The position numbers were made by a program, and so were the translations under genes. This document shows, one piece after another, positions 1 to 64,000 of a DNA stretch of 64,000 nucleotides (the first letter of the stretch is position 1; each line of letters starts with the position of its first letter). The notes beneath the pieces were generated by a model. It saw only the letters and a list, made by a program, of their open reading frames with translations. It was not told the origin of the DNA and ran no database searches. Origin of the DNA: Minisyncoccota bacterium (GTDB lineage Bacteria; Patescibacteriota; Minisyncoccia; Phycocordibacterales; UBA5272); the NCBI GenBank assembly GCA_041651055.1, contig JBAZJW010000001.1, positions 691,702 to 755,701 on the forward strand, given 5' to 3'.

Positions 1-96
1 GAAGCTGAAGCTGCTCCAGTTGAAGTGGATCTTTCAGCTATTGAGGTGGAAGCTAAGGGTAAGAAAGAATCAGAGGAAGTTCCTGCTGCTGAGTAA
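1..96 (+). CDS. 3' end of a CDS running in from upstream (acidic C-terminus ...EAEAAPVEVDLSAIEVEAKGKKESEEVPAAE); product unknown
   Basis: Open frame from window edge to TAA at 94..96; no recognisable domain in 31 aa. Confidence 0.35.
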   Translation, partial: EAEAAPVEVDLSAIEVEAKGKKESEEVPAAE

Positions 97-337
97 CCGC
101 TTCCAAACTTTTTCTTAATACCATCTGCGCATTTCGAGTCAGCTTGGCTGCGAAGATGTCCTAAGCTAGCAAGCTGAGGACTAAAACAATTTTGAAACCG
201 GCTGACGATGTGTATATTTGGAAAAATACTAAATACAAAAGCGAGTCCGTAAGGATTCGCTTTTGTATTTTGATTTATGTAATTTGTTTTTGGTCATAAA
301 GTCACAACTTTCAGCATTCTCTTGTTATACTGTATAC

Positions 338-1690
338 ATGAAGCATCGGCTAGCTATTTTTATTATTGCCTGTATATGTATCCTTGTTCCCTTGCAAGGA
401 GATATGGTTGTTTTCGCGCAATCACGTGCAGAGCTTGAACAAGACTTGGCAAATCTTGAAGCACAAATAAAAGCACTCACGGATAGTATTTCTCAAACCA
501 AACAACAAGGCGTCTCCATTAAAGGAGACATCGCTGTTCTCTCTAAAAAAATCGCACAAAGTAAATTAAAGATACAAGCACATAATGCAGCTATAACCCG
601 TTTGAATCAAAACATCTCCGAGAAGAACCGTACCATTAATGTGCTTGACGCAAAGATGGAACGAGAAAAAGATTCTCTCGCACAAATCATGAGAAAGACG
701 AGATATCTTGAGCAGTATTCATTGCTTGATTTTGGTTTACAAGCACAAAGCCTCTCGACATTCTTCTCTGACGCGGATTCATTTTCTACACTTAACCGTG
801 CTCTTGATCAAAGCTTTCAAGATATCCGTGCCACAAAGTCAGACATCGAAGAAGTGAAATCAGAGTTGGAGGTTGCGAAAGATGAAGAGACTCAAAAGAA
901 GCTTGCTCAAGAATCAGAAAAGAAAAAAGTAGAAACAAATCAAAAAGAAAAGAATACCCTTCTTACAATTACCAAGAATCAGGAAACTGAATACAAAAAA
1001 GTTCTGGTAACTCGTGAAAAAGAAGCCGCACAAATACGTGCACGACTCTTCGACCTTCGTGATACGGGAAGTATTTCTTTTGGAAAGGCGTACGAGTATT
1101 CGCTTGCGGCATCCAAGACTACAGGGGTGAGACCTGCTCTTATCTTGGCTATCCTTATGCAAGAGTCATCTCTTGGTATTAATGTTGGAGCATGTTACTT
1201 GCGCGACTACGCGACAGGGTCTGGTGTAAGTATTAAATCAGGAGATACGAAGCCTCGCACCATGCACCCGACGCGTGATGTGCCCGTTTTTACATCGTTC
1301 ATGGCAAAGATTGGAAGAGATCCACAAAAAACTCCTGTTTCATGTTGGATAGCGGCGTACAGCGGGGGAAGCCCTTCGGGATGGGGAGGTGCTATGGGTC
1401 CTTCGCAGTTCATTCCGTCTACATGGAAATTATTTGAAAATAGAATAGAAAGTATTACAGGGGCAAGCACCGCAGACCCATGGAATCCGTACCACGCCAT
1501 TACGGCTACAGCGCTCTACTTGTCTGATCTGGGGGCTGTTGCAGGTAACGAGGCTTCAGAGAGAAATGCAGCATGTAAGTACTATTCTGGCCGCTCATGT
1601 GCTTCGTCGTCAGCAGGTGCTGGATACGGTAACTCCGTAATGAAAAAGCTTTACAATATGCAGGCGGATATTGATAAGATACAGGGGTAA
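338..1690 (+). CDS. Membrane-anchored coiled-coil protein with C-terminal SLT-type lytic transglycosylase domain
   Basis: N-terminal hydrophobic segment (MKHRLAIFIIACICILVPLQG). A long heptad-like K/E/Q-rich coiled-coil region follows. The motif ALILAILMQESSLG matches the family-1 lytic transglycosylase Glu-Ser signature. Start chosen at the second ATG of the ORF-track frame 263..1690. Confidence 0.6.
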   Translation: MKHRLAIFIIACICILVPLQGDMVVFAQSRAELEQDLANLEAQIKALTDSISQTKQQGVSIKGDIAVLSKKIAQSKLKIQAHNAAITRLNQNISEKNRTINVLDAKMEREKDSLAQIMRKTRYLEQYSLLDFGLQAQSLSTFFSDADSFSTLNRALDQSFQDIRATKSDIEEVKSELEVAKDEETQKKLAQESEKKKVETNQKEKNTLLTITKNQETEYKKVLVTREKEAAQIRARLFDLRDTGSISFGKAYEYSLAASKTTGVRPALILAILMQESSLGINVGACYLRDYATGSGVSIKSGDTKPRTMHPTRDVPVFTSFMAKIGRDPQKTPVSCWIAAYSGGSPSGWGGAMGPSQFIPSTWKLFENRIESITGASTADPWNPYHAITATALYLSDLGAVAGNEASERNAACKYYSGRSCASSSAGAGYGNSVMKKLYNMQADIDKIQG

Positions 1691-1856
1691 AAAAAAGTAA
1701 TATTCATTGAAATAATATTCAATATTCAAACAAAATGCTCTGTATTTTCATTAAAAATTAAAAATTAAAAACTAAAAATTTTGGTTAAATGCTTACAAAA
1801 TAATCTTTAAATAACCCATTGCACAACACAAGTAAATATGTTATTATAGGGCGACT

Positions 1857-2069
1857 ATGAAAGCAGATATTCACCCAACATATTACTCGAATGCAACAGC
1901 CACATGTGCGTGTGGGGCTGTATATTCTGTCGGATCAACACAAGAAAAGATTGATGTTGAAATCTGTGCTACCTGTCACCCATTTTATACAGGACTTGAA
2001 AAGGTTCTCGATACTACAGGACGTGTGGACAAGTTCAAGAAACGAATGGCAGCGGTTAAGAAGTCATAA
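1857..2069 (+). CDS. rpmE: 50S ribosomal protein L31
   Basis: MKADIHPTYY...CxC...C..CHPFYTG, typical L31 with zinc-binding cysteines; 70 aa. Confidence 0.9.
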   Translation: MKADIHPTYYSNATATCACGAVYSVGSTQEKIDVEICATCHPFYTGLEKVLDTTGRVDKFKKRMAAVKKS

Positions 2070-2251
2070 ACAAGCGAACTACTTTGTCGAGCGCATGTTT
2101 TTGTCGGTCAATGTACAGATAAGTACATTTTCCTCCAAAAACATGCGCTCTTCGCGTATTTCATCTTGTTTTTGACTTCTTAATTTGGCGACATTGTTTA
2201 TTTTTTGTATTAAACTAAGAACGAAGAACGTCCTAACGAATAACTGCCCAT

Positions 2252-3226
2252 ATGGAACTCGAAGATTTCAAATCCAACCCACGCACCAAGTACACCGCAG
2301 AGGAGTATGAGCGCCTTTTGCATGCGAAGACAGAAGCTGAACTCCTTCTTTCTGACGAATCAATGAAAGAACTTGCCGAGAGTGAGATAGAGTCTCTCAC
2401 CCCACAACTAGAAGCTCTTTGGAAGCAAATGGAGGAATCTGCGGAAGCTGCGAAAGCTGAAGAAGAAGCACCGAAGGCTATGATACTTGAAATACAAGGT
2501 GGAGCAGGAGGAGATGAATCATCGCTCTTCGCGGCAGAGCTCGCACTCATGTATCAGAACTATGCTGAACAAAGGGGTTGGGGTTGGAACAAACTCGACG
2601 AGTCCCTTTCGGATGTTGGTGGGTACAAAGATGTTTCTTTTGAAGTGAAAGGAAAGGGGTGTTACGAAGCGCTTCGTTTTGAAACAGGTGTGCATCGTGT
2701 TCAGCGTATTCCTGAAACCGAAAAGAATGGTCGTGTACACACGTCGACCGTGACGGTATCTGTTATGCCTATTCGTGCGAAGACAAACGTCGTCATTCCT
2801 CCGAGTGATCTTGAGTTCGAAACATCTCGTTCAGGTGGTGCAGGAGGTCAGAATGTGAACAAGGTGGAAACCGCTGTACGTGTCATTCACAAACCGACAG
2901 GTATCGCTATTCGTTGTACGATTGAACGTTCTCAGTTGAAGAACAAAGAGCGTGCCCTTCAAATGTTGCAAGCGAAGTTAGATCAACTCTCTCAAGAAGA
3001 AGACGACAAGAAACATGCCTCTGAAAAGAGGTCACAGGTAGGAACAGGTGACAGAAGTGAAAAGATTCGTACGTATAACTTCCCGCAAGATCGCGTGACG
3101 GATCACCGCATTCGCGAGTCATGGCACGGTCTTCCAAAAATTATGATAGGTAATATGGGTCCAATTGTCGAAGCCCTACAAAATTTCACCGGCGAATTTG
3201 GCGAAGCCGAAGACTCTGATGATTAG
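2252..3226 (+). CDS. prfA: Peptide chain release factor 1 (compact, 324 aa)
   Basis: GGQ motif ([17 protein letters not shown]). RF1-type PxT tripeptide present as PET ([15 protein letters not shown]). Confidence 0.85.
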
Positions 3227-3260
3227 GAATTGTTAAGGGTGAGGAGTAAACTAATTTTAC

Positions 3261-3881
3261 ATGAACGAATTAGCTGCAACCAGGCCATATACTTTTAAAA
3301 TTGTATTACTTGTTATTCCAAGTCTCATATCTATTTTCGGGGTTTTGTTTTTACGTTGGAGTATTTTTGATATTTTTTTTGGGTTTTGGTTGGAGACATT
3401 AGTCATGGGTATATTTGGGTTATTTATGATATTAGCTCGTTCTACCTTTGGAGATAGAATTGTTGCCACTTTCCTCATTGTTCATTTTGGGGGATTTCTC
3501 CTTGGTTTTTTTGGTCTTATTTATGGTTTTTTTGCTGATACTGCTTATATTGTAAACTCAACTACCGTGCGTATTCCAAATCTTTTTGGAGTAATAGGTG
3601 AAACCTTTTTTCTTTTTAAGTGGACATTCCTTTCTCTAATTAGTAGTTATGCAATTTCTTATTATCATCTCTTCTCTCAAAGAGAGGAATCTGTAAACTT
3701 TTCAAGAGACCTTGTAAAAGATTCGTATAAAAGGATCTTTATTCTTTACTTTCCAATAATCATAGCTGGTAAAGTTATTGTAGGATTAGGGGTGGCCACC
3801 ATTCCACTTATTTTATTGATTTTTGGTAAGACAATTCTTCAAATTTTTGATTACATTAGTATGAAAAAGCAAGAAATATAG
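3261..3881 (+). CDS. Polytopic membrane protein, unknown function
   Basis: 206 aa, at least 5 hydrophobic helices, no recognisable motif. Confidence 0.45.
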   Translation: MNELAATRPYTFKIVLLVIPSLISIFGVLFLRWSIFDIFFGFWLETLVMGIFGLFMILARSTFGDRIVATFLIVHFGGFLLGFFGLIYGFFADTAYIVNSTTVRIPNLFGVIGETFFLFKWTFLSLISSYAISYYHLFSQREESVNFSRDLVKDSYKRIFILYFPIIIAGKVIVGLGVATIPLILLIFGKTILQIFDYISMKKQEI

Positions 3882-4077
3882 CGCTATGTGCCTCATAAAT
3901 AATAAGCTTAAAGTCTTCCCAAAAAGCACAATTCGTGCTAGAATAACCACATTCATCCAATCGGGCAAATCAGGATTTGGACACCTGAGCATATCACTTC
4001 GAGCATAATTGACGCTTACCAAACAGGTATTTCGGAGAAGAGATAATGTGGCACGAGGCAAATGTATTATTAAACGC

Positions 4078-4170
4078 AGATTTTAGATTTTAGATTTTGG
4101 ACTTTAGATATATTGCATAAAGTAATGTATCGAGTCTCATCTAAAATCTAAAGTCTAATCTCTAACATCT
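4078..4170. repeat. Palindromic intergenic element built from 7-bp TAGATTT / AAATCTA units (family copy 1), abutting rpsB start codon
   Basis: Left arm agattttagattttagattttggactttagat. Right arm atctaaaatctaaagtctaatctctaacatct ends directly at the ATG 4171. Confidence 0.7.
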
Positions 4171-4848
4171 ATGTCAAACATCAATAAAGAAGCTCTTGCA
4201 AAAGCAGGCCTCCAATACGGCTACTCACGTACTCGTCGTCATCCATCAGTAAAGCCTTTTATCGAAGGTAATTACAACAATGTTGACTTTATCAACCTCG
4301 ACACAACAAAGACTCAGCTTGAAAACGCTACCGCGTTCCTCGCCTCAATGCACGCTGCAGGAAAGGTTATTTTGTTCGTTGGTGTTAAACCAGAAATCCG
4401 CCAAATCGTAAAAGAAGTAGCACTTTCACTCAACGCTCCATACATCGCTGAACGTTTCATCGGTGGAACACTTACAAACTTCCCACAAATCAAGAAGCGT
4501 ATCGAAAAGCTTCATGATCTTTTGAAGAAGAAAGAAACAGGTGAACTCGCTGTGTACACAAAGAAAGAACAGCTTCTCATCCAGCGTGATATCGATAGAT
4601 TGGACCGTGACTTCGGAGGCATCTCTTCACTTACAAATATTCCTTCAGCTATTGTCATGATCGACTCTCGTCATGAAGATATGTGTCTCAAAGAAGCAAA
4701 GCGTCTCCACATCCCTGTGGTTGCACTTTGTAATACTGACTGTACACTGGAAGGTATCGAGTATCCTGTTGTCGGTAATGACGGATCTGTAGCGTCTGTA
4801 CGTTTCGTACTCGAAACAATCAAAGAAGCTCTCGCTACGACAGCGTAA
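4171..4848 (+). CDS. rpsB: 30S ribosomal protein S2
   Basis: Characteristic S2 N-terminus (AGLQYGYSRTRRHP...) and length. Confidence 0.9.
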   Translation: MSNINKEALAKAGLQYGYSRTRRHPSVKPFIEGNYNNVDFINLDTTKTQLENATAFLASMHAAGKVILFVGVKPEIRQIVKEVALSLNAPYIAERFIGGTLTNFPQIKKRIEKLHDLLKKKETGELAVYTKKEQLLIQRDIDRLDRDFGGISSLTNIPSAIVMIDSRHEDMCLKEAKRLHIPVVALCNTDCTLEGIEYPVVGNDGSVASVRFVLETIKEALATTA

Positions 4849-4922
4849 AAGTAAAACAGTGAGGAATTGTATTAGATTCGTATTTACTAAAAACTAAAAA
4901 CTGGAAACTAAAAACTATTTTT

Positions 4923-5393
4923 ATGGACACAATCAAAGAACTTCGTGAAGAAACAGGTCTCTCATTTGCACAAATAAAAAAAGCACTTGATGAAGCAAAT
5001 GGAGACAAGGAACAGGCTCGTGCCGTGCTTTCACAGTACTCATCTGCTCAAGCTGAGAAGAAAGCTGACCGTGAATTATCTGCCGGAGTTATTTCTGCAT
5101 ATGTTCACTCAACAGGTACTGTTGGTGTGCTTCTCGAGCTCGGATGTGAGACAGACTTCGTTGCAAAGAATGAAGAGTTCGTAGCACTTGCTCGTGACCT
5201 CGCCATGCATGTCTGTGCTATGGCGCCGACATCAGTTAATAATGAAGACGGTCTTGGTGAAGAAACATCACTCATGAATCAATCATTCATTAAAAATCCT
5301 GGAATCACAGTAGAGCAGAGAATTCAGGCAGCTGTTCAGAAGTTTGGCGAAAACACTAAAGTGATACGCTTCACCCGTTACGCATTAGCGTAA
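4923..5393 (+). CDS. tsf: Elongation factor Ts (short form, 156 aa)
   Basis: N-terminal UBA-like TS-N motif (IKELREETGLSFAQIKKALDEANGD), immediately downstream of rpsB as in the conserved rpsB-tsf operon. Confidence 0.85.
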   Translation: MDTIKELREETGLSFAQIKKALDEANGDKEQARAVLSQYSSAQAEKKADRELSAGVISAYVHSTGTVGVLLELGCETDFVAKNEEFVALARDLAMHVCAMAPTSVNNEDGLGEETSLMNQSFIKNPGITVEQRIQAAVQKFGENTKVIRFTRYALA

Positions 5394-5407
5394 ACAAAAA
5401 CATACTC

Positions 5408-5797
5408 ATGCTGGTACTCCTTTTAGTAATAAGTGGAATACTAGCCGCACTCTCTGCGGTGTCTATCCTTGTACTTCAAAGCTATAGTGTAGCTAAGGGG
5501 AGAGTGATTATTGATCCAGAGTACAACGGTCCTGCACAAGTCTCGACGACACTGCGTACGATTCTTCGCCTGCTTCTCAAGCGAAGTGTGTATATACGAA
5601 AATTTATTTTCCAGTATCTCGCACACTTGGCGGTGCGAGTTATGTTCTATGTGGATAAATTTTCTACATTCTTGTATGCCAAATCACGAAACTGGTTTGT
5701 GCAAAATGCCGTACGTAATCGTGGGACGGTGCCTCACTTTTGGGAGCACCTAAAGGTGTATAAGCAGGAAATGGACCGCGAAAAGGAAGAGGAATAA
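5408..5797 (+). CDS. Hypothetical membrane-anchored protein
   Basis: N-terminal TM helix, 129 aa, no known motif. Confidence 0.4.
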   Translation: MLVLLLVISGILAALSAVSILVLQSYSVAKGRVIIDPEYNGPAQVSTTLRTILRLLLKRSVYIRKFIFQYLAHLAVRVMFYVDKFSTFLYAKSRNWFVQNAVRNRGTVPHFWEHLKVYKQEMDREKEEE

Positions 5798-5798
5798 A

Positions 5799-5922
5799 GC
5801 CTGTTTCAAAATTGACGATCTGCTTGTTATTTTTAAGAAAAAGTGTTTCAACGTACACATTAGTACGTCTCCAAACTTTTTCTTAAAAACAACTGCGCAT
5901 CTCATTCAATTTTGAAACAGGC
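5799..5922. repeat. Intergenic element bounded by perfect 16-bp inverted repeat GCCTGTTTCAAAATTG / CAATTTTGAAACAGGC; internal motif shared with 98..215
   Basis: Arms at 5799..5814 and 5907..5922. The interior carries CCAAACTTTTTCTTAA..CTGCGCAT, which recurs at 103..137, plus hairpin CAACGTAC..GTACGTCTCC. Confidence 0.65.
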
Positions 5923-6042
5923 TTGCGTCGCACTTTTTTAATTAATAAGTACGCTCAACTAATCCTTTTGTTACAAGGATTTATTCTTTGTTATCATGGT
6001 GACAAAATTATAGAAATATGCTAAGATTAGGAGCGTGAATAA

Positions 6043-6115
6043 GCCGCTTTAGCTCAGTTGGTAGAGCAATTGTTTTGTAAACAATAGGTCCTCAGTTCGA
6101 GTCTGAGAAGCGGCT
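6043..6115 (+). tRNA. tRNA-Thr (anticodon TGT)
   Basis: Hand-folded cloverleaf: acceptor GCCGCTT/AAGCGGC, D-stem GCTC/GAGC, anticodon stem ATTGT/ACAAT with loop TTTGTAA, T-arm CTCAG-TTCGAGT-CTGAG, 73 nt. Confidence 0.8.
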
Positions 6116-6201
6116 CCCTAAAATGTTTGTACACAAATGTTTAGGCGAGCACAGTTTTTGTAAATGGGCCCGCAAAAAGGTGCTTTAGCCAATACCATCT
6201 T

Positions 6202-6900
6202 ATGATCGACATAAAAAAATACATTTTTACATTCGTCATTACTGCTGCAATATTTACAACAGCTTTTTTCGCCTCGACTTTCTTTTCTAATAAGCGTGTT
6301 GAAGATGTTAAGTCGATTCAAGACAATATCGCCATCGACATTCTTTCAAGTGAGACACAGTTTGATCTTCTCAAAGAAGTTCCGTGCGCTAATGTTAGTG
6401 ATTCAATGCTCTCACCTGAGCTCTCGGCATTGGGTGACAAACTTTCACGCACAGAAAATGAACGAGGTGCAACCGATGCAGATATTGTTTATCTTAAGAA
6501 GTACTATTCATTACTTGAAATTAAAGATTATATTCTTTCGAAGAAACTTGCAGCACAGTGTGGCCAAGCCAAGAAACCTGTTTTTATTATTTATTTTTAC
6601 TCAAACAAAGGAGATTGTGCTGATTGTGAGAAAGAAGGGTATGTACTTACTCGTTTGAAGGAGATGTATCCCGATCTTCGTGTATATTCATTCGACTACA
6701 ATCTCGACCTTGCTGCGCTTGATTCTATGAAGATGATTTATCGTATTAAGTCATCACTCCCAGCACTTGTAATAGAAGACAAGACATATATTGGTTTTAG
6801 ATCAATAGATGACTTAGATAAACTTTTACCGGACACACTTAAAATTGCAACCAGCACCGCTTCAGTGTCGAACGCTACCAGTACGAAGCGTGTAAAATAA
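6202..6900 (+). CDS. Hypothetical membrane-anchored protein with CxxC pair (possible thioredoxin-like fold)
   Basis: N-terminal TM helix; CADCEKEG motif; precedes the GT2 gene with 7-bp spacing. Confidence 0.4.
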   Translation: MIDIKKYIFTFVITAAIFTTAFFASTFFSNKRVEDVKSIQDNIAIDILSSETQFDLLKEVPCANVSDSMLSPELSALGDKLSRTENERGATDADIVYLKKYYSLLEIKDYILSKKLAAQCGQAKKPVFIIYFYSNKGDCADCEKEGYVLTRLKEMYPDLRVYSFDYNLDLAALDSMKMIYRIKSSLPALVIEDKTYIGFRSIDDLDKLLPDTLKIATSTASVSNATSTKRVK

Positions 6901-6907
6901 TTTTTGT

Positions 6908-8170
6908 ATGATTGCTTCTATTTTACAAGGGCTCATGTATCCGTTCTTGTTTTTGTCTATGTATTTTCAAGTGCTTCTGTTAATATCTTTTTTTGAAAAT
7001 AAACGACGCATTAAACGTGAAGAAGACCATGAGGTGAAGGTATATCCGACGGCAACCGTTGCTGTGCCGTGTTGGAATGAAGAGCGGACACTCGCAGCGA
7101 CACTTGATTCATTACTTTCTCTTGAATATCCAAAAGACAAACTTTCTATTGTCGTCGTTGATGATGGGAGTACCGACAACACGCTTGCAATAGCGAGGGC
7201 ATACGAGCAATCACACAAGGATCAGATTACAGTGCTTACTAAAGAAAATGGTGGCAAGCATACGGCGGTGAACATGGCTCTCGAAAGATCAAATAGTGAA
7301 CTTTTTGGATGCCTCGATGCTGATTCATTTGTTACACCGACAACACTTAGTGTTATTGTTTCTTATTTTGATGCAGACCCTAAGGTTATGGCTGTGACTC
7401 CATGTATTCACATTCGTAAACCAAAAACACTTATTCAGCGCATGCAGGCGATTGAGTATTTGATGGGAGTATTTTTGCGAAAGGCATACGGTTCGCTTGA
7501 TGCTATTCAGGTGACACCTGGCCCATTTTCTTTTTTCCGTCGTGAGATTTTTGCGACAATTGGGAATTATCATAAGGCGCACAATACAGAAGATTTTGAA
7601 ATTACGTTACGTATGCATAGGGCTCACATGAAAATTGTGAACTCACACAAGGCGCTCGTGTACACCGTGGGTCCAGAAACTGCGAAAGGATTCTTTTATC
7701 AGCGTCTTAGATGGGCTCGGGGATTTCTTGAAAATTCACTTGACTACAAAGAATTATTTTTCAAAAAAGAATATGGAAACTTCGGCATGTTTACCCTACC
7801 GATGGCCTTCTTATTCTTTTTTTATGGACTCTATGCGGCTCTTTTCTCATACTACAGCATACTTTCTTCTGTGAGCACATCTGTGAAAAAGTGGTTGACT
7901 GTTGGCTTTCATCCACATATTCCAACCTTTGATATTTTTTATCTGAATACAACAGTCATGTCATTTATTATTATGGTGATGTTGACTATGTTTTTGCTTG
8001 TGCTTTATATCGGTAATACACTTTCAGATGATAGACAGGAATTTTACCGTAACTTCCCACTCTTCTTTATCCTTTACCCACTCTTTGTTCCGCTCTTTTT
8101 GGGGCGAGCTATAGCAGATACATTTATGAAGAGAAAGAATGAGTGGGTTCTGCAGGATACCAAAAAATAG
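6908..8170 (+). CDS. Family-2 glycosyltransferase, processive (cellulose/chitin-synthase-like) with C-terminal membrane domain
   Basis: VVVDDGSTDNT, GCLDADS (DxD) and QRLRWARG (QxxRW) motifs; multiple C-terminal TM helices. Confidence 0.75.
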   Translation: MIASILQGLMYPFLFLSMYFQVLLLISFFENKRRIKREEDHEVKVYPTATVAVPCWNEERTLAATLDSLLSLEYPKDKLSIVVVDDGSTDNTLAIARAYEQSHKDQITVLTKENGGKHTAVNMALERSNSELFGCLDADSFVTPTTLSVIVSYFDADPKVMAVTPCIHIRKPKTLIQRMQAIEYLMGVFLRKAYGSLDAIQVTPGPFSFFRREIFATIGNYHKAHNTEDFEITLRMHRAHMKIVNSHKALVYTVGPETAKGFFYQRLRWARGFLENSLDYKELFFKKEYGNFGMFTLPMAFLFFFYGLYAALFSYYSILSSVSTSVKKWLTVGFHPHIPTFDIFYLNTTVMSFIIMVMLTMFLLVLYIGNTLSDDRQEFYRNFPLFFILYPLFVPLFLGRAIADTFMKRKNEWVLQDTKK

Positions 8171-8271
8171 ATTTTAGACTTTAGAGATTAGATGTTAGAT
8201 TATTCAGCACGACAAGAAGAGAGTATGTATTTGTATGACTCTAAAATCCAAAATCTAATATCTAAAGTCTT
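8168..8271. repeat. TAGATTT-unit palindromic element (family copy 2); its first TAG is the GT2 stop codon
   Basis: Left arm tagattttagactttagagattagatgttagatta; right arm ctctaaaatccaaaatctaatatctaaagtctt. Confidence 0.7.
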
Positions 8272-8294
8272 TGGCATTATGATATAATGCCATC

Positions 8295-9107
8295 ATGACC
8301 GGCCATTTTCACCCTATAACAAAGGCAATAGACAAAATCTCTCGCATCTTTACTGAGATTGGTTTTGACGTAGTCGATGGCCCCGAACTTGAAAGTGAAT
8401 GGTACAACTTTGATGCCTTAAACGTGCCGCGAGACCATCCATCACGTGATATGCAGGATACGTTTTGGATTAAAGAAAGTAGCCTTGCTGAACGTTCTAT
8501 GACTGAGGCGGAGAAGAAAGTTCTTGCACAAGGTCTCTCGCTTGGACATGTGCTCCGTACACATACGTCCGGTGTACAGGTTCGTACTATTGAACGTTGG
8601 ATTAGAGAAGGAAAAGAATTTCCTTTGGCGGTGATTGTTCCTGGCAAGATATATAGAAATGAAGCGACAGATGCTCGTCATGAAGCACAATTCTTTCAAG
8701 TAGAAGGGTTAATGATTGGTAAAGATGTAACGCTTGCGAACTTGAAAGGTTTGCTAGAACATTTCTTTACAAAGTTTCTTGAGAAACATGTGGAGGTACG
8801 TTTTCGGTCATCTTTTTTTCCATTCACTGAGCCAAGTGTAGAGGTGGATATGCAATGCTTTAAGTGTGAAGGAACAGGGAAGATAGAGGGAAAGCAATGT
8901 CCTCTTTGTTCAGGATCAGGGTGGATTGAAATCATGGGTGCAGGAATGGTACATCCACAGGTGTTACAAAACGCAGGACTCAATGCACAAGAATACCAAG
9001 GGTTCGCATTCGGCGCAGGGCTTGACCGTCTCGTGATGCTCGAGACGGGCATTGATGATATTCGCATGCTGTATAATGGTGACTTGCGTTTGGTAAATCA
9101 ATTTTAA
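8295..9107 (+). CDS. pheS: Phenylalanine--tRNA ligase alpha subunit (compact, 270 aa, with inserted Cys4 zinc ribbon)
   Basis: Class II motifs (FPFTEPSVEVD, GWIEIMGAGMVHPQVL, GFAFGAGLDRL); insert CFKCEGTGKIEGKQCPLCSGSG. Confidence 0.9.
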   Translation: MTGHFHPITKAIDKISRIFTEIGFDVVDGPELESEWYNFDALNVPRDHPSRDMQDTFWIKESSLAERSMTEAEKKVLAQGLSLGHVLRTHTSGVQVRTIERWIREGKEFPLAVIVPGKIYRNEATDARHEAQFFQVEGLMIGKDVTLANLKGLLEHFFTKFLEKHVEVRFRSSFFPFTEPSVEVDMQCFKCEGTGKIEGKQCPLCSGSGWIEIMGAGMVHPQVLQNAGLNAQEYQGFAFGAGLDRLVMLETGIDDIRMLYNGDLRLVNQF

Positions 9108-9109
9108 CT

Positions 9110-11026
9110 ATGAAATTCTCAAAAAGCTGGCTGCAAGACTATAGTAAAGAACCTCTTCCTGAAGTAAAAAAACTTGAGGAGATTGTGACGTTCAACGCCT
9201 TTGAAATTGAAGAGGTGACGAAATTCGGTGATGATGACATTTTGGATATTAAAGTTTTGCCGAATCGGGCACATGATGCGCTTGGTCACAGAGGAATGGC
9301 GCGGGATATTACCGCATTACTTGGAAATACGTTTATTGACCCAAATGAATTTTATCAGGCAGAAGGAGATGCTTCTGTTGCTGCACCTCTCATTACCATT
9401 GTGGATGCGAAAGCGTGTACGCGATTTATGAGTGTGCGTATCGATGGTGTGCGTGTCACAGAGTCCCCAGAATGGTTAAAGGTACGACTTCAATCAATTG
9501 GACAGAAAAGTATTAACTCAATTGTAGATATCACTAATTACGTGCAGTTTGCTATCAATAAACCAATGCATGCATACGATTCTACGTTGCTCGCCGGTAA
9601 CACACTCTCTGCACGTTTCGCCCATATAGGGGAGACACTGACAACGCTTGATGATAAGGATCTCACGCTTGATGAGGATACGCTTGTGATTGCGGACACT
9701 GAAAAGCCACTCGGGCTTGCGGGAATAAAAGGTGGGAAGTTTTCTGGCATCAGTGCTGCGACGACGTCGATTGTTATTGAGTCCGCAAACTTTAATCCGA
9801 CACGTATCAGAAAGACTGCACAGAAGTATGGTATACGTACAGATGCTTCGAAGCGTTTTGAAAATGAAATAAGTGACACGCTTGTAGAGGACGGTCTTCG
9901 TATGACTATCTCGCTTGTGCAAAAATTAAATGAAGGCGTGCGTGTGAGTGCTATCGTTGATGTGTATCCTTCGCCGACTGTCATCGCAACTGTTTCCGTA
10001 CCACTTTCTCATATCAATGGCGCACTTGGAACAACGTATAACGGTGAAGATATTGAAAAAGTTTTTACTGCACTTGGTTTTGTTTATACAACAACCGGAG
10101 AAAATTACAGTGTTACTGTACCGTCTGAGCGTCTCGATATTCGCATCAAAGAAGATTTGATCGAAGAGGTTGCTCGTGTGAAAGGTCTGTCGTCTATTGT
10201 GGGTGTGCTCCCTATGCTTAATCGCACAGGGCTTCCACATAAGCGTTTGTACTATGAAAACAAAGTGAAGAATATTTTGTATGCGAATGGATTTTCGGAA
10301 ATCATGACGTACTCGTTTGGTGACGTAGGTGAAGTAGAAATAGTGAAAGGTCTTGCAACCGATAAAGAAAAGTTGCGTAGCGCACTTGCAAGCGGCGTGG
10401 AGAGGGCCTTTCACATGAACATGTTGAATGCTCCGTTGCTCAACATTCAAACCGTAAAGATGTACGAATTCGGAAATGTGTTTACAAAAATAACAGAGCG
10501 TAGACACCTCGCCCTTGTGATTGATGACGGGAAAAAGAAATCATCCTTCACCGATGAAGTCGATACGATTCTTTCACAGATTAAACGTGACCTTGGTGTG
10601 GCCACAATAGAATACGAAACCGTGAGCGCTAAGCCGTATGTCATTGAACTTGATTTTGATACACTGATAGCAACGCTTCCCGAGCCGACATCTTATGAAT
10701 CGCTTACACGCTCTCAAAATTCAATTGCTTACACACCAATCTCTCCTTATCCGTTTATCGTCCGTGATATTGCTGTGTGGGTTCCTGCTTCTGTCACATG
10801 GGAAGACCTCCATACTCTCGCTCTACAAATTGATTCTCCTCTCATCATTCGTATTGATTGTTTTGATACCTTCTCGAAAACAGCGGAAGATGGAAGCGTA
10901 AAAACATCCTTTGCATTTCGTTTCGTTTTGCAGTCAAAAGAAAGAACGCTTACCGACGAAGAGGCGAATGCTGTTGCGGAGAAGATGTACACAATCCTTA
11001 AGGAGAAGGGATACGAAATTCGCTAG
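9110..11026 (+). CDS. pheT: Phenylalanine--tRNA ligase beta subunit (shortened, 638 aa)
   Basis: Starts 3 nt after pheS; B3/B4 and B5 region similarity; C-terminal anticodon-binding-like domain. Confidence 0.85.
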   Translation: MKFSKSWLQDYSKEPLPEVKKLEEIVTFNAFEIEEVTKFGDDDILDIKVLPNRAHDALGHRGMARDITALLGNTFIDPNEFYQAEGDASVAAPLITIVDAKACTRFMSVRIDGVRVTESPEWLKVRLQSIGQKSINSIVDITNYVQFAINKPMHAYDSTLLAGNTLSARFAHIGETLTTLDDKDLTLDEDTLVIADTEKPLGLAGIKGGKFSGISAATTSIVIESANFNPTRIRKTAQKYGIRTDASKRFENEISDTLVEDGLRMTISLVQKLNEGVRVSAIVDVYPSPTVIATVSVPLSHINGALGTTYNGEDIEKVFTALGFVYTTTGENYSVTVPSERLDIRIKEDLIEEVARVKGLSSIVGVLPMLNRTGLPHKRLYYENKVKNILYANGFSEIMTYSFGDVGEVEIVKGLATDKEKLRSALASGVERAFHMNMLNAPLLNIQTVKMYEFGNVFTKITERRHLALVIDDGKKKSSFTDEVDTILSQIKRDLGVATIEYETVSAKPYVIELDFDTLIATLPEPTSYESLTRSQNSIAYTPISPYPFIVRDIAVWVPASVTWEDLHTLALQIDSPLIIRIDCFDTFSKTAEDGSVKTSFAFRFVLQSKERTLTDEEANAVAEKMYTILKEKGYEIR

Positions 11027-11032
11027 ACATAT

Positions 11033-11554
11033 ATGAAATTAATTATTGTTCCGGGTAACTCTTTGATGCACAAGGAATGGTCTTTAAAAGCCAAGGAAGT
11101 GCTTAGTGAATTTTTTGATGAGGTACACGTACTCTTTTATTCTCATTGGGAAACAGAAGGCTCTGTTTTGGATTTTGATGTGGAGCTAGACAAGCTCGTT
11201 TCTCTTACAAAAAACATAGGGGAGTATATGGTCTTCGCAAAATCTGCAGGTTCTCTTCTTACAATGAGAGGCGTACATGAGGGAGTGATTGATCCTAAAA
11301 AATGTTTTTTCCTAGGCGTTCCTTTTGTGTGGGCGCATAAAAATAATTTTCCAGTTGAATATTGGGTAAAGAATTTTTCTATACCAACACGTATTATTCA
11401 ACAGGAATTTGATCGTACATGTTCTGCTCTAGAGTTAGAGAAGTTTCTCAAAGAATATGCTATTTCAAATTACACCATGAAAGTTATTCCTGGAGAGGAT
11501 CATTATTATTCAGACTGGGAAGATATAACAAGAGAAGTTGGTCTATTGCTGTAG
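11033..11554 (+). CDS. Putative alpha/beta-fold serine hydrolase (YdeN/RBBP9-like)
   Basis: 173 aa; IIVPG..HKEW N-terminus and FAKSAGS nucleophile-elbow-like motif. Confidence 0.4.
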   Translation: MKLIIVPGNSLMHKEWSLKAKEVLSEFFDEVHVLFYSHWETEGSVLDFDVELDKLVSLTKNIGEYMVFAKSAGSLLTMRGVHEGVIDPKKCFFLGVPFVWAHKNNFPVEYWVKNFSIPTRIIQQEFDRTCSALELEKFLKEYAISNYTMKVIPGEDHYYSDWEDITREVGLLL

Positions 11555-11579
11555 ATCTGAACCAAGCAGGAGTTCTGCT

Positions 11580-12239
11580 TTAATTAAACATTCTGGGGAC
11601 GTGATTTGAATCCATCTCGCTGCTTTTTAGTACGTGTACAGGAATATCTTGTGCCATGCCGACAATGGTGTGAGGAAGACCAAATTCTGTATCAGATACA
11701 CGGACAAGAGGATAGGAAAAGTAGTCTTTTGAAATCACGCATGCGCCGGTGTTGATGAGTGATGAAGGAAATCCCGTTTGTGATTGACCCTCATTGAGAC
11801 CAAAAAGTAGCCCATCTTTTTCGACGACTTGACCTTTTTTCTGTAGACCAGTTTCACCTTCATCAAATACGAGCATTGCATTGTCGTGTGCTATGAGTTT
11901 TTCTAAGTCACTGTTTTCGTAAATATCATCTCCCATAAGTATGAGAGCTTTTTCTTGTACGTATTCCTTGCAGAGAGCGATGGCTCCACCTGTACCGTTT
12001 AGTTCATCTTGAATGATGTATGTGACAGGGATGGTGTTCCACGAAGAACCGAAGTAGTCCATAATGATTTCTTTTTTATAGCCGACTACAAAAATGATTT
12101 CGGAAACTTCTTTCGGAAGCGCTTCTAATTTCCATTCGAGGAGGTTTTTATTCAAGACACTAAGCATGGGCTTGGGTGTGTTTTCTGTGAGTGTTCCCAT
12201 GCGTACACCACGGCCTGAGGCCAAAATAATTGCGAGCAT
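11580..12239 (-). CDS. Sugar-phosphate nucleotidyltransferase (NTP-transferase family)
   Basis: N-terminal LAIILASGRGVRMG signature of nucleotidyltransferases. Confidence 0.7.
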   Translation of the reverse strand: MLAIILASGRGVRMGTLTENTPKPMLSVLNKNLLEWKLEALPKEVSEIIFVVGYKKEIIMDYFGSSWNTIPVTYIIQDELNGTGGAIALCKEYVQEKALILMGDDIYENSDLEKLIAHDNAMLVFDEGETGLQKKGQVVEKDGLLFGLNEGQSQTGFPSSLINTGACVISKDYFSYPLVRVSDTEFGLPHTIVGMAQDIPVHVLKSSEMDSNHVPRMFN

Positions 12240-12303
12240 CTCTTGATAGTATCAAAAAGTTGCACATAATGAAAACAGAATTGCGGTGTGGTAGTATAGG
12301 GAT

Positions 12304-13569
12304 ATGAAAGTCTATTGTATAGGAATTGGAGGCATCGGCCTCTCAGCGCTCGCCAGATATTACAAGCACAAAGGGTATGATGTGTCTGGGTCTGATTCGG
12401 CAGAATCAGACATCGACAGTGCACTTCGTAAAGAAGGCATCGATGTCGCGATTGGACATAATGGTGACCATATCACAGATGATATAGATTTGGTGGTCTA
12501 CACTATCGCCATTTCAATCGACAATGTCGAGTATGTTCGTGCACAAGAGCTCGGCATTACGTGTATGAGTTATCCAGAAGCGCTTGGTGAAATTACAAAA
12601 GAAAAGACCACCATTGCTGTGTCGGGTACACACGGGAAGACGACAACAACGGCGATGATGTATTATGCGCTCAGGGCTTGCGGTATCAATCCGACGGTTA
12701 TTGTTGGCAGCCTTCTTGCAGACGGTGGTACTAATTTTATTGCCGGAGACAGTGATTATATGGTAGTGGAAGCGTGTGAGTACAGGCGTTCATTTCTCAA
12801 TCTTCATCCGACGCATATTATTGTGACAAATATTGATGCAGATCATTTGGATTATTACAAAGATCTCGAAGATATTCACACAGCCTTCCAGTCGTTTGCA
12901 GAAAAGTTGGAAGGTAAAGGGTTGCTCGTCGCTCACAGTAATGTTTCTTTGAATACTGATGGAAAGAAAGTGGATGCCGATTGTGTCGATAAAAAAAGTA
13001 TCACGCTCAGTGTTCTTGGTGAACACAATCAAGAAAATGCACAGCTTGTCCTTGCTCTCACAAACGCTCTTGGGTTAGATGAGGAAAAGGCACGAAAAGG
13101 ACTCCTCCTCTTTCCTGGTACATGGCGTAGACTTGAGTACAAAGGTGTCACAGAGCATGGCGTGGCGGTATACGATGACTATGGACATCATCCTACCGAA
13201 ATACATGCGACACTCGCCGCCCTTCGTCAAAAGTATCCCAAAGGGGACTACAAGCTTCATGTATTTTTTCAGCCACATTTGCATTCACGCACGAAGGCTT
13301 TTTTTGATGAGTTCGGTGAAGTGTTGAAAGAAGCTGATTATGTTTCTCTTATGCCAATTTACAAAGCGCGACTTGAAACAGACACCTCTGTGTCGTCAGA
13401 GGATCTTCGGGATCTCATTATTCTAAAAGGCGGACAAGCAGAAAGCTTGCCCTCTATTGCTGATATGCCTTCGCACATTATAGCTATTACTGATGCCAAA
13501 ACTGTGGTGGTGAATGTTGGTGCTGGAGATGCATTTGCAGGGCTTAACGCAATACATCTCACCAAATAA
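12304..13569 (+). CDS. murC: UDP-N-acetylmuramate--L-alanine ligase
   Basis: VYCIGIGGIGLSALARY N-terminus and GTHGKTTTTAM P-loop typical of MurC. Confidence 0.85.
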   Translation: MKVYCIGIGGIGLSALARYYKHKGYDVSGSDSAESDIDSALRKEGIDVAIGHNGDHITDDIDLVVYTIAISIDNVEYVRAQELGITCMSYPEALGEITKEKTTIAVSGTHGKTTTTAMMYYALRACGINPTVIVGSLLADGGTNFIAGDSDYMVVEACEYRRSFLNLHPTHIIVTNIDADHLDYYKDLEDIHTAFQSFAEKLEGKGLLVAHSNVSLNTDGKKVDADCVDKKSITLSVLGEHNQENAQLVLALTNALGLDEEKARKGLLLFPGTWRRLEYKGVTEHGVAVYDDYGHHPTEIHATLAALRQKYPKGDYKLHVFFQPHLHSRTKAFFDEFGEVLKEADYVSLMPIYKARLETDTSVSSEDLRDLIILKGGQAESLPSIADMPSHIIAITDAKTVVVNVGAGDAFAGLNAIHLTK

Positions 13570-13570
13570 T

Positions 13571-14896
13571 ATGAAGCGCGAAATTTACCTCCCATATTTT
13601 GAAAATAAAAAAGTGACCGTCATGGGGCTTGGCCTTCTTGGCCGCGGCATAGGAGATACTGCGTTTCTTGCACAAGCGGGAGCGGAAATTATTGTTACAG
13701 ATAAGAAAACAAAAGAACAGTTGGAAGAATCTCTCGAAGCGCTCAAGGAATGTGCGGATATAACGTATGTATTAGGTGAACACAGAATGGAGGATTTTGA
13801 AAACAGAGATTTTATTATGGAAGCTGCCGGTGTGCCACTTGATAGTGAGTTCATTATGCATGCAAAGGAGAATCATATACCTGTGTATATGTCAGCAGCA
13901 CTTGTATGTGACATTGTCATGAAGAATATTCCTGAGGTAGTGATTATCGGTGTGACAGGAACGAGAGGAAAAAGTACAACCACACAAATGATTGCACATA
14001 TATTGCGAGAGAATGGATCGCGGGTGCACCTCGGTGGTAATGTTCGCGGTGTTGCCAATCTTCCGTTACTTGATGCTATTGATGACGGAGATTTTCTTGT
14101 GCTTGAACTTGATAGTTGGCAGTTACAAGGTTTTGGAGAAATGAAAATCAGTCCACATATCGCAGTGTTTACGAGTTTCTTGGATGATCACATGAATTAT
14201 TACAAGAATGATAAAGAAGCATACTTCAGTGACAAGGCGAATGTGTACCGTAATCAACATTCTGGAGATGTGTTCATTGCAAGCGCACAAGCAAGTAGTG
14301 AAATTATTATGCGGGGAGAACGAGTTGCTATTTCTGTTCCAGAAAATATTCATTTTGAAATGAAATTAATCGGGGAACATAATCAGGTTGCGGCAGGGTT
14401 GGCATACGAAGTGGCCACTCAGTGTGGATTAGATGATGAAAGTATTCGTGCAGCAATTGCGACATTTTCTGCTGTGGATGGACGGTTGGAAGATCTGGGT
14501 GTCTTTAGAGGGGTTCGTGTTTTTAATGACAATAATGCCACAACACCAGATGCTACTATTGCAGGAATAAAAGCTATCAACGAAACCTATCATGTAAAAC
14601 CTATTCTTATTATGGGCGGTTCAGATAAAGGACTTCCTCTTGAAGATTTGGAGCATGTAGTGCAAGAAGATACGAAGGCGTGTGTGTTGCTCGCTGGGAC
14701 GGGTACAGATACATTATCTCTATCGAAAGATATTGTCTGCGAGACGCTTTCTGAATGTGTTGCCAAAGCCTTCAGTCTCGCTAAAGAGGGTGATGTTATT
14801 CTTTTCAGCCCAGCATTTGCTTCGTTCTCAAAGTATTTTAATAATGAATATGAGAAGAATGATACGTTTGTAAAAGAGGTACAAAAATACGTCTAA
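13571..14896 (+). CDS. murD: UDP-N-acetylmuramoylalanine--D-glutamate ligase
   Basis: VTGTRGKSTTTQM P-loop, Mur ligase architecture. Start moved to ATG 13571, 1 nt after the murC stop. The ORF-track start at 13514 would overlap murC. Confidence 0.8.
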   Translation: MKREIYLPYFENKKVTVMGLGLLGRGIGDTAFLAQAGAEIIVTDKKTKEQLEESLEALKECADITYVLGEHRMEDFENRDFIMEAAGVPLDSEFIMHAKENHIPVYMSAALVCDIVMKNIPEVVIIGVTGTRGKSTTTQMIAHILRENGSRVHLGGNVRGVANLPLLDAIDDGDFLVLELDSWQLQGFGEMKISPHIAVFTSFLDDHMNYYKNDKEAYFSDKANVYRNQHSGDVFIASAQASSEIIMRGERVAISVPENIHFEMKLIGEHNQVAAGLAYEVATQCGLDDESIRAAIATFSAVDGRLEDLGVFRGVRVFNDNNATTPDATIAGIKAINETYHVKPILIMGGSDKGLPLEDLEHVVQEDTKACVLLAGTGTDTLSLSKDIVCETLSECVAKAFSLAKEGDVILFSPAFASFSKYFNNEYEKNDTFVKEVQKYV

Positions 14897-14956
14897 AAAC
14901 CCTTGAAGATAAAGGTTAAAATGGTGACTTTTCCCCTTTATTTTTGATTGTAAAAA

Positions 14957-14965
14957 TGGTATAAT
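14957..14965 (+). promoter_or_regulatory. Extended -10 promoter element TGgTATAAT upstream of gyrB
   Basis: TGGTATAAT 25 nt upstream of the gyrB ATG; weak TTTATT -35 at 17-nt spacing. Confidence 0.45.
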
Positions 14966-14977
14966 TGAAGGACTTAA

Positions 14978-17065
<2,088 letters not shown>

Positions 17066-17254
17066 TTCGTCTAAAATAACCCATCTACTTTGTTGTGTTC
17101 GTCGCTCGCTCGTCAACGTACTCTTTCGTACGTCTCCTCGCTCGCTTCTCCACGCCGCGTAGCTGAGTCATTTTATACAAACTAGGGACCCCTGAATCCT
17201 GTGTCTCGCTTCTAAAACAATTTCTGACTTAGCTGGGTATCGTTGAAACTATTT

Positions 17255-17290
17255 TTAATTAAAAAAAGCGCCCATTTGCACGGGCGCTTG
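17255..17290 (-). terminator. Rho-independent terminator of the minus-strand gene 17305..17709
   Basis: Hairpin AGCGCCC-GTGCAAAT-GGGCGCT followed by T7 on the minus strand. Confidence 0.6.
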
Positions 17291-17304
17291 AAGGCGAGTC
17301 TTCT

Positions 17305-17709
17305 TTATTCCGAGGCGAGGATCTTGCCAATTCTTTTTTGATATTTCTCTACACGGGCCAAAAGTTTTTTACTCCCACCCGAGTTTAAACGTAAATAATC
17401 CATGGCAATTTTCACATCTTTCATTTGTGCTTTTTGCCAGGATGGATATATGCTTTTTGCGTGCTCAATCATCCACTGCTCCGTTTCATCTCCGATTCTT
17501 GTTCGGGCTGCAACAAGCTGTTGTGGATCAAATGGTGCCAGCACCTTGTCCAAGAGCTTAAGACACAGAATCATTTTTTCTGCCTTCTCTTTCCGCTTTG
17601 CTATAAATTTTGACACATACGACACACCCTCTAAAACGCAAAGGAAGAGAAGGGCAAGGATTGAAAGAACTACAACGACCGGATCGAATTGTATTAAACT
17701 TGTGTTCAC
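17305..17709 (-). CDS. Hypothetical membrane-anchored protein
   Basis: 134 aa, N-terminal TM helix, no known motif. Confidence 0.4.
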   Translation of the reverse strand: MNTSLIQFDPVVVVLSILALLFLCVLEGVSYVSKFIAKRKEKAEKMILCLKLLDKVLAPFDPQQLVAARTRIGDETEQWMIEHAKSIYPSWQKAQMKDVKIAMDYLRLNSGGSKKLLARVEKYQKRIGKILASE

Positions 17710-17829
17710 GATGAAACTCCTCTGGTTGGTTTATTTGAAACTACCACAATCGCTTAACATCGTCAACTGAACACTTTTACTTTTGTCTCTCATTGTAGTA
17801 GAGTGGTGGAGGATTTCTTTAACCCTCTA

Positions 17830-18545
17830 AAGGAGTAGAAAGTGACAATAATAGTTCTAGATAGTACAGGAGGCGAGGGTCTCAACGGGATTCTCATTGA
17901 AGTGTTGCCTGACACTCTCATCCTCACTCTCAGTACAGTCTTCCTTGATTCGTGGGGCGACGAACGAGATATTTGCCACCTTCTTGATGCTCTTGAGGGT
18001 GCGGCGGACGAGGTGCCGTGTGGCATTCGTTCCGATGGAAATAATCCAGTTAACCTTGTCATAGTGGACGATCGCCGTGAGCCCGTTCTTGGACTTGTCC
18101 AATCGCTTGCGCTAGGGCTTGGAGATCTTGGAGACTCCTCCGTTGGATTTATTTCGAAGAGACCAAGTCTCCATCCATACGGTCCACTAAAACATGGAAA
18201 GAAAGGAAAGGCAAAGAAATGGTGAAAACAATCTGTTCTTGTGGTGTATGCTGTGAACACCGGCCACCACAAACGTGCCGAATTTTGGCCGAACGTTCTG
18301 ACGAAGCAAGAAGAGGTGCGCTCCTTCAGCTTGGGGTTGAGTGCCACCTGCTGACCCTGTCAACTGAGATGGGGCAGCCTGTCATCCAGGCGACCCCTTC
18401 AGATCCCCATAACGGGGACTTCCACGATGAGGCTCTTCCTGCTTGGGGAGAGTCTGCCGTACCCGACATGCTCTGAAATATGTCCGTCCGTGAGCGCTTC
18501 AAGCTCAAATGCCTTCGAGACATCTCGTCGGCTTTTTTATTTGTA
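17830..18545 (+). other. GC-rich (~50%) 0.7 kb segment without credible CDS; candidate large structured ncRNA or decayed foreign gene, ending in a + strand terminator
   Basis: Only low-complexity Ser/Arg/Pro-rich or Leu/Asp/Gly-rich ORFs overlap on both strands; local stems (e.g. GGAGACT/AGTCTCC); terminator-like hairpin + T6 at about 18500..18545. Confidence 0.2.
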
Positions 18546-18548
18546 TCC

Positions 18549-18577
18549 TTGATATATAACGATTTTTATGGTATAAT
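18549..18577 (+). promoter_or_regulatory. Sigma70-type promoter TTGATA-N17-TATAAT with TGg extension; predicts a near-leaderless mRNA for the 18587 gene
   Basis: -35 18549..18554, -10 18572..18577; ATG at 18587, only about 9 nt after the -10. Confidence 0.6.
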
Positions 18578-18586
18578 GCACACCTC

Positions 18587-19105
18587 ATGAAATGGGTAAT
18601 TTTTACAGGGACATGGCGTCTCACGAATAAAGAAGTTGAGAATGATGTACGCCTCGCTGCAAGGCGGGTTTTTGAAAATGGTGATGGACTAGTCACGGGA
18701 GGTGCTACAGGAGTGGACTTTTTTGCCATGGATGAATTTGTAAAACTTAACCCAGAATGTACTCGTATACGTATTTTTATACCAGCACGACTACATCATT
18801 TTATTGATGACTATAAGAAAAACTGGAAGCATTTTCCAGTGTCAGATATGGACATCGAAAATCTCGATTATCTTTTACAATTGATTAAAGAGAGGAATCC
18901 AAGTGCTGTGTTTGAAGTGCGAAAAGACAGTGGAGACATCACACAGATAGAGTATGACCTACGTCACAATGAAGAAGTGACTTTTTCTGATGAAGTGTAT
19001 GCTTTCCACGTGAATTCAAGTACGGGCACTCACGATACTATTACCAAAGCACAAGCGGCAGGCCTTCCTGTGACATTGCATAAGAAATATATAATAGCGG
19101 AGTAG
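18587..19105 (+). CDS. Rossmann-fold SLOG/DprA-like (Smf-LOG superfamily) protein
   Basis: GLVTGGATGVDFFAMDEF resembles the DprA/LOG GxxxGxD nucleotide-binding motif; 172 aa; assignment tentative. Confidence 0.45.
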   Translation: MKWVIFTGTWRLTNKEVENDVRLAARRVFENGDGLVTGGATGVDFFAMDEFVKLNPECTRIRIFIPARLHHFIDDYKKNWKHFPVSDMDIENLDYLLQLIKERNPSAVFEVRKDSGDITQIEYDLRHNEEVTFSDEVYAFHVNSSTGTHDTITKAQAAGLPVTLHKKYIIAE

Positions 19106-19120
19106 GCGGTTTCCTTGTGA

Positions 19121-19149
19121 TTGACTCAACCTGTTTTTCGAGCTATAAT
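19121..19149 (+). promoter_or_regulatory. Consensus sigma70 promoter TTGACT-N17-TATAAT
   Basis: -35 19121..19126, -10 19144..19149, followed by AGGAG (19167..19171) and ATG 19177. Confidence 0.65.
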
Positions 19150-19176
19150 GACGACCTGTTCAAATTAGGAGACCCT

Positions 19177-19314
19177 ATGACCCCAGAAGTTCCGCCGACT
19201 CAGGTCGACAAACCCCTGGCTGAGCTGGTGGTTCAGGAGATACCACCGCACCAGCGCTCTCATCTGAACGATGAGAGAATTGCGCAAATGCAGATGCAGG
19301 CGCAACAACAATAG
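19177..19314 (+). CDS. Small protein (45 aa), unknown function, independently transcribed
   Basis: MTPEVPPTQVDKPLAELVVQEIPPHQRSHLNDERIAQMQMQAQQQ; consensus promoter, AGGAG RBS at 5-nt spacing, and terminator downstream. Confidence 0.45.
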   Translation: MTPEVPPTQVDKPLAELVVQEIPPHQRSHLNDERIAQMQMQAQQQ

Positions 19315-19336
19315 TCGCGGAGTAATCCACCGCGCA

Positions 19337-19366
19337 AGCCGCACCCTAAAAAGTGCGGCCTTTTTC
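19337..19366 (+). terminator. Rho-independent terminator
   Basis: GCCGCAC-CCTAAAAA-GTGCGGC followed by CTTTTTCTT. Confidence 0.6.
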
Positions 19367-19440
19367 TTGCATAGTTTTTCGAAAAAGCGTAGGATGAAAA
19401 CTGTTTTTACAACAATAGTTCTTTTTTAGAGAGGTTTTTT

Positions 19441-19971
19441 ATGTCAAATGTTTTGGCCAACGCAGACGCCGCCACGATGTTGTCCTTCCAAAAGGTGATT
19501 CTTATCGCCGGCGTATTCAATGATGCGCGTATCTCCGGCGCCGTTGAGGAAGAATTCATGATTCCCTCGCAGAGACTTCTCGTGAGAGCTTTTGCGGAAG
19601 TTCTCGGCGAAGAGTTTGTATTGTGTGAAGGTGAAATTCTAAATATCACACAAGATACAAACTTCCCACACGGCGCATCTGCTCAAATCCGCTTTGACTC
19701 AACCAGGAAGGTTGTAAACGTGAAGACGTCGAGGTATGAGCATTCATGGCTTTGCCTTCTGAAGTTCGATGTTTGGATAGACGTTACACCTCCCGGATCT
19801 GACCCGAGATGGCTTTCACCGGTGAAGTATTCCCCAGGTGGAGCTCGTCCAGCGTACAGAAAGTTGGACAAGAACAACGAAGCAACTAAGCCGAAGCAAA
19901 GTGACGTTCGCCGTCTTTCGCAGATACTCGATCATCTTTGGCAAGAGGCTATAGGTGAAGGTGTTGCATGA
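19441..19971 (+). CDS. Hypothetical protein (176 aa), GC-rich, ends in TGA
   Basis: No recognisable motif; followed by hairpin GCCGC-CCCCAAGGGA-GCGGC plus T6 at 19992..20019. Confidence 0.45.
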   Translation: MSNVLANADAATMLSFQKVILIAGVFNDARISGAVEEEFMIPSQRLLVRAFAEVLGEEFVLCEGEILNITQDTNFPHGASAQIRFDSTRKVVNVKTSRYEHSWLCLLKFDVWIDVTPPGSDPRWLSPVKYSPGGARPAYRKLDKNNEATKPKQSDVRRLSQILDHLWQEAIGEGVA

Positions 19972-20038
19972 CTTCTCACCTGATCGCAAAACGCCGCCCC
20001 CAAGGGAGCGGCATTTTTTATTCTTAACAGAGGAATTT

Positions 20039-21799
20039 TTATTTCTTATTCCGTATTTCTTCTGTCATCTTCATGAGCAATTCTTCTATTTTCATTTCAC
20101 CGATTTTGCCTTCTGTTCGATGTTCGAGTGTTACGGTATCATTTGCCACTTCAGCGTCTCCGATAACCGCCCAGTAGGGGGTTTTCATTTCACGCGTGTT
20201 ACGAATCTTTTTACCGAGACCTTCTCTACTGTTATCAATTTTCACACGAACATTTACTGCATCGAGTTCTTCATATACTTTCTTCGCATGTTCGTAGTGA
20301 TTATCTGTGATAGGAAGAATCGTAATTTGATTTGGCGATAGCCAAAGAGGGAAGTTGCCTGCAAAGTGTTCTATCATCACACCCATGAAGCGTTCGAGTG
20401 ATCCAGAAATAGCTCGATGTATAACAACAGGTCTTTCCTTTTTTCCTTCTTCATTAATAAATGAAAGATCAAAACGTTCAGGCAGGTTAAAGTCACACTG
20501 TACAGTTGCTAATTGCCATTCGCGTCCGATTGCATCTTTAAACATAAAGTCGAGCTTAGGTCCGTAGAAAGCTGCTTCATCTTTTGCTGGTTTGTATGGA
20601 AGGTTTTGCTTTTCACATACATTAGTAAGTGCTTGTTCTGCATTGTTCCAAACTTCGTCACTTCCTAGATATTTAGAAGTATCATCACCACGAAGAGAAA
20701 GACGAACCCAATAACCATCAATCATGTTCATGGTTGTATAAAATTCTTTGATGATAGAAACAATTGTAGACATCTCCTCTTCAATCTGACTTACTCTACA
20801 GAATAGGTGTCCGTCATCTTGTGTAATGGCTCGTACACGGGTTAGTCCACCGAGCTGTCCTGATTTTTCATCACGATAAATAGTAGCTGGTTCGAAGTAT
20901 CGTATTGGCATATCTCTGTACGAGAACTGGTTATCAGCATAAATTTGCATATGGTGAGGACAGTTCATCGGCTTCATGATGAATTTTTCTTCCTTTCCTT
21001 GTACGCGGAAAAGCTCATCTCCAAATTTTGCCGCATGGCCAGAAGTTTCGTAAAGTGCTTCCTTTGCGATATGTGGAGTCCATACACGAGAGTATCCTTT
21101 TTTAGCATGAAGTGACCAAAGGTAATCTTCTATTTCTTTACGGATAATCATACCGTTTGGCTGCATAAGCGGAAGCCCTGGGCCGATGAGAGATGAGACG
21201 GTAAAGAGTTTGAGCTGTGCCCCCAATATTCTATGATCTCGTTTCTTGGCTTCTTCTTGTTGTGTGATGTATGCATCGAGCTCAGCTTTTCCTTCGAAAG
21301 CAAGACCATAGATACGTGTGAGCATTGGCTTTGTTTCATCGCCGCGCCAGTATGCTCCAGCGATGTGCGTGAGAGCGAATCCATCAAGCGGAATTTCTTC
21401 GGAATTCGAAACATGAGGTCCTTCACAGAGATCGAAGAAATCATCACCCGTTCTATAGATGGTCACGTCTTCACCTTTATCCGCGATGCCGTCGATAAGT
21501 TCTAGCTTGAAAGGGTTAACAGAAAAAAGTGTTCGCGCCTGATCAGGGGACAAAGCTTCTACGGTAAATGGAAGATGTCGCTTGATAATATCTCGCATTG
21601 TATCTTCTACTTTTTTCAAGTCATCCACGCCTATTTTTACACCATCTACAAAGTCTATATCATAGTAAAAGCCGGTCTCAGTCACTGGGCCGATGGTCGG
21701 AAGTGCATGAGGAAAATGATGCTTGATGGCCATCAAAAGAATGTGCGCAAGGGAATGACGCTGTTTGAATAAAGGTGTTTGATCTTGTTTCTGTGACAT
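20039..21799 (-). CDS. thrS: Threonine--tRNA ligase (586 aa, lacks long N-terminal extension)
   Basis: Class II aaRS motifs and ThrRS zinc-site residues; HSLAHILLMAI N-terminal region of the second additional domain. Confidence 0.9.
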   Translation of the reverse strand: MSQKQDQTPLFKQRHSLAHILLMAIKHHFPHALPTIGPVTETGFYYDIDFVDGVKIGVDDLKKVEDTMRDIIKRHLPFTVEALSPDQARTLFSVNPFKLELIDGIADKGEDVTIYRTGDDFFDLCEGPHVSNSEEIPLDGFALTHIAGAYWRGDETKPMLTRIYGLAFEGKAELDAYITQQEEAKKRDHRILGAQLKLFTVSSLIGPGLPLMQPNGMIIRKEIEDYLWSLHAKKGYSRVWTPHIAKEALYETSGHAAKFGDELFRVQGKEEKFIMKPMNCPHHMQIYADNQFSYRDMPIRYFEPATIYRDEKSGQLGGLTRVRAITQDDGHLFCRVSQIEEEMSTIVSIIKEFYTTMNMIDGYWVRLSLRGDDTSKYLGSDEVWNNAEQALTNVCEKQNLPYKPAKDEAAFYGPKLDFMFKDAIGREWQLATVQCDFNLPERFDLSFINEEGKKERPVVIHRAISGSLERFMGVMIEHFAGNFPLWLSPNQITILPITDNHYEHAKKVYEELDAVNVRVKIDNSREGLGKKIRNTREMKTPYWAVIGDAEVANDTVTLEHRTEGKIGEMKIEELLMKMTEEIRNKK

Positions 21800-21932
21800 A
21801 GTCTTTTTATAGTACCAGAAAAAGGAGATAGTAAAAAGTTTCTAAAGTTCATAAAGATAAAAGTCGAAATTCGGGCACCGTCAGAATTCCTTTATGAACC
21901 TTACAACGTTATGAACTTTCAGACTCTTGTCC

Positions 21933-21960
21933 TTGACATAGTGGGTAGGTTTTGTACTAT
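21933..21960 (+). promoter_or_regulatory. Promoter TTGACA-N16-TACTAT upstream of lemA
   Basis: -35 21933..21938, -10 21955..21960. Confidence 0.5.
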
Positions 21961-22032
21961 GAAGTAACCTGCTAGAGGGAATATGACAAGAACACAGAAA
22001 TGAGAATCTAGCAACTAACCCTAACCTAAACT

Positions 22033-22593
22033 ATGACACCACTTTATATTGTTATTGGAATACTTGTTGTGCTCTTACTTGTTGTTGTTGGCATCTATAA
22101 CGGCCTTGTTACATCGCGCATGCGTGTGCGTGAAGCATGGTCAGATATCGACGTACAAATGAAGCGTCGTTTCGACCTTATTCCTAACCTTATTAACACA
22201 GTGAAGGGTTCGACGAATTTCGAAAGCTCTACGCTCGAGAAAGTGATTGAAGCTAGAACAAAAGGCCTACAAGCAAGCACACCTTCTCAGGTAGGTGAGG
22301 CTGATGTTGCTATGCGTGGGGCACTCACAGGATTCTTTGCTCTTGCAGAAAGTTATCCAGATTTGAAATCGAACCAAAACTTCATTGCACTTCAATCTGA
22401 GCTTTCAGATACAGAAAATAAAATACAAGCAGCACGTCGTTTCTATAACAGTGTTGTCACTGAGTACAATACAAAGATAGCAACTGTTCCTGCGAACATC
22501 TTTGCGAATATGTTTTCTTTCACAGCATCAGAATTCTTTGAATTAGAAGCTGGTGAAGAAGCTGCGCGCAAACCCGTCGAAGTAAAGTTTTAG
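22033..22593 (+). CDS. lemA: LemA family membrane protein
   Basis: N-terminal TM + RMRVREAWSDIDVQMKRRFDLIPNL, a LemA hallmark. Confidence 0.85.
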   Translation: MTPLYIVIGILVVLLLVVVGIYNGLVTSRMRVREAWSDIDVQMKRRFDLIPNLINTVKGSTNFESSTLEKVIEARTKGLQASTPSQVGEADVAMRGALTGFFALAESYPDLKSNQNFIALQSELSDTENKIQAARRFYNSVVTEYNTKIATVPANIFANMFSFTASEFFELEAGEEAARKPVEVKF

Positions 22594-22664
22594 TTTTTAT
22601 GGTGGATATGTGGATTTTGTATTTTCAAAACTCCTAACCCCTAACTGTTAGCTCCTAACGACTT

Positions 22665-23576
22665 ATGGCCTCCTTCTACACAAAACAATCTTCAAACATA
22701 CGAAAGACATGGTTCCTTATGACAGGATTTTTGCTTGGAATAATTCTGCTTGGTTTTATTCTTTCGTATCTCTACGGAAATCCGAACATTTTGTACGCGG
22801 CGTTTGTCGTCAGTATTTTGCTTAATGTTTTTGCGTATTGGTTTTCAGATCGTGTTGTACTTTCGATGGCTCATGCTACACGTATCGAATCCCATGATCA
22901 GTATCCAGACTTGTGGAACACGATGGAGAATCTTTGTATTACTGCCGGACTTCCAATGCCGGCGCTCTATATTGTGGACGACCCAGCACCGAATGCTTTT
23001 GCAACAGGAAGAAACAAAGATCATGCAGTGGTCGCAGTAACAACAGGTCTTTTACCATTGCTTACGAAGTCAGAGCTTGAAGGAGTGCTTGCTCATGAAC
23101 TCGCGCACATAGGGAATCGCGACATGCTTGTCCAGACCGTCATCGTCGTGTTTGCAGGGCTTATTTCTTTTGTGGCAGATTTTGCTCTTCGTGCTTCTAT
23201 GTTTGGCGGAGGGTCTGATGAAAAGAAGAATCCTCTCGTTATGATTCTTGGTATTATTGCGATTCTCTTGGCTCCACTTGCAGCTATGGTTATTAAGCTC
23301 GCCGTTTCTCGTGAGCGAGAATTTTTGGCAGATGCAACCGGTGCGCTCATTACACGATATCCAGAAGGGTTAGCCTCTGCGCTCGAAAAGATAAGTAATT
23401 TCCATCAGCCGATGCGAGTGCAACACAACGCTATCGCGCATTTATTTATTTCTGATCCATCTGGATCAAACGATGAATCAGAAATTCGAGAACACGAGAA
23501 TGTTTCATGGATTGCAAAACTCTTCATGACACATCCGCCAGTTAAAGAACGAATAGCAAGACTTATCGCGCGTTAG
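22665..23576 (+). CDS. htpX: HtpX-like M48 zinc metalloprotease
   Basis: HELAHIGNRD (HExxH) with flanking TM helices; 303 aa. Confidence 0.85.
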   Translation: MASFYTKQSSNIRKTWFLMTGFLLGIILLGFILSYLYGNPNILYAAFVVSILLNVFAYWFSDRVVLSMAHATRIESHDQYPDLWNTMENLCITAGLPMPALYIVDDPAPNAFATGRNKDHAVVAVTTGLLPLLTKSELEGVLAHELAHIGNRDMLVQTVIVVFAGLISFVADFALRASMFGGGSDEKKNPLVMILGIIAILLAPLAAMVIKLAVSREREFLADATGALITRYPEGLASALEKISNFHQPMRVQHNAIAHLFISDPSGSNDESEIREHENVSWIAKLFMTHPPVKERIARLIAR

Positions 23577-23603
23577 TTTTATTGATATACTCATAATCAT
23601 TAT

Positions 23604-24173
23604 ATGAAAACAACAACAATTATTTGGGGAAGTGTTATTGGGCTTGCACTTATTATTTCTTTGTGGGGATTTTCGACATACAATTCACTTGTAAAAGCAA
23701 ATCTTGCAGTTGATACACAATGGGCACAAGTTGAAGCTCAGTACCAAAGGAGATTTGATTTAATTCCAAGTTTAGTTGCATCAGTGCAAGGTATTTTTGA
23801 TCAAGAAAAAAGTGTTTTTGGAGATATTGCTAAAGCTCGTCAGGGATATGCCGGAGCTAAGACAGTAGATGAGAAGGCACAAGCAGCATCTCAAATGGAA
23901 GGAGCACTAGGGAGACTTCTTGTGATTACAGAAAATTATCCTCAACTTGCTTCGAGTCAGACAGTACAGAATCTCATGACTCAATTAGAAGGAACAGAGA
24001 ATCGCGTTTCTACAGAACGTGGACGTTTCAACGAATCTGTTAGTACATTGAATGCGAAAGTTCTATCTTTCCCTACAAATATTTTTAGTAAAATGTTTGG
24101 TTTTAATGCACGCACCTTCTTTAAGGCAACAGAACAAGCGTCAGTTGCTCCCGTTGTTGAATTTAAGAAATAG
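23604..24173 (+). CDS. lemA: LemA family membrane protein (second copy)
   Basis: TQWAQVEAQYQRRFDLIPSL; same architecture as 22033..22593. Confidence 0.85.
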   Translation: MKTTTIIWGSVIGLALIISLWGFSTYNSLVKANLAVDTQWAQVEAQYQRRFDLIPSLVASVQGIFDQEKSVFGDIAKARQGYAGAKTVDEKAQAASQMEGALGRLLVITENYPQLASSQTVQNLMTQLEGTENRVSTERGRFNESVSTLNAKVLSFPTNIFSKMFGFNARTFFKATEQASVAPVVEFKK

Positions 24174-24176
24174 TAT

Positions 24177-25067
24177 ATGCGATGGCTGCTCGTTGCTTGT
24201 CTGAGTGCTCTTGTTTTTACGAGTACTGCTTTTGCTTTTGATGCGCCTTCAAAACCTACAGGGTATGTGAATGATTACGCGGGCATCCTTTCGGTAGAGA
24301 CAAAGCAAGGGCTTGAAAAAGAACTTACTTTATTTACAGCAAGTACAACTAATGAAATTGCTGTAGTTACGGTTCCGGATCTTGGGGGAATTACTATCGA
24401 AGAATACGCAATCAAGATTTTTGATGCGTGGAAAATAGGAAAAGAAAAACAAGATAACGGTGTACTTTTTTTGATAGCCCCAAACGACAGAACGGCTCGC
24501 ATAGAGGTTGGGTATGGTTTAGAAGGTGCACTTCCAGATATCCTTGCTAAGGATATTTTGAACACAAAAGTTTTTCCTGAATTCAAAAATGGCAATTACA
24601 ATCTTGGCATCTTGCAGGGGGTGAAAGCTATCGCAGAAGCAACAAAAGGTGAGTATTCTCCTGTTGGAACAAATAAGAACTCGTCAGGAAATTCTAACCT
24701 GTCAGGTATTGCTATTTTTATTATCATTATCTTTCAGTTTTTTTCAGCATTGTTTGCGAGAAGTAAATCATGGTGGGCTGGTGCTATAGCGGGAGGGCTT
24801 CTCAGTGGCGGCATTGTATATTTTTTTGGATATATATTTGGTGTTACTTTTATTGTCGGTGTTGGGGTTGTCGTTGTTTCAATCTTTTTAGGAGCGCTGT
24901 TTGATTACATTGTTTCATCTGGTTATCAAAAAGCTAAGCTTCAAGGTTCTTCGGTTCCTTGGTGGGCAGGAGGTGGGTCCGGATCTTCATCGAGTTCCAG
25001 CGGCGGGTCATTTGGTGGCTTTGGAGGGGGCTCCTCCGGTGGAGGGGGCGCGAGTGGCAGCTGGTAA
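24177..25067 (+). CDS. TPM-domain (YgcG-like) protein with C-terminal TM helices and Gly/Ser-rich tail
   Basis: Signal peptide, TPM phosphatase-like domain (DYAGILS...IAVVTVPDLGG...LFLIAPNDRTARIEVGYGLEG), TM segments, GGSGSSSSSSGGSFGGFGGG tail. Confidence 0.8.
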   Translation: MRWLLVACLSALVFTSTAFAFDAPSKPTGYVNDYAGILSVETKQGLEKELTLFTASTTNEIAVVTVPDLGGITIEEYAIKIFDAWKIGKEKQDNGVLFLIAPNDRTARIEVGYGLEGALPDILAKDILNTKVFPEFKNGNYNLGILQGVKAIAEATKGEYSPVGTNKNSSGNSNLSGIAIFIIIIFQFFSALFARSKSWWAGAIAGGLLSGGIVYFFGYIFGVTFIVGVGVVVVSIFLGALFDYIVSSGYQKAKLQGSSVPWWAGGGSGSSSSSSGGSFGGFGGGSSGGGGASGSW

Positions 25068-25119
25068 AATGTCGGATTTTTAATTAATAAATTCATATCT
25101 AAAAATATGATAGAATAAT

Positions 25120-25150
25120 CACGGCGCACACAGTGCGCCGTGATTATTGT
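25120..25150 (+). terminator. Terminator-like hairpin after the TPM gene
   Basis: CACGGCGCA-CACAG-TGCGCCGTG followed by ATTATTGTT. Confidence 0.5.
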
Positions 25151-25153
25151 TAT

Positions 25154-25186
25154 GGAGGCGTCGGATAGTGGTTTATTGCACCACTT
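25154..25186 (+). pseudogene. 5' fragment (~33 nt) of a tRNA-Ser-like gene
   Basis: GGAGGCGTCGGATAGTGGTTTATTGCACCAC versus the intact GGAGGCGTCGCATAGTGGTCTAGTGCACTACC 115 bp downstream. Confidence 0.55.
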
Positions 25187-25268
25187 TGTTCCCGATTTTT
25201 TAAGTTGTACTCAACTTGTTAAAATCGCAATCCAGAAAAAAGTAAAATAATTGTATTGTTTTTAATGC

Positions 25269-25355
25269 GGAGGCGTCGCATAGTGGTCTAGTGCACTACC
25301 TTGGAAAGGTAGCAACGGGGTAACCTGTTCGAGAGTTCAAATCTCTCCGCCTCCG
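25269..25355 (+). tRNA. tRNA-Ser (anticodon GGA), long variable arm, discriminator G
   Basis: Hand fold: acceptor GGAGGCG/CGCCTCC, 3-bp D-stem with GG loop, anticodon stem CTACC/GGTAG with loop TTGGAAA, variable arm about 17 nt, T-arm GAGAG-TTCAAAT-CTCTC. Confidence 0.7.
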
Positions 25356-25384
25356 CTTTGAAAACAATCTGTTCTACTTTTTTT

Positions 25385-25441
25385 CGGAGAAAGGTAGCAA
25401 CGGGGTAACCTGTTCGAGAGTTCAAATCTCTCCGCCTCCGC
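25385..25441 (+). repeat. Direct duplicate of the 3' half of tRNA-Ser(GGA), starting inside the anticodon loop
   Basis: GGAGAAAGGTAGCAACGGGGTAACCTGTTCGAGAGTTCAAATCTCTCCGCCTCCGC is identical to the tRNA from the anticodon stem 3' strand to the 3' end. Confidence 0.75.
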
Positions 25442-25449
25442 AAAATCGC

Positions 25450-25636
25450 GAGCGTACTCGCGACCAGATTTTGCTAGTGCATTTCAAGGAGCGTACTCGC
25501 GACTATGAATATGCCTCCGCAAACAAATATAAAAAGACTACTAAAATCAGAAGTTTATTTTGTGTGAGCGTACTCGCGACCAGATTTTGCTAGTGCATTT
25601 CAAGGAGCGTACTCGCGACTATGAATATGCCTCCGC
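25450..25636 (+). repeat. Two 71-bp tandem units (period 116 bp), each ending in tRNA-acceptor-like GCCTCCGC
   Basis: Unit gagcgtactcgcgaccagattttgctagtgcatttcaaggagcgtactcgcgactatgaatatgcctccgc at 25450..25520 and again at 25566..25636; internal 15-mer gagcgtactcgcgac twice per unit. Confidence 0.8.
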
Positions 25637-25663
25637 TCTGAAAAGAATCAATTTACTTTGTGT

Positions 25664-25747
25664 CGGAGAAAGGTGATAAGGTGAAAGCCTTCACGGGTTC
25701 GAATCCCGCACCCTCTGCTTTGCTCGGGAGAAAGGTAGTAATAGGCG
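25664..25747 (+). repeat. Two further anticodon-loop-to-3'-end tRNA fragments (a different Ser/Leu-type tRNA, then a diverged copy)
   Basis: CGGAGAAAGGTGATAAGGTGAAAGCCTTCACGGGTTCGAATCCCGCACCCTCTGC, then CGGGAGAAAGGTAGTAATAGGCG; all fragments begin with the same GGAGAAAGG junction. Confidence 0.6.
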
Positions 25748-25829
25748 ATTTTTAAGCGTAAAAATCGCGTCGAAATTAGCAAATTTCGACGTAAATAAAT
25801 CGCACTGTCTCCTTTAAAAATAACCCTTC

Positions 25830-26420
25830 CTAATTCCCCTCAGAAATTTTAGCTTTAAAAAATTCTTCGATATCAATCTCATACCACTCTTTCGGAATTT
25901 TTTCTCTAAACCAAATACTTCGTTCGTAGTCATCGAGTTCTGTTGCGATGACCCATGTCAGAATAACGACAAAGACTATACAAAAAACAGACGCTCCTCC
26001 TATAATGAGATTTTCATAATTAAAGAGCATTGAGAGAATTATTAATATACATGATGGTGCTCCAACTAAAATATGCATCATAATAGGTATCTGCTCATCA
26101 CGATAAAGAAGAAATGTTTCAAGATCCTTCCGTAAAACACATTTTGAAATAATTTTATATTCTTTAAAGACTGACTCTACAGCAATACTTGCGAATATGA
26201 CATAAATGAAAGCAACAAGAGGCATAATCATGAAGAGGATTGGATTTTCTGCTTCTTTACTAAACATAAGACCATTTTGAATAAAAACATATTTCCAGAT
26301 GCCAACCATAATAATCCCAGCCACAATAGGCTTGAGGATAATAGGAAGATGTCGTTTCAGTGTATTCCAGTTCCTGTTCCAAGGAATGTAATTTCTTTTT
26401 CTAACGATTGTTGTTTCCAT
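25830..26420 (-). CDS. Hypothetical 4-TM membrane protein
   Basis: 196 aa, four hydrophobic helices, no known motif; first gene after the tRNA-Ser repeat scar. Confidence 0.5.
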   Translation of the reverse strand: METTIVRKRNYIPWNRNWNTLKRHLPIILKPIVAGIIMVGIWKYVFIQNGLMFSKEAENPILFMIMPLVAFIYVIFASIAVESVFKEYKIISKCVLRKDLETFLLYRDEQIPIMMHILVGAPSCILIILSMLFNYENLIIGGASVFCIVFVVILTWVIATELDDYERSIWFREKIPKEWYEIDIEEFFKAKISEGN

Positions 26421-26565
26421 GATAGTTGAATACTATTCTTCTCTAGAGCGCTAGTCAATAGAGCGTAATCTGGGCTGGACTCTGTTATGTGGTTATTTTC
26501 TTGTTGTCGAAAAAAGTGCGCAATTTGAAAATTACTAGACATCTAGTGCTATACTAAACTTAACT

Positions 26566-28611
26566 ATGCAAGAAAAGATTTCTTCGTTTTTACGTATCAA
26601 ATGGGCCCTTCTTCTGTATACAGGTGTTAGTATTGTTTGTGCACTTTCTCTTTCTTTCTATGCACAAGATGTCGGCCTTCGTCTATTTGATTTTGTTGCA
26701 CAAAACCAAGAAAAGAAATTAATAACCTATTTACGTACCGAAGGGGATTCAATTATAGAAAAAGTATCCACATTCAGTGCGAGAGATGATGTTAAAGAGT
26801 CTTTGCGTCAGAAAGATGTATCAAGACTTACAGAACTTTTGGAACAAGCAAAGATATCCACGGGACTTATGGCCTTCACAGCGGCAGATGCTCAAGGTGT
26901 TGCATTATCTCGTTTTCCCGTAAAAGCAAACCTTGGGGATAATGTGTTTCTTACACTTCCGATCGGGAGAATCGCTTCACAAGGGGCGACAGCTATTACC
27001 TATGGTCCAGGAAGAAACTTTTCTTTAACCATGGCGTCAGGCCATTTGGTTCAAGACAAAGGAATTCTTCTCGGTGCAGTTTTTGGAGGACATTGGTTCA
27101 ATAGTTCTTATGCAAAAGCTTTCAAAACAAATTATCTGAGCTCTTTTTTGAAACAAGAAGTCATTTTTTATTCGAAAGAAGAAGGAATGACCGGGAGTAG
27201 TTTTGAGAGTATAGATGTTCAAAATAAGCTCAGTACATACGTGACACATGCCTCACCACTTATTCAGGAGGGGAGATCGGGAGACTTGATAAACATTAAT
27301 GGAAAGGATTATATAGTGACGAACCATCTTCTTTCTGGAGGCGAAGAAGTGTATGGAGGAATTCTCTTGCTCACTCCTTTACCAAAGACTCTTTTGTTTA
27401 GAAGTTTAGTTATGTCTTTTGTGCTAACACTCCTTTTCCTCATCAGTCTTCTTCTTGTTGAAAAAGTTACCGTGCCAGAACTTTTACGGTTTAAGAAAAA
27501 GCACTTATATTGGCTTCTCCTTATTCTTTCATTGATTGTTTTAGTTACGTTGTGGATGGGGATATATCTTCACGGAAAGTCAGCAACGATGCAATTGGAT
27601 AAGCCAAAGTTTGCCATATATAATTCAACTATAAAGTTACGACCTGAGGCCGGGGTGTACACCATGGGGCATACACAACAGGTTTCTATTGTTGTTTCTT
27701 CTGGTGGGGAAGAGATAAATGCTGTGAAGGTTGGTTTACATTTTAATCCAAAAGTAATTCATGTCGACTCAGTTTCTTTTGATCGATCGATTTGTACACC
27801 AGAAACAATTATTGAGAACAATATTGATAATACAGAAGGAACTATTTCAGTTTCTTGCGTCATCACAGAAAAAGTATTCTCGGATATACGAGGGGTTGTC
27901 GCTGATATTAATTTTACACCAGTCAAATTTGGCGACGCAGCTATTACCTTTACTGACGATACTCACGTGCTTGCTGCAGACGGGCTCGGCACAGAAGTTC
28001 TTCGTTCGATGACGTCTGGTTTTTATAGAGTTTTTGATGATAAAGATTTAGAGGATTCTTTTTCTAAAAATACGCTTATCATTCCCTACTCTCCTACGCA
28101 TGAAAATAGTTCTAGATGGTATAGTAGCAACAACATAACCGTAGCGTGGCCAAAAGTAGAAGGAGCAGACTATCTCTATGAATTTTCAGAAGATGCAACG
28201 ACGACATTCAGTAATCCAAAGAAGATACATGCCAATGAAATTAAAATAGTGGCCCCTCATGATGGTGTATATTATTTTAAACTTGCAGCAAAGAAGGGTG
28301 ATGTCGAAGGTCTTATATCGCGTCTTAAGATTAAGATAGATACAACAGCTCCAGGTATTCCTTTGATTAAGGTAAGTAATCTTTCTGTCATAAAAGATAA
28401 TGTTGTACGTTTTGAATTAAGTTCAGATGACGAGTCTAGTGGTTTGCAAAAGAATTTTTATGTACAGGTTGATGGTAGTGTTTGGTTGCCGTCATTTGCG
28501 AAGTTATATATGCCTTTCCATGATAAAGGTAGTCACATTGTAGGGGTGAGAGTCTTTGATAATGCGGAAAACTATTCTGAGTCGGAAGTGAGAATTCGTG
28601 TTAAAAATTAA
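26566..28611 (+). CDS. Large membrane protein with N-terminal sensor-like extracytoplasmic domain and C-terminal beta-sandwich (Ig/Fn3-like) repeats
   Basis: TM1, about 250-aa domain, TM2-3, then 340-aa beta-rich region; no catalytic motif recognised. Confidence 0.55.
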   Translation: MQEKISSFLRIKWALLLYTGVSIVCALSLSFYAQDVGLRLFDFVAQNQEKKLITYLRTEGDSIIEKVSTFSARDDVKESLRQKDVSRLTELLEQAKISTGLMAFTAADAQGVALSRFPVKANLGDNVFLTLPIGRIASQGATAITYGPGRNFSLTMASGHLVQDKGILLGAVFGGHWFNSSYAKAFKTNYLSSFLKQEVIFYSKEEGMTGSSFESIDVQNKLSTYVTHASPLIQEGRSGDLININGKDYIVTNHLLSGGEEVYGGILLLTPLPKTLLFRSLVMSFVLTLLFLISLLLVEKVTVPELLRFKKKHLYWLLLILSLIVLVTLWMGIYLHGKSATMQLDKPKFAIYNSTIKLRPEAGVYTMGHTQQVSIVVSSGGEEINAVKVGLHFNPKVIHVDSVSFDRSICTPETIIENNIDNTEGTISVSCVITEKVFSDIRGVVADINFTPVKFGDAAITFTDDTHVLAADGLGTEVLRSMTSGFYRVFDDKDLEDSFSKNTLIIPYSPTHENSSRWYSSNNITVAWPKVEGADYLYEFSEDATTTFSNPKKIHANEIKIVAPHDGVYYFKLAAKKGDVEGLISRLKIKIDTTAPGIPLIKVSNLSVIKDNVVRFELSSDDESSGLQKNFYVQVDGSVWLPSFAKLYMPFHDKGSHIVGVRVFDNAENYSESEVRIRVKN

Positions 28612-28898
28612 TGATCGCTCCATCATTTAAAGAGAGGGTTCTTACTATTGTCAGGGAAATTCCCAAGGGAAGAGTCCTTTCGTATGGTGAGGTAGCGAAG
28701 TGTGCTGGTAGTCCTCAGGCTTTTCGTGCTGTGGGGACGGTGTTGGCAAAAAATGAGGATGTATCGGTGCCGTGTCATCGTGTTATACGATCTGATGGGC
28801 ATGCTGGTACCTATAATGGATTACAAGGAAAGAGTAAAGAAGCTGTTTTGCGTAGTGAAGGGGTAATCTTTGATAAAAATAATAAGGTGGTAGTATAG
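28611..28898 (+). CDS. MGMT-family DNA-binding domain protein (O6-alkylguanine-DNA alkyltransferase C-terminal domain only)
   Basis: VPCHRVIRSDG contains the PCHR active-site signature; 95 aa. Confidence 0.75.
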   Translation: MIAPSFKERVLTIVREIPKGRVLSYGEVAKCAGSPQAFRAVGTVLAKNEDVSVPCHRVIRSDGHAGTYNGLQGKSKEAVLRSEGVIFDKNNKVVV

Positions 28899-28902
28899 GT
28901 AG

Positions 28903-29373
28903 ATGAAAATTGCTGTCCTTGATAACCTCCGCTCTGTGCACAATGTCGGTTCTATTTTTAGAACTTGTAATGCTGTTGGAATAGAAAAGATATATTTGTG
29001 TGGTACGACACCGACTCCTTTAGATAAAAAGGGGGGCAGAAGAAAAGATTTTGCAAAGGTGGCGCTTGGTGCGGAAGATACTGTCCTCTGGGAATATATC
29101 GAGAGCACTGCTTCATGTATTGATACTCTTAGTGCGACAGGTTTTTACTGTATTGCTCTTGAACAAGCTGACACTTCTGTTGACTATAAAAATGTCGATG
29201 TCACGGGAAAAGAAAATATTGCTTTTATTATTGGGAATGAAGTTGATGGCATTTTGCCAGACGTTGTTTCGAAATGTGACGTGGTTGCAGAAATTCCTAT
29301 GCTTGGCACGAAAGAATCTCTGAATGTTACCATTGCTTTTGGTATCGCGGTGTACAGAATTCTCGGTATTTAG
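28903..29373 (+). CDS. SpoU/TrmH-family RNA 2'-O-methyltransferase (TrmL-sized)
   Basis: SPOUT motifs: N-terminal VHNVGSIFRTCNAVGI, IIGNEVDG, and C-terminal SLNVTIAFGIAVYR; 156 aa. Confidence 0.8.
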   Translation: MKIAVLDNLRSVHNVGSIFRTCNAVGIEKIYLCGTTPTPLDKKGGRRKDFAKVALGAEDTVLWEYIESTASCIDTLSATGFYCIALEQADTSVDYKNVDVTGKENIAFIIGNEVDGILPDVVSKCDVVAEIPMLGTKESLNVTIAFGIAVYRILGI

Positions 29374-29509
29374 ACTCATCTTTGGTATATCGTGTGAAAG
29401 ATCGAGAAAGGATGTGTCGTCTTTTGTTACAGCAACCCAGCTCTCTTTTTTGTAAAGACATTTTCTAAATGAGTGAGTCATTGCATGGCTTTTTCTGTCC
29501 ACCTTTTAC

Positions 29510-29545
29510 TGTTGCGCAACTCCTAAACTAGCAGGATAATGAAAC
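29510..29545 (+). promoter_or_regulatory. Putative promoter TTGCGC-N17-GATAAT upstream of nrdD
   Basis: -35/-10 spacing 17 nt about 45 nt upstream of ATG 29583. Confidence 0.35.
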
Positions 29546-29582
29546 TATAGGGAGGTTATTATTCACGTTATATTTTATTGTC

Positions 29583-31748
29583 ATGCTTACAACCATCATC
29601 AAAAGAACAGGGGAAAAGGAAACTTTCGAGAAGGCAAAAATTACAAAAGCACTTACTAAAGCTGGTGCCGCAACTAAAGAATTTAATGATGAGCAGGCAA
29701 TTATATTAACGGAAAAAGTAATCGCATACCTCGAAGGAAAAGTTCATAATGGTATTGCTCAAATAGAACAAGTGCAAGATGCTGTTGAGCATGTCTTGAT
29801 GACATCTCGTTACAAAGCAACAGCTAAGGCCTATATTCTCTACCGTGAACAGCATGCTGAGATGCGGTCATTTGCTACGATGTCCTCACTTGGTTTGGTA
29901 GATAATTACTTGGACAAGCTCGATTGGCAAGTGAAGGAAAACAGTAACATGGGGTACTCATTACAAGGGCTCAACAATTATATTTTTTCTGAAGTAAGTA
30001 AAACATACTGGCTCAACAAAATTTATCCACAAGAAATTCGTACAGCGTATGAAAATGGCGACCTCCATATTCACGATCTTGGAACACTTTCGATTTATTG
30101 TGTTGGGTGGGATTTAACTGACTTGCTCACGGTTGGCTTTAAGGGTGTGTCTGACAAAATAGAATCAGCACCACCAAAACATTTTCGCACCGCACTCGGT
30201 CAAATTGTAAACTTCATGTACACCATGCAAGGTGAGGCTGCAGGAGCAATTGCATTTTCAAACTTCGATACATTGCTCGCACCGTTTATTCGCTATGACA
30301 AACTCTCTCAAGGAGAAGTGAAGCAGGCGATTCAGGAATTCGTCTTTAACATGAACGTACCGACACGTGTAGGATTCCAGACACCATTTTCAAATATCAC
30401 ACTTGATCTTACGCCGTCCGTAAACTTCAAAAACCTGCCCGCTATTATCGGAGGTAAACCACAAGCAGAAACGTATGGAGATTTTCAGGAAGAAATGGAC
30501 ATGTTCAACGAAGCTTTTTTCGCCGTCATGGCAGAAGGAGATTCGGCAGGACGAGTATTTTCATTCCCGATTCCAACCGTCAATATCACAAAAGATTTTA
30601 ATTGGGAAAACCCAAAGCTAAAAGGGTTATGGGAAATTACAGCGAAGTACGGTATTCCATACTTCAGTAATTTCGTGACATCGGATATGAAACCAGAAGA
30701 TACACGGTCCATGTGTTGTCGTCTTCGCCTTGATCTCGAAGAATTGGATCGTCGAGGAGGAGGACTCTTTGGAGCAAATGCGCTCACTGGCTCTGTGGGG
30801 GTTGTGACGATCAACTTGCCACGTATCGCGTACCTCGCGAAGTCAAAGCACGGGAGTTCTCTTGATGAAGCAAAGACGGCTTTTTATGAACGACTCGACG
30901 CACAAATGGATATCGCAAAAGAAAGTCTGGAAATCAAGAGAAAGTTACTCGAGAAATTAACCGATGCGAATCTCTACCCATACACAAAGTTTTATTTGAG
31001 AAATATTAAAAAATCATTTGGCCAGTATTGGACGAATCACTTTTCTACGATTGGACTTATCGGTATGAATGAAGTGACCCTAAACTTGTTCGGAGAAAAC
31101 ATCGGAAGCAAAGTAGGGCGACAGTTCGCAGGTGAAGTACTTGATCATATGCGCCACCGCTTGATCGGCTATCAGCACGAAACCGGGAATCTTTACAACC
31201 TCGAAGCTACCCCTGCCGAAGGAGTGACGTATCGTTTTGCTTCTCGTGATAAAAAAGTGTATCCGGATATTATTGTCGCCAATGAAGCAGAAACCAAAAA
31301 AGGAGCACAACCATTCTATACGAACTCATCACATTTACCAGTGAATTACACACAGGATATTGTTGAGACGCTTGATATTCAAGATGGTCTACAAACAAAG
31401 TACACAGGAGGAACGGTTATTCATCTTTTCTTGGGTGAACGTGTATCGGACTATCGAGCTGTTCCGAATCTTGTAAAGAAAATTTGTGAAAATTACAAAT
31501 TGCCATACTTTACGATTACGCCGACATTCAGTGTATGTTCTGCGCATGGCTATGTTGCTGGAGAACATTTCAAGTGCCCAACATGTAATACCAATTGTGA
31601 AGTGTATTCACGTATCGTCGGCTACTTGCGTCCAGTGAGTCAGTGGAATGAAGCCAAGCAAGCAGAATATGATATACGAGAAATGTATATACCAGAAAGT
31701 GTACCTGCTCATGCCGAAGCAATGAAGGTGCTACAAGCGAGCGCATAA
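29583..31748 (+). CDS. nrdD: Anaerobic ribonucleoside-triphosphate reductase (class III)
   Basis: N-terminal ATP-cone (IIKRTGEKETFEKAKI); C-terminal Cys4 site CPTCNTNC and glycyl-radical loop SRIVGYLRP. Confidence 0.9.
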   Translation: MLTTIIKRTGEKETFEKAKITKALTKAGAATKEFNDEQAIILTEKVIAYLEGKVHNGIAQIEQVQDAVEHVLMTSRYKATAKAYILYREQHAEMRSFATMSSLGLVDNYLDKLDWQVKENSNMGYSLQGLNNYIFSEVSKTYWLNKIYPQEIRTAYENGDLHIHDLGTLSIYCVGWDLTDLLTVGFKGVSDKIESAPPKHFRTALGQIVNFMYTMQGEAAGAIAFSNFDTLLAPFIRYDKLSQGEVKQAIQEFVFNMNVPTRVGFQTPFSNITLDLTPSVNFKNLPAIIGGKPQAETYGDFQEEMDMFNEAFFAVMAEGDSAGRVFSFPIPTVNITKDFNWENPKLKGLWEITAKYGIPYFSNFVTSDMKPEDTRSMCCRLRLDLEELDRRGGGLFGANALTGSVGVVTINLPRIAYLAKSKHGSSLDEAKTAFYERLDAQMDIAKESLEIKRKLLEKLTDANLYPYTKFYLRNIKKSFGQYWTNHFSTIGLIGMNEVTLNLFGENIGSKVGRQFAGEVLDHMRHRLIGYQHETGNLYNLEATPAEGVTYRFASRDKKVYPDIIVANEAETKKGAQPFYTNSSHLPVNYTQDIVETLDIQDGLQTKYTGGTVIHLFLGERVSDYRAVPNLVKKICENYKLPYFTITPTFSVCSAHGYVAGEHFKCPTCNTNCEVYSRIVGYLRPVSQWNEAKQAEYDIREMYIPESVPAHAEAMKVLQASA

Positions 31749-31749
31749 C

Positions 31750-32439
31750 ATGGAATTCGGAGGATTCGAAAAGTTCACCCTGATAGATTACCCGAGTAAG
31801 GTCGCGTGTATGGTCTATACTATCGGCTGTCCTTTTCGTTGTCCGTACTGTCACAACCCAGAGCTTGTCGACGAGACGTGTACAACACATATACCAGAAA
31901 AAGTTATTTTAGACTTTCTTGATGAGAGGAAAGGAATGCTCGATGGTGTTGTTATTACCGGCGGTGAGCCGAGTATGCATGGAGACTCACTTATTTCTTT
32001 TATGAAAGAGGCGAAGGCTCGTGGCTTCTTGGTGAAATTGGATTCCAATGGTGTTGACCCAGTCTTTTTACAAAAAGTGATTGATGATGGTCTGGTAGAT
32101 TATATTGCTATGGATATCAAATCTCCTTTGGCGAAATATACACAGACCGTAGCGCGTCCCGTAAACATTGAAGCGATCAAAAAAAGTATTGCTATCATAC
32201 AAAACAGTGGCATCGAGTACGAGTTCCGTACGACGATTGTGAAGTCTATGTTGTCCGTCGAAGACCTTGAGCAGATCGGCAAAGAAATTAAAGGTTCGAA
32301 AACGTACTACCTGCAAAAGTTCATTCCTTCCAAGATACTCAACCCACAGTTCCTTAAAAAGGTGACATACAGTGACGAAGAATTTGCAGATATCAAAACG
32401 ATGATGGAGCGTTATGTTTCGTTTTGTGGTATACGATAA
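31750..32439 (+). CDS. nrdG: Anaerobic RNR activating protein (radical SAM)
   Basis: CPFRCPYCHNPE CxxxCxxC cluster motif; follows nrdD by 2 nt. Confidence 0.85.
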   Translation: MEFGGFEKFTLIDYPSKVACMVYTIGCPFRCPYCHNPELVDETCTTHIPEKVILDFLDERKGMLDGVVITGGEPSMHGDSLISFMKEAKARGFLVKLDSNGVDPVFLQKVIDDGLVDYIAMDIKSPLAKYTQTVARPVNIEAIKKSIAIIQNSGIEYEFRTTIVKSMLSVEDLEQIGKEIKGSKTYYLQKFIPSKILNPQFLKKVTYSDEEFADIKTMMERYVSFCGIR

Positions 32440-32449
32440 TCATACTGCC

Positions 32450-33676
32450 ATGAAACATCTTACGCCCATATACTTTGACCACGCTGCGACGACACAAGTG
32501 GCACCGGAGGTTCTTGAGGCGATGCTTCCGTATTTTGGAAAGGAGTATGGGAACCCTTCGTCGATGTATGCGTCTGGCAGAAAGGCTCGTGCTGTCATGG
32601 AGCGCGAAAGGAAAAACATTGCCACGATATTGGGATCTGAGGCAGAAGAGATACTCTTTACAGGATCCGGCACTGAATCAGACAACATGGCAATTCTTGG
32701 AATTGCCCGCGCGAATAGGTCGTATGGCAATCATATTCTTGTTTCTTCTATTGAGCATAAAGCTGTTCTTGAAGCTGCAAAGCAATTATCCAAAGAAGGA
32801 TTTCTTATTGAATATATTCCGGTAAACAAAGAAGGATTGATTGATGTGGAGGATTGTATGGCGCGTATTACCGATGCAACCATTTTGATATCTGTCATGT
32901 ATGCCAATAATGAAATAGGAACGATACAACCGATTAAAGAACTGGGGAGGAGAATACAAGAAGTACGAAGTAGGAAGCAAGAAACTCCTAACGAAGAACG
33001 AAGAACGAAGAACGATGCCTGCCCTATCTTTCACACCGACGCCTGCCAGGCCGCTGGACACCTATCGCTTGACGTCCGCACACTCGGTGTTGATTGTATG
33101 ACCATAAACGGCTCCAAGATATATGGTCCGAAAGGTGTCGGTGTTTTGTATAAACGTAACAGTGTGCCTATCGAACCAATTATTTTTGGAGGAGGACAAG
33201 AACGAGCTCTTCGTAGTGGAACGGAGAATCTTCCGTCCATAGTGGGTATGTCGTACGCGCTTACTCGTGTAGAAAAAAGAAGAGAAGAAGAATCCAAAAG
33301 ACTGATCGCACTTCGTGACTATTGTATGAGCGAGCTTGTTTGTATTCTTCCTGATGTGGTGATAAATGGCAGCTGCACATCTCGTTTGCCGAATAATATT
33401 CATATCTCAGTGCCCTTTGTAGAAGGTGAGTCCATGGTGCTTATGTTAGATGAAGAAGGAATAGAAGCATCCACCGGGTCCGCCTGTTCGGCGAGCGACT
33501 TACAAGTGTCTCATGTTCTTACCGCCATCAATCAGGACACGTCGCTTATGCACGGCAGTCTTCGTTTTTCTTTTGGAGAGGCGACTACCAAGGAAGAGTG
33601 TGATTATCTTCTCACTGTGCTACCTGGTATTATTAAACGACTACGAAGCATGTCACCACTAACTATTTCTCTATGA
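32450..33676 (+). CDS. iscS: Cysteine desulfurase (IscS/NifS family) carrying an about 20-aa in-frame insertion
   Basis: PLP-lysine SSIEHKAVLE, INGSKIYGPKGVGVLY, catalytic Cys loop STGSACSAS. Start placed at MKHLTPIYFDHAATT, just after the nrdG stop. Confidence 0.8.
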   Translation: MKHLTPIYFDHAATTQVAPEVLEAMLPYFGKEYGNPSSMYASGRKARAVMERERKNIATILGSEAEEILFTGSGTESDNMAILGIARANRSYGNHILVSSIEHKAVLEAAKQLSKEGFLIEYIPVNKEGLIDVEDCMARITDATILISVMYANNEIGTIQPIKELGRRIQEVRSRKQETPNEERRTKNDACPIFHTDACQAAGHLSLDVRTLGVDCMTINGSKIYGPKGVGVLYKRNSVPIEPIIFGGGQERALRSGTENLPSIVGMSYALTRVEKRREEESKRLIALRDYCMSELVCILPDVVINGSCTSRLPNNIHISVPFVEGESMVLMLDEEGIEASTGSACSASDLQVSHVLTAINQDTSLMHGSLRFSFGEATTKEECDYLLTVLPGIIKRLRSMSPLTISL

Positions 33677-34110
33677 GTACACCATTCCAAGGCATGTGCG
33701 ATGTAGGAGATTGGATTTACACCGAAACGGTACGAGATCATTTTTTTCATCCGAGAAATATTTTGCTTGATGACAAAGAATATGTGGCAGACGGAATCGG
33801 TATTGCCGGTAGCCCATTGTGTGGAGATATGATGGCGGTGTGGATCAACGTAGATAACGAGAAGGGTGTCATCACGGAATGCAAGTGGCGCACCTTTGGG
33901 TGTGCTTCAGCAATAGCTTCGACGTCGATGATGTCAGTTATGGTGATGGAAAATGGAGGCATGACACTTGCCCGTGCAAAAAGAATTTCACCAGAAGCAA
34001 TTATCGAACGGCTAGGTGGACTTCCGGATAGGAAGTATCACTGCTCTGTGTTGGGGCATGAAGCTTTGCGCAAGGCTGTCGAGGACTATGAGTCGAACTT
34101 GCATACTTGA
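33673..34110 (+). CDS. iscU: Fe-S cluster assembly scaffold (IscU/NifU N-domain)
   Basis: Three conserved Cys (SPLCGD, FGCASA, HCS) in IscU spacing. Confidence 0.85.
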   Translation: MSTPFQGMCDVGDWIYTETVRDHFFHPRNILLDDKEYVADGIGIAGSPLCGDMMAVWINVDNEKGVITECKWRTFGCASAIASTSMMSVMVMENGGMTLARAKRISPEAIIERLGGLPDRKYHCSVLGHEALRKAVEDYESNLHT

Positions 34111-34223
34111 CGAGCTTCTTTGTTAAAGTCAAACTTTTATCGTTGCCGTACCAGTAAGTACGTCTTCTCAAAAAGTTTAACTTTGCCTCGAATCTCATTC
34201 AAGTCTTCAAGTCCTTAAAATAC

Positions 34224-34922
34224 ATGAATACAAATAATATATATAACGTCGAAGAGGTCATTCAAGAAACTTCAAATGTGTTTACTTTGAAGTTGTCGTG
34301 TGAGAGTGTCTTGCCCACATATAGAGCAGGACAATTTATTACGGTATTTTTTCCAGAGACAGGGCATGTTGAAGGAAAGAGTTATAGTATCTCAAGTGCG
34401 CCACATGAAAATCACGTACGTATCACCGTAAAAAGAATCGGAGAGTTTTCCAAGAGACTCACTTCAAAAAAAGTCGGTGACACAATAACGGCATCACTTC
34501 CATACGGCTACTTTTATTCTGAGTCAGAAACAAGTTCTCTGGTTATTATTACGGGTGGTATTGGCATCGCACCGTTTCGAAGTATGATTCTCGACTCACT
34601 AACAAAAAATCCACAGAGAAAAATTGTACTGTTGTATGCCAATAAAACTGTTGAGAGTATTATTTTCAAACAAGAGTTTGATGAGCTTGCAAAAAAACAT
34701 GAGGGAATTTTTACGGTACAGTATTACATCACACAAGAAACTGCTGGAGAAAACATGAAGCAGGGACGTATTCCTATTGAGCATGTTATCGAAGCATCTA
34801 AAAATCCCCCTGAAGCAGAATTTTTTATCTGTGGCTCTATTTCTTTTGTGCGCGGATATTGGAAAGGATTAAAAGATTCTGGTATTAAAGAAGAGACTAT
34901 ATATACTGAGGCTTTTTTCTAA
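34224..34922 (+). CDS. FAD/NAD(P)-binding oxidoreductase (ferredoxin-NADP reductase-like, PyrK/FNR fold)
   Basis: RAGQFITVFFPE..KSYSISS (FAD-binding) and GGIGIAPFRSM (NAD-binding) motifs. Confidence 0.7.
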   Translation: MNTNNIYNVEEVIQETSNVFTLKLSCESVLPTYRAGQFITVFFPETGHVEGKSYSISSAPHENHVRITVKRIGEFSKRLTSKKVGDTITASLPYGYFYSESETSSLVIITGGIGIAPFRSMILDSLTKNPQRKIVLLYANKTVESIIFKQEFDELAKKHEGIFTVQYYITQETAGENMKQGRIPIEHVIEASKNPPEAEFFICGSISFVRGYWKGLKDSGIKEETIYTEAFF

Positions 34923-34980
34923 AGTATTGTCGCGTTGAAGTGCTTCTCTATTTTTTGTATACTAGCCACATCGTCATCCT

Positions 34981-35286
34981 ATGAAATCTCCACTTCCCAA
35001 AGAAGCTTATCAAAAGAACGCTCTCATTTACAAAATTCTCGCAAATGAAAAAAGGTTAGAGATTTTGAATATTTTAAAGATCAAAGAATCTTCTGTTGAG
35101 GACTTGCTCGCAATTACGAAAATTTCTAAATCAAATTTGTCACAACACCTCGCACTTCTTCGTTTGAATGGTCTTGTTGTAGCCGATAAAAAAGGAATCA
35201 CGGTTTCGTACAGAATCGTTGATCCTCGTATCGTCGAGCCTTGCAAAATCTTGCATCAATTACGTGGCCGATCGCTCGTCGTCTAA
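34981..35286 (+). CDS. ArsR/SmtB-family transcriptional regulator
   Basis: wHTH: LANEKRLEILNIL...SVEDLLAITKISKSNLSQHLALLRLNGLV. Confidence 0.75.
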   Translation: MKSPLPKEAYQKNALIYKILANEKRLEILNILKIKESSVEDLLAITKISKSNLSQHLALLRLNGLVVADKKGITVSYRIVDPRIVEPCKILHQLRGRSLVV

Positions 35287-35308
35287 ATATGCCTAGTATA
35301 CTTATTGT

Positions 35309-36547
35309 ATGGTAAATTTAGAACAAGCATTACTTCATCCAGACAAAATTCTTTTTCTAGATATAGAGACTACAGGTCTCTCTAGGTATTATGATCAGGT
35401 TACTGTTATCGGGTACGATTTTGGCGGTAAATTTCATTATCATCTTCAAGGGGATGATCTTTCTCATTTTGAAAAGACATTATCAAAGGCATACGCAATT
35501 GTAACTTTTAATGGAACAATTTTCGATGTGAAATTCTTACAGCATCATTTCCCTCATTTAAAATTTCCAGAGCATCATATAGATTTGCGATACCTCATGC
35601 GTCGTGTTGGTTATGCAGGGGGTCAGAAACTCATTGAGGTTTTACTTGGAATGAAAAGAGCCGAGGACATCAAAGGGGTAACGGGATATGAAGCCGTCGT
35701 TTTGTGGCATGAATACCGGAGAGGAAATGAAGATTCATTGCGTAAATTACTTGCGTATAATCATGCAGATGTCCAGGGTATGAAATACATGCTTTCTTTT
35801 GCTCTTGATAAAACCAGTAATGTTCCAAAACTGATCTTTGAAAAGACAGAAAATCCAAGAATTAAAACACGCGCTGTTAAAACTGAAAAACCAAAACCAA
35901 AAGTATACGCAAAAGACTTGTGGAAAAAAATAAAAAAACCACATGGTCCGATTATCGGAATAGATTTAACGGGAAGTGAACTGCGCCCAAGTGGCTTCGC
36001 TATTCTTAATGGTTATACAGCAGAAACTAGACAATGCCTTACGGATAAAGAGATGATAAAACTATGCCGCGAAGCAAAGCCAATGCTTGTTTCAATAGAC
36101 TCACCACTCGGAATTCCAAAAGGAAGAAAGACTTGTTTTGATGATGATCCGACAAGGTATGAAATTGGAATAATGCGATGGGCTGAGAGGGAATTGAAAC
36201 GTCGTGGTGTAAATGTGTACCCATGTCTTATTCCGAGTATGCAAAGGCTCACTAATCGTGGAATGAAGCTTGCAAAAGCACTACGGAAACATGGTATCAA
36301 AGTTATTGAAAGTTATCCTGGTGCAGCACAGGATATCATGCAGATACCACGCAAACAGGCTGGACTGCCATATTTGAAAGATGGGCTGAGGGAATTTGGT
36401 ATTGATGGCTTTTATCACAAAAATATTGTTTCTCATGATGAGATTGACGCCATTACGTCTGCCATCGTTGGCCTTTTTTATTTAGCCGGTAATTATGAAG
36501 CACTCGGAAATGACGATGAAGAGTATTTAGTAATACCAAAAATTTAA
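35309..36547 (+). CDS. Fusion protein: N-terminal DEDDh 3'-5' exonuclease (YprB/MrfB-like) + C-terminal DUF429-like RNase-H-fold domain
   Basis: Exo I LFLDIETTGL, Exo II FNGTIFDVKFL, Exo III YNHADVQGM; C-half GIDLTGSELRPSGFAIL resembles predicted RNase-H-like nucleases. Confidence 0.55.
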   Translation: MVNLEQALLHPDKILFLDIETTGLSRYYDQVTVIGYDFGGKFHYHLQGDDLSHFEKTLSKAYAIVTFNGTIFDVKFLQHHFPHLKFPEHHIDLRYLMRRVGYAGGQKLIEVLLGMKRAEDIKGVTGYEAVVLWHEYRRGNEDSLRKLLAYNHADVQGMKYMLSFALDKTSNVPKLIFEKTENPRIKTRAVKTEKPKPKVYAKDLWKKIKKPHGPIIGIDLTGSELRPSGFAILNGYTAETRQCLTDKEMIKLCREAKPMLVSIDSPLGIPKGRKTCFDDDPTRYEIGIMRWAERELKRRGVNVYPCLIPSMQRLTNRGMKLAKALRKHGIKVIESYPGAAQDIMQIPRKQAGLPYLKDGLREFGIDGFYHKNIVSHDEIDAITSAIVGLFYLAGNYEALGNDDEEYLVIPKI

Positions 36548-36552
36548 TTTTT

Positions 36553-37188
36553 ATGTCCCATCCGTATTGCACATACGTCGCAGCTATTACTGATGAGAGT
36601 GATGTCGACAAAATATATCATGACAATCACTACGGTGTACGAATAGACAGTGACAATGAGCTCTTTTGTCGTCTAGTGATGGAAATCAATCAAGCCGGGC
36701 TTTCGTGGCATACTATTCTTGTAAAAGAGAAACATTTTAGAAAGGCATATAGTAATTTTGATATTACAAAAGTCGCACGATATGGTGAGGAAGATTTCGG
36801 GCGGCTAATGAGTGATGCTGGAATTATTCGAAATCGTTTGAAAATACATGCGGCGATACATAACGCGAAGCAATTGCTCGCCATTCAAAAAGAGTTTGGA
36901 AGTTTTAGGAACTGGCTTGATGTACAAAAGAAGGAAATTGAATTAGGTATCTTTGTCATTCCCGCGAAGGCGGGAATCCAGTGTCTTGAATCTATGAATA
37001 CTAACCTGGATTCCCGCCTTCGCGGGAATGACAATACGGAAACAAAAAATGAAATCAAAAAACTTTGGCTCAAACTTTTTAAAAAGAATTTTAAATTCGT
37101 CGGTGGAGAAATAGTCGGAGAATTTTTGATGAGTATAGACATGCTTCCTGGGTCACACGATAAGAATTGTGAAGTCAGTAAGCAGTAA
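36553..37188 (+). CDS. tag: DNA-3-methyladenine glycosylase I, with an 82-84-bp palindromic in-frame insertion
   Basis: Tag motifs YHDNHYGVRIDSDNELFCRLVMEINQAGLSWHTIL and C-terminal FVGGEIVGEFLMSIDMLPGSHDKNCEV; 211 aa versus about 187 typical. Confidence 0.8.
   Translation: MSHPYCTYVAAITDESDVDKIYHDNHYGVRIDSDNELFCRLVMEINQAGLSWHTILVKEKHFRKAYSNFDITKVARYGEEDFGRLMSDAGIIRNRLKIHAAIHNAKQLLAIQKEFGSFRNWLDVQKKEIELGIFVIPAKAGIQCLESMNTNLDSRLRGNDNTETKNEIKKLWLKLFKKNFKFVGGEIVGEFLMSIDMLPGSHDKNCEVSKQ
36953..37034. repeat. Perfect 29-bp inverted repeat pair separated by 24 bp, GC-rich, inserted in frame inside tag
   Basis: ttgtcattcccgcgaaggcgggaatccag ... ctggattcccgccttcgcgggaatgacaa (exact reverse complements); each arm also self-folds (attcccgc-gaag-gcgggaat). 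Confidence 0.85.
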
Positions 37189-37223
37189 AAACGAAGAAAG
37201 TAATTTGTGGTAGTATTAAGGTA

Positions 37224-38123
37224 ATGGAGAAAAAGATGTTCAAAAACATAGAAGCAAAAGAGATTAGAAATCTAGATTCTTACTTGCCTCAGTCTGAAAA
37301 AGAATGGCTTGAGAGTGGCACATTTACTATTGAAAATGTTGCTATTGGAGAAAAAAGTATTAGATGTGCTTTTGCAGAGGGGTCTGAGGGGAATAGCTTG
37401 GTGACCATGGTTGGAGGAATTCCTCGAGACCCGGAACGTAGAAAGAATTTACCGCTTATTAATAAACTTTATGGTCATCTTGCTATTAAATTAGCAGCCG
37501 TTAGAGAGTCGTCAGTAATGTATAATCAGCCAGCCACTGGAGGTTCTGGAGGAGATTGGGATAAGGAAACACTTCAAACAAGAGCTCGTGTTCTCGCAGG
37601 AGTCTCTGAGCATTTTTGTGAAAAAGTAAAACCAAAACAAGTTGCAATAGTAGGTACAAGTGCAGGTGCTTATATGGCGGCAAAATCTATTTTAGAATTA
37701 CAGGAATCGGGTATTAATGTTTCTAAATTAGTATTATTATCTCCAGCAGCATACCCCGAATCAATTGATGATATTCCTTATGGGGAAAAATTTTCAGAAA
37801 TTGTCCGCACCCCTTGGAATGTTAGTGATTCTCCCATATTTTCAATTTTACAAAGATTTACTGAATCTGGTGGAAGTGTTTTGATTAGTTTTTTTGAAGA
37901 TGACGACCCTCCAATTCCAAAACAAATTCAAGAATATTATAGAAATTTTGTTAAAGAGCTCTCTGATGCTGGTGGAAAAATAAAAATTATTACAATTCCC
38001 GGAGTTGCTCATAATTTTAGAAGAATCGGTAGTCAGGAAAGTAAAAATGTTGTAGATAATGATAGTGTTCGTTCGGCTGCAGGAATATTTTTTTCTTTTT
38101 TATCTCAAGAGCATAATGAATAA
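37224..38123 (+). CDS. Alpha/beta hydrolase-fold protein
   Basis: GTSAGAY nucleophile elbow (GxSxG), 299 aa. Confidence 0.6.
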   Translation: MEKKMFKNIEAKEIRNLDSYLPQSEKEWLESGTFTIENVAIGEKSIRCAFAEGSEGNSLVTMVGGIPRDPERRKNLPLINKLYGHLAIKLAAVRESSVMYNQPATGGSGGDWDKETLQTRARVLAGVSEHFCEKVKPKQVAIVGTSAGAYMAAKSILELQESGINVSKLVLLSPAAYPESIDDIPYGEKFSEIVRTPWNVSDSPIFSILQRFTESGGSVLISFFEDDDPPIPKQIQEYYRNFVKELSDAGGKIKIITIPGVAHNFRRIGSQESKNVVDNDSVRSAAGIFFSFLSQEHNE

Positions 38124-38814
38124 ACACATACATACGATAAAGATTGGAGGATATCAAGTCCGGGGTGATTATATTTCTAATACAAATATAGCATCAGTTC
38201 TTTTTTTGCACGGCGGAGGATTACGAGGAAGGGCCGGCTTTAATGCTTTGAGAGAGACTTTAGCAAAAAGAGATATCGCTTCAGTTGCTTTTGATTTTAA
38301 AGGACACGGAGAGACAGGTGGAGAATTATCAGAAACCTCATTAGAGGATAAAGTTAAACAGGTTGTTACTATTTTAGATTCAGACATCTTGCAAAAACCA
38401 ATAACACTTATAGCCTCAAGTATGGGTGGGTACATTGCTATCAAAATAACAGAATTATTGCCCATTGAGAATCTTATTCTTATTGCACCTGCTGTCTATG
38501 ATAGAAATGCGTACAGACTTCCTTTTGGTGAAGAATTTTCTTCTGTAATTCGTAAGCCGTATAGTTGGATTAATAGTGATGCCTGGGGAATTATTAATAA
38601 GTACCAAGGTAATCTTTTAATACTCAAGGCAGAAAATGACCAAGTAATCCCAAAAGGTCTTGTGGAGAAAATATACGACTCGGCAGCTAATGTTGGAAAA
38701 AGAAAAATTGTTACTATAAAAAATGCAATGCACCCACTTACTGATTGGTTGAGTAAGTATCCGAATGATTTAGAATTAGCACTTCATGAAATACTAGAGT
38801 TTATTAAAAAGTAA
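38116..38814 (+). CDS. Alpha/beta hydrolase-fold protein (second, adjacent)
   Basis: LIASSMGGYIAI elbow-like motif. Start at ATG 38116 overlaps the upstream stop (ATGAATAA); the ORF-track start at 38059 would overlap 60 nt. Confidence 0.55.
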   Translation: MNKHIHTIKIGGYQVRGDYISNTNIASVLFLHGGGLRGRAGFNALRETLAKRDIASVAFDFKGHGETGGELSETSLEDKVKQVVTILDSDILQKPITLIASSMGGYIAIKITELLPIENLILIAPAVYDRNAYRLPFGEEFSSVIRKPYSWINSDAWGIINKYQGNLLILKAENDQVIPKGLVEKIYDSAANVGKRKIVTIKNAMHPLTDWLSKYPNDLELALHEILEFIKK

Positions 38815-38905
38815 GATATATAAAAGCAAAAAAAGAAAGTAATCAACGTCATTGTATCTTTTTGCGCAGATCTGCGATTCTTAATTTTTATGCTAAAATG
38901 AAAAA

Positions 38906-40903
38906 ATGAAAACACTTCCGCTTTCCACAAAAGACTTTGCTTGGGTGAAAATGACGCAGGCTACAATGAAAAAACAGGCCGACCTGTATATCGCTAATAA
39001 GAAAAAAGTGTACACAGAAATCAAGAATATTCTTCCTGAGAATCGTACCTTTGTGAACACTCTCTACGCACTCGAACGCTGTGACGATTCATTCGATAGT
39101 TTCTTTTCAAAAATGGGACTACTTTCTGAAGTGTCACCAAAGAAAGAAGTACGTGACGCGGCCCATATTATTGCTACAGAAATGTCACAGAAATTGGTGG
39201 ATATCGAGTATGATCGAGATCTTTTTATTGCGCTCTGTGAATACTATGAGGGGAATTTTGAATATGAAAAGAAGAAACTTCGCAAAGAGGATATCAAACT
39301 TCTCGAAGAAACACTTCGTGAATATCGTCGTATGGGATTTGATTTGCCGAATGAAAAGCAAAAGAGACTTAAACTTTTGATGAAGAAGATTTCTAAACTT
39401 TCAATTGCCTTCCGTCAGCACATCAATGACTATCAGGATTATATTTTGTGTACAAAGGAAGAACTTGCCGGTCTGTCTGAGAGGTTTATTTCTACACTTC
39501 CGAAACACACTGATGGTAGATATATTGTTTCGCTTCAGTATCCGCACATCGGTCCATTTATGGCAGAGGCCGAGAATCGCGAAAAGAGAAAAGTTCTCGC
39601 GGAAAAGAATTTGAAAAAAGGCGGAGCAAAGAATCTTAAGATCATAGAAGAGATTGTGAAATTACGCCATGAAGTTGCAACTATTTTGGGATACAAACAT
39701 CATGCAGACTTTCGCACTGAAAATAGAATGGCTAAAAGTGCGAAGACGGCTGAAGATTTTCAGAACTCACTCCTAAAGACACTCGTGCCGTTAGCAAAAA
39801 AAGATGGCGAAGTTTTGCGTGCACATGCAAAGACACTTGGCATTACTAAGCTAGAGCATTATGACATCGGTTATGTGGCGACACATCTCAAGAAAAAGTT
39901 ATACGACCTTGACCCAGAGACAGTGCGTGCATACTTTCCTCTTGAACACGTAAAGACTGAATTGTTCGCACTGTGTGAAAATCTTTTTGGTATTGTTATT
40001 GCAGAATATCCGACAACGCTATGGCACAAAGATGTGAAGCTATATCAAATTAATAACACTGACGGCACTCTTGTTGGATATTTTGCTATGGATCTGTATC
40101 CACGAGAAGGGAAGTTTGGTCATGCAGCTATGTTTGACATTGTCGTTCCTCACGAAGAAGGGTATTTGACAGAAGAGTACTGCGCGCCGCTTTCAAGTAT
40201 GGTGTGTAATTTCCCTGTACCAACGAAAAAGATTCCGTCACTTCTTTCGCTGAATGAAGTGGAGACACTATTCCATGAATTCGGTCATTGCCTGCACATG
40301 ACGCTTACTCGTGCACGACTCGAATCTCAAGCAGGGGCGAATGTGGCATGGGACTTCGTGGAGACACCGTCACAGATTATGGAAAATTGGGTATGGAATG
40401 AAGAAGTAATGGCAAAACTTTCGATGCATTACGAAACAGGAAAGCAGATGCCGAAAGATATGATTGACCGTATCATTAAAGGGAAGATATTTCAGAATGC
40501 TTACTTTTATACACGGCAACTTATTCAAGGCAAGCTCGACTTAGACCTTCATACAGGAAAAGTAAAAGACGCAAGTGCTGCGTATAGAAAAATGAACAAG
40601 CTGTACTTCAACATCGACCTTCCAGAAAAGGAAACATTGTTCCCGGCAGGTTTCGGACACCTTGTCGGATATGATGCAGGATACTATTCGTACTTGTGGG
40701 CGCTTGTGTATGCATGTGATGCTTTCGAATCATTCAAGACAAAGGGGAACAAAAATGTTATGACCAATACCGAAGTCGGCATGAAGTGGCGCCATGAAGT
40801 TCTTGAAAAGGGAAGCAGCGAAGATGAAATGAGACTCGTTAAGAATTTCTTAGGGCGAGCACCGAACCAGAAGGCATTTTTGAAGGAGGTGATTGGGAAA
40901 TAA
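38906..40903 (+). CDS. M3-family zinc oligoendopeptidase (oligopeptidase F/thimet-like)
   Basis: HEFGHCLHM (HExxH) plus downstream Glu; 665 aa. Confidence 0.85.
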   Translation: MKTLPLSTKDFAWVKMTQATMKKQADLYIANKKKVYTEIKNILPENRTFVNTLYALERCDDSFDSFFSKMGLLSEVSPKKEVRDAAHIIATEMSQKLVDIEYDRDLFIALCEYYEGNFEYEKKKLRKEDIKLLEETLREYRRMGFDLPNEKQKRLKLLMKKISKLSIAFRQHINDYQDYILCTKEELAGLSERFISTLPKHTDGRYIVSLQYPHIGPFMAEAENREKRKVLAEKNLKKGGAKNLKIIEEIVKLRHEVATILGYKHHADFRTENRMAKSAKTAEDFQNSLLKTLVPLAKKDGEVLRAHAKTLGITKLEHYDIGYVATHLKKKLYDLDPETVRAYFPLEHVKTELFALCENLFGIVIAEYPTTLWHKDVKLYQINNTDGTLVGYFAMDLYPREGKFGHAAMFDIVVPHEEGYLTEEYCAPLSSMVCNFPVPTKKIPSLLSLNEVETLFHEFGHCLHMTLTRARLESQAGANVAWDFVETPSQIMENWVWNEEVMAKLSMHYETGKQMPKDMIDRIIKGKIFQNAYFYTRQLIQGKLDLDLHTGKVKDASAAYRKMNKLYFNIDLPEKETLFPAGFGHLVGYDAGYYSYLWALVYACDAFESFKTKGNKNVMTNTEVGMKWRHEVLEKGSSEDEMRLVKNFLGRAPNQKAFLKEVIGK

Positions 40904-41002
40904 GATCTTACTAGCTTGGCCAAAGTATATTTGAGGTGAACTAGTAAAAGTGATACTCTTTCTTGAGGGTTCAGTTGTTCAACTTCGTGAAAGGGGTTTG
41001 AT

Positions 41003-41167
41003 ATGGAAAACCTTCTCGGACTCTCTATCGTATACAACTTCATTGGACTTCTTCCGGTATTCCTAACATCCGGCAACCTAAAAAAGCTTTTCATTAAACT
41101 ATGGGCTGCCAATCTTGTTTTTGGTATTCTGCTCACGGCACTCTTTGTTGTGAATCACTCCGACTGA
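41003..41167 (+). CDS. Possible small hydrophobic protein (54 aa)
   Basis: MENLLGLSIVYNFIGLLPVFLTSGNLKKLFIKLWAANLVFGILLTALFVVNHSD; GGGG 7 nt upstream; below ORF-track cutoff. Confidence 0.25.
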   Translation: MENLLGLSIVYNFIGLLPVFLTSGNLKKLFIKLWAANLVFGILLTALFVVNHSD

Positions 41168-41289
41168 TTATCTCATCAGACAAATAGCTTTCATAATTCT
41201 GTTACTCAACATCTTGGGTGATAGAATTTTTTGTTTGTACTATCTTGCTATATAAAAAGCCACCTCTTTCGGTGGCGGGATGACTACTA

Positions 41290-41400
41290 TTGTATACAGT
41301 AGTATGGGTATTGGTAGTCGTGGCAGGCAGGCCACGTACTTTGCTTCGCACCTTCATGGGTGGTGAAGGTAAGCGCGTACGGAGGACGATGTCCTAAAAC
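41290..41400. ncRNA. Candidate small structured RNA/leader, GC-rich nested hairpins upstream of typA
   Basis: Outer GGCAGG/CCTGCC, inner CGTAC/GTACG and ACCTTCA-TGGGTGG-TGAAGGT stems; flanked by terminator-like hairpins at 41245..41270 and 41489..41516; strand unresolved. Confidence 0.2.
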
Positions 41401-41488
41401 CTGCCTTGTATGCCACAACTATCTATAATCCTACATCCAAAAAGTGACTAGCACAATAGCAGAAAATGTGTTATTATGGTAGCCATCT

Positions 41489-41516
41489 AAGCGGCGTTGT
41501 CCGCTTCGTATTTTTC
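41489..41516 (+). terminator. Terminator-like hairpin immediately upstream of typA
   Basis: AAGCGG-CGTTGT-CCGCTT then CGTATTTTTC. Confidence 0.45.
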
Positions 41517-41590
41517 TAGAGCATTAGTATCGCATTTGTATGTATTTGCACTACTAATAACTAGCAACTAATAACTAGTAACTATCATTC

Positions 41591-43378
41591 ATGCAACAAG
41601 AAATTCGTAACATCGCCATTATCGCTCACGTGGACCATGGAAAGACCACGCTTACCGACGCACTCATGAAACAGTGTGGTGTTGGTGTTGAAGGTCAGAC
41701 AATGGACTCAAATCCAATGGAAAAGGAGCGTGGTATTACGATTACTGCCAAGAATACCTCGGTACCATACAAGGGTGTGAAGATTAACATTTTGGATACT
41801 CCTGGTCACGCGGACTTCGGCTCTGAAGTAGAGCGCGTACTAAGGTCAATTGACTGTGTGCTTCTTGTTGTTGATGCTCAGGAAGGTCCAATGCCTCAGA
41901 CACGTTTCGTTCTCAAGAAGTCACTTGAACTTGGTATTAAGCCGATTGTTGTTATTAATAAAATCGATAAACCAGCTGCTGATGCGAAGAAAGTGCACGA
42001 TGAAGTATTTGAACTTTTTATGGAACTTGGAGCAAACGATGAACAACTCGACTTCACCACGGTATACGCTATCGGACGTGAGGGTGTTGCGATGAAGAAT
42101 CTCGACGACGAACGAAAGGATCTCACACCGCTCCTTGATATTATTTTGGAAAAAGTTCCGAAGGCAACAGGAGACATCAATAGTCCGTTCGTGGCACAGG
42201 TGTTTAACCTTGCATATGATAATTTCCTCGGTCGTATGGCTATTTGTCGTGTGTATGACGGAGTTGCAAAAGTTGGTGAAGAAATTGTCGTAAAGAAAGC
42301 AACAGGCGAAACACGAAAGGGACGTATTACAAAGATGTATACCTTCAACGGTATCGCTCGTGTTGAGGCTCAAACTGCTGAAGCGGGAGATATTGTCATG
42401 GTTGCTGGATTTGCTGATATTTTCATCGGTGAGACATTTATTAAGAATGAAAGTCAGGAAGCTCTTCCTGCAATCCATATTGATGAACCAACTATCGCCC
42501 TTAACTTCCTTGTGAACGATTCTCCCTTTGCTGGAAAGGAAGGAAAGTTCGTAACGGGTCGTCAGATTCGTGACCGCCTCGAAAAAGAACTTGAGATCAA
42601 TGTCGGTCTTCATGTTGATTTTGAAATGGAAAAATTCTTGGTGTACGGTCGTGGTGAACTCCACATCGCTGTACTTCTCGAAACAATGCGTCGTGAAGGA
42701 TATGAACTTCAAGTGTCACAACCACAGGTTATTTTCCATGAAAAAGATGGTGTGAAAGAAGAGCCATATGAAGAACTTGTGATCGATGTACCGGTAGAGT
42801 CGTGTGGTATCGTGATGGAAAAGCTTGGACGTCGTAAAGCAATGATCGAAGACATGACTGAAAAGCATGGAGTGAATCGTATTAAGGCAACTATTCCTAC
42901 TCGAGGACTTCTCGGTTATCGTGGAGAATTCGTTATTGATACGAAAGGTCTTGGAATTCTTTCAGCACGTTTCAGTAAATTTGGTCCATACGCTGGTCCT
43001 ATCACTCGTCGCCTCGTTGGTTCTATGACATCGATGGCATCCGGCAAGTCTCTCGCATTCTCACTTTGGAATCTCCAGGATAGAGGTGTGATTTATATTC
43101 TTCCTACAACAGAAGTATACGAAGGTATGGTTATTGGTAACACATCAAAGGGTGAAGAAATGATGGTGAATCCGACAAAGGGTAAAGCGCTTTCAAACAT
43201 GCGTTCGTCAGGTGCAGATGAAGCTATCGTTCTCGTGCCTGCATGGGAAATCAGTATCGAACGCGGTCTTGAAATCATGAACGCTGATGAATATCTTGAA
43301 GTGACACCGAAGTCAGTGAGACTACGAAAGCAGTTGCTCACAGAATCAGATCGCGCAAAGGCTGGCCGTAAAGCATAA
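41591..43378 (+). CDS. typA: Translational GTPase TypA/BipA
   Basis: NIAIIAHVDHGKTTL G1, DTPGHADF G3, EF-G-like domains; 595 aa. Confidence 0.9.
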   Translation: MQQEIRNIAIIAHVDHGKTTLTDALMKQCGVGVEGQTMDSNPMEKERGITITAKNTSVPYKGVKINILDTPGHADFGSEVERVLRSIDCVLLVVDAQEGPMPQTRFVLKKSLELGIKPIVVINKIDKPAADAKKVHDEVFELFMELGANDEQLDFTTVYAIGREGVAMKNLDDERKDLTPLLDIILEKVPKATGDINSPFVAQVFNLAYDNFLGRMAICRVYDGVAKVGEEIVVKKATGETRKGRITKMYTFNGIARVEAQTAEAGDIVMVAGFADIFIGETFIKNESQEALPAIHIDEPTIALNFLVNDSPFAGKEGKFVTGRQIRDRLEKELEINVGLHVDFEMEKFLVYGRGELHIAVLLETMRREGYELQVSQPQVIFHEKDGVKEEPYEELVIDVPVESCGIVMEKLGRRKAMIEDMTEKHGVNRIKATIPTRGLLGYRGEFVIDTKGLGILSARFSKFGPYAGPITRRLVGSMTSMASGKSLAFSLWNLQDRGVIYILPTTEVYEGMVIGNTSKGEEMMVNPTKGKALSNMRSSGADEAIVLVPAWEISIERGLEIMNADEYLEVTPKSVRLRKQLLTESDRAKAGRKA

Positions 43379-43495
43379 ATTGCTTTATCTACTGCGTTAT
43401 AGAAAATTTTTCCTCCACGCGCCGTACCATATGTACGTCTTGGTCGTAAAAATTTTCTATGCCTTGTATCTAAAACAATTTCTGCCTTACGGTTC

Positions 43496-44026
43496 GTGTA
43501 TACTGTAAGAATGATACGAAAACTAAAAAAAGAAAAAAAGATTTTGTATGGCTCTATGGCCATACTTTTTCTTGTGCTTGGTTGGTATGGATATACGTGT
43601 GGTATACAAAAGACGTGTGGCAATCAAACTGTAGAGCGATTTGTTCGTCATGATATGGATATTGTTGCACCGCGTGGGACGATTGCCACTGAAGTGGTGG
43701 ACACTTCTGCTTCTCGTGCTCTTGGACTGTCTGGACGAAAGGGACTTGCTCCTAATGAAGGAATGTTGTTTGTCTTTGATGCTTCTGGACGCTATGGTTT
43801 TTGGATGAAAGATATGCTGTTTCCTCTTGATATTATCTGGATAAATCAAAGCGGTGTTGTTGTTCATATTGAAAGAGATGTTACCCCAGAATCATACACA
43901 GGATCAAAAGAGAATCCGAAAACATTTATCAATACACCGGACGCTCTCTATGTGCTTGAAATCAATACCGGAAAAGCAGAGGAGTATGGGTTATATTTGG
44001 GATCAAAAGTAAAACTAGAGAAGTAG
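43496..44026 (+). CDS. DUF192-family protein
   Basis: GMLFVFD...FWMKDMLFPLDIIWI matches the DUF192 core. Confidence 0.65.
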   Translation: MYTVRMIRKLKKEKKILYGSMAILFLVLGWYGYTCGIQKTCGNQTVERFVRHDMDIVAPRGTIATEVVDTSASRALGLSGRKGLAPNEGMLFVFDASGRYGFWMKDMLFPLDIIWINQSGVVVHIERDVTPESYTGSKENPKTFINTPDALYVLEINTGKAEEYGLYLGSKVKLEK

Positions 44027-44106
44027 TTTTGAGATAAATTATTAAACATATATACTTTGTGTATTGATGGGATAGATTAATCATTCTTACGAGAGTAAAA
44101 TAAAAT

Positions 44107-45102
44107 ATGCAAGAACAAGAAATGGAATATGCAGGGTTTTGGGTTAGGTTTTCTGCAACCCTTATTGATACAGTTCTGTTAATATTGCTTACGTTTCCGC
44201 CACTCGTTTATATTTATGGGTGGGCATATTTTGACGCTGAAAAAACTGGCTTTATTGCTGGCCCTACTGATTTTATTATTTCATGGGTACTACCAGCAAT
44301 CGTTGTGATTGTTTTTTGGTTACAAAAACAAGCAACCCCAGGCAAGATGATGGTAGGGGTGCAAATTGTTGATGCTGTAACTGGTAAGTCTATTTCGATT
44401 GGTCAAGCGATAGTCCGCTACTTGGCATATTTTATTTCATTCCTTCCACTCGGTCTTGGTTTTATATGGATTGCTTTTGATAGAAAAAAACAAGGCTGGC
44501 ATGACAAATTAGCAGGAACAATTGTAATTAAGTCAAAGAAATATAAAACACAAAACGTAGTTTATTCTGCAGAAAATAAAAGATTAGAAAATTATCTTGT
44601 ACCGTTTGTTTCTATTCTAATTTTTGGGGTAGCTTTATTTTACCCAGCCTGGAGCAGTATTGAGGTTCCAGATACTAACTACAATGGAGCAGGATTTGTA
44701 TATGGAAAAGATTTACTCATAATAGGCTGGTTTGGGATTATTGCTTTGTATCTGCCTGCATATTTTTTGTTTCCAGCTGTAAGTATAGTTACAAAAATTA
44801 CAAAAGGTGAGGAGGGTAAAATGTTACTAAGTCGTATTTTGTTATTTTTGTTTTGGTTGGAAGGGTTCTTCGGGGTGATAGTTTTTAAGTACGGAGGAAC
44901 CAGTGACGCTGGTGATGCAAAAATAGTATCTGTTGGACCATCTTTTTGGATGTGGACAATACTTGTTTGGTATATTTTACTCTGTGCCTTTTTTTACAGG
45001 CATTTAGGAAAAGAAAAATCTTACAGGGTTTTCAAAGTGCTGTCTATTTTTGCTCTTTCCCTCGTTGTCTTCTTAGCTTTTAATTACTCCTTATCAAAGT
45101 AA
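44107..45102 (+). CDS. RDD-family membrane protein with extra C-terminal TM region
   Basis: RDD signature (FWVRFSATLIDTVLL ... RKKQGWHDKLAGTIVI). Confidence 0.7.
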   Translation: MQEQEMEYAGFWVRFSATLIDTVLLILLTFPPLVYIYGWAYFDAEKTGFIAGPTDFIISWVLPAIVVIVFWLQKQATPGKMMVGVQIVDAVTGKSISIGQAIVRYLAYFISFLPLGLGFIWIAFDRKKQGWHDKLAGTIVIKSKKYKTQNVVYSAENKRLENYLVPFVSILIFGVALFYPAWSSIEVPDTNYNGAGFVYGKDLLIIGWFGIIALYLPAYFLFPAVSIVTKITKGEEGKMLLSRILLFLFWLEGFFGVIVFKYGGTSDAGDAKIVSVGPSFWMWTILVWYILLCAFFYRHLGKEKSYRVFKVLSIFALSLVVFLAFNYSLSK

Positions 45103-45185
45103 GGAATATTTTCGGATATTTTCTTGATTTTAGTGGAACAAAATGAATGTAAGGAAATGGTTATTCGTACTTGATTCGATTCTTG

Positions 45186-45217
45186 GATAAAAGTAAAAAG
45201 CCACCCGGTAAGGGTGG
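45186..45217. terminator. Bidirectional terminator hairpin between the RDD gene and rnpB
   Basis: AAAAAGCCACCC-GGTAA-GGGTGGCTTTT with A/T runs on both sides. Confidence 0.6.
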
Positions 45218-45221
45218 CTTT

Positions 45222-45610
45222 TCCATATGTTCTCTGTCTATAAGCCGAATTCTGTTTTTGTGTAGACATGTATCTAGCTCGTTAATTGCTCAATGAGTCA
45301 AGCGACACTCCCGTATTACTACGGGCACGGTCTTGCACACACGTATGTATTTAGCCGTTTCAGCCGGACTAAACCGGATCGTTTCTGTTCGCAACACGGT
45401 GGTCACCCACGACGGGCATTACCCGCTACGCTTCCAATTTTGCCCACCAGAGGTGGCTGCAAAATTGAGAATCCTGAGCTTGTCGAAGGATAGTCCCTCA
45501 ACTTCGTTCGGGACACTCAATTCTGCAACTGCCTATGGCAGGCAGAATTGGTGTGTGTTCGGACTTTCCTCACGATATTACTATCGCGCGTCTACCCAAC
45601 AAAGAACAAA
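45222..45610 (-). ncRNA. rnpB: RNase P RNA, bacterial type A
   Basis: Minus-strand read gives P3 hairpin CGCGAUA-GUAA-UAUCGUG followed by P4 5' strand GAGGAAAGUCCGAAC. Downstream come CCAUAGGCAG and GCGGGUAAUGCCCG. The 3' part CUAGAUACAUGUCUACACAAAAACAGAAUUCGGCUUAUAG parallels E. coli CUAGAUGAAUGACUGUCCACGACAGAACCCGGCUUAUCGG. P1 pairs UGUUCUUUGU with ACAGAGAACA. The ends are approximate. Confidence 0.8.
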
Positions 45611-45679
45611 ATAACTATACGATATATTATTACCTTTGTCAAAGAAGTGAGAATATATATGGTATACTAGGATATCTCT

Positions 45680-46954
45680 ATGATTCTCAAGAACTCATTA
45701 CTCCTCTCTATATTTTCTATGCTTTCGGTGTTGCTCGGTATCGTGCGCGATAGACTTTTATCTACCCATGTTGGTGTTGGCCCAATTCTCGATATTTACA
45801 ATGCATCATTTAGACTGCCAGATTTTTTGTATGCAATGTCTCTTGCTTTTGTGACGGCAGGAACCGTTATTCCATTTTTAACAATTGAAAATAAATCAGG
45901 GGATGTTATTGATTCTCGTCATAGGCTTTCTTCTATATCCCTTTTCTTTGCTGGAGCTGCCTCACTTATTGGTGTATTAATTGTAATTACAATTCCATTG
46001 TATGCTCATGGCATTGTTCCTGGATTTACGGGAGAACAGACAGCAGTATTTATTAGTGTTACTAGATTGCTAATGATACAGCCAATATTGCTTGGTATTA
46101 CATCTTTAATTTCTTGTTTTGCACAAATGAAGAATCACTTTGTTCTTTATGGTATCGCACCACTCGGTTATTCATTGGGAATTATTTTTGGAATTATGTA
46201 TCTTTATCCAAGCTATGGTGTGCACGGATTGATCTATGGTGTAATTATTGGTGCAGCTGCTTCTTTCCTTATTCAGTTGTGGTCACTTAAGGGGGTGAGG
46301 TTTATTGAAGTTCTTCCTTATTTTTCTTTTAAGCATATTAAAGAATTATTTAGACTTTCATTTCCGCGCATGGGTGTAAATATTCTCACACAACTTAGAA
46401 TTATTTTTTTTACAGCCTTTGCCACCACTCTTGGACCGGGAGTACTTTCGAGTTATCTTTTTGCCCAGAGAATCACCGATGCAGTAACACAAATTATTCA
46501 ACAAAGTGTTACGACTGCGAGTCTGCCGGTTCTTTCGAAAAAATTTATTGATAATCAATTCAAGGAATATAAAGAGGTTGTAAAAATGTATGTTCTCATT
46601 CTTGGAGCTATTGGGTTTTTTGCGGCGGCAGCAATTTATTTTTTGAAGGATATTGTTATCGCTATTTTATACGGTAATACGAATGCTCATGACCTGATTG
46701 CTTTCTTCTTGATAGGATTTTTGATAGCGCTCCCACTCCAAATGATGATCGGCTATTTTTCGATTAGTCTCTATTCCGCCAAAGATACCAAGAGTGTTTT
46801 TTATTCGAATCTTATTTCAACACTCGTCGCAGTAGCTGCATGTTATGCAACACAAACCCTAGGGAACATTAGTCTTGTCTATGGAATTATTGCTATGTCT
46901 ACTTCAAACTTTATTGTCATTGCTCTTTTGTATAGTAAGAAAAAGTTGATATAA
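45680..46954 (+). CDS. MurJ/MviN-like MOP-superfamily flippase (short, 424 aa)
   Basis: Polytopic; N-terminal LLGIVRDRLLSTHVGVGPILDIYNASFRLPDFLYA resembles the MurJ N-terminus (..RDxxxAxxFG.....DAFxxAFRLPN). Confidence 0.6.
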   Translation: MILKNSLLLSIFSMLSVLLGIVRDRLLSTHVGVGPILDIYNASFRLPDFLYAMSLAFVTAGTVIPFLTIENKSGDVIDSRHRLSSISLFFAGAASLIGVLIVITIPLYAHGIVPGFTGEQTAVFISVTRLLMIQPILLGITSLISCFAQMKNHFVLYGIAPLGYSLGIIFGIMYLYPSYGVHGLIYGVIIGAAASFLIQLWSLKGVRFIEVLPYFSFKHIKELFRLSFPRMGVNILTQLRIIFFTAFATTLGPGVLSSYLFAQRITDAVTQIIQQSVTTASLPVLSKKFIDNQFKEYKEVVKMYVLILGAIGFFAAAAIYFLKDIVIAILYGNTNAHDLIAFFLIGFLIALPLQMMIGYFSISLYSAKDTKSVFYSNLISTLVAVAACYATQTLGNISLVYGIIAMSTSNFIVIALLYSKKKLI

Positions 46955-47050
46955 AAGGAAAGTAAAATCACCATCTTGTCTGAGATTACATGTTGCGTCC
47001 GGAGGTCTCCTTGGTGTAGGATGGTCTAAGAGTAAATAAGGGAGGTCTGT

Positions 47051-47548
47051 ATGCCTAAACTTTCTCATCTTTTGACTGATGAGCGTTTTTCTTCAGCTCA
47101 GAGGGAACATGTTCGCACGAGAGTCGCTGCTAATATTTCAAGGGGCGAAGATGCGAAATCCTCTGCCCAAGTGTGTCTGCAAGAGCTGTGGCAATCGTAT
47201 GACTACGATGGTATTTCCATGGGTAGATCGCTTAGGGCTTGCATTTTGGAAGAACTGTTACAGTTGCTTGATGGTTGCTTTGATGATGAAGCAAGGCAGC
47301 TGCTTGCATTTCTGGTTGCGATGTATCACGACGTCGATTACCTGAATAGTGTTGGGTGGTATGATTACGTGGTCACCATTGAAGCCTTGCCACTGGGGTA
47401 TAGAATCCTCCTTCTCTCTGCGGCAGTTGCCCTCGACATCGAAGAGCTTCCAGAAATCGATGAAGAGTCTAATTCTATAGTTAGGCAGCTTGTGCTAGAG
47501 GGGAAGGAAAAACGACGGTTGGTACGGGCCCCATATGTGTGGGTCTGA
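47051..47548 (+). CDS. Hypothetical protein (165 aa), GC-rich orphan ending in TGA
   Basis: No known motif; own strong terminator downstream. Confidence 0.45.
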   Translation: MPKLSHLLTDERFSSAQREHVRTRVAANISRGEDAKSSAQVCLQELWQSYDYDGISMGRSLRACILEELLQLLDGCFDDEARQLLAFLVAMYHDVDYLNSVGWYDYVVTIEALPLGYRILLLSAAVALDIEELPEIDEESNSIVRQLVLEGKEKRRLVRAPYVWV

Positions 47549-47555
47549 AGAATCA

Positions 47556-47586
47556 AAGGAGGGCCCAGGTCCTCCTTTTTTATTTG
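47556..47586 (+). terminator. Rho-independent terminator
   Basis: AAGGAGGGCC-CA-GGTCCTCCTT followed by T8. Confidence 0.7.
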
Positions 47587-47678
47587 TCGATTTTCGTGTA
47601 GTATGTACTGTATTAGAAACGTAGTTGTTTGGATGCAATACGCGACAAAGTAGTACGCCAAACAAGTGTGTTTACCTT

Positions 47679-49481
47679 ATGGAAATACGAAACTTCTCAA
47701 TCATTGCCCATATTGACCACGGCAAGTCGACCTTAGCGGATCGGCTTTTGGAGGTGACTGCGACTATTGATAAGCGTCACATGAAGGAACAGGTGTTAGA
47801 TAATATGGAACTTGAACGCGAACGTGGAATCACTATTAAAATGACGCCGGTGCGTATGAATTGGAAGGATTCTTCCGGTAAAGAATATATTCTGAATCTC
47901 ATCGATACTCCAGGACACATCGACTTTTCGTATGAAGTATCGCGAGCCCTCCAAGCGGTAGAAGGAACACTTCTTCTCGTGGATTCGACCCAGGGTGTAC
48001 AAGCGCAGACGCTTACCACACTTGAAATGGCGAAGAACTCTGGTCTTACGATTATTCCTGTTATCACCAAGATAGATAGTCCACTCGCTGAGATTGATGA
48101 AGTGAAAGAAGAAATTATCAGACTTCTCGGCTGTAAAGAAAGTGATATTCTCGCGGTATCAGGAAAGACTGGCGAAGGTGTACTGGCCCTCATCGAAGAG
48201 ATCGTAAAAAGAATTCCTGCTCCAAAAAGTGAATTCATAGCCGCGGAAGGGAATCAAACACGTGCGCTTATTTTTGACTTTGAATACAGCAATCACATGG
48301 GGGTTATTTTGTATGTGCGTGTGCTCGATGGAAATGTAAAAGCGGGGGACACATTACTCTTTGCACAATCAAAAGCAAAATTTATCATACGAGAAGTGGG
48401 AACCTTTTCTCCTGCGAAAAAAGAAGCGAGCCTGGTGGGTGCTGGTGAGATCGGTTACATCGTGACAGGAATCAAAGAGCCAGGTATCGCGCGTGTTGGA
48501 GATACAGTGACCACATTCTCGAAGCCACTCCCTGCGTTTCCTGGATATGCTGAACCGGTACCTATTGTGTTCGCATCTATTTATCCAGAGTCACAAGATG
48601 AATTCGATGACTTGCGATCTAGTCTTTCGAAATTAAAACTTTCTGATTCATCGCTTACGTTTGAAGAAGAATCTTCTGGTGCGCTTGGCCGTGGATTTCG
48701 TTGCGGATTCCTCGGTATGCTTCACTTGGAAATTGTGACTGAGCGACTTCGTCGAGAATTCGATCAAGAGCTCGTGGTGACGACACCGTCTATTACCTAT
48801 GAAGTGACGCTCAAAAATGGTGACGTAGAAATGGTGTATACGCCGATTCATTTTCCAGATCATGGATCATTTATTTCTGTGCGTGAACCATGGATTATTT
48901 TGACACTCATTACGCCGCATGATTATGTGAGTCCTCTCATGCAACTCTTTCCACCGCATGAAGCAGAGGTTATAGATTTAAGTGACTGGGGGCATAACAG
49001 AGTACGTATACAACTCAACATGCCACTTCGTGAACTCATGCGCAACTTTTTCAATGAAGTAAAATCTGCGTCGAGTGGGTATGCGTCTATTGTTTACGAA
49101 AAAGGTGAAATGAAGAAAGCTGATGTGACGAGACTTGATGTCTATGTGGCCGAAGAACGTGTCACGGCATTTTCTCGTGTGATACCGGTATATCGTGCCC
49201 GTGAAGAAAGTGAAGAAGTAGTAGATAAATTAGAGAAAATACTTCCCGTTGAAATGTTCCGTGTGAAAATCCAAGCGTATGTGGATGGACGAATTGTCGC
49301 CTCGAGATCCATTGCTCCGATGAAGAAGGATGTGACAGGATATATGTACGGAGGAGACATTACACGAAAGATGAAGTTGCGCGATAAACAAAAGAAAGGG
49401 AAGGACAGAATGCAGCGAGAGGGAAAGGTACATATTTCGCATGACACATTTTTATCGATGATGAAGCCAGGAGAAAAATAA
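47679..49481 (+). CDS. lepA: Elongation factor 4 (LepA)
   Basis: IRNFSIIAHIDHGKSTLADRLL G1 and the LepA-specific C-terminal domain. Start set at MEIRNFSII; the ORF-track 5' extension lacks similarity. Confidence 0.9.
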   Translation: MEIRNFSIIAHIDHGKSTLADRLLEVTATIDKRHMKEQVLDNMELERERGITIKMTPVRMNWKDSSGKEYILNLIDTPGHIDFSYEVSRALQAVEGTLLLVDSTQGVQAQTLTTLEMAKNSGLTIIPVITKIDSPLAEIDEVKEEIIRLLGCKESDILAVSGKTGEGVLALIEEIVKRIPAPKSEFIAAEGNQTRALIFDFEYSNHMGVILYVRVLDGNVKAGDTLLFAQSKAKFIIREVGTFSPAKKEASLVGAGEIGYIVTGIKEPGIARVGDTVTTFSKPLPAFPGYAEPVPIVFASIYPESQDEFDDLRSSLSKLKLSDSSLTFEEESSGALGRGFRCGFLGMLHLEIVTERLRREFDQELVVTTPSITYEVTLKNGDVEMVYTPIHFPDHGSFISVREPWIILTLITPHDYVSPLMQLFPPHEAEVIDLSDWGHNRVRIQLNMPLRELMRNFFNEVKSASSGYASIVYEKGEMKKADVTRLDVYVAEERVTAFSRVIPVYRAREESEEVVDKLEKILPVEMFRVKIQAYVDGRIVASRSIAPMKKDVTGYMYGGDITRKMKLRDKQKKGKDRMQREGKVHISHDTFLSMMKPGEK

Positions 49482-49528
49482 CAGAAGAAGCTAAAAGACG
49501 GAAGCCGTACGGATGCTATACTCTTCCT

Positions 49529-50080
49529 ATGCAAAAACTTACATTTATTACAGGAAATGAAATGAAGGCGAAACAGTTAAGCGATCATTTTCATTTTCCT
49601 GTTGATCATATGAAGCTTGATTTACCTGAGATTCAATCGCTTGATGTTGAGGAGGTTGTTATCGATAAGGCTCGCCGTGCATACGCTATTGTGAAATCGC
49701 CCGTTCTTGTAGAAGACGTATCTTTTACATTAAATGCACTCGGTTCACTTCCCGGTCCGCTTATCAAGTGGTTTCTTCAATCAATGGGAAATAGCGAGCT
49801 TTGCAAATTACTTGATGGGCATGAAGATAGATCTGCAACCGCAGAAGTTTGTTTTGGCTTTTGTGATGGGGACAAAGTTCATGTTTTTAAAGGTACAAGG
49901 AAAGGGGTGGTTACAAAGTCTCCTCGTGGTGTGGCGGGTTTTGGTTTTGACCCTATTTTTATACCAGAAGGATTTACCAAGACCTGGGGAGAGATGAATG
50001 AAGAAGAAGGAAGAGAGTCTTCAATGAGAAGGTTGGCTTTAGAGAAGCTTAGTGTGTTTTTAGCAGACTACAACAAGTAG
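49529..50080 (+). CDS. rdgB: Non-canonical purine NTP pyrophosphatase (Ham1/RdgB family)
   Basis: MQKLTFITGNEMKAKQ N-terminus, FGFDPIFIPEG motif. Confidence 0.85.
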   Translation: MQKLTFITGNEMKAKQLSDHFHFPVDHMKLDLPEIQSLDVEEVVIDKARRAYAIVKSPVLVEDVSFTLNALGSLPGPLIKWFLQSMGNSELCKLLDGHEDRSATAEVCFGFCDGDKVHVFKGTRKGVVTKSPRGVAGFGFDPIFIPEGFTKTWGEMNEEEGRESSMRRLALEKLSVFLADYNK

Positions 50081-50088
50081 TACAAGGT

Positions 50089-50604
50089 ATGGAATATTTT
50101 TCAATTATTAAAGACTCAGATATTTTTGAGAATCCTTTACCAGAACCGGAGGGGTATACTTCTCGTCCCACAGTGAAAGGTATTGTTTCTGATGCTGATG
50201 GTGCTATCAGTGTTCTCACTATTCACGGTCGTAGTCTTTTCCCAGGAGGAGGGGTTGAAGACGGAGAGACATTTGAAGAGGCTTTTGTACGTGAATGCAA
50301 AGAAGAAATTGGGTGTGATATAAAAATTATCTCTTCGCTTGGTTCCGCTCTTGAATTTCGTAACAAAGATGCTAAGAAGTATGAGGTTCACTTCTTTGTC
50401 GCTCATGTGATTGGTGAGAAAGGAATACCCACAACAACACAGGAAAATGAACAGGGTGTTACCATAGAATGGCTTTCAAAAGAAATAATCTCCACAAGAC
50501 TGGCAACACAAGAAGCAACATTGGCACAGGACGTGTATATGCCATACTTTGCAACTCGTACGCATTTCTCGGCACTTCAAAAGTTTTTAGAAACCTGTGA
50601 GTAA
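50089..50604 (+). CDS. NUDIX hydrolase
   Basis: NUDIX box GGGVEDGETFEEAFVRECKEEIGCD. Confidence 0.8.
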   Translation: MEYFSIIKDSDIFENPLPEPEGYTSRPTVKGIVSDADGAISVLTIHGRSLFPGGGVEDGETFEEAFVRECKEEIGCDIKIISSLGSALEFRNKDAKKYEVHFFVAHVIGEKGIPTTTQENEQGVTIEWLSKEIISTRLATQEATLAQDVYMPYFATRTHFSALQKFLETCE

Positions 50605-50860
50605 AGAGAATACAAAAGAGCGATGCCTGTGGCATCGCTCTTTTGTGCTACTGACCATAGACTATCGTCTATTGACCACCAGTCGTCACTAGCGGAACAA
50701 TGAAACAACTGAGAATCCAACCATACCAATAATGGCAATGATTGAAACGACAGCCCAGACACGGTGAACCAGTTTTCTATTTTTTCCTGTGAAAATCATA
50801 TGTGTTAGTACCAGATTAACTTTTTGAGTATGGTATTATGAATACAATCTTACCTCATTT

Positions 50861-51250
50861 ATGCGCGAATATCAACACAAGTATATGGTGCGAACGCTCC
50901 TCTACTCGAGGGTGACTATCGTAATCTTGTTTGTGTTATGTATTCTTTTGCTTCGTTCAATTATGGAGCTTAACGATAAACGAATAGAAGTTACGAAGCT
51001 TCGTAACGATTCAGCGGCGGAGAAGGCATTGCTCGAAGACAAGGTCGCAAAAGCGAAGGAAAAGAATGACATCATTGCTACTCCTCGTGGCTTTGAAAGT
51101 TACGTACGTACGACGTATCCCGTCGTAAAGGAAGGAGAAGGCGTGATTGTTATTTATGATGGTGACAAGGGCCTTGTAAGCCCTGTACGTGAGGATATGA
51201 CGGTCTGGGAGAGATTTATTCTCTTTTGGCGACGAATGACAAGTAAGTAG
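50861..51250 (+). CDS. Hypothetical bitopic protein, possibly FtsB/DivIC-like septal coiled-coil protein
   Basis: TM helix followed by a coiled-coil-prone stretch (ELNDKRIEVTKLRNDSAAEKALLEDKVAKAKEKND); weak assignment. Confidence 0.35.
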   Translation: MREYQHKYMVRTLLYSRVTIVILFVLCILLLRSIMELNDKRIEVTKLRNDSAAEKALLEDKVAKAKEKNDIIATPRGFESYVRTTYPVVKEGEGVIVIYDGDKGLVSPVREDMTVWERFILFWRRMTSK

Positions 51251-51277
51251 TATTTCATTTGCGTATTTTCTAAAAAC

Positions 51278-51583
51278 TTGAAACTTAAAACTCTCCTGAT
51301 ATACTGGCCTCATATGGATACACAAAATACTCAAACACAAGGAACTCAAACAGTTGAAATTTATAGTACGGCATCATGTCACTTTTGTCATATGGCAAAG
51401 GATTGGATGGCAGCAAAAAATATTCCTTTCAAGGATTACAATGTCGGTGAAGATTTAGTAAAGCGAAAGGAAATGGTGGAGATGACGGGTCAGCTCGGTG
51501 TGCCGGTTATCAAAATAGGGGACGAAGTGATGATTGGATTTAATCAGGAGAAAATGGCGCAGTTACTCGGGGTAGCGGTATAA
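51278..51583 (+). CDS. Glutaredoxin-like protein (NrdH/Grx family)
   Basis: VEIYSTASCHFCHMAKDWM CxxC in a thioredoxin fold; GVPVIKIGDEVMIGF. Possible true start at MDTQNT (51314). Confidence 0.75.
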   Translation: MKLKTLLIYWPHMDTQNTQTQGTQTVEIYSTASCHFCHMAKDWMAAKNIPFKDYNVGEDLVKRKEMVEMTGQLGVPVIKIGDEVMIGFNQEKMAQLLGVAV

Positions 51584-51612
51584 GTCAAAAAGGTATCATA
51601 TATGTGTAAAAT

Positions 51613-51643
51613 AAAACCAGTCGAAAGACTGGTTTTATTTTTG
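51613..51643. terminator. Rho-independent terminator (palindromic, usable on both strands)
   Basis: AAACCAGTC-GAAA-GACTGGTTT followed by TATTTTTG; identical hairpin recurs inverted at 53441..53463. Confidence 0.7.
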
Positions 51644-51794
51644 TCTTTATCCAGGCTCGGCTATGAGTTTCATCTTGTCGCTCTTAGCTCCTTGAACTGT
51701 ACCCATTCAGCTTATTGTAGGACACGCAGATATCGTACTGTCCAAGCACAAAATACAAAAAGCGATATCATATGACATCGCTTTTTGTATTTTG

Positions 51795-51867
51795 TGCTTG
51801 GACCCAGGCTCGAACTGGGGACCTATTCCTCTTCAGGGAAGCGCTCTACCAACTGAGCTATCCAAGC
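51795..51867 (-). tRNA. tRNA-Phe (anticodon GAA)
   Basis: Minus-strand fold: acceptor GCTTGGA/TCCAAGC, D GCTC-AGTTGGTA-GAGC, anticodon loop CTGAAGA, T-arm CCCAG-TTCGAGC-CTGGG, discriminator A. Confidence 0.8.
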
Positions 51868-52116
51868 ATATTTTTTAATTATATCACCGACACACAATGT
51901 GCACGTTTGAATAGTAGTTACCAACCGGGTCGAAAGTTTGTTAACTTTCGACATCTTCGAAGCCAAGCTTCTCGAGTCACCCAAGCATATTTATTTGAAA
52001 CGGGCTTCTGTATATACTTTATTTCTCTTTCCTTTTTACTGTTGCCTGTCTTTACACTTCTCTATCCTATCATAAAATAATCCTTCAAGGAAGAAGGCTT
52101 TATTATTAAAAGGTAA

Positions 52117-52443
52117 CTATTGAGGAGTGCTGGTTGCTACCGTTTTTACACCTTGAAATACCTGATCAAATAGCCTTGATTCTGGAAGCTGAGCACGCAA
52201 TACATCAAACTGTTTAAGAGTTTCTTCAATTTTACTTTTGTTATCTGCGACACTCGTAATAACAGGACGCAAGTAGTAGTACGCTCCTCCCAAAGCCCCA
52301 AGGATAATGAGCCAATACAAAAATCGAAATGTGTTCGCAATATGCTGCTGTCTTCGCATACTACGAAGTATCATATTGTTTTGAAGAGTCATCTCGTACA
52401 CCTCTTCTAGTTTTTCTTGGTTACTCAAATCTGATCCTGACAT
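52117..52443 (-). CDS. Hypothetical small membrane protein
   Basis: 108 aa, one TM helix; no motif. Confidence 0.4.
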   Translation of the reverse strand: MSGSDLSNQEKLEEVYEMTLQNNMILRSMRRQQHIANTFRFLYWLIILGALGGAYYYLRPVITSVADNKSKIEETLKQFDVLRAQLPESRLFDQVFQGVKTVATSTPQ

Positions 52444-52508
52444 TACTCATAAGTATACCGCATATCACGACCTCACCAAGTGCATAAAATATGCTAGAAT
52501 CTTCACAC

Positions 52509-52580
52509 GCCCTCGTAGTTCAATGGATAGAACAGTTTCGTCCTAAGAAATTGATGTGGGTCCGATTCCTGCCGAGGGCA
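52509..52580 (+). tRNA. tRNA-Arg (anticodon CCT) with atypical T-arm
   Basis: Acceptor GCCCTCG/CGAGGGC, D GTTC-AATGGATA-GAAC, anticodon stem GTTTC/GAAAT with loop GTCCTAA. T-stem GTGGG/CCTGC has two G-U pairs, and the T-loop is TCCGATT (C at the usually invariant U55). Confidence 0.6.
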
Positions 52581-52765
52581 CTATAAGTAAAACACCTTCA
52601 AGTAATCTTGTGGGTGTTTTACTTATAGCTGTTTATAGGAACAAGTTAGCCTGCGCTGACTTGTGACAGGAATCGGATACGGGGTCGAGGAGTCTCCTGT
52701 TTCGAGTGAAGCGAGAAACGAGACGAGGTGACCGAAAATGTACTCATGGTTCCTGCCGAGGGCAC
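52581..52765 (+). repeat. tRNA-Arg-associated element A: 16-bp perfect hairpin, CUGC-loop hairpin, 68-nt conserved core, then 16-bp direct repeat of the tRNA 3' end
   Basis: Hairpin CTATAAGTAAAACACC...GGTGTTTTACTTATAG at 52581..52628; GTTAGC-CTGC-GCTGAC at 52645..52660; core at 52666..52733; ttcctgccgagggcac at 52566..52581 and again at 52750..52765. Confidence 0.75.
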
Positions 52766-52845
52766 AGTCATGTGAGATAGACCGAGAGGTCTAAGTTTCT
52801 TCAAAATTACCTTAATAACTATTATTAAGGTAAAATTGGTAGTAT

Positions 52846-53373
52846 ATGAAATTCCAAAAAGACATTCTTATTATAGATTTTGAAGGACGAAAAAATCCTG
52901 TGCAAATCGGTGCTGTTCTTCTCGACAAAGAAACACTGGAAGAAAAAGATAGTTTTGTCACATACATTTATGCAGACCTAGAGGGTGATACAGTTCTAAA
53001 ATCGGGTATTACTCAAGAGATGATTAATAATGCCCCCAAACAAGAAGAAGTTGGTAAAATGTTGTATGAAAAGTTTGGGACAGATATTTTTATTGCCTCA
53101 TGGGTACAGAACTTAGATATAACTCACTTTACAAAATTACTTTCCGCCTCCGGTATAGATTTTACTGAAGGAAGAACAAGCTTCACAAAATATGATTTTC
53201 ATATTTTAGATATATGGCCAGCTGCCTATATTCACGCGATAAAGAATGGCTATAAAGGTGGTGTAAATTCAGAAGAAATGTTTCAATACTTTGGAGCAAA
53301 ACCAAGGGGGTTACACAGTGCACTAGAAGATTGCAGAATCACGGCAGAAGTTTTGAGAAAAATCACTTTGTGA
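52846..53373 (+). CDS. DEDDh-family 3'-5' exonuclease (DnaQ/RNase T-like)
   Basis: Exo I ILIIDFEG, Exo III HSALEDCRITAEV; 175 aa. Confidence 0.65.
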   Translation: MKFQKDILIIDFEGRKNPVQIGAVLLDKETLEEKDSFVTYIYADLEGDTVLKSGITQEMINNAPKQEEVGKMLYEKFGTDIFIASWVQNLDITHFTKLLSASGIDFTEGRTSFTKYDFHILDIWPAAYIHAIKNGYKGGVNSEEMFQYFGAKPRGLHSALEDCRITAEVLRKITL

Positions 53374-53440
53374 ACATAATAACACATGCTAAGTTTTCTA
53401 GAAATATACCCCTGACCGAGGTGGGGAACAAGTAAAACTA

Positions 53441-53463
53441 AAACCAGTCTTTCGACTGGTTTT
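53441..53463. terminator. Terminator hairpin, inverted identical copy of 51614..51635
   Basis: AAACCAGTC-TTTC-GACTGGTTT flanked by A/T runs; lies between convergent genes 52846..53373(+) and 53595..54143(-). Confidence 0.65.
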
Positions 53464-53594
53464 AATGTATATATCGATTTAGTCAGAAATTGTCCTAGAT
53501 GCTAGGCGTGGGAAAAGTTTTGTCGGAGACGTACGAATAGTACGTTGACTGAAAAACTTGGGGCCCACAACAACGCAGATGGGATAATTTATGG

Positions 53595-54143
53595 CTAAAT
53601 ACTCTTTACTTTCAATTTCGTTTGACGTGCCTTATCCACCTTCGGTAATCTAATGATAAGCAATCCATGTTTCTCGACTGCCTCGGCTTCTTCGATCTCT
53701 ACTTCATGTGGAAGGAGAATCGTACGAGTGAACGTTCCCCAATAGAGCTCCTTGTAGAAATAATCATCGTGAGTCACCTGTGTGTTGCCATCGCGACGTC
53801 CTTTAATGGTAACCATATCGCGTGTAATAGAAAGATGAAGGTCTTCTGGTTTTACACCAGCGACCATGGCTTCAATGATAATTTCACTTGGTGTCTGATA
53901 CACGTCGACAGAAAGTTCTCCCTCTTCTAGATCAGGATCAACTTCTTCCATATCTTCATCGAGACTAATATGTCGTGCCTTTGGGCGAGTTGCAGGTACT
54001 TCTGCTTTTTTACCTACATGCTTGATAGGCACTTCCTCCATGTCTTCGTCATCTTCTTGTACGAAGTCAACCTGATCGTCTTCATCGTCAACACTTATTG
54101 AACCAGCGAGACGTTCGAAGAATGATTTTTTTTCTTTAAGCAT
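53595..54143 (-). CDS. Small heat-shock protein (Hsp20/alpha-crystallin) with acidic N-terminal extension
   Basis: Alpha-crystallin domain (..TILLPHEVEIEEAEAVEKHGLLIIRLPK). Confidence 0.8.
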   Translation of the reverse strand: MLKEKKSFFERLAGSISVDDEDDQVDFVQEDDEDMEEVPIKHVGKKAEVPATRPKARHISLDEDMEEVDPDLEEGELSVDVYQTPSEIIIEAMVAGVKPEDLHLSITRDMVTIKGRRDGNTQVTHDDYFYKELYWGTFTRTILLPHEVEIEEAEAVEKHGLLIIRLPKVDKARQTKLKVKSI

Positions 54144-54254
54144 AAATAAATATTACCAGTTAGATGTGTATGCACGCAGTATACCTCTAGTGTTGTCAAT
54201 AAAGGTGAAAAGTTATACACATGTACAGTAGTGGAGAGTGAAGAGGAGAGAGTC

Positions 54255-54290
54255 CAGAGTAAAATACAAGCGGCGCCGTAGGCGCCGCTT
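54255..54290 (-). terminator. Terminator hairpin downstream of valS (minus strand)
   Basis: ACAAGCGGCGCC-GTAG-GCGCCGCTTGT, 12-bp perfect stem. Confidence 0.6.
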
Positions 54291-54343
54291 GTATTAATGT
54301 TCTCTCTTGTCTCTTTCCTGTCAACTCTAGATTTATTAATAAT

Positions 54344-56536
54344 TTACCAATTGGTAATTATTAATAAATCGTCCTCGTCTTTCTTAATGTACTTCCAAAT
54401 TTCTTCTGTGATGAACGGCATGAATGGATGAAGTACAATGATTTGTTCACGAAGCAATGTTACAAGAAGTGTTTGCGCACTCGCTTTATCCTTATCTTCT
54501 ACGATGCGTACTTTGTGTGATTCAATAATCTGGTCACAAAATGTCTTCCAGAAGTAGTCGTATATCTTTTGTGAAGCCAAATGTAGGCGATAATTATCAA
54601 GATCAGAGGTAATATCCGCTTTTACTTCTCGCCAAGCATCATACAGTGCCTTGTCTTCCGCAATAAGTTCTACAGAAGTTTCGAAGTCTGTTGTCTTCTC
54701 AAACACAAAGCGTGTGGCATTCCAGATTTTATTGGCAAAGAGTTTGTACGCTTTTACTTTATCTTCCCCCAACTTCAAATCGTTCCCAGGACCATTTCCT
54801 ACAAGAAGGGCCATGCGAAGCGCGTCCGTTCCATATTTCGCAGTGAGGTCGCGAGGGTCAAGTACGTTTCCAAGTGATTTACTCATCTTACGTCCTTGCG
54901 TATCACGCACGAGTCCATGAAGGTATGCATGTTTAAATGGAACCTCGTTGAGTGCATAGGTTGAAAAGAGAATCATGCGTGCAACCCAGAAGAAAATAAT
55001 GTCGTGACCAGTTTCAAGTAGGTCTGTCGGATGGAATGTTTCCATATCTTTTGTTTTCTCTGGCCAACCAAGTGTTGAGAATGTCCACATACCAGAAGAG
55101 AACCATGTATCTAATGTGTCTTCGTCCTGTGCCCAGCCATCTCCCTCCGGAGGGTTAACTCCACAGTAGAGTTCTTTTGCGTTTTGCATCTCGCTTCCAG
55201 CTTCCAGCTTCTCACTGCTAGCTTCTCCCTGTCTATACCAAACAGGAATTCGATGTCCATACCAAATCTGACGAGAAATACACCAGTCGCGAAGATTTTC
55301 TATCCAGTGGAAATATACTTTTTCGAATCTATCTGGAATGATTGTTGTTCCTTTGCTTTCGACAGCTTCACGCATGAGATTCTTCAGTGTCGTTTCTTTA
55401 CCGAAATGAAGGAATGGTTTATTTACAGCGACGAACCATTGGAGTTTTGGTAATGGTTCTATAACACCGCCTGTTCGTTCCGCCGTAGGAATGTTTTGGG
55501 TTACCTCTTCTTCATTAATGAGTAAGTTATTTTCACGAAGCCAGTTCACGATGTAGTCGCGAGCATCGTTCACTTTTTTGCCATTTAATTCTTCATTCTT
55601 TAGTCCGTACATTTTGGCGTACTCATTAATTACTTGTCGTGAAGGTAAATCATGGCGGTCTTTTATTTCCCAGTCGATAGCACTGTGTGCAGGGGTCACG
55701 CCGAGAGCTCCTGTTCCGAAGTCTTTTTCAACAGCTTCGTCTGCGATCACTTTGATGGTAATGGGACATCCCGCGAATATACATTCATATGTCTTACCGA
55801 CGTATTCTTTGTATCGTTCATCATCTGGATGCACCGCCACAGCTACGTCACCAACTTTTGTTTCCGGTCGTGTTGAAGAAATAGCGATAGGGAAGTCAGC
55901 ACTGTACTTGAAGGTATACATAACACCTTTTCGTTCTTCAGCAACAGTTTCATCGTCTGAGATAGTCGTCTGACCTTTCGGATCCCAGTTTACAATACGT
56001 TCTCCACGATAAATAAGTCCATCATCGTACATTTTTTTGAACATCGTACGTACGGCGAGGTTACGTGTATCATCTAAGGTGAAAGCGAGACGTGACCAGT
56101 CGAGTGATGCCCCCATGCTTTTGGTTTGCGAAAGAATCGTGTTTTGACTTTCAAGAGCAAACGCGTTGATACGTGTAAGCATTTCTTCACGACCAATATC
56201 ATGACGAGATTTTCCTTCTTCCTTGAGAAGCTTCTTTTCTACGACGGACTGTGTCGCGATAGCAGCATGATCTGTTCCTGGAAGCCAGAGTGTTTTGTAG
56301 CCTTGCATACGCTTAAACCTCACAAGAGTATCTTGAATAGCGAGCATAATAGCGTGACCCGTATGAAGTGTTCCAGTGACGTTCGGTGGAGGGAGGATGA
56401 CGGTATACGCTTCTTTTCTTTCGCCCGGTAAATTATCAGGATTAAAGTACCCGCTCTTTTCCCACATGTCATAGAGCGGCGCTTCGACAGATGTTGCGTC
56501 GAATGGTTTGGTTAATGATTCTGGAACTTGTTTCAT
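54344..56536 (-). CDS. valS: Valine--tRNA ligase (compact, about 730 aa, no long C-terminal coiled coil)
   Basis: HIGH-type PPPNVTGTLHTGHA and KMSKS; start placed at MKQVPESLTKPF (second Met of the ORF-track frame). Confidence 0.9.
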   Translation of the reverse strand: MKQVPESLTKPFDATSVEAPLYDMWEKSGYFNPDNLPGERKEAYTVILPPPNVTGTLHTGHAIMLAIQDTLVRFKRMQGYKTLWLPGTDHAAIATQSVVEKKLLKEEGKSRHDIGREEMLTRINAFALESQNTILSQTKSMGASLDWSRLAFTLDDTRNLAVRTMFKKMYDDGLIYRGERIVNWDPKGQTTISDDETVAEERKGVMYTFKYSADFPIAISSTRPETKVGDVAVAVHPDDERYKEYVGKTYECIFAGCPITIKVIADEAVEKDFGTGALGVTPAHSAIDWEIKDRHDLPSRQVINEYAKMYGLKNEELNGKKVNDARDYIVNWLRENNLLINEEEVTQNIPTAERTGGVIEPLPKLQWFVAVNKPFLHFGKETTLKNLMREAVESKGTTIIPDRFEKVYFHWIENLRDWCISRQIWYGHRIPVWYRQGEASSEKLEAGSEMQNAKELYCGVNPPEGDGWAQDEDTLDTWFSSGMWTFSTLGWPEKTKDMETFHPTDLLETGHDIIFFWVARMILFSTYALNEVPFKHAYLHGLVRDTQGRKMSKSLGNVLDPRDLTAKYGTDALRMALLVGNGPGNDLKLGEDKVKAYKLFANKIWNATRFVFEKTTDFETSVELIAEDKALYDAWREVKADITSDLDNYRLHLASQKIYDYFWKTFCDQIIESHKVRIVEDKDKASAQTLLVTLLREQIIVLHPFMPFITEEIWKYIKKDEDDLLIITNW

Positions 56537-56596
56537 ATATATGTAGTATGGTAGGCTAAACGCTATTGTTATATACATTCATACTACCATAAAGCC

Positions 56597-57127
56597 ATGC
56601 TAAGCAAACAGTCAACCCTCCTCAAAAAAGGATCAAAGAAAGTCATCGAAAAAGTGAAGAAACTCTCGCCGAATACTAAGCAATTACCAGACCACCACTT
56701 TAAGGCAGTGAAAGTGAAGCGTGGATTGGATGGGCTCGGTCTTTTTGCAGAAGAACAAATCAAAAAAGGGGAAATGATTATCGAATATATCGGCAATATT
56801 CTTACCAAAGAAGAGGCGGATAAGAAGACGACAAGTCAGTATCTTTTTGAGGTGAGTAGAAATAAAACTATTGACGGAACGCCGAGATGGAATATTGCAC
56901 GATATTGTAATCATGCGTGCAACGAAGCGGCGAATGCCGAGAGTGATATCACAAAGGGTCGCGTCATCATTAAGGCGATCAAGACCATTAATATAGGCGA
57001 TGAGATTGTGTATGATTACGGAGAAGAGTTTGTGAAAGAGCACATCGCACCGCACGGATGTCGATGTAAAGCAAAAAAGCACGCGTATGGAATGGAGGGA
57101 GGAGATGAGTCAGATGTTAGAAATTAG
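56597..57127 (+). CDS. SET-domain protein-lysine methyltransferase
   Basis: GLGLFAEEQIKKGEMIIEYIG, NHACNEAAN (NHSC-type motif), GDEIVYDYGEEF, and post-SET-like CRCKAK cysteines. Confidence 0.75.
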   Translation: MLSKQSTLLKKGSKKVIEKVKKLSPNTKQLPDHHFKAVKVKRGLDGLGLFAEEQIKKGEMIIEYIGNILTKEEADKKTTSQYLFEVSRNKTIDGTPRWNIARYCNHACNEAANAESDITKGRVIIKAIKTINIGDEIVYDYGEEFVKEHIAPHGCRCKAKKHAYGMEGGDESDVRN

Positions 57128-57243
57128 ATTTTAGACTTTAGAGTATACAAATACGATATGAGACAAAAAGCGGCCACAAAGTGGCCGCTTTTTGTGTTTT
57201 TGCGTTGTCCTCTAACGTCTAAAATCTAATACCTAAAATCTAT
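57125..57243. repeat. TAGATTT-unit palindromic element (family copy 3) with an embedded terminator hairpin; its first TAG is the SET gene stop codon
   Basis: Left arm tagattttagactttagag at 57125..57143; centre AAAAAGCGGCCAC-AAA-GTGGCCGCTTTTTG; right arm cctctaacgtctaaaatctaatacctaaaatctat. Confidence 0.7.
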
Positions 57244-57432
57244 ACTTGCGAACTCTTCGCATTTGCATATACATACAAAAATAAAAATAAAAGTTATCCA
57301 CACATTTTGTATGCGTATCTATTGTGTGTGTATGTGTGCGTGACATACTTAGTGTATCGAGAGTAATGATTACGGTCGTGATCATAAATAACATTTATTA
57401 ATACTCTCTGATTTGCATAATAAAAATATATT

Positions 57433-57546
57433 TATGGCAGCAAAAAAGAAAGCGGTAAAGAAGGTAGCAAAGAAGGCAACAAAGAAAGTTGCAAAGAAGG
57501 CTGCTCCAAAGAAGAAGGCCGCAAAGAAGACAGCAAAGCGCGCGTA
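57433..57546 (+). CDS. Histone-H1-like Lys/Ala-rich small basic protein (37 aa)
   Basis: MAAKKKAVKKVAKKATKKVAKKAAPKKKAAKKTAKRA. A + strand terminator follows immediately. The 77-aa minus ORF from the track is its Phe/Ala-rich antisense. Confidence 0.5.
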
Positions 57547-57568
57547 ATCGCATTTGCCCGTTTCGAAT

Positions 57569-57601
57569 AAATCACCCGCTCCCACGGGTGATTTATTTTT
57601 T
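57569..57601 (+). terminator. Rho-independent terminator after the KA-rich gene
   Basis: ATCACCCG-CTCCCA-CGGGTGAT followed by TTATTTTTT. Confidence 0.7.
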
Positions 57602-57875
57602 CTGGGCATAATCATCTCATTTGCTTCGTTGGGTAATATTTTTTCTCCCGCAATGTACTATTCGTACATCTTGGTCGAAAAAATATTACCCGCCTTGCAA
57701 CTAAGACAATTTCTGCCCAGAAATTTTCGAATAAAATCATTCCATAAACAATGACGGTCATTGTTTTTTTGAATATTGAATATTGTCTCCATTATATATT
57801 CCACTCTTTCTTTCTTATTTTGTTCTCTCTAAAAATGAAGGCAAAAGCTTGTAAATATGCTATAATCTATCAACT

Positions 57876-60419
57876 ATGTCTTTCATTACAAAGCTTTTCC
57901 CCGATGAGTCAAAAAAGACCATCAAAAAACTCGAACCCATTGTAAATGAGGTGTTTTCTCACGAAGACGCACTTAAACTTCTTTCAGATACCGAACTCAA
58001 GCATCGCAGTCTCGCACTCAAGGCACGTGTCATGAAAGAAATCGAAGGGCTTACCGGAGATACTCTTAAACATACAGAAAAGAAAGTCCTCGAGGCTGTT
58101 CTTCCAGAAGCCTTCGCTCTTGTCCGTGAGTCTGCTCGTCGCACGCTTCACATGATGCATTACCGTGTGCAAATTATTGGAGGAATTCTTCTTCATCGTG
58201 GTAATATCGCCGAAATGCGTACCGGAGAAGGAAAGACACTTGTTGCGACACTGCCAGCATACCTAAACGCCCTCACTGGTCGTGGTGTGCACATTGTCAC
58301 CGTGAACGACTATCTATCACGTCGTGATGCAGTATGGATGGGGCAAGTATACGACGCTCTCGGTATCACAAGTTCCGTCATTAATCATCAGTCATCATTT
58401 ATGTATGACAGTACACATCTTGATGAAAGCGAACGAAAAGAAGACGATGAAAAGCGTGACGATGTTGGGTCTTACAAAGTCGTGTATGATTTCTTGAAAC
58501 CATGTAGCCGCCAAGAAGCCTACCGTGCGGATATTACCTATGGAACAAACAACGAATTTGGTTTTGATTATTTGAGAGACAATATTGGATACAGTAAAGA
58601 GGCTATAACTCAACACACACATCACTACGCTATCGTGGACGAAATAGACTCCATCTTGATCGACGAAGCACGTACACCGCTTATTATTTCTGCACCAGCT
58701 GCAGAATCGAGCGACATGTACAAGAAGTTCGCAAGCATTGCCATGTCACTTGTCGAAGCAGAGGACTATACTGTCGATGAAAAGCAGCGCGCTATTTCTC
58801 TTTCTGAGTCCGGTATCAATAAAGCCGAAGAAATGCTCGGCATTACGAATATTTATTCTGTTGAAGGAATGAAGTATGTGCATCATTTGGAAACTGCTGT
58901 CAAAGCAAAGGCATTATTTATTCGTGAACGCGAATATGTGGTCAAAGATGGCGAAGTGATCATCGTGGATGAGTTCACAGGACGTATGCAGCCGGGGCGT
59001 CGTTGGTCAGATGGGCTTCATCAGGCTGTCGAAGCAAAAGAAGGAACAAAGATCGAACAAGAGTCTCGTACACTTGCGTCTATTACGTTCCAGAATTACT
59101 TCCGTTTTTATGAAAAGTTGGCAGGCATGACAGGGACTGCCGAGACATCAAAAGAAGAATTCTATAAAGTGTACGGACTTGTGGTAACTCCTGTGCCAAC
59201 ACACAATCCGATTCACCGTAAAGATCACAATGATTTTATTTTCCAAACAGAAAAAGGAAAGTGGCAAGCGCTCGCTCGTAAGGTGAAAGAACTTCATGAA
59301 AAAGGTCAGCCGGTACTCATCGGAACCATTTCTATTGAAAAGAACGAAGCGGTTTCGAAGTATCTCGAACATGCAGGTGTTCCTCATGCTGTGCTCAATG
59401 CGAAGAACCATGAGAACGAAGGGGCTATCATCGTGGAAGCTGGAAAGAAAGGTGCGGTGACTATCGCTACCAACATGGCCGGTCGTGGAGTGGACATCAA
59501 GCTTGGTGGTCCACAGGCGACAGATGCAGAACGAGAAGTAGTACTCGCACAAGGCGGCCTCTTTGTGATCGGTACAGAGCGTCATGAAGCTCGCCGTATC
59601 GACAATCAGTTGCGTGGTCGTTCAGGACGACAGGGTGATGTGGGAGAAACACAGTTCTTCGTATCACTTGAAGACGATCTCATGCGTGTGTTTGGTTCAA
59701 GTAATATTAAGTCTATGATGGGGCGCTTTGGTATTCCAGAAGACGAGCCGGTCTCGAGCAAGCTCGTATCACGCGCACTTGAATCAGCTCAAGAAAAGAT
59801 TGAAGGATTCCACTTCGACACTCGTAAGCACACACTTCAGTACGATGACGTGCTTAATCATCAGCGTACAAGTATTTATGCGAAGCGTCGCAGGATTTTG
59901 TTTGAAGATGAAGCGCTTGTCGATGAAGTTATCGCAGAACTTATTGCAGAAAAACCAGAACTCGAGGCAGTTCTTGCACAGAAAGAAGAAAAGTACAGCC
60001 GTGAAGCAGTGCGTCACATTTTCCGTGTGATGATGCTACAAATTATCGATACGTTGTGGATGGAACATCTCGATGCGATGGAGCATTTGCGAAATAGTGT
60101 GAACCTTCGCGCCTATGGTCAGCGTGATCCTTTGGTTGAATACAAAAAAGAAGGCTTGCGAGCATTCCGTTCACTTGAAAGTTCACTTCGTGCTGAGCTT
60201 ACTATGTTTATCGAAAACTTGGATGGATTCTTCGCATCACAGCAAGCAATTGCGAATCAGCAGTTTGTTCCTGTTATTCCAGGAGATGGTAAGACTGAGG
60301 CGATTGAACAGGGAAAGATCGGAAGAAATGATCCTTGTCCATGTGGTAGCGGAAAGAAATGGAAGAAGTGCGGCGAATTGAATACCAACGAGCATCAGAC
60401 GTTGATGATGAAAAGTTAG
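57876..60419 (+). CDS. secA: Preprotein translocase ATPase SecA
   Basis: DEAD-like motor motifs, PPXD, and C-terminal zinc finger CPCGSGKKWKKC. Confidence 0.95.
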   Translation: MSFITKLFPDESKKTIKKLEPIVNEVFSHEDALKLLSDTELKHRSLALKARVMKEIEGLTGDTLKHTEKKVLEAVLPEAFALVRESARRTLHMMHYRVQIIGGILLHRGNIAEMRTGEGKTLVATLPAYLNALTGRGVHIVTVNDYLSRRDAVWMGQVYDALGITSSVINHQSSFMYDSTHLDESERKEDDEKRDDVGSYKVVYDFLKPCSRQEAYRADITYGTNNEFGFDYLRDNIGYSKEAITQHTHHYAIVDEIDSILIDEARTPLIISAPAAESSDMYKKFASIAMSLVEAEDYTVDEKQRAISLSESGINKAEEMLGITNIYSVEGMKYVHHLETAVKAKALFIREREYVVKDGEVIIVDEFTGRMQPGRRWSDGLHQAVEAKEGTKIEQESRTLASITFQNYFRFYEKLAGMTGTAETSKEEFYKVYGLVVTPVPTHNPIHRKDHNDFIFQTEKGKWQALARKVKELHEKGQPVLIGTISIEKNEAVSKYLEHAGVPHAVLNAKNHENEGAIIVEAGKKGAVTIATNMAGRGVDIKLGGPQATDAEREVVLAQGGLFVIGTERHEARRIDNQLRGRSGRQGDVGETQFFVSLEDDLMRVFGSSNIKSMMGRFGIPEDEPVSSKLVSRALESAQEKIEGFHFDTRKHTLQYDDVLNHQRTSIYAKRRRILFEDEALVDEVIAELIAEKPELEAVLAQKEEKYSREAVRHIFRVMMLQIIDTLWMEHLDAMEHLRNSVNLRAYGQRDPLVEYKKEGLRAFRSLESSLRAELTMFIENLDGFFASQQAIANQQFVPVIPGDGKTEAIEQGKIGRNDPCPCGSGKKWKKCGELNTNEHQTLMMKS

Positions 60420-60515
60420 AAGCTAAAGGACGGAAGCTAGAAGAGAGAAGTTGGAAGTGGAAAGCTGGAAGCGGGGAAAATACAAAACAAGAAGTGACGC
60501 CGTAGGCGCAGCTTC

Positions 60516-60575
60516 TTGTGCTATAATTTTAGTATCCGCATTATCTAATGTCTAAAAGCTAATATCTAACATCTG
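60516..60575 (+). promoter_or_regulatory. Extended -10 promoter TTTGTGCTATAATTTT followed by a single TAGATTT-family arm abutting the murF ATG
   Basis: TGcTATAAT at 60519..60527. The same 15-mer plus flank recurs upstream of tRNA-Glu at 62547..62563. Arm atctaatgtctaaaagctaatatctaacatct at 60544..60575. Confidence 0.55.
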
Positions 60576-60580
60576 GCCCT

Positions 60581-61882
60581 ATGAAAGATCTCATCAAACC
60601 ATTCATTGTTCGACTTCTCACATGGGAAGCAGAGCTTGTCCTTGCAAAGCACAAACCCTTCATCATTGGTGTGACGGGGAATCTCGGCAAGACGTCTACC
60701 AAGGATGCGATCTACGCCGTCATGAAGCAGCATTTTTACGTGCGTCGGAGTGAAAAAAGTATGAATAGCGAATTCGGTGTGCCTCTCACCATCTTGGGTG
60801 AAAAGTCCGGATGGAATAGCCCTCTTCACTGGGCGGTTATTCTTGTTCGTGGATTCTTCACAGTCTGGCAAAAGAATTATCCGACTCATCTCGTTTTAGA
60901 AATCGGTGCTGATAGACCGGGGGACATACAGTCTATTGCTTCATGGCTTCATCCAGATATTTGTGTAGTCACACAGTTCGGCCAAGTGCCGGTGCATATT
61001 GAGTTTTTTGAAAATAGAGATGCAGTTGTTGCAGAGAAAGCATATCTTGTACAGGCTTTGAAAGAGAGTGGTCTATTTATTTACAATGCTGATGATCATG
61101 ATGGTCAAAAGTTGGCGGGTGTGACGACGTCTCGAAAAGTAAGTGTTGGTATTCATGATGTTGCCGATATAAAGGCAGAGAATGTGAAAGTATACGGTTC
61201 ACCTTTTGCAGGAACAGAGGCGGATGTGACGATTGACGGGGCTGTTCATCACCTTGTTCTTCCTGAAGTGATAGGGAAGTCTTCTGTGTATTCGGCACTT
61301 CCAGCGCTTGCGGTGGCTCGTGAACTTTCTATTCCGCTTGAAGTGGCCTGTGCCGCTCTTCGTGATGCCGATAAACCAAAAGGTCGCATGCGACTACTTT
61401 CAGGAATGAACGGGTCAATCATTATTGATGACACCTACAATGCTTCACCGAAAGCGACAGAGCATGGACTAAAGACATTGGGTGAATTAGACCTTTCGAA
61501 TTCCTCAAGGCAAACATACGGCCGAAAGATTGCTGTCCTAGGAGATATGCTTGAGCTCGGTCAGTACACACGTGATGAACATTACAAAATAGGGCAAGAA
61601 GCCGCGAAGGCATGCCACAAGCTCTACACGGTTGGCATACGAGCACGTGTAATGGCAGAAGGTGCACTCGACGCAGGCATGTCAGATGAAAATATTATGC
61701 AGTGTGACTCATCGATTGATGCCGGTAAAGAATTGGTGCAAGTACTAGCTGAAGGGGACGTAGTGTATATGAAAGGATCTCAAGGTGTGCGTATGGAACG
61801 TGCTGTGAAGATGATATTGGCGGAGACTCATAATCCTAAATCTGTTTTAGTTCGCCAAGAAAAACAATGGCTCCACAGATAG
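60581..61882 (+). CDS. murF: UDP-N-acetylmuramoyl-tripeptide--D-alanyl-D-alanine ligase
   Basis: GVTGNLGKTSTKDAI P-loop, Mur ligase domains, 433 aa. Confidence 0.85.
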   Translation: MKDLIKPFIVRLLTWEAELVLAKHKPFIIGVTGNLGKTSTKDAIYAVMKQHFYVRRSEKSMNSEFGVPLTILGEKSGWNSPLHWAVILVRGFFTVWQKNYPTHLVLEIGADRPGDIQSIASWLHPDICVVTQFGQVPVHIEFFENRDAVVAEKAYLVQALKESGLFIYNADDHDGQKLAGVTTSRKVSVGIHDVADIKAENVKVYGSPFAGTEADVTIDGAVHHLVLPEVIGKSSVYSALPALAVARELSIPLEVACAALRDADKPKGRMRLLSGMNGSIIIDDTYNASPKATEHGLKTLGELDLSNSSRQTYGRKIAVLGDMLELGQYTRDEHYKIGQEAAKACHKLYTVGIRARVMAEGALDAGMSDENIMQCDSSIDAGKELVQVLAEGDVVYMKGSQGVRMERAVKMILAETHNPKSVLVRQEKQWLHR

Positions 61883-62249
61883 ATCTGAATATTTAGCGCA
61901 TCACTTTGTTTCTTCAAGATGTTGGCTTGTTAACAATGTTATATGTATTGCCCAGGCACACTCCACCCTCTTGTTTTACGTAGAGCCCCCTCTAAGTTGC
62001 CTACCGTTTCTTGCTCGAAGCCTTTCTGCATTTACTGCTACAGAACTTTACACTTTCCCAGTCCTCACGTTCCTTAAAGCTCTTCATGGTATTGAGATCT
62101 ATTTTACAAACAACACATTTCTTATCTATTTTTTGAGTGGTCATGAAGATAGTATACAGTTTTCAGTCGACAGTTTACAGCGAATGCTTTTCCGTGCAAA
62201 ATAGGGGATTTGGCATTTCAAGAATGAAGCAAACAGAAATGAAACCATA

Positions 62250-62462
62250 TTATTTCAAATATCTAGAATTATCTTTCTCACAGTCATTTCTTGATGGATA
62301 GATTTTTTCAAATAATTCTGGGCGAGTTTTTCTTACCTCTTTCATTCTAAAAAAACATTTCTTACTGTAATAATCAAAATAATAAAAACTTGATTTTTTA
62401 AATAAAAAATAGGTTCCTGATAAAATAAAGACACCAATCAGCAAGTATGTTACTTTTTTCAT
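62250..62462 (-). CDS. Possible small secreted/membrane protein (70 aa)
   Basis: Signal-peptide-like N-terminus MKKVTYLLIGVFILSG; AT-rich context; weak. Confidence 0.3.
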   Translation of the reverse strand: MKKVTYLLIGVFILSGTYFLFKKSSFYYFDYYSKKCFFRMKEVRKTRPELFEKIYPSRNDCEKDNSRYLK

Positions 62463-62572
62463 ATATTACAGAATTGATTATATCATGCGACCTTGCGATG
62501 GATGCGCAGGGTCGACTAAAATACAGCTCAGTGCAAAATAGGGGATTTGTGCTATAATTTTCTTACTTTATC

Positions 62573-62644
62573 GGCCTTATCGTCTATCGGTTAGGACACA
62601 GGCTTCTCATGCCTGGAAGCGGAGTTCGATTCTCCGTAAGGTCA
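62573..62644 (+). tRNA. tRNA-Glu (anticodon CTC)
   Basis: Acceptor GGCCTTA/TAAGGTC (one G-U), D GTC-loop-GAC, anticodon stem CAGGC/GCCTG with loop TTCTCAT, T-arm CGGAG-TTCGATT-CTCCG, discriminator A. Confidence 0.75.
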
Positions 62645-62792
62645 CATCAACAAAAATACACAGGTTCTTCCTGTGTATTTTTGTTGACTGTGATCAGTAG
62701 AAGCAAACCACCTGCGTGGTTTGCGGGAGAATCGAATACGGGGTCGCGGAACTACTTCGAGCAAAGCGAGGTAGTTCTGTGACCGGTTCTCC
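62645..62792 (+). repeat. tRNA-Glu-associated element B (second copy of the family at 52581..52765)
   Basis: 17-bp perfect hairpin CAACAAAAATACACAGG-TTCTTC-CCTGTGTATTTTTGTTG at 62649..62688; GCAAACCAC-CTGC-GTGGTTTGC at 62703..62724; 68-nt core at 62725..62792. Confidence 0.75.
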
Positions 62793-62931
62793 TCACGTTG
62801 TATTTGGCACTCCATTTCCACCCCAAAATCCAAAAAAGTCACCTAAAGTCTAGTTTCCTGAAATACCTTGGTATATAACCCTTATTTATGTCCTTTATAT
62901 TGACAAATAGGCTATTTCCGTGTTGTAATAC

Positions 62932-63034
62932 TTGACAAAGGGGTCAGAATTTGCTATGATTAGAACACAGAAGAGTTGAAGTGTAAATACCAGAGTTTCT
63001 CAGGTATTTTTATTTTAGCTCAAAGTTATACAGA
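62932..63034 (+). promoter_or_regulatory. Promoter TTGACA-N17-TATGAT followed by an about 65-nt segment ending in a terminator-like hairpin + U-run (tiny transcript or attenuator before 63069 gene)
   Basis: -35 62932..62937, -10 62955..62960; ATACCAGAG..CTCAGGTAT then TTTTTATTTT around 63005..63034. Confidence 0.35.
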
Positions 63035-63068
63035 CGTGGTTCGTTTTGGAGAGCGTAACTCCTAAACT

Positions 63069-63605
63069 ATGATCAAAAACATTTACAAGGTTAGCCAGAT
63101 GCTTGCGTTTGTGCCATTCATGGCCATCCCAAGTATCTCACTTGCCTCACATATTGGTTCACTTGACGCGACTCCTGTAACAAAGGCAGAAGTATCAGTG
63201 AACGATCTCCGTCAGCAGAAAGCCGATGCCATCGATAGTTACTTTAAGGAACGCTCAATGCCCCTTTTAGGAACTGGTATGACATTCGTGCTTGTAGCAG
63301 AAAAATATGGACTGGACTGGAGACTTCTTCCAGCCATTGGTGTTCGCGAATCTTCAGGTGGTAAAGCTGCTTGTGGATACAACCCATTCGGTTGGGGGTC
63401 ATGTAAGCTAAGTAACTTCTCAAGTTACGAGCAGGCTATTGAATCCCTTGGCCGAAACCTAGGTGGAGCCAACCCAAAGACAGCTCGTTACTATGCTGGT
63501 AAATCTACAATGGAAAAGTTGTATCACTATAACGGTACTGTTGTTGAATCATATCCAGACGAAGTTGCTAGTATTATGAATAAAGTTGAGACGTATATGA
63601 ATTAA
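63069..63605 (+). CDS. Hypothetical secreted protein
   Basis: Signal peptide (MLAFVPFMAIPSISLASH); 178 aa; no firm motif. Confidence 0.5.
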   Translation: MIKNIYKVSQMLAFVPFMAIPSISLASHIGSLDATPVTKAEVSVNDLRQQKADAIDSYFKERSMPLLGTGMTFVLVAEKYGLDWRLLPAIGVRESSGGKAACGYNPFGWGSCKLSNFSSYEQAIESLGRNLGGANPKTARYYAGKSTMEKLYHYNGTVVESYPDEVASIMNKVETYMN

Positions 63606-63770
63606 AAACCGTATAGTGTCTCATGCTCAATACCAGAGTAACCATTAAGGTAAATCAAACAGCAAAAGCGCGTCCGCAAGGTCGCGCTTTTGTTTTAATC
63701 TAAAGCATTCCTCGATGCTATACGGTGGTCCACTGAATTTATATGTGTCACCCCAATGAAAATTGGGGTC

Positions 63771-63832
63771 CAGTGTCCACTGGATTCCAAATCGAGTTTG
63801 GAATGACACAGAAGAGGACTTCTTGGCAACAG
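63771..63832. repeat. Cloverleaf-like cluster: three adjacent perfect hairpins enclosed by an outer 6-bp stem
   Basis: GTGTCA [ACCCCAAT-GAAA-ATTGGGGT][CCAGTG-TC-CACTGG][ATTCCAAA-TCGAG-TTTGGAAT] TGACAC. Confidence 0.6.
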
Positions 63833-63838
63833 TATTTC

Positions 63839-64000
63839 TTAATCCTTTTTCTTGTCCAATTTATCGAGACCAAGTTTCTTTACACCAAAATAAACAACAG
63901 CCGCGATGACACAAAAGTTTATGAAAGTTGTGAAGAGTGCTCCGTACTTAATGGTCGCTCCGAGAAAAATAACAGAGGATTGTGTTATTCCTTGCGCTTG
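63839..64000 (-). CDS. mscL: Large-conductance mechanosensitive channel, C-terminal part (5' end outside window)
   Basis: Minus-strand translation ...IKYGALFTTFINFCVIAAVVYFGVKKLGLDKLDKKKD* resembles the MscL TM2/C-terminal helix. Confidence 0.55.
   Translation of the reverse strand, partial: QAQGITQSSVIFLGATIKYGALFTTFINFCVIAAVVYFGVKKLGLDKLDKKKD

Follow-up and report, generated by a model that had tools for sequence, protein, structure and literature searches.

Inward-facing pairs of short heptad arrays at gene boundaries in a Minisyncoccota genome and its CPR relatives, a length-capped variant of start-codon heptamer repeats

Heptamer repeats near start codons have been noted for decades in cyanobacteria, whose classical STRR are short tandemly repeated repetitive heptamers, and later in Beggiatoa, and they have no established function. 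TAACTGA repeats lie near start codons in Beggiatoaceae, cyanobacteria and Bacteroidetes (MacGregor 2015, PMC4679880), where 169 direct sets and one indirect repeat were counted (PMC4679880), and Nostoc PCC 7120 has the intergenic heptamers TTTTGAA and GAC(C/T)AAT (bioRxiv 10.1101/2022.06.06.494920). Translational control has been suggested for both of these kinds (PMC4679880; bioRxiv 10.1101/2022.06.06.494920). A search of the literature found no description of such elements in CPR bacteria. Here we describe intergenic elements built of 7-bp units in a stretch of 64,000 nucleotides (the window; positions 691,702 to 755,701 of contig JBAZJW010000001.1, assembly GCA_041651055.1) from a Minisyncoccota bacterium; gene names were taken from Pfam matches of the genes called on the source contig. 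These elements are real and non-random, and are a paired, length-capped variant, within this CPR clade, of the known start-codon heptamer repeats.

An earlier note, made from the letters of this DNA alone, had pointed out four copies. All four are present where it placed them, as three palindromes and one single arm, and they comprise seven arms of what we call the TCTAAnn family, about 33 bp each (31–35 bp) and all of five 7-bp units. TAG reads on the plus strand in the arms at 4077–4111, 8168–8202 and 57111/57118–57152, and on the minus strand in those at 4137–4171, 8237–8271, 57208–57242 and 60541–60575. A gapless alignment of the seven has 21 invariant columns and the consensus (A/C)TCTAAnnTCYAAnn(T/G)CTAAnnYCTAAnnTCT, and the outer and inner boundaries, whose absence the note had counted against a family, are both conserved. 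In the window TAGAYTTTAGAYTT is matched 22 times with at most two mismatches, against 3.2 ± 1.5 times (maximum 7) in shuffled sequence. Tandem arrays at period 7 number nine against none in shuffles, and the other periods among 4–12 give 0–4; period 7 is also the only one at which TAG, CTA and CTAA recur three times in phase in the window. Twelve of the 15 arrays are intergenic in a sequence that is 83% coding. The flanks of the window (5.8 kb and 7.9 kb) contain no further TCTAAnn copies.

The first palindrome lies in the leader of rpsB. Its left arm (4077–4111, plus strand; units CAGATTT, TAGATTT, TAGATTT, TGGACTT and TAGATAT) is followed by an AT-rich centre of 25 bp (4112–4136), which is the hairpin tip when the element is folded, and by the right arm (4137–4171, minus strand), which on the plus strand reads (TCTAAnn)4 and then TCT and overlaps the A of the rpsB ATG (4171). 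This copy, listed in the note among intergenic palindromes, does not follow a gene: a promoter (TTCCCA-17-TGcTAGAAT, 3916–3944) and then a conserved structured RNA (3954–4058; 25 predicted pairs, 13 of them with compensatory changes) lie upstream on the plus strand, so the palindrome is within the rpsB 5' UTR, where it occupies the gap from the structured RNA to the ATG. Rfam has no family for the heptad elements or for the RNA upstream of rpsB, and its microRNA matches are generic hairpin noise. The second palindrome separates GT2 from pheS. The first TAG of its left arm (8168–8202, plus strand) is the stop codon of the glycosyltransferase gene (8168–8170), and in its 34-bp centre (8203–8236) a GTATGTATTTGTATGA "head" adjoins the right arm (8237–8271, minus strand). 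This right arm is upstream of the extended -10 box of pheS (TGaTATAAT, 8280–8288) and thus outside the pheS transcript; the ATG at 8295 comes 6 nt after the box, which is a leaderless arrangement.

The third palindrome follows the SET gene. Two coding units open its left arm (57111–57152, plus strand), and the SET stop codon (TAG, 57125–57127) is the third unit, so that the claim that the first TAG of the element is the stop of the upstream gene holds for GT2 and fails for SET, where the array begins two units earlier. Inside the SET arms is a bidirectional intrinsic-terminator hairpin (57163–57195) composed of an A-tract, a GCGGCCAC/GTGGCCGC stem and a T-tract, and the right arm (57208–57242, minus strand) has no abutting gene. 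The single arm (60541–60575, minus strand) makes up most of the murF 5' UTR; it must be transcribed as leader since a strong promoter, TGTGCTATAAT (60517–60527; TGcTATAAT), lies upstream of it. This arm ends 5 nt before the ATG at 60581, and of the two right arms said to end exactly at a start codon only that of rpsB does so, by its TCT-ATG overlap. The three palindrome centres (25, 34 and 55 bp) do not align with one another. They had been described as AT-rich and 35 to 60 bp long; the lengths do not stand, and the composition is right for 4112–4136 and wrong for 57153–57207, which holds a G+C-rich terminator hairpin. Intrinsic terminators (a G+C-rich hairpin with a U-tract) are found at 57163–57195 and, in a further palindrome described below, at 54261–54295; they are absent from the arms and from the centres 4112–4136 and 8203–8236.

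The window has other heptad arrays as well. Those of CTAAAAA type near rpmE and tsf are where they had been seen: an (ATTAAAA)4 array at 1749–1780 (plus strand), 77 nt upstream of rpmE, and (ACTAAAA)4-5 in the tsf leader (4884–4922, plus strand), which abuts the ATG at 4923 and whose periodic CTA is kept at this place in most relatives. On the same strand and likewise abutting their start codons are the prfA leader array (2212–2251, ATG at 2252; units AACTAAG, AACGAAG, AACGTCC, TAACGAA and TAACTGC), a (CTAACnn)5 array (22628–22664, ATG at 22665) and the typA/bipA leader array (ACTAATA/ACTAGCA)5 (41551–41590, ATG at 41591); a shorter array of CTAACnn type (22008–22032) precedes the ATG at 22033. 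Between two minus-strand genes a heptad palindrome of another unit, GAGAGTn / nACTCTC (54231–54330), surrounds a terminator hairpin (54261–54295). A non-complementary array of GGAAGnn units (60432–60476, plus strand) comes straight after the secA stop and upstream of another terminator hairpin (60487–60519), and nine in-frame units of AACGAAG type (63 nt; 32956–33018, plus strand) are inside the iscS/nifS coding sequence. An array at 51270–51293 lies just upstream of a -10 box. About one third of the genes have a strong TATAAT/TATACT box 12–18 nt before the ATG (leaderless type), and few have a Shine-Dalgarno (SD) sequence; where a gene has a heptad leader, both the leaderless-type -10 box and the SD are missing.

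The rules that these arrays obey become clearer in a clade sample of 61 loci (601 kb) from Paceibacteria-like CPR genomes, in which arrays were detected without regard to phase. The sample has 124 heptad arrays, and the consensus unit contains TAG/CTA in 83 of them, against 31 ± 5 expected. In the unit logo the core is C 0.90, T 0.88 and A 0.86, and the positions after it, rich in W and poor in G, do not exceed 0.55. Arrays are short: 48 have four units, 45 have five and six have six or more. Their polarity is strict, with CTA arrays leading to a sense ATG in 34 cases against one in reverse, and a sense stop leading into a TAG array in 15 cases against none. The distance from the last CTA to the ATG is -1, 5, 6 or 7 nt in 27 cases out of 38, and the stop codon of the open reading frame is the first TAG of the array in eight cases, the second in three and the third in two. 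The stop-codon capture and start-codon abutment first noticed in the window are therefore real and general, and they are the most informative part of the finding. Paired arrays point inward in 32 instances (16 palindromes), outward in three and in the same direction in six. The inward-pointing inverted pairs hold 43% of all arrays and often flank a real terminator hairpin, while the interiors between arms (19–84 bp) are unrelated to one another and may contain terminators, promoters or nothing.

The organism resembles Paceibacteria/Nomurabacteria among CPR bacteria. Contigs with an identical RpsB all belong to its own genome, and the nearest other genome has 91% RpsB identity. At orthologous sites in relatives it is the architecture that is kept while the heptad sequence changes, some relatives having a filled site and others an empty one. 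For example, the gap from leader RNA to rpsB is either a 20–30 nt spacer or a palindrome of the same build, whose heptads may be ACAACCT, ACTTTCT, GCTAAnG, ACTAATA, TCTATAA or TAGACTn and whose centre is often a small G+C hairpin. In eight relatives a heptad hairpin has been inserted at one fixed point of the leader RNA itself. Upstream of tsf a single (nCTAnnn)4-6 arm is what the majority of relatives have, and a full palindrome is present in ten; the periodic CTA of this leader is kept in more than 40 diverged genomes, in which the spacer bases differ. On the 3' side of the glycosyltransferase gene a terminator flanked by heptad arms is found in six relatives, all with a TAG stop, and in three relatives without arms the stop is TAA. 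(TAA is the commonest stop codon of the genome analysed here.) Elsewhere in the clade, at other loci, TCTAAnn arms are present in L213, L214, L017, L019, L035, L216 and L222, and arms about 85% identical are found at non-orthologous sites, as in the L213 tsf leader and the murF leader of the window. Below 65% RpsB identity, relatives have hardly any arrays.

Comparison with the described systems shows the start-codon heptamers of TAACTGA and Nostoc type to be the closest. They too are tandem 7-nt intergenic units, in 2–6 copies in the known cases, and they have forward orientation a few nucleotides from a start codon without SD, stops in three frames that limit overlap with coding sequence, and a patchy phylogenetic distribution; TAACTGA itself is one base off the common CPR unit TAACTAA. 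Unlike the TAACTGA and STRR types, in which one exact heptamer recurs in variable and sometimes very high number, the CPR arrays are capped at 4–5 units and have a conserved CTA/TAG core with the other positions degenerate. They also differ from the TAACTGA type in that 43% are in inward inverted pairs enclosing terminators or promoters, and in their hosts, CPR bacteria whose genes are mostly leaderless. The cyanobacterial STRR heptamers share with them the heptanucleotide tandem array in intergenic DNA, but arrays there are longer, variable in copy number and mostly unpaired. Extragenic palindromes of proteobacteria (REP, BIME and REPIN), which Bertels and Rainey reportedly treated in 2011, resemble ours in having extragenic units of about 35 bp, frequent inverted pairs that span about 100 bp and whose spacer is less conserved, families specific to a genome, a place at gene 3' ends and possible RNA or DNA hairpins; inverted doublets are also usual here, the TCTAAnn family having three of them and one singlet in the window, and the sampled clade loci yielding 16 palindromes. 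On the other hand, our arms are tandem direct heptads and not small palindromes, [G/T]TAG is in every unit instead of in a single GTAG-type head, REPs have no start-codon register, and they depend on a RAYT transposase, of which none was seen in the window and its flanks.

A likeness of another kind is to the RNA sites of the ring-shaped attenuation proteins HutP (UAG-N4-UAG-N4-UAG) and TRAP ((G/U)AG repeats). Five UAGs at 7-nt intervals lie upstream of the terminator hairpin within 57111–57195, and likewise in L005, L016, L030 and L213; in contrast to HutP and TRAP sites, the heptad elements stand at the boundaries of many housekeeping genes and have a partner arm complementary to them. No Pfam family of this type is present among the called genes of the window, and a Pfam scan of the ten unassigned small open reading frames there (E <= 0.1) gave no HutP, TRAP, cold-shock or ribbon-helix-helix match. 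Further possible likenesses are to primase initiation triplets (CTA/TTA), the heptamer sites of cold-shock proteins, DnaA-trios, integron attC and gyrase sites.

The layout is not confined to CPR bacteria. Exact TAGATTT arrays are common in Microcoleus, Nostoc and their relatives and in Flavobacterium, and the order stop-(TAGATTT)n-loop-(AAATCTA)n-ATG is shared by Oscillochloris, Flavobacterium, one Acidobacteriota genome and Sphaerospermopsis; the layout is thus present in Flavobacterium, Chloroflexi, Acidobacteriota and cyanobacteria, and it is present in phage contigs too. Polarity in the other phyla is 7 and 16 against 1 and 0 in reverse; only 6 of 92 arrays are paired there. At least 120 viral stretches have (TCTAAnn)4, including contigs of 51–59% G+C with several copies and with full palindromes before genes, and start-codon adjacency on phage contigs is 42 against 10. 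Several pre-gene copies in such GC-rich phage contigs argue for an expression signal. Arrays of other phyla and phages reach 12–100 units.

The two arms of an element are complementary at 20–24 of 28 positions, and registers shifted by 7 nt score almost equally, which indicates that the stem is not tightly maintained; the arms had been called mirrored, which is correct for their inverted orientation and not for exact mirror copies. The predicted RNA hairpins have folding energies of -36.7 kcal/mol (z -7.9), -23.4 (z -2.3) and -60.6 (z -12.5), and in the predicted rpsB fold the last 17 nt and the AUG stay unpaired. Arm similarity is 0.73 within one element against 0.56 between elements, so heptads are site-specific. 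Selection for a hairpin and nothing else does not suffice, even though the arms of a site share a heptad: it leaves the core unexplained, and the arm mismatches show no excess of G:U wobble (45 G:T against 34 A:C).

We tentatively favour, at rather low confidence, the idea that the heptad arrays are gene-boundary modules that act mainly at the level of the transcript, a reading drawn from sequence comparison. From any gene boundary into the spacer there run 4–5 units of TAG plus four W-rich bases, and the sense strand then reads stop codon, (UAGnnnn)n, spacer, (nnnnCUA)n, AUG. The downstream arm would be a G-poor leader without SD, in register with the start codon, and would serve those genes, a minority, that lack both a leaderless start and an SD; the upstream arm would begin at the stop codon and close all three reading frames. 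In read-through or long-leader transcripts the arms might pair in an imperfect stem of 25–35 bp with the terminator or promoter looped out, and this stem could back up termination or protect the upstream 3' end, and could mask the downstream leader. An invariant core of CUA/UAG together with a set number of units would imply some factor that reads the core, either a protein or the ribosome; no candidate was found in the window. The arrays may arise and stay uniform through slippage, arm-to-arm templated repair and ectopic conversion, which would give them the look of a dispersed repeat family, and it is likely that the family has spread through mobility or conversion. Reading in the transcript is suggested by the ATG register, by the sense-strand rule, by how long the tsf arm has persisted and by the fact that phages use the arrays too; from these we infer a function at the RNA level. 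Two arms do not fit, the right arm of pheS, which is upstream of its -10 box, and the right arm of SET, which has no adjacent gene. The polarity and the inward pairs would also follow if a symmetric unit were inserted as a whole into short spacers, and the same core in both arms is more simply explained by a reader of double-stranded DNA, because CUA and UAG differ as RNA motifs.

That the elements are selfish DNA of a REPIN- or MITE-like kind is an alternative that we consider unlikely, though it deserves to be set out. The arm of about 33 bp would be the recognition end for a trans-acting transposase (of RAYT type, for example). Two arms would transpose together, a lone arm would be what decay has left of such a pair, and where the elements sit and which way they point would simply show which insertions a compact genome tolerates. 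Such an origin, which the earlier note had raised as MITE-like mobility, would account for a dispersed arm family with conserved inner and outer ends, for the similar arms in the L213 tsf and window murF leaders, for sites filled or empty according to the relative, and for arrays lodged in structured RNA (one rpsB-leader point in eight relatives) and in coding sequence (iscS); the fixed inward arrangement (32 against 3), the patchiness in the clade with near absence in more distant relatives, and the copies on phage contigs are also in its favour. But no target-site duplication is present at the three full copies, whose outer flanks (aaacg/atgtc, aaaaa/ttggc and gagt/atac) share no direct repeat, and no transposase, RAYT or other, is among the called genes of 78 kb (window and flanks). 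Moreover, the interiors are unrelated at 19–84 bp, the arms are not mirror copies, orthologous sites have the same architecture with different heptads, the distance from last CTA to ATG is tight, and the tsf leader retains its single arm in more than 40 genomes. A classical MITE, which would call for target-site duplication, conserved interior and mirror symmetry, is rejected, and the elements are not ordinary transposon relics. If they are selfish DNA after all, they would represent a mobile element of a new kind, its ends made of tandem repeats.

An operator in double-stranded DNA is a second alternative, and in our judgement an improbable one. A small DNA-binding protein, one heptad per dimer in the manner of the omega repressor of pSM19035 (which binds direct and inverted 7-bp heptads), or else a nucleoid protein, would cover the two arms, insulating or regulating whichever terminator or promoter they enclose. 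The core held at strict 7-bp spacing in 4–5 sites, with the same motif inverted in both arms around a control region, agrees with such an operator, and one arm overlaps the -35/UP region of pheS. The heptad geometry is compatible with omega-type operators (two or more contiguous 7-bp heptads, direct or inverted, at a promoter), but the relation to promoters varies from site to site. This idea leaves unexplained the register with start and stop codons and the fact that single arms next to a start are always CTA-sense. The four variable positions, common to both arms of a site, differ between sites, no candidate gene was found in the window, and the layout in several phyla and in phages would require a very widespread reader.

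Somewhat less probable again is that these are neutral heptanucleotide microsatellites, in which slippage favours 7-nt units, template switching at hairpins copies an array across a terminator, and selection only removes harmful orientations. Among the long simple repeats of prokaryotes, heptanucleotides are the most frequent (Mrazek et al. 2007, summarized in PMC4679880), the iscS array is in frame inside coding sequence, and heptads do turn over at orthologous sites. In addition, the L005 and L213 elements are near-identical except for the terminator loop, which is inverted (TAC in one, GTA in the other), and this points to template switching. However, CTA is held at 86–90% while the other four positions vary within the same array, which slippage cannot do since it copies whole units; the conserved ends of the arms and their phase with the ATG also speak against it, and the cap at 4–5 units here contrasts with the 12–100 units elsewhere.

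Least likely is the promoter or UP-like module that had been proposed as the other possibility, in which TCTAAnn units, each with a TAAnnT hexamer on the strand facing the neighbouring gene (a fit to the minimal -10 pattern TAnnnT), would make the arm a tandem series of -10-like or UP-like elements that recruits or pauses RNA polymerase: the pheS arm does lie at about -15 to -50 of an extended -10 box, the 51270–51293 array is just upstream of a -10 box, and the penultimate unit falls where the leaderless genes of this genome have their -10 box, but there is no fixed relation to promoters, since the murF arm is downstream of its promoter and the rpsB palindrome is inside a 5' UTR, the best-conserved base is the C before TA, which is no -10 feature, the last T of the hexamer is present in only 37% of units, real promoters here are strong (T/G)GnTATAAT boxes whose signature the arms lack, left arms would drive antisense transcription into the upstream gene, and a consensus promoter scan did not rise above shuffle expectation. 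A pad of stop codons as the sole driver is rejected, as the core is CTA/TAG specifically; TTA makes up about 5% of units and TGA stands in the consensus unit of only 4 of 124 arrays, and the near absence of TGA means that "any stop codon" does not explain the core.

To return to the transcript-level reading, its boldest form, which we put forward as an improbable extension, is that (CUAWWAW)4-5 could be a widespread SD-independent start-site signal in CPR bacteria, several phyla and phages, read heptad by heptad by a conserved factor such as a ribosomal component or an oligomeric RNA-binding protein, and that in this CPR clade the complementary (UAGnnnn)n partner could turn it into a genome-wide switch coupling the termination of one gene to the translation of the next. 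The clade offers an unusually clean version of a start-codon heptamer repeat, with a three-base core, a fixed number of units, strict polarity, stop and start register and arms around terminators, all in a small and mostly leaderless genome. The array rules lead to specific mutations that can be tested with reporters, in place of a vague "repeat". If the arrays are a translation or termination signal, they would improve gene calling and the prediction of expression in CPR genomes and phages, would represent a route of start-codon selection besides SD pairing and leaderless initiation, and would provide a simple sequence marker linking phages to their hosts.

Immediately upstream of rpsB (3916-4058 of the window) is a structured RNA that has an extended -10 promoter of its own. 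The RNA is about 105 nt long and is conserved across all close relatives, and 13 of its 25 predicted base pairs show compensatory changes. It matched no Rfam family, and a possible role is that of an S2-responsive leader for rpsB. In eight relatives a heptad hairpin has been inserted in this RNA, always at the same point, close to its 3' end. Two other heptad palindromes, from the relatives' loci L005 (10515-10652) and L213 (9219-9356), are nearly identical, and their sole difference is an inverted terminator loop (ggccTACggcc versus ggccGTAggcc, respectively); the inversion points to intrastrand template switching at this hairpin, of which it would be the footprint.

Heptad units also occur within a coding sequence. 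An in-frame array of nine AACGAAG-type units (63 nt, 32956-33018) lies inside iscS/nifS, where it encodes an extra charged stretch (RIQEVRSRKQETPNEERRTKND) immediately N-terminal of the conserved FHTDA motif. In addition, many (TCTAAnn)4-6 arrays, together with complete heptad palindromes, precede genes in IMG/VR viral contigs of 51-59% G+C (for example IMGVR_UViG_3300045988_166624); metagenome 3300045988 alone is the source of several array-bearing viral contigs.

Palindromes built of AAAGTC/AAAGTT units, which may be a sister family of the heptad arms, are present at 21834-21926 and in the flank before the window (-665 to -531, L199:5165-5299). Their unit spacing is a mixture of 7 and 9 nt around a small central hairpin, and they are similar to the element downstream of the glycosyltransferase gene in the relative's locus L006. 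A second family of intergenic palindromes, unrelated to the heptad palindromes, has a GTAC-N5-6-GTAC core followed by gtct..aaaa(n)ttt, with copies at 2113-2126, 5853-5866, 17118-17131, 34148-34161, 43424-43436, 53531-53543 and 57655-57667. These cores are nested in inverted repeats of greater length, for example gtttcaaaatt...aattttgaaac (5798-5920).

The region downstream of tRNA-Ser (25357-25829) contains an exact 71-nt duplicate (25450-25520 and 25566-25636) and several pieces resembling tRNA 3' halves (e.g. ...ggttcgaatcccgcaccctc), an arrangement resembling a scar left by repeated integration events at this tRNA gene. Four long gene-free stretches (17066-17841, 18226-18586, 41280-41430 and 45103-45679) contain G+C-rich sequence with many hairpins; comparison with Rfam and tRNA/tmRNA gave no match, and they may house divergent structured RNAs, for example RNase P, SRP or 6S.

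Among the 75 genes surveyed in the whole window and its flanks, stop codons are TAA (41), TAG (29) and just six TGA, and Shine-Dalgarno motifs are uncommon. About one third of these genes are probably leaderless, because a strong -10-type box, (T/G)GnTATAAT or TATACT, lies 12-18 nt upstream of their ATG.

Follow-up and report, generated by a model that had tools for sequence, protein, structure and literature searches.

The window analysed here is a stretch of 64,000 nt from a Candidatus Paceibacterota (CPR) MAG. Within it, gyrB (14990..17065, plus strand) and thrS (20039..21799, minus strand) converge on a spacer of 2,973 nt that contains five independent transcription units. The left anchor of this slot is gyrB, which is 60-88% identical to the gyrB of related loci and has Pfam HATPase_c, DNA_gyraseB, and Toprim matches on the identical locus L006; the right anchor is thrS. 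Closest to gyrB is the gene of a 134-aa hypothetical protein (WC444_03705; 17305..17709, minus strand), with GAGGAG ahead of its GTG start, a terminator hairpin at 17266-17289, and a native-like GC of 0.415. The protein has an N-terminal hydrophobic helix and is predicted to be membrane-anchored. It has no homolog in the 171 fetched loci, and its gene is a lineage-specific occupant of the slot.

The next segment, of 0.7 kb, had been described as free of ORFs in a preliminary description of the region, yet it holds two, with a Shine-Dalgarno (SD) site, a stop/start overlap, and a terminator. ORF A (WC444_03710, 127 aa; 17842..18225, plus strand) starts with GTG, 6 nt downstream of AAGGAG at 17830-17835. 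Its in-frame codon-usage score (+0.16) is like that of native genes, the other five frames being negative, and its GC1/2/3 is 0.66/0.41/0.41. No homolog of ORF A was found among 5.8 billion proteins by a word-index search with concatenated queries, a search that is not exhaustive in its negatives, as it missed the database entry of ORF B itself. ORF B (85 aa; 18219..18476, plus strand) is Cys-rich (CxC-x3-C-x7-C), has a negative codon-usage score, and has an ATG that overlaps the stop of ORF A (ATGGTGA). The related locus L087 has a counterpart in this position, a 79-aa ORF that also overlaps the ORF before it (101 aa). The two proteins are 36% identical (pairwise E 7e-11) and share the Cys pattern and DPHxGDF, whereas their DNA does not align. 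Beyond this homolog, an exhaustive search of 1.84 billion representatives, which did recover ORF B's own entry, returned nothing. Conservation between ORF B and its counterpart is 0.47, 0.47, and 0.34 at codon positions 1, 2, and 3, and purifying selection is weaker on ORF B than on the 176-aa gene discussed below. The unit ends in a terminator-like hairpin (18511..18538, plus strand; GCCTTCGAGACATCTCGTCGGC then TTTTTT, read from the sequence), which is not followed by a U-run on the minus strand. In the available annotations, NCBI has the 127-aa ORF and JGI calls the 85-aa one. Shadow ORFs also lie on the minus strand. ORF A and ORF B can be read as a translationally coupled two-gene unit, and the small, Cys-rich product of ORF B probably binds metal. 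A type II toxin-antitoxin pair was also considered but is not supported: the overlapping arrangement is present, but there is no match in Pfam, NCBIfam, PADLOC, or PHROGs.

The third unit codes for a stand-alone SLOG (DprA-like Rossmannoid) protein of 172 aa (WC444_03715; 18587..19105, plus strand). Its promoter (TTGATA-N17-TATAAT, with TG before the -10 hexamer; 18549..18577, plus strand) lies 9 nt before the ATG at 18587, and no SD motif precedes this start. The mRNA would thus be leaderless or nearly so, as had been proposed. Among 66 members of the family, 61% have a -10-like hexamer 5-10 nt before the ATG and only two have an SD-like motif. This is not a trait of SLOG in particular: control genes, taken from the same loci and the window, share -10-adjacent starts, and only 13% of them have SD-like motifs, the genome being mostly leaderless. 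Gene calling in these genomes has to reckon with leaderless, -10-adjacent starts as the usual case.

The assignment to SLOG/DprA-like proteins, also made earlier, is borne out by the fold. The AF2 model is of high confidence (pLDDT 96, pTM 0.91), and the best Foldseek match in the PDB is the DprA of H. pylori (E 3e-6, TMq 0.67), followed by YpsA, ShosA, ThsA-SLOG, and LOG. The Foldseek probability is 1.00 to DprA, YpsA, ShosA, TM1055, the Moco carrier protein, ThsA-SLOG, and LOG. GGATGVD occupies residues 38-44, of which G39, G42, and D44 are invariant in 59 sequences, as are N143, S145, G147, T148, D150, and T151. In the SLOG superfamily the ligand-binding loop follows the second strand, is Gly-rich, and carries a GxD/E signature, which has been described for YpsA (PMC6459960). 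By its modelled fold and its Gly-rich loop, the 172-aa protein is classified as a member of the SLOG (SMF/DprA-LOG) superfamily. An apparent N-terminal extension matching the second paralog of L004 proved to be alignment drift through stop codons.

Between SLOG and the last gene lies a 45-aa Pro/Gln-rich ORF (WC444_03720; 19177..19314, plus strand). Its promoter (TTGACT-N17-TATAAT; 19121..19149, plus strand), its ribosome-binding site (AGGAG at 19167-19171, before the ATG at 19177), and its intrinsic terminator (19338..19367, plus strand) are all located in the sequence, in agreement with the preliminary description. The terminator consists of a hairpin (19338-19359) with a 7-bp stem including six G-C pairs, then CTTTTTCTTG. 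Database searches, in part with concatenated queries, found no homolog of this protein. At the equivalent place L087 has a 27-aa Gln-rich ORF that looks unrelated (read from the sequence). For the genes without a homolog anywhere (ORF A, the 45-aa ORF, and the 134-aa gene), it is the expression signals and the codon statistics that argue for their reality.

The gene of the 176-aa protein (WC444_03725; 19441..19971, plus strand) follows a promoter at 19367..19395 (plus strand; TTGCAT-N17-TAGGAT), a leader of about 40 nt, and an SD-like AGAGG at 19430-19434. At the DNA level, conservation with L087 starts at 19361, and L087, L088, and L169 share the arrangement of a T-run, CTTGCAT, and then TAGTAT or TAGGAT. 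The protein belongs to a very small family, the genes of which are found beside thrS in about six relatives (L087, L088/L089, L169/L170, L171, and L009). Two homologs are 55% (P0128) and 51% (P0129) identical to it and others (P0130-P0135) 24-43%; a 172-aa protein of L009, distinct from SLOG, is a weak homolog (33% over 67 aa, E 2e-6) that has H101, W103, L104, P117, and G119 in common with it. Because nucleotide identity with the L087 gene is far higher at codon positions 1 and 2 than at position 3 (0.68, 0.73, and 0.37), the comparison indicates purifying selection on the 176-aa gene. The hairpin GCCGCCCCCAAGGGAGCGGC at 19993..20019, with T-runs on both sides (read from the sequence), is probably a terminator shared by the convergent 176-aa gene and thrS. 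Hence, of the "orphan with its own terminator" described earlier, the ORF and the terminator stand, but the gene has homologs in relatives and the hairpin (19993-20012) is shared with thrS. The protein has no Pfam match, and its AF2 model is so poor (pLDDT 55.6) that a fold search with it is meaningless. A transglutaminase- or papain-like enzyme, suggested by an HSW...D motif, was rejected, as the putative catalytic Cys is present in L009 only and is replaced elsewhere by Ser, Thr, Ala, Ile, Val, or a gap.

The stretch 17790-19990, which had been presented as a GC-rich island, has a GC of 0.467, where the window averages 0.412. It is the GC-richest stretch of its size (99.8th percentile among 2.2-kb windows), and the GC-richest 750 nt of the window begin at 17801 (GC 0.507). 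The rise is real, but smaller than the reported contrast of about 50% with flanks of about 38 to 40%, and it is not uniform: the GC of the SLOG gene (0.401) is typical of the genome. GC3 reaches at most 0.477 among the 49 other genes of the window. This maximum is exceeded by ORF B (0.52), the 45-aa ORF (0.61), and the 176-aa ORF (0.49), while ORF A (0.41) and SLOG (0.33) are native-like. By its GC percentile and these GC3 outliers, the composition of the region is distinct within the 64-kb window, which is part of a 775-kb contig. The claim of small, separately signalled transcription units also holds. Sites matching the sigma-70 consensus at 11 or more of 12 positions number five in the window, two being the SLOG and 45-aa promoters. 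SD-like motifs precede all five non-SLOG ORFs of the region but only about 7 of 50 elsewhere (Fisher p = 2e-4). Because these ORFs are SD-led in a mostly leaderless genome, and given the GC3 outliers, some of them may be of foreign origin.

The comparison with relatives places these genes in a wider context. The convergent gyrB/thrS junction is retained in 45 of 80 species-level loci, with a spacer that varies from 9 nt to 9.2 kb (median 1.3 kb). The cargo is unrelated between genomes, and includes sortases, CARDB/PKD surface proteins, NUDIX, hemerythrin, and GIY-YIG proteins, and mostly unknown ORFs; no integrase or transposase is found among the cargo ORFs of these spacers. In L088 the order is gyrB, a 120-nt gap, a 175-aa gene, and thrS, and in L087 it is gyrB, the 101-aa/79-aa two-gene unit, small ORFs, a 175-aa gene, and thrS. 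We conclude, with a probability of about 0.68, that this stretch is what separates two convergent genes at a conserved junction, and that in this lineage it acts as a plastic chromosomal slot for small accessory genes and is not a mobile island. The GC-rich small genes would be lineage-specific, fast-evolving accessory genes, which may have built up at a junction where insertion breaks no operon. The convergent gyrB/thrS junction is now on record as a place of repeated gene turnover in Paceibacterota.

The SLOG gene differs from the other cargo in its conservation across several lineages. Its family counts 404 homologs, the best 120 of which are 72-88% identical, and it is confined to Paceibacterota-type contigs. 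SLOG occupies the gyrB-thrS slot in L007, L009, L106, L113, L127, and L133 and adjoins thrS in L149/L150, at least eight other genomes in all; these in-slot copies come from different parts of the SLOG tree. Among metagenomic SLOG loci with enough flanking sequence, 40 of 43 lie away from thrS. In L106, SLOG and GyrB are 76% and 79% identical, and ThrS and LemA both 49%. SLOG identity does not track GyrB identity among the gyrB-SLOG-thrS genomes (Spearman rho 0.005), which suggests that alleles of the in-slot gene were replaced, or paralogs lost differentially, and that the gene was not simply inherited vertically. There are three SLOG allele types inside one GyrB clade. When 1,024 neighbouring ORFs from 72 loci were clustered, no conserved partner gene was found, the recurring neighbours being gyrB and thrS (seven each), a UDG-like gene (five), and a methyltransferase-like gene (five). 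From the Gly-rich loop (GGATGVD) shared with DprA, a conservation near that of GyrB, and this lack of a partner gene, we infer that SLOG may be a constitutively, strongly expressed housekeeping-type binder of nucleotide or single-stranded nucleic acid. It is conceivable, though unlikely, that SLOG is a Paceibacterota-specific, Pfam-less "minimal DprA", the alleles of which are exchanged between lineages at a fixed slot, with ORF A/ORF B and the 45-aa ORF being young, lineage-specific genes, possibly de novo, that arose in the slot. Such a protein, conserved to the degree of GyrB, would be needed by these reduced-genome symbionts to bind or process single-stranded nucleic acid or nucleotides, for example in the handling of taken-up DNA or in nucleotide salvage. 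An uncharacterised family with more than 400 members, a confident structural model, conservation near that of GyrB, and in-slot alleles that do not follow the host phylogeny is useful in a phylum where few of the conserved unknowns have been explored.

The preliminary description favoured horizontal acquisition, for example a phage or plasmid remnant. On this reading, the 2.2 kb would be what is left of a phage, plasmid, or integrative element inserted between gyrB and thrS. Several observations are in line with this: the GC maximum, the GC3 outliers (ORF B, the 45-aa ORF, and the 176-aa ORF), the SD-led genes in a mostly leaderless genome, the two near-consensus promoters out of five in the window, the absence of ORF A and the 45-aa and 134-aa ORFs from all relatives, the incongruence of SLOG alleles with GyrB, and the existence of stand-alone SLOG proteins in phages (fold matches in BFVD). 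However, no nucleotide or protein match was found in 50,697 phage records and 72,556 plasmid records (blastn and tblastn) or in 2.9 million viral contigs (pattern scan), some of the protein queries being concatenated. The ORFs of the region include no integrase, transposase, or other recombinase. The region is not bordered by direct or inverted repeats of at least 20 nt, and att-like and tandem repeats are absent as well. Synteny in relatives holds for the most GC-typical gene, SLOG, and for a GC-rich one, the 176-aa gene. The identity of phage SLOG proteins to the one studied here does not exceed 20%, no closer than cellular DprA, and the block is never found elsewhere as a unit. Presence of the block in all relatives had been named as evidence against acquisition, and this is largely what is seen, albeit piecewise: relatives have SLOG, the 176-aa gene, or ORF B in this place. 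In sum, the region shows no recombinase, no flanking repeats or tRNA target, and no similarity to phage or plasmid sequence, and three of its genes occur in relatives at this site. Within the 64-kb window, ORF B and the 45-aa and 176-aa ORFs are outliers in composition, but SLOG, ORF A (GC3), and the 134-aa gene are not. A remnant of this kind is improbable.

That the GC-rich 17.79-18.54 kb is a structured non-coding RNA, in which ORF A and ORF B are spurious, seems very unlikely. The segment has a GC of 0.50 in a genome of 0.41, ends in a plus-strand terminator, and, whichever strand is folded, does so better than its dinucleotide shuffles (z -2.1 and -2.9, against -1.15 to +1.9 for four coding controls); ORF B contains a TCCCC-loop-GGGGA hairpin that L087 has retained (read from the alignment), ORF A lacks homologs, and the codon usage of ORF B is atypical. 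Yet the excess of folding is modest and present on both strands, and Rfam 15 gives no match at gathering score from 17000 to 20300, with chance-level ones only at E <= 10. The strong and correctly spaced SD site of ORF A, its native-like score in one frame and negative scores in the others, and the similarity to L087, which is at the protein level only (36% identity) and extends to the arrangement of two overlapping ORFs, lead us to give this explanation little weight.

Only slight credence is due to a functional two-gene module of SLOG and the 176-aa protein, tied to thrS and with the other ORFs inserted later. L009 has gyrB-SLOG-172aa-thrS in the order and orientation of the window, its 172-aa protein being the weak homolog of the 176-aa protein, and in several genomes the placement of either gene with respect to thrS is maintained. 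But they occur together in only two genomes and each without the other in more than two, they have separate promoters and terminators in the window, and SLOG mostly lies away from thrS in the 43 metagenomic loci.

The suggestion of a conflict or defence system based on nucleotide signalling, in which SLOG senses or processes the signal and the 176-aa protein or ORF A/B is the effector or regulator, draws on the presence of ThsA and ShosA among the fold matches, on the adjacency of SLOG to a member of the 176-aa family in the window and in L009, and on a variable neighbourhood that looks like a defence island. It is barely tenable, as PADLOC gives only weak matches for SLOG (a type II methyltransferase model, E 0.015, and PsyrA, E 0.033) and none for the other five proteins; SLOG is a bare 172-aa core that has no SIR2, TIR, transmembrane, or nuclease domain either fused to it or next to it; the 72 loci, where the recurrent neighbours are chiefly gyrB and thrS, contain no conserved partner; the 176-aa gene lies beside thrS without SLOG in L087, L088, and L169, and L007, L113, and L127 have SLOG in the slot but lack the 176-aa gene there; and conservation at the level of GyrB is atypical for defence genes. 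The foreign island and the conflict system are thus not upheld, and the region should no longer be treated as a mobile or defence element.

Among known proteins, the Rossmann-fold domain of DprA/Smf (PF02481; H. pylori DprA, PDB 4LJK/4LJR/5MLL) is the best structural match of SLOG. The Gly-rich loops are nearly identical (GGATGVD in SLOG, GGALGVD in H. pylori DprA), and both proteins have a C-terminal S/T-G-T segment. In sequence the resemblance is weak (TIGR00732 E 0.015, PF02481 E 0.063, phrog_768 E 0.029; profile search against PDB DprA chains E 0.09). DprA/Smf proper has accessory SAM-like and winged-helix domains and loads RecA on ssDNA. Unlike it, SLOG has only 172 aa, without the N-terminal SAM-like or the C-terminal winged-helix domain, and its model is wholly made of the Rossmannoid core and an internal insertion. 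This helical insertion of about 65 residues (residues ~66-133) is specific to the family, and identity with DprA is about 20%. SLOG was not classified as DprA/Smf proper, given the missing accessory domains and scores below the curated cut-offs (12.9 against 29.6 bits for PF02481, 14.5 against 191 bits for TIGR00732).

In size and in being stand-alone, single-domain proteins, YpsA (DUF1273; B. subtilis, PDB 2NX2) and the stand-alone SLOG proteins of phages (DUF2493, YspA/cpYpsA-related, mycobacteriophage D29 gp61) are similar to SLOG. They match the fold (E 5e-6 for 2NX2; E 2e-5 to 2e-4 for the phage proteins, in BFVD), and all carry the GxD/E signature after the Gly-rich loop. The 172-aa SLOG differs from them in its identity of only 13-20% and in its lack of Pfam or PHROG membership at the sequence level: no Pfam family, DUF1273 and DUF2493 included, matches at E <= 1 except, weakly, DprA and SdiA-regulated. 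SLOG domains are the sensors of Thoeris ThsA, and the DprA-like ShosA is part of Shosta defence (for background on SLOG, see PMC6459960). The SLOG domain of ThsA and ShosA have the same superfamily fold (8ZVA E 6e-4; 7UXS E 9e-3), but the protein studied here lacks an effector domain, is not accompanied by ThsB/TIR or ShosT, and has no significant PADLOC match. Its conservation and fixed synteny point to a housekeeping role.

The slot itself resembles the hot spots and plasticity regions found at convergent junctions, where core genes likewise flank unrelated cargo of variable length. It differs from them in having no associated integrase, tRNA, or att repeats, and in that several lineages have conserved one of its cargo genes, SLOG, in this position.

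The region between gyrB and thrS is best explained as a plastic slot in the chromosome, located where these two genes converge. According to the gene calls of an ENA contig identical to the window, murD (13514-14896) and gyrB (14990-17065, plus strand) are followed by a 134-aa ORF on the minus strand (17305-17709) and then, on the plus strand, by ORF A (127 aa, 17842-18225), ORF B (85 aa, 18219-18476), the SLOG-like gene (172 aa, 18587-19105), a 45-aa ORF (19177-19314), and a 176-aa ORF (19441-19971). ThrS is coded on the minus strand (20039-21799), and beyond it one finds, in gene order, LemA, HtpX, LemA, and a TPM-domain gene. The 239-nt gap 3′ of gyrB (17066-17304, GC 0.456) includes an imperfect direct repeat of 20 nt (17099-17118 and 17135-17154), and a strong hairpin at 17266-17289 is the terminator of the 134-aa gene and may serve gyrB too.

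Of the 80 species-level loci, 45 retain the convergent gyrB/thrS junction. Their spacers range from 9 nt to 9.2 kb in length and carry cargo that is unrelated between genomes: sortases, proteins with surface repeats, NUDIX, hemerythrin, GIY-YIG, and numerous unknowns. There is no integrase or transposase among this cargo, and the slot of the window has no flanking repeats. The neighbourhoods of the closest SLOG homologs vary. Among the related loci (L numbers), the order gyrB-SLOG-thrS recurs in L007, L009, L106, L113, L127, and L133, and the SLOG-thrS adjacency in L149/L150, the in-slot copies being dispersed across the SLOG tree. Clustering of 1,024 ORFs around 72 SLOG loci gives no recurrent neighbour except gyrB and thrS (seven loci each); a UDG-like gene and a methyltransferase-like gene are each found in 5 of the 72. 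Sortase genes make up 10 of 91 slot ORFs and come with large CARDB, PKD, or Ig-repeat surface proteins (L011, L026, L029, L047, L054, L067, L072, L083, and others); in the genomes that bear them, cassettes of cell-surface genes occupy the junction.

Several features complicate a strictly vertical descent of the slot. Among the members of the window's GyrB clade (L127, L007, L009, and L106; GyrB identity 78-85%), SLOG identity ranges from 46% to 76% and is uncorrelated with that of GyrB or ThrS (rho about 0). Either SLOG alleles have been replaced within the slot, or ancient paralogs have been lost differentially; L004 has two SLOG paralogs 1.1 kb apart. ThrS identity is also out of step with that of flanking genes, which suggests that thrS itself was replaced in some lineages: relative to the window, L087 and L088 have 88% identity in GyrB, 82% in LemA, and 75% in HtpX but only 59% in ThrS, and L106 has 79% in GyrB and 49% in ThrS.

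In L007, the closest GTDB relative, two hemerythrin genes (12124-12549 and 13256-13681; 89% protein identity) form direct repeats on either side of the SLOG gene, which is either a duplication around it or an assembly artefact. In L002 (~4960-5000), the SLOG gene begins straight after the 3′ end of a tRNA gene (...GGTTCGAGTCCCCCATTGCCCACCA), and a HicA toxin and small ORFs lie downstream. In the window, after the tRNA-Ser(GGA) gene (25269-25356) come a perfect duplicate of its 3′ half, 53 nt long (25304-25356 = 25389-25441), two exact 71-nt repeats (25450-25520 and 25566-25636), each of which ends in CCTCCGC, and a third, different fragment resembling a tRNA 3′ half (~25665-25720). This region (25269-25830) looks like stacked att-site scars of integrative elements at a tRNA gene.

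The preliminary description had singled out 17790-19990 as a GC island of about 50%. The rise is real, as the region has the highest GC of all 2.2-kb stretches of the window, yet its value is lower (0.467; whole window, 0.412). The excess falls into two patches, 17.8-18.6 kb (up to 0.52) and 19.0-20.0 kb (~0.48), with the SLOG gene (GC 0.40) between them. Relative to the GC3 of the 49 other genes of the 64-kb window, which these composition statistics span (mean 0.354, sd 0.064, maximum 0.477), ORF B (0.52), the 45-aa ORF (0.61), and the 176-aa ORF (0.49) are outliers, and ORF A (0.41), SLOG (0.33), and the 134-aa ORF (0.41) are not.

The first 0.7 kb of this region, previously thought to be ORF-free, does contain ORFs and most probably forms a coding unit of two genes. 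NCBI annotates ORF A, and ORF B is among the JGI gene calls. The motif AAGGAG lies six nt upstream of the GTG start of ORF A, the stop of ORF A is overlapped by the ATG of ORF B (ATGGTGA), and a hairpin with T6 is found downstream of ORF B (18511-18538), on the plus strand only. The codon-usage log-odds of ORF A is +0.16 in frame (native genes 0.08-0.37) and negative in the five other frames, and its GC1/2/3 (0.66/0.41/0.41) has the pattern of coding sequence. ORF B resembles a 79-aa ORF of L087 (36% identity, pairwise E 7e-11), with which it shares the motifs CxC-x3-C-x7-C, LQLxVExHL, and DPHxGDFxDxAL. The L087 ORF occupies the equivalent position, between gyrB and a 175-aa gene, and overlaps an upstream 101-aa ORF by 4 nt. 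The two segments do not align at the DNA level, and the identity of the two ORFs is higher at codon positions 1 and 2 than at position 3 (0.47, 0.47, and 0.34). No homolog of ORF A was found in 5.8 billion proteins, nor of ORF B among 1.84 billion representatives. A structured RNA is retained as a minor rival to the coding unit because, on both strands, the segment folds modestly better than dinucleotide-shuffled sequence (z of -2.1 and -2.9; four coding controls, -1.15 to +1.9); Rfam gave no match. A 17-nt exact match (TGAAAACAATCTGTTCT; E 0.013) between the ORF A/ORF B junction (18223-18239) and the spacer directly after tRNA-Ser (25359-25375) may be due to chance.

The 176-aa ORF, initially regarded as an orphan, has homologs adjoining thrS in L087, L088/L089, L169/L170, L171, and L009 (the last a weak one). 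Its promoter region is conserved, and its nucleotide identity per codon position (0.68, 0.73, and 0.37) shows that it is under purifying selection. In L088, only 120 nt separate gyrB from the gene of this family. The predicted model of the protein is of too low quality to assign a fold.

Both textbook promoters of the preliminary description, as well as the terminator it gave for the 45-aa unit, are in place. These promoters are two of only five sites in the 64-kb window that agree with the sigma-70 consensus at 11 or more of its 12 positions; shuffled sequences give 2.6 ± 1.7 per whole window. Near-consensus promoters also occur in tandem at 62900-62960 (TTGACA-N18-TGTAAT at 62900 and TTGACA-N17-TATGAT at 62932), upstream of an ORF at 63069-63605. 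SD-like motifs precede all five non-SLOG ORFs of the slot, whereas they are absent from most window genes (Fisher p = 2e-4), which start 5-9 nt past a -10 element; this contrast, too, complicates a strictly vertical origin of the slot's contents. Leaderless mRNAs appear to be typical of this genome and of the related loci. Hence, the leaderless layout of the SLOG gene is the genomic norm, and it was rejected as a special feature of this gene, since other window genes and the control genes of related loci share the pattern. In many window genes (e.g., those at 8295, 11580(-), 12304, 20039(-), 26566, 37224, 45680, 54344(-), and 57876), the -10 element is of the extended type TGGTAGTAT or TGATACTAT.

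Taken together, the slot would house a stand-alone SLOG protein that is lineage-wide, strongly conserved, and probably expressed at a high level, along with a thrS-associated gene from a small family and three small units that are young or evolve fast. ORF A, the 45-aa ORF, and the 134-aa ORF are putative genes, recognised by their signals. The earlier proposals of a horizontally acquired island or a conflict system are unlikely: every testable hallmark of either is absent.

The SLOG/DprA-like assignment held up. The AF2 model, built from a 59-sequence alignment (pLDDT 96), has as best Foldseek match in the PDB the Rossmann domain of H. pylori DprA (E 3e-6, TMq 0.67), followed by YpsA, ShosA, TM1055, Moco carrier proteins, ThsA-SLOG, and LOG. 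The Gly-rich loop GGATGVD, which bears the GxD signature of SLOG proteins (PMC6459960), is invariant in the alignment, and so is N143-x-S-x-G-T-x-D-T. The modelled fold and the conserved loop thus place the protein in the SLOG superfamily, closest to the DprA core, and the same DprA-like features lead us to infer that it may bind nucleotide or single-stranded nucleic acid. The family has 404 matches, the best 120 of which are at 72-88% identity, and a metagenome scan gave 79 further loci (39-85%); viral contigs and the phage and plasmid records yielded no relatives. The protein is not a DprA proper, because it lacks the accessory domains of DprA and its sequence matches to DprA models are far under the cut-offs. 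The stand-alone SLOG proteins of phages resemble it at the level of the fold only, with at most 20% identity.

Follow-up and report, generated by a model that had tools for sequence, protein, structure and literature searches.

A GC-rich, seemingly gene-less stretch beside gyrB in a Candidatus Paceibacterota genome probably holds an orphan protein gene

What does a GC-rich stretch of DNA encode when its reading frames look implausible on both strands? This question is raised by positions 17830-18545 of a 64,000-nt stretch (the window) taken from a Candidatus Paceibacterota (CPR/Patescibacteria) metagenome-assembled genome. An earlier note, made from the letters of the window, had found no credible gene there and proposed either a large non-coding RNA or an eroded foreign gene. 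The site lies in the gene order two Mur-ligase genes, gyrB (14990-17065), a 134-aa gene (minus strand), the GC-rich stretch, a 172-aa gene, a 176-aa gene, thrS (minus strand), LemA and M48. The features on which our reading draws are the following.

17057..17197, plus strand: copy of a ~140-nt dispersed hairpin repeat at the gyrB stop codon (covariance model R1, 91.9 bits, E 6.6e-18)
17266..17289, minus strand: intrinsic terminator hairpin of the 134-aa gene (10 pairs followed by a T-run, -15.4 kcal/mol)
17305..17709, minus strand: orphan gene WC444_03705, 134 aa, with a hydrophobic segment at its N terminus (codon score 0.181; Shine-Dalgarno AGAGGAG, dG -8.5)
17710..17841, no strand assigned: divergent intergenic region with weak promoter-like hexamers, picked out by eye
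17830..17835, plus strand: Shine-Dalgarno AAGGAG, 6 nt ahead of GTG (anti-SD duplex -8.3 kcal/mol)
17842..18225, plus strand: 127-codon ORF, GTG to TGA (WC444_03710), supported by three-base periodicity, codon score, Shine-Dalgarno and gene callers
18226..18510, plus strand: GC-rich (~54%) non-coding tail of consecutive hairpins (no three-base periodicity, p 0.52; fold z -3.3)
18511..18542, plus strand: predicted intrinsic terminator, hairpin GCC..CGAG-ACAU-CUCG..GGC then UUUUUUAUUU (-10.3 kcal/mol, z -3.0)
18549..18577, plus strand: next-gene promoter, TTGATA-17-TGnTATAAT (promoter scan, 11/12 positions)

The unusual composition of the stretch was described correctly. The window has a mean GC content of 0.412 (s.d. 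0.043 in 300-nt windows) and the stretch one of 0.510, a value reached by only 0.08% of 716-nt windows, every one of which overlaps the stretch itself; the GC-richest 300 nt of the window (0.55) are 18251-18550. Long ORFs do occur on both strands. The longest, on the minus strand (185 aa, 17790..18347), is rich in serine (16%), arginine (12%) and proline (10%), and the 127-aa plus-strand ORF is rich in leucine (16%), glycine (13%) and aspartate (9%). An 81-aa minus-strand ORF (17857..18102) starts with TTG immediately after a TAG, again as claimed. Shuffled versions of the region rarely match its stop-free frames (P ~0.009 for the longest and 0.008 for the second longest). The sequence was recovered with 100% identity over ~11.5 kb around the site in independent assemblies from ERZ27247363 and SRR8542065 (an ENA k141 contig of 212 kb and a Logan contig of 19 kb), and is therefore neither a misassembly nor an assembly chimera. 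All other copies of 17830-18545 that we found were 100% identical ones from other assemblies.

Several signals mark the 127-codon ORF as coding. Three-base periodicity is clear at 17842-18225 (chi2 29.2, p 5.6e-5), no weaker than in the flanking 172-aa (p 4.7e-6) and 134-aa (p 0.005) genes, and is absent from RNase P RNA (p 0.93), the spacer after gyrB (p 0.94) and the tail at 18226-18545 (p 0.52). Periodicity by itself does not discriminate between the plus frame and its in-register antisense, and the strand was called from a codon model and the Shine-Dalgarno. This model, trained with 47 long ORFs from the window, adjusts each score for the base composition of the ORF concerned. It gave the 127-aa ORF 0.184 per codon, at the 25th percentile of host genes (leave-one-out 0.243 +/- 0.098) and higher than any of the 59 shadow ORFs with 80 aa or more (-0.197 +/- 0.103, maximum 0.001). 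A sliding, frame-specific score was positive in the 127-aa frame alone, from 17842 to ~18200. The Shine-Dalgarno duplex before the GTG ranks in the top 2.4% when compared with random positions and in the top 2% among host gene starts. Three annotation pipelines (NCBI, ENA and Logan) call the ORF; in GenBank it is MFA5132402.1, 'hypothetical protein WC444_03710', between WC444_03705 (134 aa, minus strand) and WC444_03715 (172 aa, plus strand), the tags 03705/03710/03715 being consecutive. The periodicity, a codon score above that of every shadow ORF and the strong Shine-Dalgarno contradict the view that the region has no credible gene. On these sequence features, the 127-codon ORF is probably a real orphan protein gene. 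Nor does 'eroded' describe it: the ORF is intact and looks translated, and no frameshifted known gene was detected.

Why, then, is the first half of the stretch so rich in GC? GC content by codon position is 0.66/0.41/0.41 in the ORF and 0.52/0.36/0.35 in host genes, with third-position base composition close to that of the host. The high GC of the first half of the stretch thus arises because the amino-acid make-up of the protein, with its Gly, Asp, Leu, Val and Glu codons, raises position 1. The composition of the 127-aa protein is unusual (mean |z| 1.31, against a host-protein 95th percentile of 1.14), and a single-sequence AlphaFold model has low confidence (pLDDT 41.5). The predicted product contains the peptide sequence MTIIVLDSTGGEGLNGILIEVLPD... 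We also considered whether translation could extend beyond the annotated end, since all three stops in this frame up to 18552 are TGA. Selenocysteine insertion, read-through and an alternative genetic code were each rejected: TGA ends 4 of the 47 host genes, the coding score collapses after 18230, and no tRNA-Sec was found.

Could the coding signal belong to the other strand? On such a reading, a gene from a GC-richer donor would have left the 81-aa ORF and the open frame that lies upstream of its TAG as a relic, and the whole 0.7 kb would be decaying and functionless. The minus frame has a GC3 of 0.72 and purine-rich first positions, as expected of a gene from a GC-rich donor; the TAG interrupts a frame that is open again upstream; the region is an insertion missing in relatives; and the excess of stop-free frames over shuffles would fit as well. 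The translation also looks protein-like, with an AlphaFold pLDDT of 53.2 against 41.5 for the plus ORF, both of them low-confidence values. However, GC1 is only 0.46, low for a GC3 of 0.72, and the TTG lacks a Shine-Dalgarno (dG +0.3), whereas the plus ORF runs unbroken across the entire periodic zone behind a strong and well-placed one. The 81-aa translation was unmatched in a word search of 5.8 billion clusters and in Pfam, PHROGs, NCBIfam, PADLOC, plasmids and the PDB. This ORF lies antisense to the 127-aa ORF in exact register, and its codon score (-0.186), like that of the 185-aa ORF (-0.326), falls among the shadow ORFs, a control built from host genes rather than GC3-rich foreign genes and therefore biased against a minus-strand reading. 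In the 185-aa ORF, moreover, GC2 is well above GC1, a pattern absent from real genes. Both minus-strand ORFs behave like antisense shadows, and we consider a minus-strand relic unlikely.

Searches for relatives of the probable plus-strand gene returned the gene itself. A word search of 5.8 billion clusters found the 127-aa protein only, in cluster 'variants' whose sole difference is whether the GTG start is written as M or V. Three additional matches from an exhaustive HMMER search of 1.84 billion representatives were tandem-repeat proteins with summed weak matches, which we set aside as artefacts. The 127-aa frame and an 85-aa plus-strand frame in the tail (18219..18476), like the 81-aa frame, had no match in Pfam, PHROGs, NCBIfam or PADLOC, and the 185-aa ORF and a 65-aa minus-strand ORF had none in Pfam. 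As for the 81-aa translation, neither the PDB nor plasmids searched by tblastn gave a match to the 127-aa protein. Scans of JGI metagenome contigs and IMG/VR with back-translated patterns found nothing, and the same was true of hairpin descriptors of the tail in IMG/VR viral and JGI metagenome contigs. The DNA of the stretch matched no phage or plasmid. The rest of the window contains no second copy of it apart from one shared 17-mer, TGAAAACAATCTGTTCT, which is also present in a tRNA-Ser scar; its 32 matches in viral contigs show no extended similarity, and we regard them as chance matches.

Comparison with related genomes places the stretch on accessory DNA. We compared loci with GyrB homologues of 66-90% identity, comprising 80 loci from GTDB species representatives together with contigs reached through the protein database. 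The 172-aa gene is kept downstream of gyrB in seven relatives. Only 9-86 nt separate gyrB from the 172-aa homologue in four of them (L013, L012, L021 and L014), and in L007, L037 and L008 the gap is filled by unrelated cargo (251-aa and 154-aa membrane-type ORFs; a 150-aa ORF). In the window, the corresponding 1521-nt interval contains, besides the GC-rich stretch, a copy of the hairpin repeat, the 134-aa gene and a promoter. Since relatives carry other cargo or none, these 1521 nt are strain-specific accessory DNA in a variable hot-spot. The left edge of the variable interval is set by the hairpin repeat at 17057..17197 and the right edge of the insert by the promoter at 18549..18577, with 9 nt between this promoter and the ATG at 18587. 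Similarity searches of 17710-18586 against 82 related gyrB loci (~1.05 Mb; blastn, tblastx and nhmmer) found nothing.

The foreign-DNA half of the earlier proposal therefore held up: the stretch sits in a 1.5-kb insertion missing from several relatives, and both insert ORFs have strong Shine-Dalgarno sequences (-8.5 kcal/mol for the 134-aa gene, the divergent partner of the 127-aa ORF, and -8.3 kcal/mol for the ORF itself). Its companion, that the foreign gene had decayed, found no backing: tblastx of the region against the relatives returned nothing, and no frameshifted known gene was detected. Host genes show no Shine-Dalgarno enrichment (the motif precedes 10% of them, against 9% of random positions, and N-terminal zones match internal control zones). 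Strong motifs in both insert ORFs of a Shine-Dalgarno-poor host suggest a foreign origin of the two-gene module rather than host-type expression. The 134-aa gene also lacks a family match in Pfam, PHROGs, NCBIfam and PADLOC. At the stretch, we found no terminal inverted or flanking direct repeats, target duplication, tandem repeats or mobility gene. The arrangement resembles the ORFans of variable islets in CPR/Patescibacteria. Here, too, a small homologue-less ORF encodes a hypothetical protein, cargo varies among close relatives while core genes (murC/murD-type ligases, gyrB, thrS, LemA and M48) keep their order, and composition and translation signals are off the host norm. Unlike such islets, this one has an unusually long (~290 nt) GC-rich, hairpin-rich untranslated stretch before its terminator.

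The hairpin repeat after gyrB is of interest in its own right. Seven copies occur in the 64-kb window, and orthologous copies follow gyrB in six relatives. Its long hairpin is paired in 89.7% of cells (shuffles 64.9 +/- 1.7%, slid controls 34-55%), and 22 of its 28 pairs show compensatory changes (shuffles 14.3 +/- 1.9). The repeat had no gathering-score match to Rfam anywhere in the window, and nothing relevant appeared for the gyrB copy at E<=10. It is present in all relatives that carry cargo after gyrB and missing in those without cargo. Model R1 finds no copy within 17830-18545. With its strong covariation, the repeat is a more promising lead in this neighbourhood than the GC-rich stretch.

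What of the remaining 320 nt? The plus-strand hairpin and T-run that had been noticed at the end of the stretch are indeed there: the hairpin at 18511-18532 has a free energy that 0 of 200 shuffles attained, and UUUUUUAUUU follows. In this it resembles a Rho-independent terminator, with a G+C hairpin and a U run that close a plus-strand unit just ahead of the next promoter. Unlike a simple Rho-independent terminator, the predicted stem has an internal 2x2 mismatch, which is why a simple scan missed it. The 'many local stems' ascribed to the whole segment apply at most to its last 320 nt, where the signal is at best weak (z -3.3), and fail in the ORF part (z +0.7; RNase P RNA, for comparison, -5.4). 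The minimum free energy of the tail is -116 kcal/mol, with 0 of 100 shuffles as stable; that z is matched on the opposite strand and, set against 100 ordinary windows of 320 nt from the genome (mean -0.75, s.d. 2.1), reaches only the 9th percentile. Its strongest local hairpins lie at 18366-18425 (z -4.1). The distance of ~290 nt from stop codon to terminator is unusually long. We consider three identities for the tail, a long 3' UTR, a relic and an unproven RNA element; most likely it is either a passive 3' UTR or a remnant of sequence that arrived with the cassette.

It is distinctly unlikely, in our estimation, that 18226-18545 is a functional structured RNA of its own, whether a 3'-UTR-derived or independent small RNA or a cis-acting element carried on the cassette. 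Such an RNA would account for the GC-richest 300 nt of the window (0.55), for the lack of both periodicity and a credible ORF, and for a fold more stable than any shuffle, with strong hairpins and a proper terminator. Divergent RNAs are plausible in this genome, whose RNase P RNA scores under the Rfam gathering score. The tail, however, has no Rfam match even at E<=10, its z is no property of one strand and is scarcely out of the ordinary for this genome, and a promoter scan found none for it. No search returned a homologue, hence there is no covariation, and the tail is absent from every relative examined. More doubtful still is the broader proposal that the tail, by itself or in one dual-function transcript shared with the upstream ORF, is a lineage-restricted structured RNA on a mobile cassette that inserts beside the gyrB hairpin repeat, with the repeat marking a hot-spot of cassette exchange; we hold this to be very unlikely.

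Alternatively, the tail could be the second half of a broken gene. A frameshift in the A-rich tract 18196-18219 would have split a gene of ~210 codons, leading from the 127-aa frame into the 85-aa frame and its TGA at 18474-18476; the split could reflect a pseudogene, an error in the assembly or programmed slippage. No stop interrupts the 85-aa frame over 128 codons (~18093 to 18476), a span that overlaps the end of the 127-aa ORF, and two frames so long occur in 0.8% of shuffles. Its ATG at 18219 overlaps the TGA in ATGGTGA, and its stop at 18476 is ~35 nt before the terminator hairpin, a normal distance. Yet the frame scores as non-coding (-0.229, shadow-like), lacks periodicity (p 0.52), is odd in composition (7% cysteine, 8% proline) and has neither homologues nor family matches. 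The identity of independent assemblies argues against an assembly error, and a canonical slippery heptamer is absent when the sequence is read. We regard a split gene as highly improbable, and keep the intact 127-codon ORF with an untranslated tail as our preferred reading.

The large non-coding RNA fares worst. The earlier note had named an Rfam scan and conservation in relatives as checks on this idea. Searching 17600-18700 on both strands against 4227 families with cmscan gave no match at the gathering score and none at E<=10; in the same genome, RNase P RNA was detected as a positive control (E 1.5e-23). That RNA lies elsewhere, as the note had said, at 45225-45607 on the minus strand (77.7 bits, Rfam gathering score 100). 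The absence of a tmRNA was likewise borne out: ARAGORN reports five tRNAs and no tmRNA in the window, and Rfam has no tmRNA match. Conservation was found in none of the 82 related gyrB loci. RNAs of the OLE/GOLLD/ROOL/HEARO class are defined by conservation and covariation. The stretch does bear the signature by which such RNAs are nominated, being GC-rich and seemingly gene-poor in an AT-richer genome and ending in a terminator, and the fold of the whole 0.7 kb has z -2.4 (plus strand) and -3.2 (minus strand). Unlike them, it has no Rfam match, no homologues and hence no covariation, and its 5' 384 nt are coding-periodic and fold no better than shuffles. The large-RNA reading thus gains no positive support. 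In all likelihood the stretch is no large non-coding RNA; for its 5' half that reading is contradicted, and a single such RNA spanning the whole 0.7 kb is barely credible.

With moderate confidence, we favour reading 17830-18545 as an orphan protein gene that has its own Shine-Dalgarno and leads into a long, structured untranslated tail with an intrinsic terminator at its end, the whole carried on a horizontally acquired two-gene cassette. Transcription would start in the divergent intergenic region 17710-17841. Hexamers picked out there by eye (plus strand TTTACT-17-TAGAGT, ~17777-17805; minus strand TTGACG-17-TAGTTT) are weak putative promoters, both below the promoter-scan threshold. AAGGAG (17830-17835) would recruit ribosomes, which would translate 127 codons, beginning with the GTG at 17842 and stopping at the TGA at 18223. 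The transcript would then run on through the 320-nt GC-rich, hairpin-rich tail and end at the terminator at 18511-18542, before the next promoter. The tail would insulate the gene downstream and may also make the mRNA more stable.

A GC-rich stretch of a CPR genome that looks gene-less can therefore be an orphan gene whose amino acids enrich the first codon position in GC, accompanied by implausible ORFs that are antisense shadows. This stretch should not go forward as a candidate large non-coding RNA without expression or comparative data. For Paceibacterota, it adds one more strain-specific cassette to the variable hot-spot downstream of gyrB.

Comparing Shine-Dalgarno (SD) use between host genes and the strain-specific cassette that follows gyrB set the two apart. 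Across the 49 long ORFs of the whole window, an SD motif precedes 10% of host starts versus 9% of random positions, and host N-terminal zones show no enrichment, matching internal control zones in SD signal. In contrast, both cassette ORFs carry a strong SD, of -8.5 kcal/mol at start 17709 and -8.3 kcal/mol at start 17842.

The plus frame of the second cassette ORF, which encodes 127 aa, contains three stops (frame 17842-18552), and all three are TGA (18223, 18367 and 18550), the rarest stop of the genome (4 of 47 long ORFs). An 11-bp hairpin begins 15 nt past the first of them. We considered read-through or recoding at TGA, but the coding score in this frame drops sharply after 18230, and either event therefore seems unlikely.

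Where the 127-aa ORF meets its GC-rich tail (18223-18239) lies a 17-mer, TGAAAACAATCTGTTCT, with an identical copy (25359-25375) in the spacer of a partially duplicated tRNA gene.

Partially duplicated tRNA-Ser
25269-25356, tRNA-Ser(GGA)
25394-25442, exact 49-nt duplicate of the tRNA-Ser(GGA) 3' half

The spacer measures 37 nt, and the partial duplicate (whole arrangement 25269-25442) resembles a scar left at the tRNA by integration or excision. About 0.01 matches of this kind are expected in the window. Similarity to matching viral contigs does not extend beyond the 17-mer, and its occurrence at both sites may be due to chance.

Downstream of the cassette stands a 172-aa gene, of which a remnant was found in two related loci.

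The 172-aa gene and its shortened homologue
18549-19105, 172-aa gene including its promoter
L003 (gyrB locus of a related genome) 10097-10267, 58-aa ORF homologous to the C-terminus of the 172-aa gene

The product resembles DprA/SLOG proteins only weakly, at E 0.063 in Pfam and E 1.4e-4 to the PHROG 'GTP-binding domain'. Only 9 nt separate the end of a near-consensus promoter from the ATG and no SD precedes the start, pointing to an mRNA that probably has little or no leader. After gyrB in L003 and L004, the gene is reduced to the 58-aa ORF.

Elsewhere, the window encodes an RNase P RNA.

RNase P RNA
45225-45607, minus strand, bacterial class A RNase P RNA (full-length model, E 1.5e-23, 77.7 bits)

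The Rfam gathering score is 100, more than this RNA reaches, and a default scan therefore misses it; curated thresholds can be too high for some divergent CPR RNAs.

The gyrB-thrS interval (17066-20038) is a variable hot-spot. We compared it between the window and related loci L003, L005, L007, L008, L012-L014, L021 and L037. The flanking order is conserved (Mur ligases, gyrB ... thrS, LemA, M48), and the content in relatives ranges from SnoaL-like, bestrophin-like or membrane-type ORFs and other small orphan ORFs to almost nothing.

A structured repeat of ~140 nt is dispersed through the window in seven copies, with further copies in six related loci.

Copies of the hairpin repeat
2058-2193, plus, window
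5789-5935, plus, window
17057-17197, plus, window, at gyrB stop codon
34090-34229, plus, window
43363-43501, plus, window, at stop codon of 595-aa ORF (ends 43378)
53464-53604, minus, window, at stop codon of 182-aa ORF (ends 53595)
57596-57732, plus, window
L006 2172-2306
L007 9074-9214
L008 8389-8530
L020 2539-2679
L027 9078-9220
L037 1836-1975

Its fold is a long hairpin, in which the boxes CTACTTTGTYG, GTCAATGTAC-loop-GTACATCTC, CGCCnCGTATCT and CAATTTCTGACTTA are conserved. Its A/T-run stem (12-14 bp) differs in sequence in each copy while complementarity is kept. Across 12 copies, pairing holds in 89.7% of cells, with compensatory changes at 22 of the 28 pairs; no Rfam family matched. 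Three of the four copies with gene context examined (those at gyrB and the 595-aa and 182-aa ORFs) start at the upstream gene's stop codon, in the same orientation. In relatives, the repeat is present where cargo genes (accessory ORFs) follow gyrB and absent where they do not. The repeat may act as a terminator or 3'-UTR element; alternatively, it may be a site of recombination.

Follow-up and report, generated by a model that had tools for sequence, protein, structure and literature searches.

The tRNA-Ser(GGA) locus described here is probably a stack of retired tRNA-Ser(GGA) genes, produced by repeated replacement with structured cassettes that each bring a whole gene. The window, the whole 64-kb stretch of DNA analysed, comes from a Patescibacteria bacterium with a small genome, and the locus was set against about 16 related loci. 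Six loci carry a cassette (the window, L131, L082, L005, L239 and L129), a small sample in which all are metagenome assemblies; a ThrRS-LemA-HtpX-LemA-TPM neighbourhood is common to four of them. An earlier sequence-only reading had called the locus a recombination scar at a P4-type integration site. The scar pile of several rounds is borne out, with relatives that carry differing fragment sets, but the classical P4-type integration site is not.

The live gene, its cassette and the gene it split

The sole intact copy is a C-type allele at 25269-25356 (plus strand), recognised by ARAGORN and by the Rfam tRNA model (56.1 bits), in agreement with the sequence-only reading, and the tRNAs of relatives L082 and L133 match it at 100% identity. 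That reading had pictured an original gene amid its own debris. The intact tRNA instead appears to be the most recent to arrive, on a 200-bp cassette (25189-25388, plus strand) that a junction table across relatives places between G34 and G35 of an older gene. The cassette runs, 5' to 3', through TTCCC, a hairpin (H1), a leader, the live tRNA and a trailer with a GGA end. It contains no ORF, and no second copy of its pieces was found elsewhere in the 64 kb; a 17-nt match to the trailer at 18223-18239 was taken as chance, since its surroundings are an ORF and contain nothing that resembles a tRNA. The same cassette type is found in the other five cassette loci at the identical bond, in hosts that are different tRNA-Ser alleles. 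Judged by sequence, only the innermost tRNA is predicted to be functional and the fragments would be decaying halves.

A perfect, terminator-like 16-bp inverted repeat (25114-25148) lies 3' of the TPM-domain gene (24177-25067). The dead 5' half of the older C-type tRNA-Ser(GGA) gene (nucleotides 1-34) follows at 25154-25188 (plus strand) and ends at G34. The 3' half of the same gene, from G35 to its end, occupies 25389-25441 (plus strand) and is an exact copy of 25304-25356 (BLAST E about 1e-25). Both had been noticed before with slightly different dimensions: the 5' fragment is 35 nt long with 30/35 identity to the live tRNA, not 33 nt, and the 3' copy is 53 nt long and 32 bp away, not 57 nt and 30 bp. 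Substitutions in the 5' half disrupt the D stem and the anticodon stem. Acceptor pairing with the 3' half, through the strand GGAGGCG, is 7/7. The outer halves of the window, L131 and L129 all have 7/7 acceptor pairs and abut without overlap or gap, which argues for one gene, cut once. On this comparison, 25154-25188 and 25389-25441 are taken to be the two halves of one tRNA-Ser(GGA) gene, split between nucleotides 34 and 35.

Junctions at the six cassette loci fall at this same 34/35 position. Eight right junctions read SGGA/GAAAG and six left junctions read TTG/YTCC (CTG in L239), and the host halves belong to Z, A and C alleles and to a GGAGGGT/ATCCTCC type. The 64 kb contain GGAGAAAGGT as an exact match at just three places, 25386, 25665 and 25727; the three 3' fragments therefore all begin at the second anticodon nucleotide, and the earlier observation of one shared start in the anticodon loop holds. 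The halves meet as TTG/GAAAGG without a common core, and there is no target duplication at the G34/G35 junction of TTGGAAA at the six loci. Right junctions read CGGA/GAAAGG and the common left junction has a single G. Only a left-junction variant in L133 and L080, TTGGAA/CTTTCC, is compatible with a GA or GG overlap (2-bp exchange). A common 7-bp tyrosine-recombinase overlap was considered and rejected, since it cannot be derived from the left and right junctions together.

The outer halves have fared unevenly. Those of L082 are mismatched (4/7 acceptor pairs), the outer D arm of L129 is degenerate, and in L005 and L239 little of the outer 3' half is left. Position 31 is a base other than C in every one of the six 5' remnants, and two further substitutions are common to the window and L131. 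Within each genome, inner and outer halves track each other. The outer 3' halves of the window and L131 are perfect, against four to five changes in the 5' halves (pooled Fisher p = 2e-4), a contrast that is unexpected under simple equal-age decay.

Two structures distinguish the cassette. The hairpin H1 (25194-25226, plus strand; GATTTT-TT-AAGTTG-TACT-CAACTT-GTT-AAAATC) has two helices and 12 pairs. In the alignment of the six cassettes, 95.8% of cells are paired and 7/12 pairs show compensatory changes; the observed score was matched by 0 of 500 shuffles, and slid controls collapse. Between the window and L005 the H1 module has 94% identity, against 55% for the TPM proteins. The second structure, stem S, prolongs the acceptor stem of the live tRNA. 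Its 5' strand is the leader (25231-25268, plus strand), identified from inverted repeats, duplex and fold, and its 3' strand the trailer (25357-25388, plus strand), identified from inverted repeats, duplex and junction table, whose terminal GGA closes the cassette on the right. The two strands are inverted repeats that covary instead of staying conserved. In the window they form 29 pairs (z = -6.2 against a shuffled trailer). C-type cassettes have 22-29 pairs in this duplex and A-type cassettes 10-12, z is -5.3 to -6.2 in four of the six, and four simple loci tested gave z of 0.1 to 1.2. Stem S was judged by these per-locus duplex energies and not by a consensus fold of the six cassettes, which gains only 6 extra stem S pairs because leader lengths differ. 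The predicted fold of RNA 25154-25441 holds the tRNA in stem S, inside the outer acceptor stem (z = -9). Covariation thus supports a predicted cassette-specific structure, comprising H1 and the leader-trailer stem, which may let the inner pre-tRNA fold and be processed alone within a longer transcript. A TAAAAT box was discarded as a -10 element, being the 3' strand of H1; a consensus promoter scan gives just weak sites, and so no promoter is claimed in the cassette.

Older layers downstream and the locus in relatives

A second kind of scar lies at the 3' end of the older gene (25442-25636, plus strand; found from repeats and BLAST). It comprises two hairpin-rich 71-nt units, at 25450-25520 and 25566-25636, that are 100% identical. 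Each ends, as had been reported, in GCCTCCGC, the last 8 nt of the tRNA, a sequence that is present at 25434, 25513 and 25629. They are not tandem, however: a 45-nt spacer separates them (period 116) and Tandem Repeats Finder calls nothing. The units bear a loose resemblance to elements, both in relatives and at the tRNA-Arg of the window, whose end is a copy of a tRNA 3' end.

Next comes an older trailer, TCTGAAAAGAATCAATTTACTTTGTGTCGGA (25637-25667, plus strand), homologous to 25357-25388 by identity and with its GGA end at a 34/35 junction. The spacers ahead of the fragments are also homologous (25349-25395 and 25629-25674, 85% identity). The older trailer is followed by a dead 51-nt 3' half of an A-type tRNA-Ser(GGA) (25668-25718, plus strand). 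Its identity to the corresponding part of the intact tRNA is 92% for L005 and 88% for L239, and its downstream flank is the flank found after the live gene in both. The A-type trailer TTTGCTCGGGA (25719-25729, plus strand), again with a GGA end, matches TTTGCGCGGGA (L005), TTTGTTCGGGA (L239) and TTTGTGTCGGA (L129). Beyond it, comparison with L239 identifies the 16-nt relic GAAAGGTAGTAATAGG (25730-25745, plus strand) of the 3' half of a Z-type gene, the oldest resident; L239 has GAAAGGTATCAACCGG in the same place, then the same CGATTTTTAAGCG tail, and a Z-type 5' half upstream. Of the two more 3' halves previously proposed here, the first is a real half but the second is just this relic. The window from 25668 to 25745 thus corresponds to what follows the live A-type gene in L005 and L239, namely a 3' half, a trailer and a relic, and these remains are, on sequence comparison, read as leftovers of two older resident alleles, both intact in relatives. 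Decay grows outwards on the 3' side, from 100% identity to 92% to a 16-nt relic. A conserved tail with two hairpins (25746-25795), orthologous in L131 and L239, closes the locus; its second hairpin is terminator-like for the minus-strand gene that follows. Half-gene nesting is absent at the other four tRNAs of the window, where only tRNA-Arg has a 16-nt 3'-end copy.

Comparison of occupied and empty sites, suggested with the sequence-only reading, finds a plain single gene in L138, L135, L081, L245, L145, L240 and L132. The fragments do not form a conserved functional tRNA array: Tandem Repeats Finder finds none, only one tRNA is intact, and fragment content varies among relatives, several of which have a single gene. 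L080 and L081 have TPM proteins that are 95% identical and DNA that is 99% identical up to tRNA nucleotide 11, after which the alleles differ. Breakpoints after nucleotide 11 and nucleotide 23 in L080 and L133 mean that the anticodon is not the sole site. L132 and L133 differ by a 106-bp indel with 67-bp perfect repeats on either side. In L129, L005 and L239 the inner gene is not the same allele as the outer one, and the acceptor stems are compensated (AGAGGGT/ACCCTCT inside GGAGGGT/ATCCTCC or GGAGAGG), and the A-type and Z-type remnants of the window match alleles that are live in other species.

The genes after the scar (25830-28611) had been read as an island. They are lineage-specific and lie between tRNA-Ser and conserved DNA_binding_1/SpoU genes, encoding a 196-aa protein without a Pfam family (minus strand) and a 681-aa protein with a sub-threshold Cohesin match (plus strand). 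The slot is indeed variable, being filled with different genes in different relatives, but the two genes are at best candidate cargo of one island, and no distal copy of the tRNA 3' end (att repeat) brackets them.

Proposed origin of the stack

We propose that the replacing unit is about 115-200 bp long and comprises a YTCC left end, the 12-bp H1, a leader, a complete tRNA-Ser(GGA) and a trailer that ends in GGA. Landing exactly between G34 and G35, it would kill the resident gene and supply a working copy. The history of the window would then have four steps: (i) an A-type cassette invaded a Z-type gene, a state still seen in L239 and L005; (ii) the A-type gene as far as G34, with all that preceded it, gave way to a C-type gene that had a trailer of the cassette type; (iii) a different small element, now the two 71-nt units, entered at the 3' end of the C-type gene; (iv) the present C-type cassette landed in the anticodon of that gene. 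There is one 5' remnant against three to four 3' remnants, and L082 is mismatched; the account therefore requires further deletions or one-sided replacements.

As to how the cassettes arose, we lean towards one or few insertions, followed by spread and nesting through homologous recombination between related genomes, in which the dead halves would act as homology arms. The non-C at position 31, the substitutions shared by the window and L131, the identity of H1 despite TPM divergence and the tracking of halves all point to spread by recombination. If all junctions stem from one event copied in this way, its recurrence in many hosts gives no independent support for site specificity.

The alternative to recombination is a candidate recombinase acting in trans on a non-autonomous element. 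The cassette might then be a new type of mobile element, a 'tRNA-in-tRNA' replacement cassette, which targets the anticodon GG of tRNA-Ser(GGA) genes, destroys the resident gene and is mobilised by the putative recombinase; we regard this as possible, though doubtful. It would make the cell dependent on the cassette's copy, H1 and the leader-trailer stem would serve as recognition or processing structures, and a 2-bp exchange like that of serine recombinases would fit the least-altered junctions. No circular form or donor element was found and no enzyme within the 64 kb, where neither a serine transposase (TnpA) nor TnpB is encoded. Searches of IMG/VR with junction motifs and both tRNA alleles gave 43 and 91 chance matches without tRNA context, then 0 and 0, and whole-locus BLAST against phage and plasmid collections gave no match.

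Replacement by whole-gene cassettes, our preferred reading, competes with several others. Classical islands, in which tyrosine integrases act at the anticodon loop (others at the T loop or 3' end), the gene is restored, the old fragment is displaced and deleted interiors leave collapsed attL-attR, are an unlikely source. Displaced 3' fragments oriented as the tRNA and tandem arrays are known signatures of such islands, the 71-nt units and the elements ending in the last 8-18 nt of the tRNA fit collapsed 3'-end integrations, and a variable gene slot lies downstream of the tRNA. However, the halves abut at 34/35 without a core, where two independent integrase events should each retain the 7-nt loop. 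The insert is a whole gene with its own structured flanks and not a 3' half, and it has the same tiny size at six loci with no remnant of an island gene. Nor is there an integrase, as the sequence-only reading had noted: no integrase or transposase Pfam match was found among 60 scanned non-overlapping ORFs of at least 90 aa in the 64 kb. Viral contigs contain no attP-like match, and the downstream genes have no distal repeat.

Local rearrangement without incoming DNA, by tandem duplication of the tRNA gene through slippage or unequal crossing-over and then deletions and gene conversion, is improbable. The exact 53-nt and 71-nt repeats lie within 120 bp of their partners, the L132/L133 indel is typical of unequal recombination, and inner and outer halves co-vary per genome. 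Against this, the inner and outer alleles of L129, L005 and L239 differ and have compensated stems, and duplication therefore cannot be their source. The match of the A-type and Z-type remnants to alleles of other species also speaks against it, and it would require two independent deletions whose end points happen to be exactly complementary.

A functional arrangement is less probable still. The outer tRNA could be split or intron-containing, with its halves ligated once the cassette is out, or functional RNAs could be expressed from the 3' halves. Stem S brings the cassette ends together, and in the predicted fold the acceptor stem, variable arm and T arm of the outer tRNA persist. In both the window and L131 the outer 3' half shows perfect conservation, and position 34/35 in the anticodon loop is a mapped group I intron site of bacterial tRNA-Leu (PMC13011429). 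The split or intron reading is rejected because the 5' halves have decayed, with stem-breaking substitutions and the degenerate D arm of L129, and because some halves are incompatible (L082) or mostly gone (the outer 3' halves of L005 and L239). The 34/35 junction moreover is without the U...G boundaries of group I introns. Rfam searches of the cassette, the 71-nt units and the tRNA 3'-end elements gave only tRNA, with no intron, ribozyme, tmRNA, SRP or TnpB/IscB guide RNA; Intron_gpI has no match in the window, nor has any ribozyme or other family, even at E up to 10, and relatives give tRNA matches only.

Misassembly, which the exact repeats in one MEGAHIT metagenome contig might suggest, is the least credible reading: two Logan contigs (run SRR8542065, which may share data with the ENA assembly) break within the 53-nt and 71-nt repeats, as is typical of short-k assembly, but match the window base for base up to the repeated k-mers, both repeats are shorter than the final k of 141, and the same architecture recurs in unrelated NCBI, JGI, ENA and Logan assemblies of different species.

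tRNA genes are classic landing sites of mobile DNA, and a known strategy repairs the target by bringing the missing half. The incoming unit here appears instead to bring a complete, self-folding tRNA gene and to leave the old one broken, which may be termed 'disrupt and replace'. If the element were active, it would be a minimal selfish gene that has captured an essential function, it would account for the presence of several highly divergent tRNA-Ser(GGA) alleles among close Patescibacteria, and it would offer a natural case of a tRNA expressed within another tRNA transcript. Even on a conservative view, half-tRNA fragments at such loci are unfit as gene annotations or island boundaries, and tRNA alleles appear to be swapped horizontally in these bacteria on a time scale of less than 5% protein divergence.

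Comparison with known systems

Streptococcal cis-mobilizable elements leave integrase-less, att-flanked relics that accumulate beside tRNA genes. Small, non-autonomous and stacked in tandem, these are the best analogue both of the 71-nt units and of the elements that terminate in a copy of the tRNA 3' end. The relics differ in retaining att repeats of the classical kind, at the tRNA 3' end, and in bringing no tRNA gene.

Islands made by tyrosine integrases share with this locus a tRNA target, a cut in the anticodon loop, dead fragments in the same orientation beside a working gene, repeated events that stack fragments, and variable genes adjoining the tRNA (PMC4383910; 10.1101/2020.11.02.365908). 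In the Islander list, a 3' fragment accompanies 3760 islands and a 5' fragment 159; 2083 sites are centred on the anticodon, and tandems number 125 (PMC4383910). The P4-type crossover earlier assigned to the anticodon loop is at odds with a preprint in which the attB of P4-like integrases begins in the T loop and HP1-like integrases use the anticodon loop (10.1101/2020.11.02.365908), and no core is shared here. All fragments of the window are on the plus strand and start in the anticodon loop. The gene is not restored by a copy of its displaced part with a core at both junctions; remnants end at G34 or start at G35, and the intervals from tRNA to displaced fragment are 32-330 bp, non-coding and without an integrase gene. 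In contrast to such islands, the insert is 115-200 bp, has covarying structure and brings a whole tRNA gene instead of the missing half, and 5' and 3' fragments are both left.

Group I introns of Patescibacteria tRNAs resemble the cassette in phylum, loop, compact structured insert and ends brought together; they lie mostly at 35/36 and 36/37, with 34/35 used for tRNA-Leu and one tRNA-Arg (PMC13011429). The cassette differs in having no ribozyme core or U/G boundary rule, in its decayed flanking exons and in encoding a functional tRNA. Joining the exons would not give a foldable tRNA: acceptor pairing is 7/7 in the window, L131 and L129, but D and anticodon stems are broken, and L082 has 4/7.

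The IS607 family inserts at a GG dinucleotide without target-site duplication or classical terminal inverted repeats (PMC6188088). The cut between the two G of the anticodon GGA, also without duplication, is IS607-like; the cassette, by contrast, has no transposase or TnpB, is 200 bp long and carries a tRNA. The common junction type does not appear to retain GG on both sides, and only the L133/L080 left variant fits a 2-bp exchange. Nor does it resemble a MITE, as leader and trailer covary rather than being conserved, and there is neither a duplication nor a second copy in the 64 kb.

In Thermococcaceae, integration of elements has left partial tRNA genes beside canonical ones, which are easily mis-annotated (PMC9897764). 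These and other disrupted archaeal tRNA genes share with the present locus the partial genes next to canonical ones. In those cases lone fragments mark the ends of kilobase-scale elements, whereas here one gene is nested within another.

The split tRNA-Ser(GGA) gene and its junctions

The only intact tRNA-Ser(GGA) in the window (25269-25356, ARAGORN and Rfam) lies among repeats that were located by repeat finding and BLAST. A 35-nt 5′ fragment (25154-25188) is identical to the tRNA at 30 of 35 positions, 25389-25441 is an exact 53-nt copy of its 3′ part, and two exact 71-nt units follow (25450-25520 and 25566-25636). The repeats described in the sequence-only reading hold overall, with three corrections: the exact 3′ copy is present but has 53 nt, not 57; the 71-nt units are an exact pair but are separated by a 45-nt spacer and so are not tandem; and of two further 3′ halves one exists (25668-25718), whereas the last has only 16 nt. 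TRF calls no tandem array at the 71-nt units. The motif GGAGAAAGGT has three exact copies inside 352 nt and no other in the 64 kb. A 17-nt piece of the cassette trailer (TGAAAACAATCTGTTCT) recurs exactly at 18223-18239, inside an unannotated 185-aa ORF with nothing tRNA-like nearby, probably by chance.

The live tRNA is carried by a 200-bp insert (25189-25388). Judged by sequence, the fragments on either side of it (25154-25188 and 25389-25441) are the two halves of one older C-type gene. The same architecture recurs at six loci in our junction table: the window and, on contigs of relatives, L131, L082/L083, L005, L239 and L129/L130. The 5′ half of a tRNA-Ser, ending ..TTG (CTG in L239) at G34, is followed by YTCC and a hairpin, a leader, a complete tRNA-Ser(GGA), a trailer ending ..GGA and a 3′ half beginning GAAAGG at G35. 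TTG and GAAAGG together restore the exact anticodon loop, so the fragments abut with no bases lost or duplicated. The outer acceptor strands are complementary at 7/7 positions in the window, L131 and L129, so a single cut of one gene accounts for each pair. In L129, L005 and L239 the inner gene is A-type and the outer is GGAGGGT/ATCCTCC or Z-type; these different alleles with compensated stems exclude a simple local duplication.

The outer gene is dead, given stem-breaking changes in its 5′ half, parts that are degenerate, incompatible or missing, and no match to intron or ribozyme models. Substitutions in the 5′ halves disrupt the D and anticodon stems, the L129 outer gene has a degenerate D arm, the L082 halves mismatch (4/7), and little of the 3′ half is left in L005 and L239. 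Decay is unequal in the window and L131, where the 3′ half equals the live tRNA at 53/53 positions and the 5′ half differs from it at 4-5 of 35 nt (pooled Fisher p = 2e-4).

A recombination scar built in several rounds, as the sequence-only reading had proposed, is borne out. Its attribution to a P4-type integrase finds no support, mainly in view of junctions that have no shared core and an insert that is a whole gene, and also of the target, since one study places the site of P4-like enzymes in the T loop and that of HP1-like enzymes in the anticodon loop (preprint 10.1101/2020.11.02.365908).

The genes on both sides have ordinary functions: ThrRS, LemA, HtpX, LemA and TPM upstream, a DNA_binding_1 protein, SpoU methylase and NrdD/NrdG downstream. 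That the window encodes no integrase was correctly noted; among 60 ORFs selected for being non-overlapping and 90 aa or longer, no Pfam match to an integrase, transposase or recombinase was obtained (54 were scanned here, and ThrRS, the two LemA, HtpX, NrdD and a radical-SAM ORF have precomputed Pfam assignments). The downstream genes, which the sequence-only reading found as expected for an island, occupy a slot with contents that vary among relatives, but no tRNA repeat was found bracketing them. The 412-aa product of 35309-36547 carries an RNase_H_2 superfamily domain (PF13482); it is the window's only nuclease-fold protein without a clear role and has no evident tie to the tRNA locus.

Folding of the cassette

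The hairpin H1 (25194-25226), two helices of 12 bp in all, begins five nucleotides in from the left end of the cassette, and its TACT loop is conserved in the window, L131, L082, L005 and L239. When the six cassettes are aligned, 95.8% of cells are paired and 7/12 pairs show compensatory double changes; none of 500 shuffles matches the observed values, and slid partners lose the signal. A second helix, stem S, pairs the leader, from the TCC right after H1, with the trailer and its final GGA (22-29 pairs in C-type cassettes, 10-12 in A-type). Its sequences vary by locus with complementarity kept, and z lies between -5.3 and -6.2 in four of the six (-2.5 in L005, -1.6 in L129). The four plain loci tested have no such pairing (z 0.1 to 1.2). 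In the predicted fold of the 288-nt RNA 25154-25441 (z = -9), an outer acceptor stem and H1 accompany a long stem that surrounds a normal cloverleaf. Covariation in H1, stem S and the whole predicted fold indicate that the cassette is a distinct, selected, self-folding unit, not a tRNA gene with ordinary flanks. Roles for H1 and stem S are ones that we infer. Neither strand has a T-run after H1, which rules it out as a terminator. A TAAAAT box was rejected as a promoter, being the 3′ strand of H1, and no promoter is claimed.

Related loci and the nested stack

About 16 related loci came from species-representative genomes scanned with the TPM protein, from contigs with a TPM homologue (54-65% identity) and from a single metagenome scan whose pattern was the junction motif with a T loop after it. 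All compared loci are metagenome assemblies, and only six are cassette loci. In nearly all, tRNA-Ser(GGA) lies 3′ of the ThrRS-LemA-HtpX-LemA-TPM block. Seven plain loci (L138, L135, L081, L245, L145, L240 and L132) have one gene without fragments, and among them are at least three distinct alleles, Z (acceptor GGAGAGG), G (GGAGGGT) and C (GGAGGCG); a fourth allele, A (AGAGGGT), serves as the live gene in L005, L239 and L129.

Two comparisons of close relatives suggest that turnover of tRNA-Ser can be recent. L080 and L081 (TPM 95% identical) share 99% identical DNA as far as tRNA nucleotide 11, beyond which they diverge, with a live Z-type gene in one and a G-type gene with remnants in the other. 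L132 differs from L133 and L134, from three JGI samples encoding the same TPM protein, by a 106-bp indel between 67-bp perfect direct repeats on the 5′ side of the tRNA. L080 (4370-4580, against L081 4372-4459) has two stacked 5′ remnants ending after the D loop (GGTCTAG/, slashes marking breaks here and below). Within the indel (L132 4314-5010 against L133 1961-2763 and L134) are a 5′ remnant, 25 nt of filler and an anticodon-loop junction that is palindromic (CTTGGAA-C-TTTCCAAG). In L139 (~3578-3948) a small membrane-protein ORF, found 3′ of TPM in relatives, is split by unrelated DNA with a minus-strand 148-aa ORF; the cause may be an insertion or chimeric assembly of the contig.

To the right of the 71-nt units, the window continues with an older trailer (25637-25667) whose terminal GGA abuts a 3′ half (25668-25718) with 92% identity to the A-type tRNA live in L005. 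Then come an A-type trailer (TTTGCTCGGGA, 25719-25729), the 16-nt relic and a tail (CGATTTTTAAGCG..). L239 has the same right end, 3′ of a live A-type cassette between Z-type halves, so the window would descend from an L239-like state. Going outward, identity to live alleles drops from 100% to 92% to the relic, a gradient that fits newest-inside nesting. Since the window has a single 5′ remnant, older left parts would have been deleted or replaced, possibly by recombination with a left crossover upstream of the tRNA. This sequence of events is likewise one we infer.

The window sequence lies within the 212-kb metagenome contig k141_936812 (ENA ERZ27247363). Two Logan contigs of run SRR8542065, which may not be independent of the ENA data, match it base for base and end at 25333 and 25607, ~30 nt into the 53-nt and 71-nt repeats. 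Such ends are expected of a short-k assembler at real repeats. The L245 contig terminates with the very last base of the tRNA. Short-k assemblies break systematically at these loci, and such structures would thus be under-represented in public contigs.

The 71-nt units are placed between the 3′-half end of the older gene and its old trailer. Each closes with the last 8 nt of the tRNA, giving GCCTCCGC three times. All four copies of GAGCGTACTCGCGAC are within the units. The stretches ahead of the 3′ fragments are homologous as well (GCCTCCGC, ~30 nt and GGAGAAAGG, present twice at 85% identity). Elements of similar layout, consisting of a tRNA end, 100-190 structured nucleotides and a copy of the last 16-18 nt of the tRNA from the T loop, occur 3′ of tRNA-Ser in L131, decayed in L006 and L133, and in L081, where the contig ends after the start. 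The window has another after tRNA-Arg(CCT) (52582-52765), and motifs are common to the elements at tRNA-Arg and at the tRNA-Ser of L131, L006, L133 and L081 (alignment A1). Fold z is -3.1 for the tRNA-Arg element, -4.7 for that of L131, and weaker for the 71-nt units (-2.2 and -1.4). Collapsed 3′-end or T-loop integrations are a far better fit for these elements than for the anticodon cassettes; the 71-nt units are loosely linked to this family. The tRNA-Arg region (52509-52765) comprises the tRNA, a terminator hairpin, a ~170-nt structured non-coding element with no Rfam match that includes the T-arm reverse complement, and an exact 16-nt tRNA 3′-end copy (TTCCTGCCGAGGGCAC, from the T loop).

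Possible modes of cassette spread

We lean towards one or few original events followed by homologous recombination into other genomes and alleles, with the dead halves serving as arms, and rate this at somewhat better than even. Position 31 is non-C in 6/6 5′ remnants and C in all live alleles. The window and L131 remnants have two further substitutions in common, and their first 16 nt are those of each genome's own allele. The window and L005 have H1 modules of 94% identity, against 55% for their TPM proteins. A C-type tRNA without a single difference (100%) occurs in three genomes with TPM at only 57-61% identity to the window's.

That new copies are made by an enzyme acting in trans seems less likely; the enzyme gene, a circle and a donor were all not found. 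L133 and L080 have a left junction that is less altered (TTGGAA/CTTTCCAAG); combined with the right junctions (..GGA/GAAAGG), it would nevertheless fit a 2-3-bp overlap. IS607-family serine transposases target GG without duplication or classical terminal repeats (PMC6188088), and the cassette resembles them in that its cut falls between anticodon bases G34 and G35, with neither.
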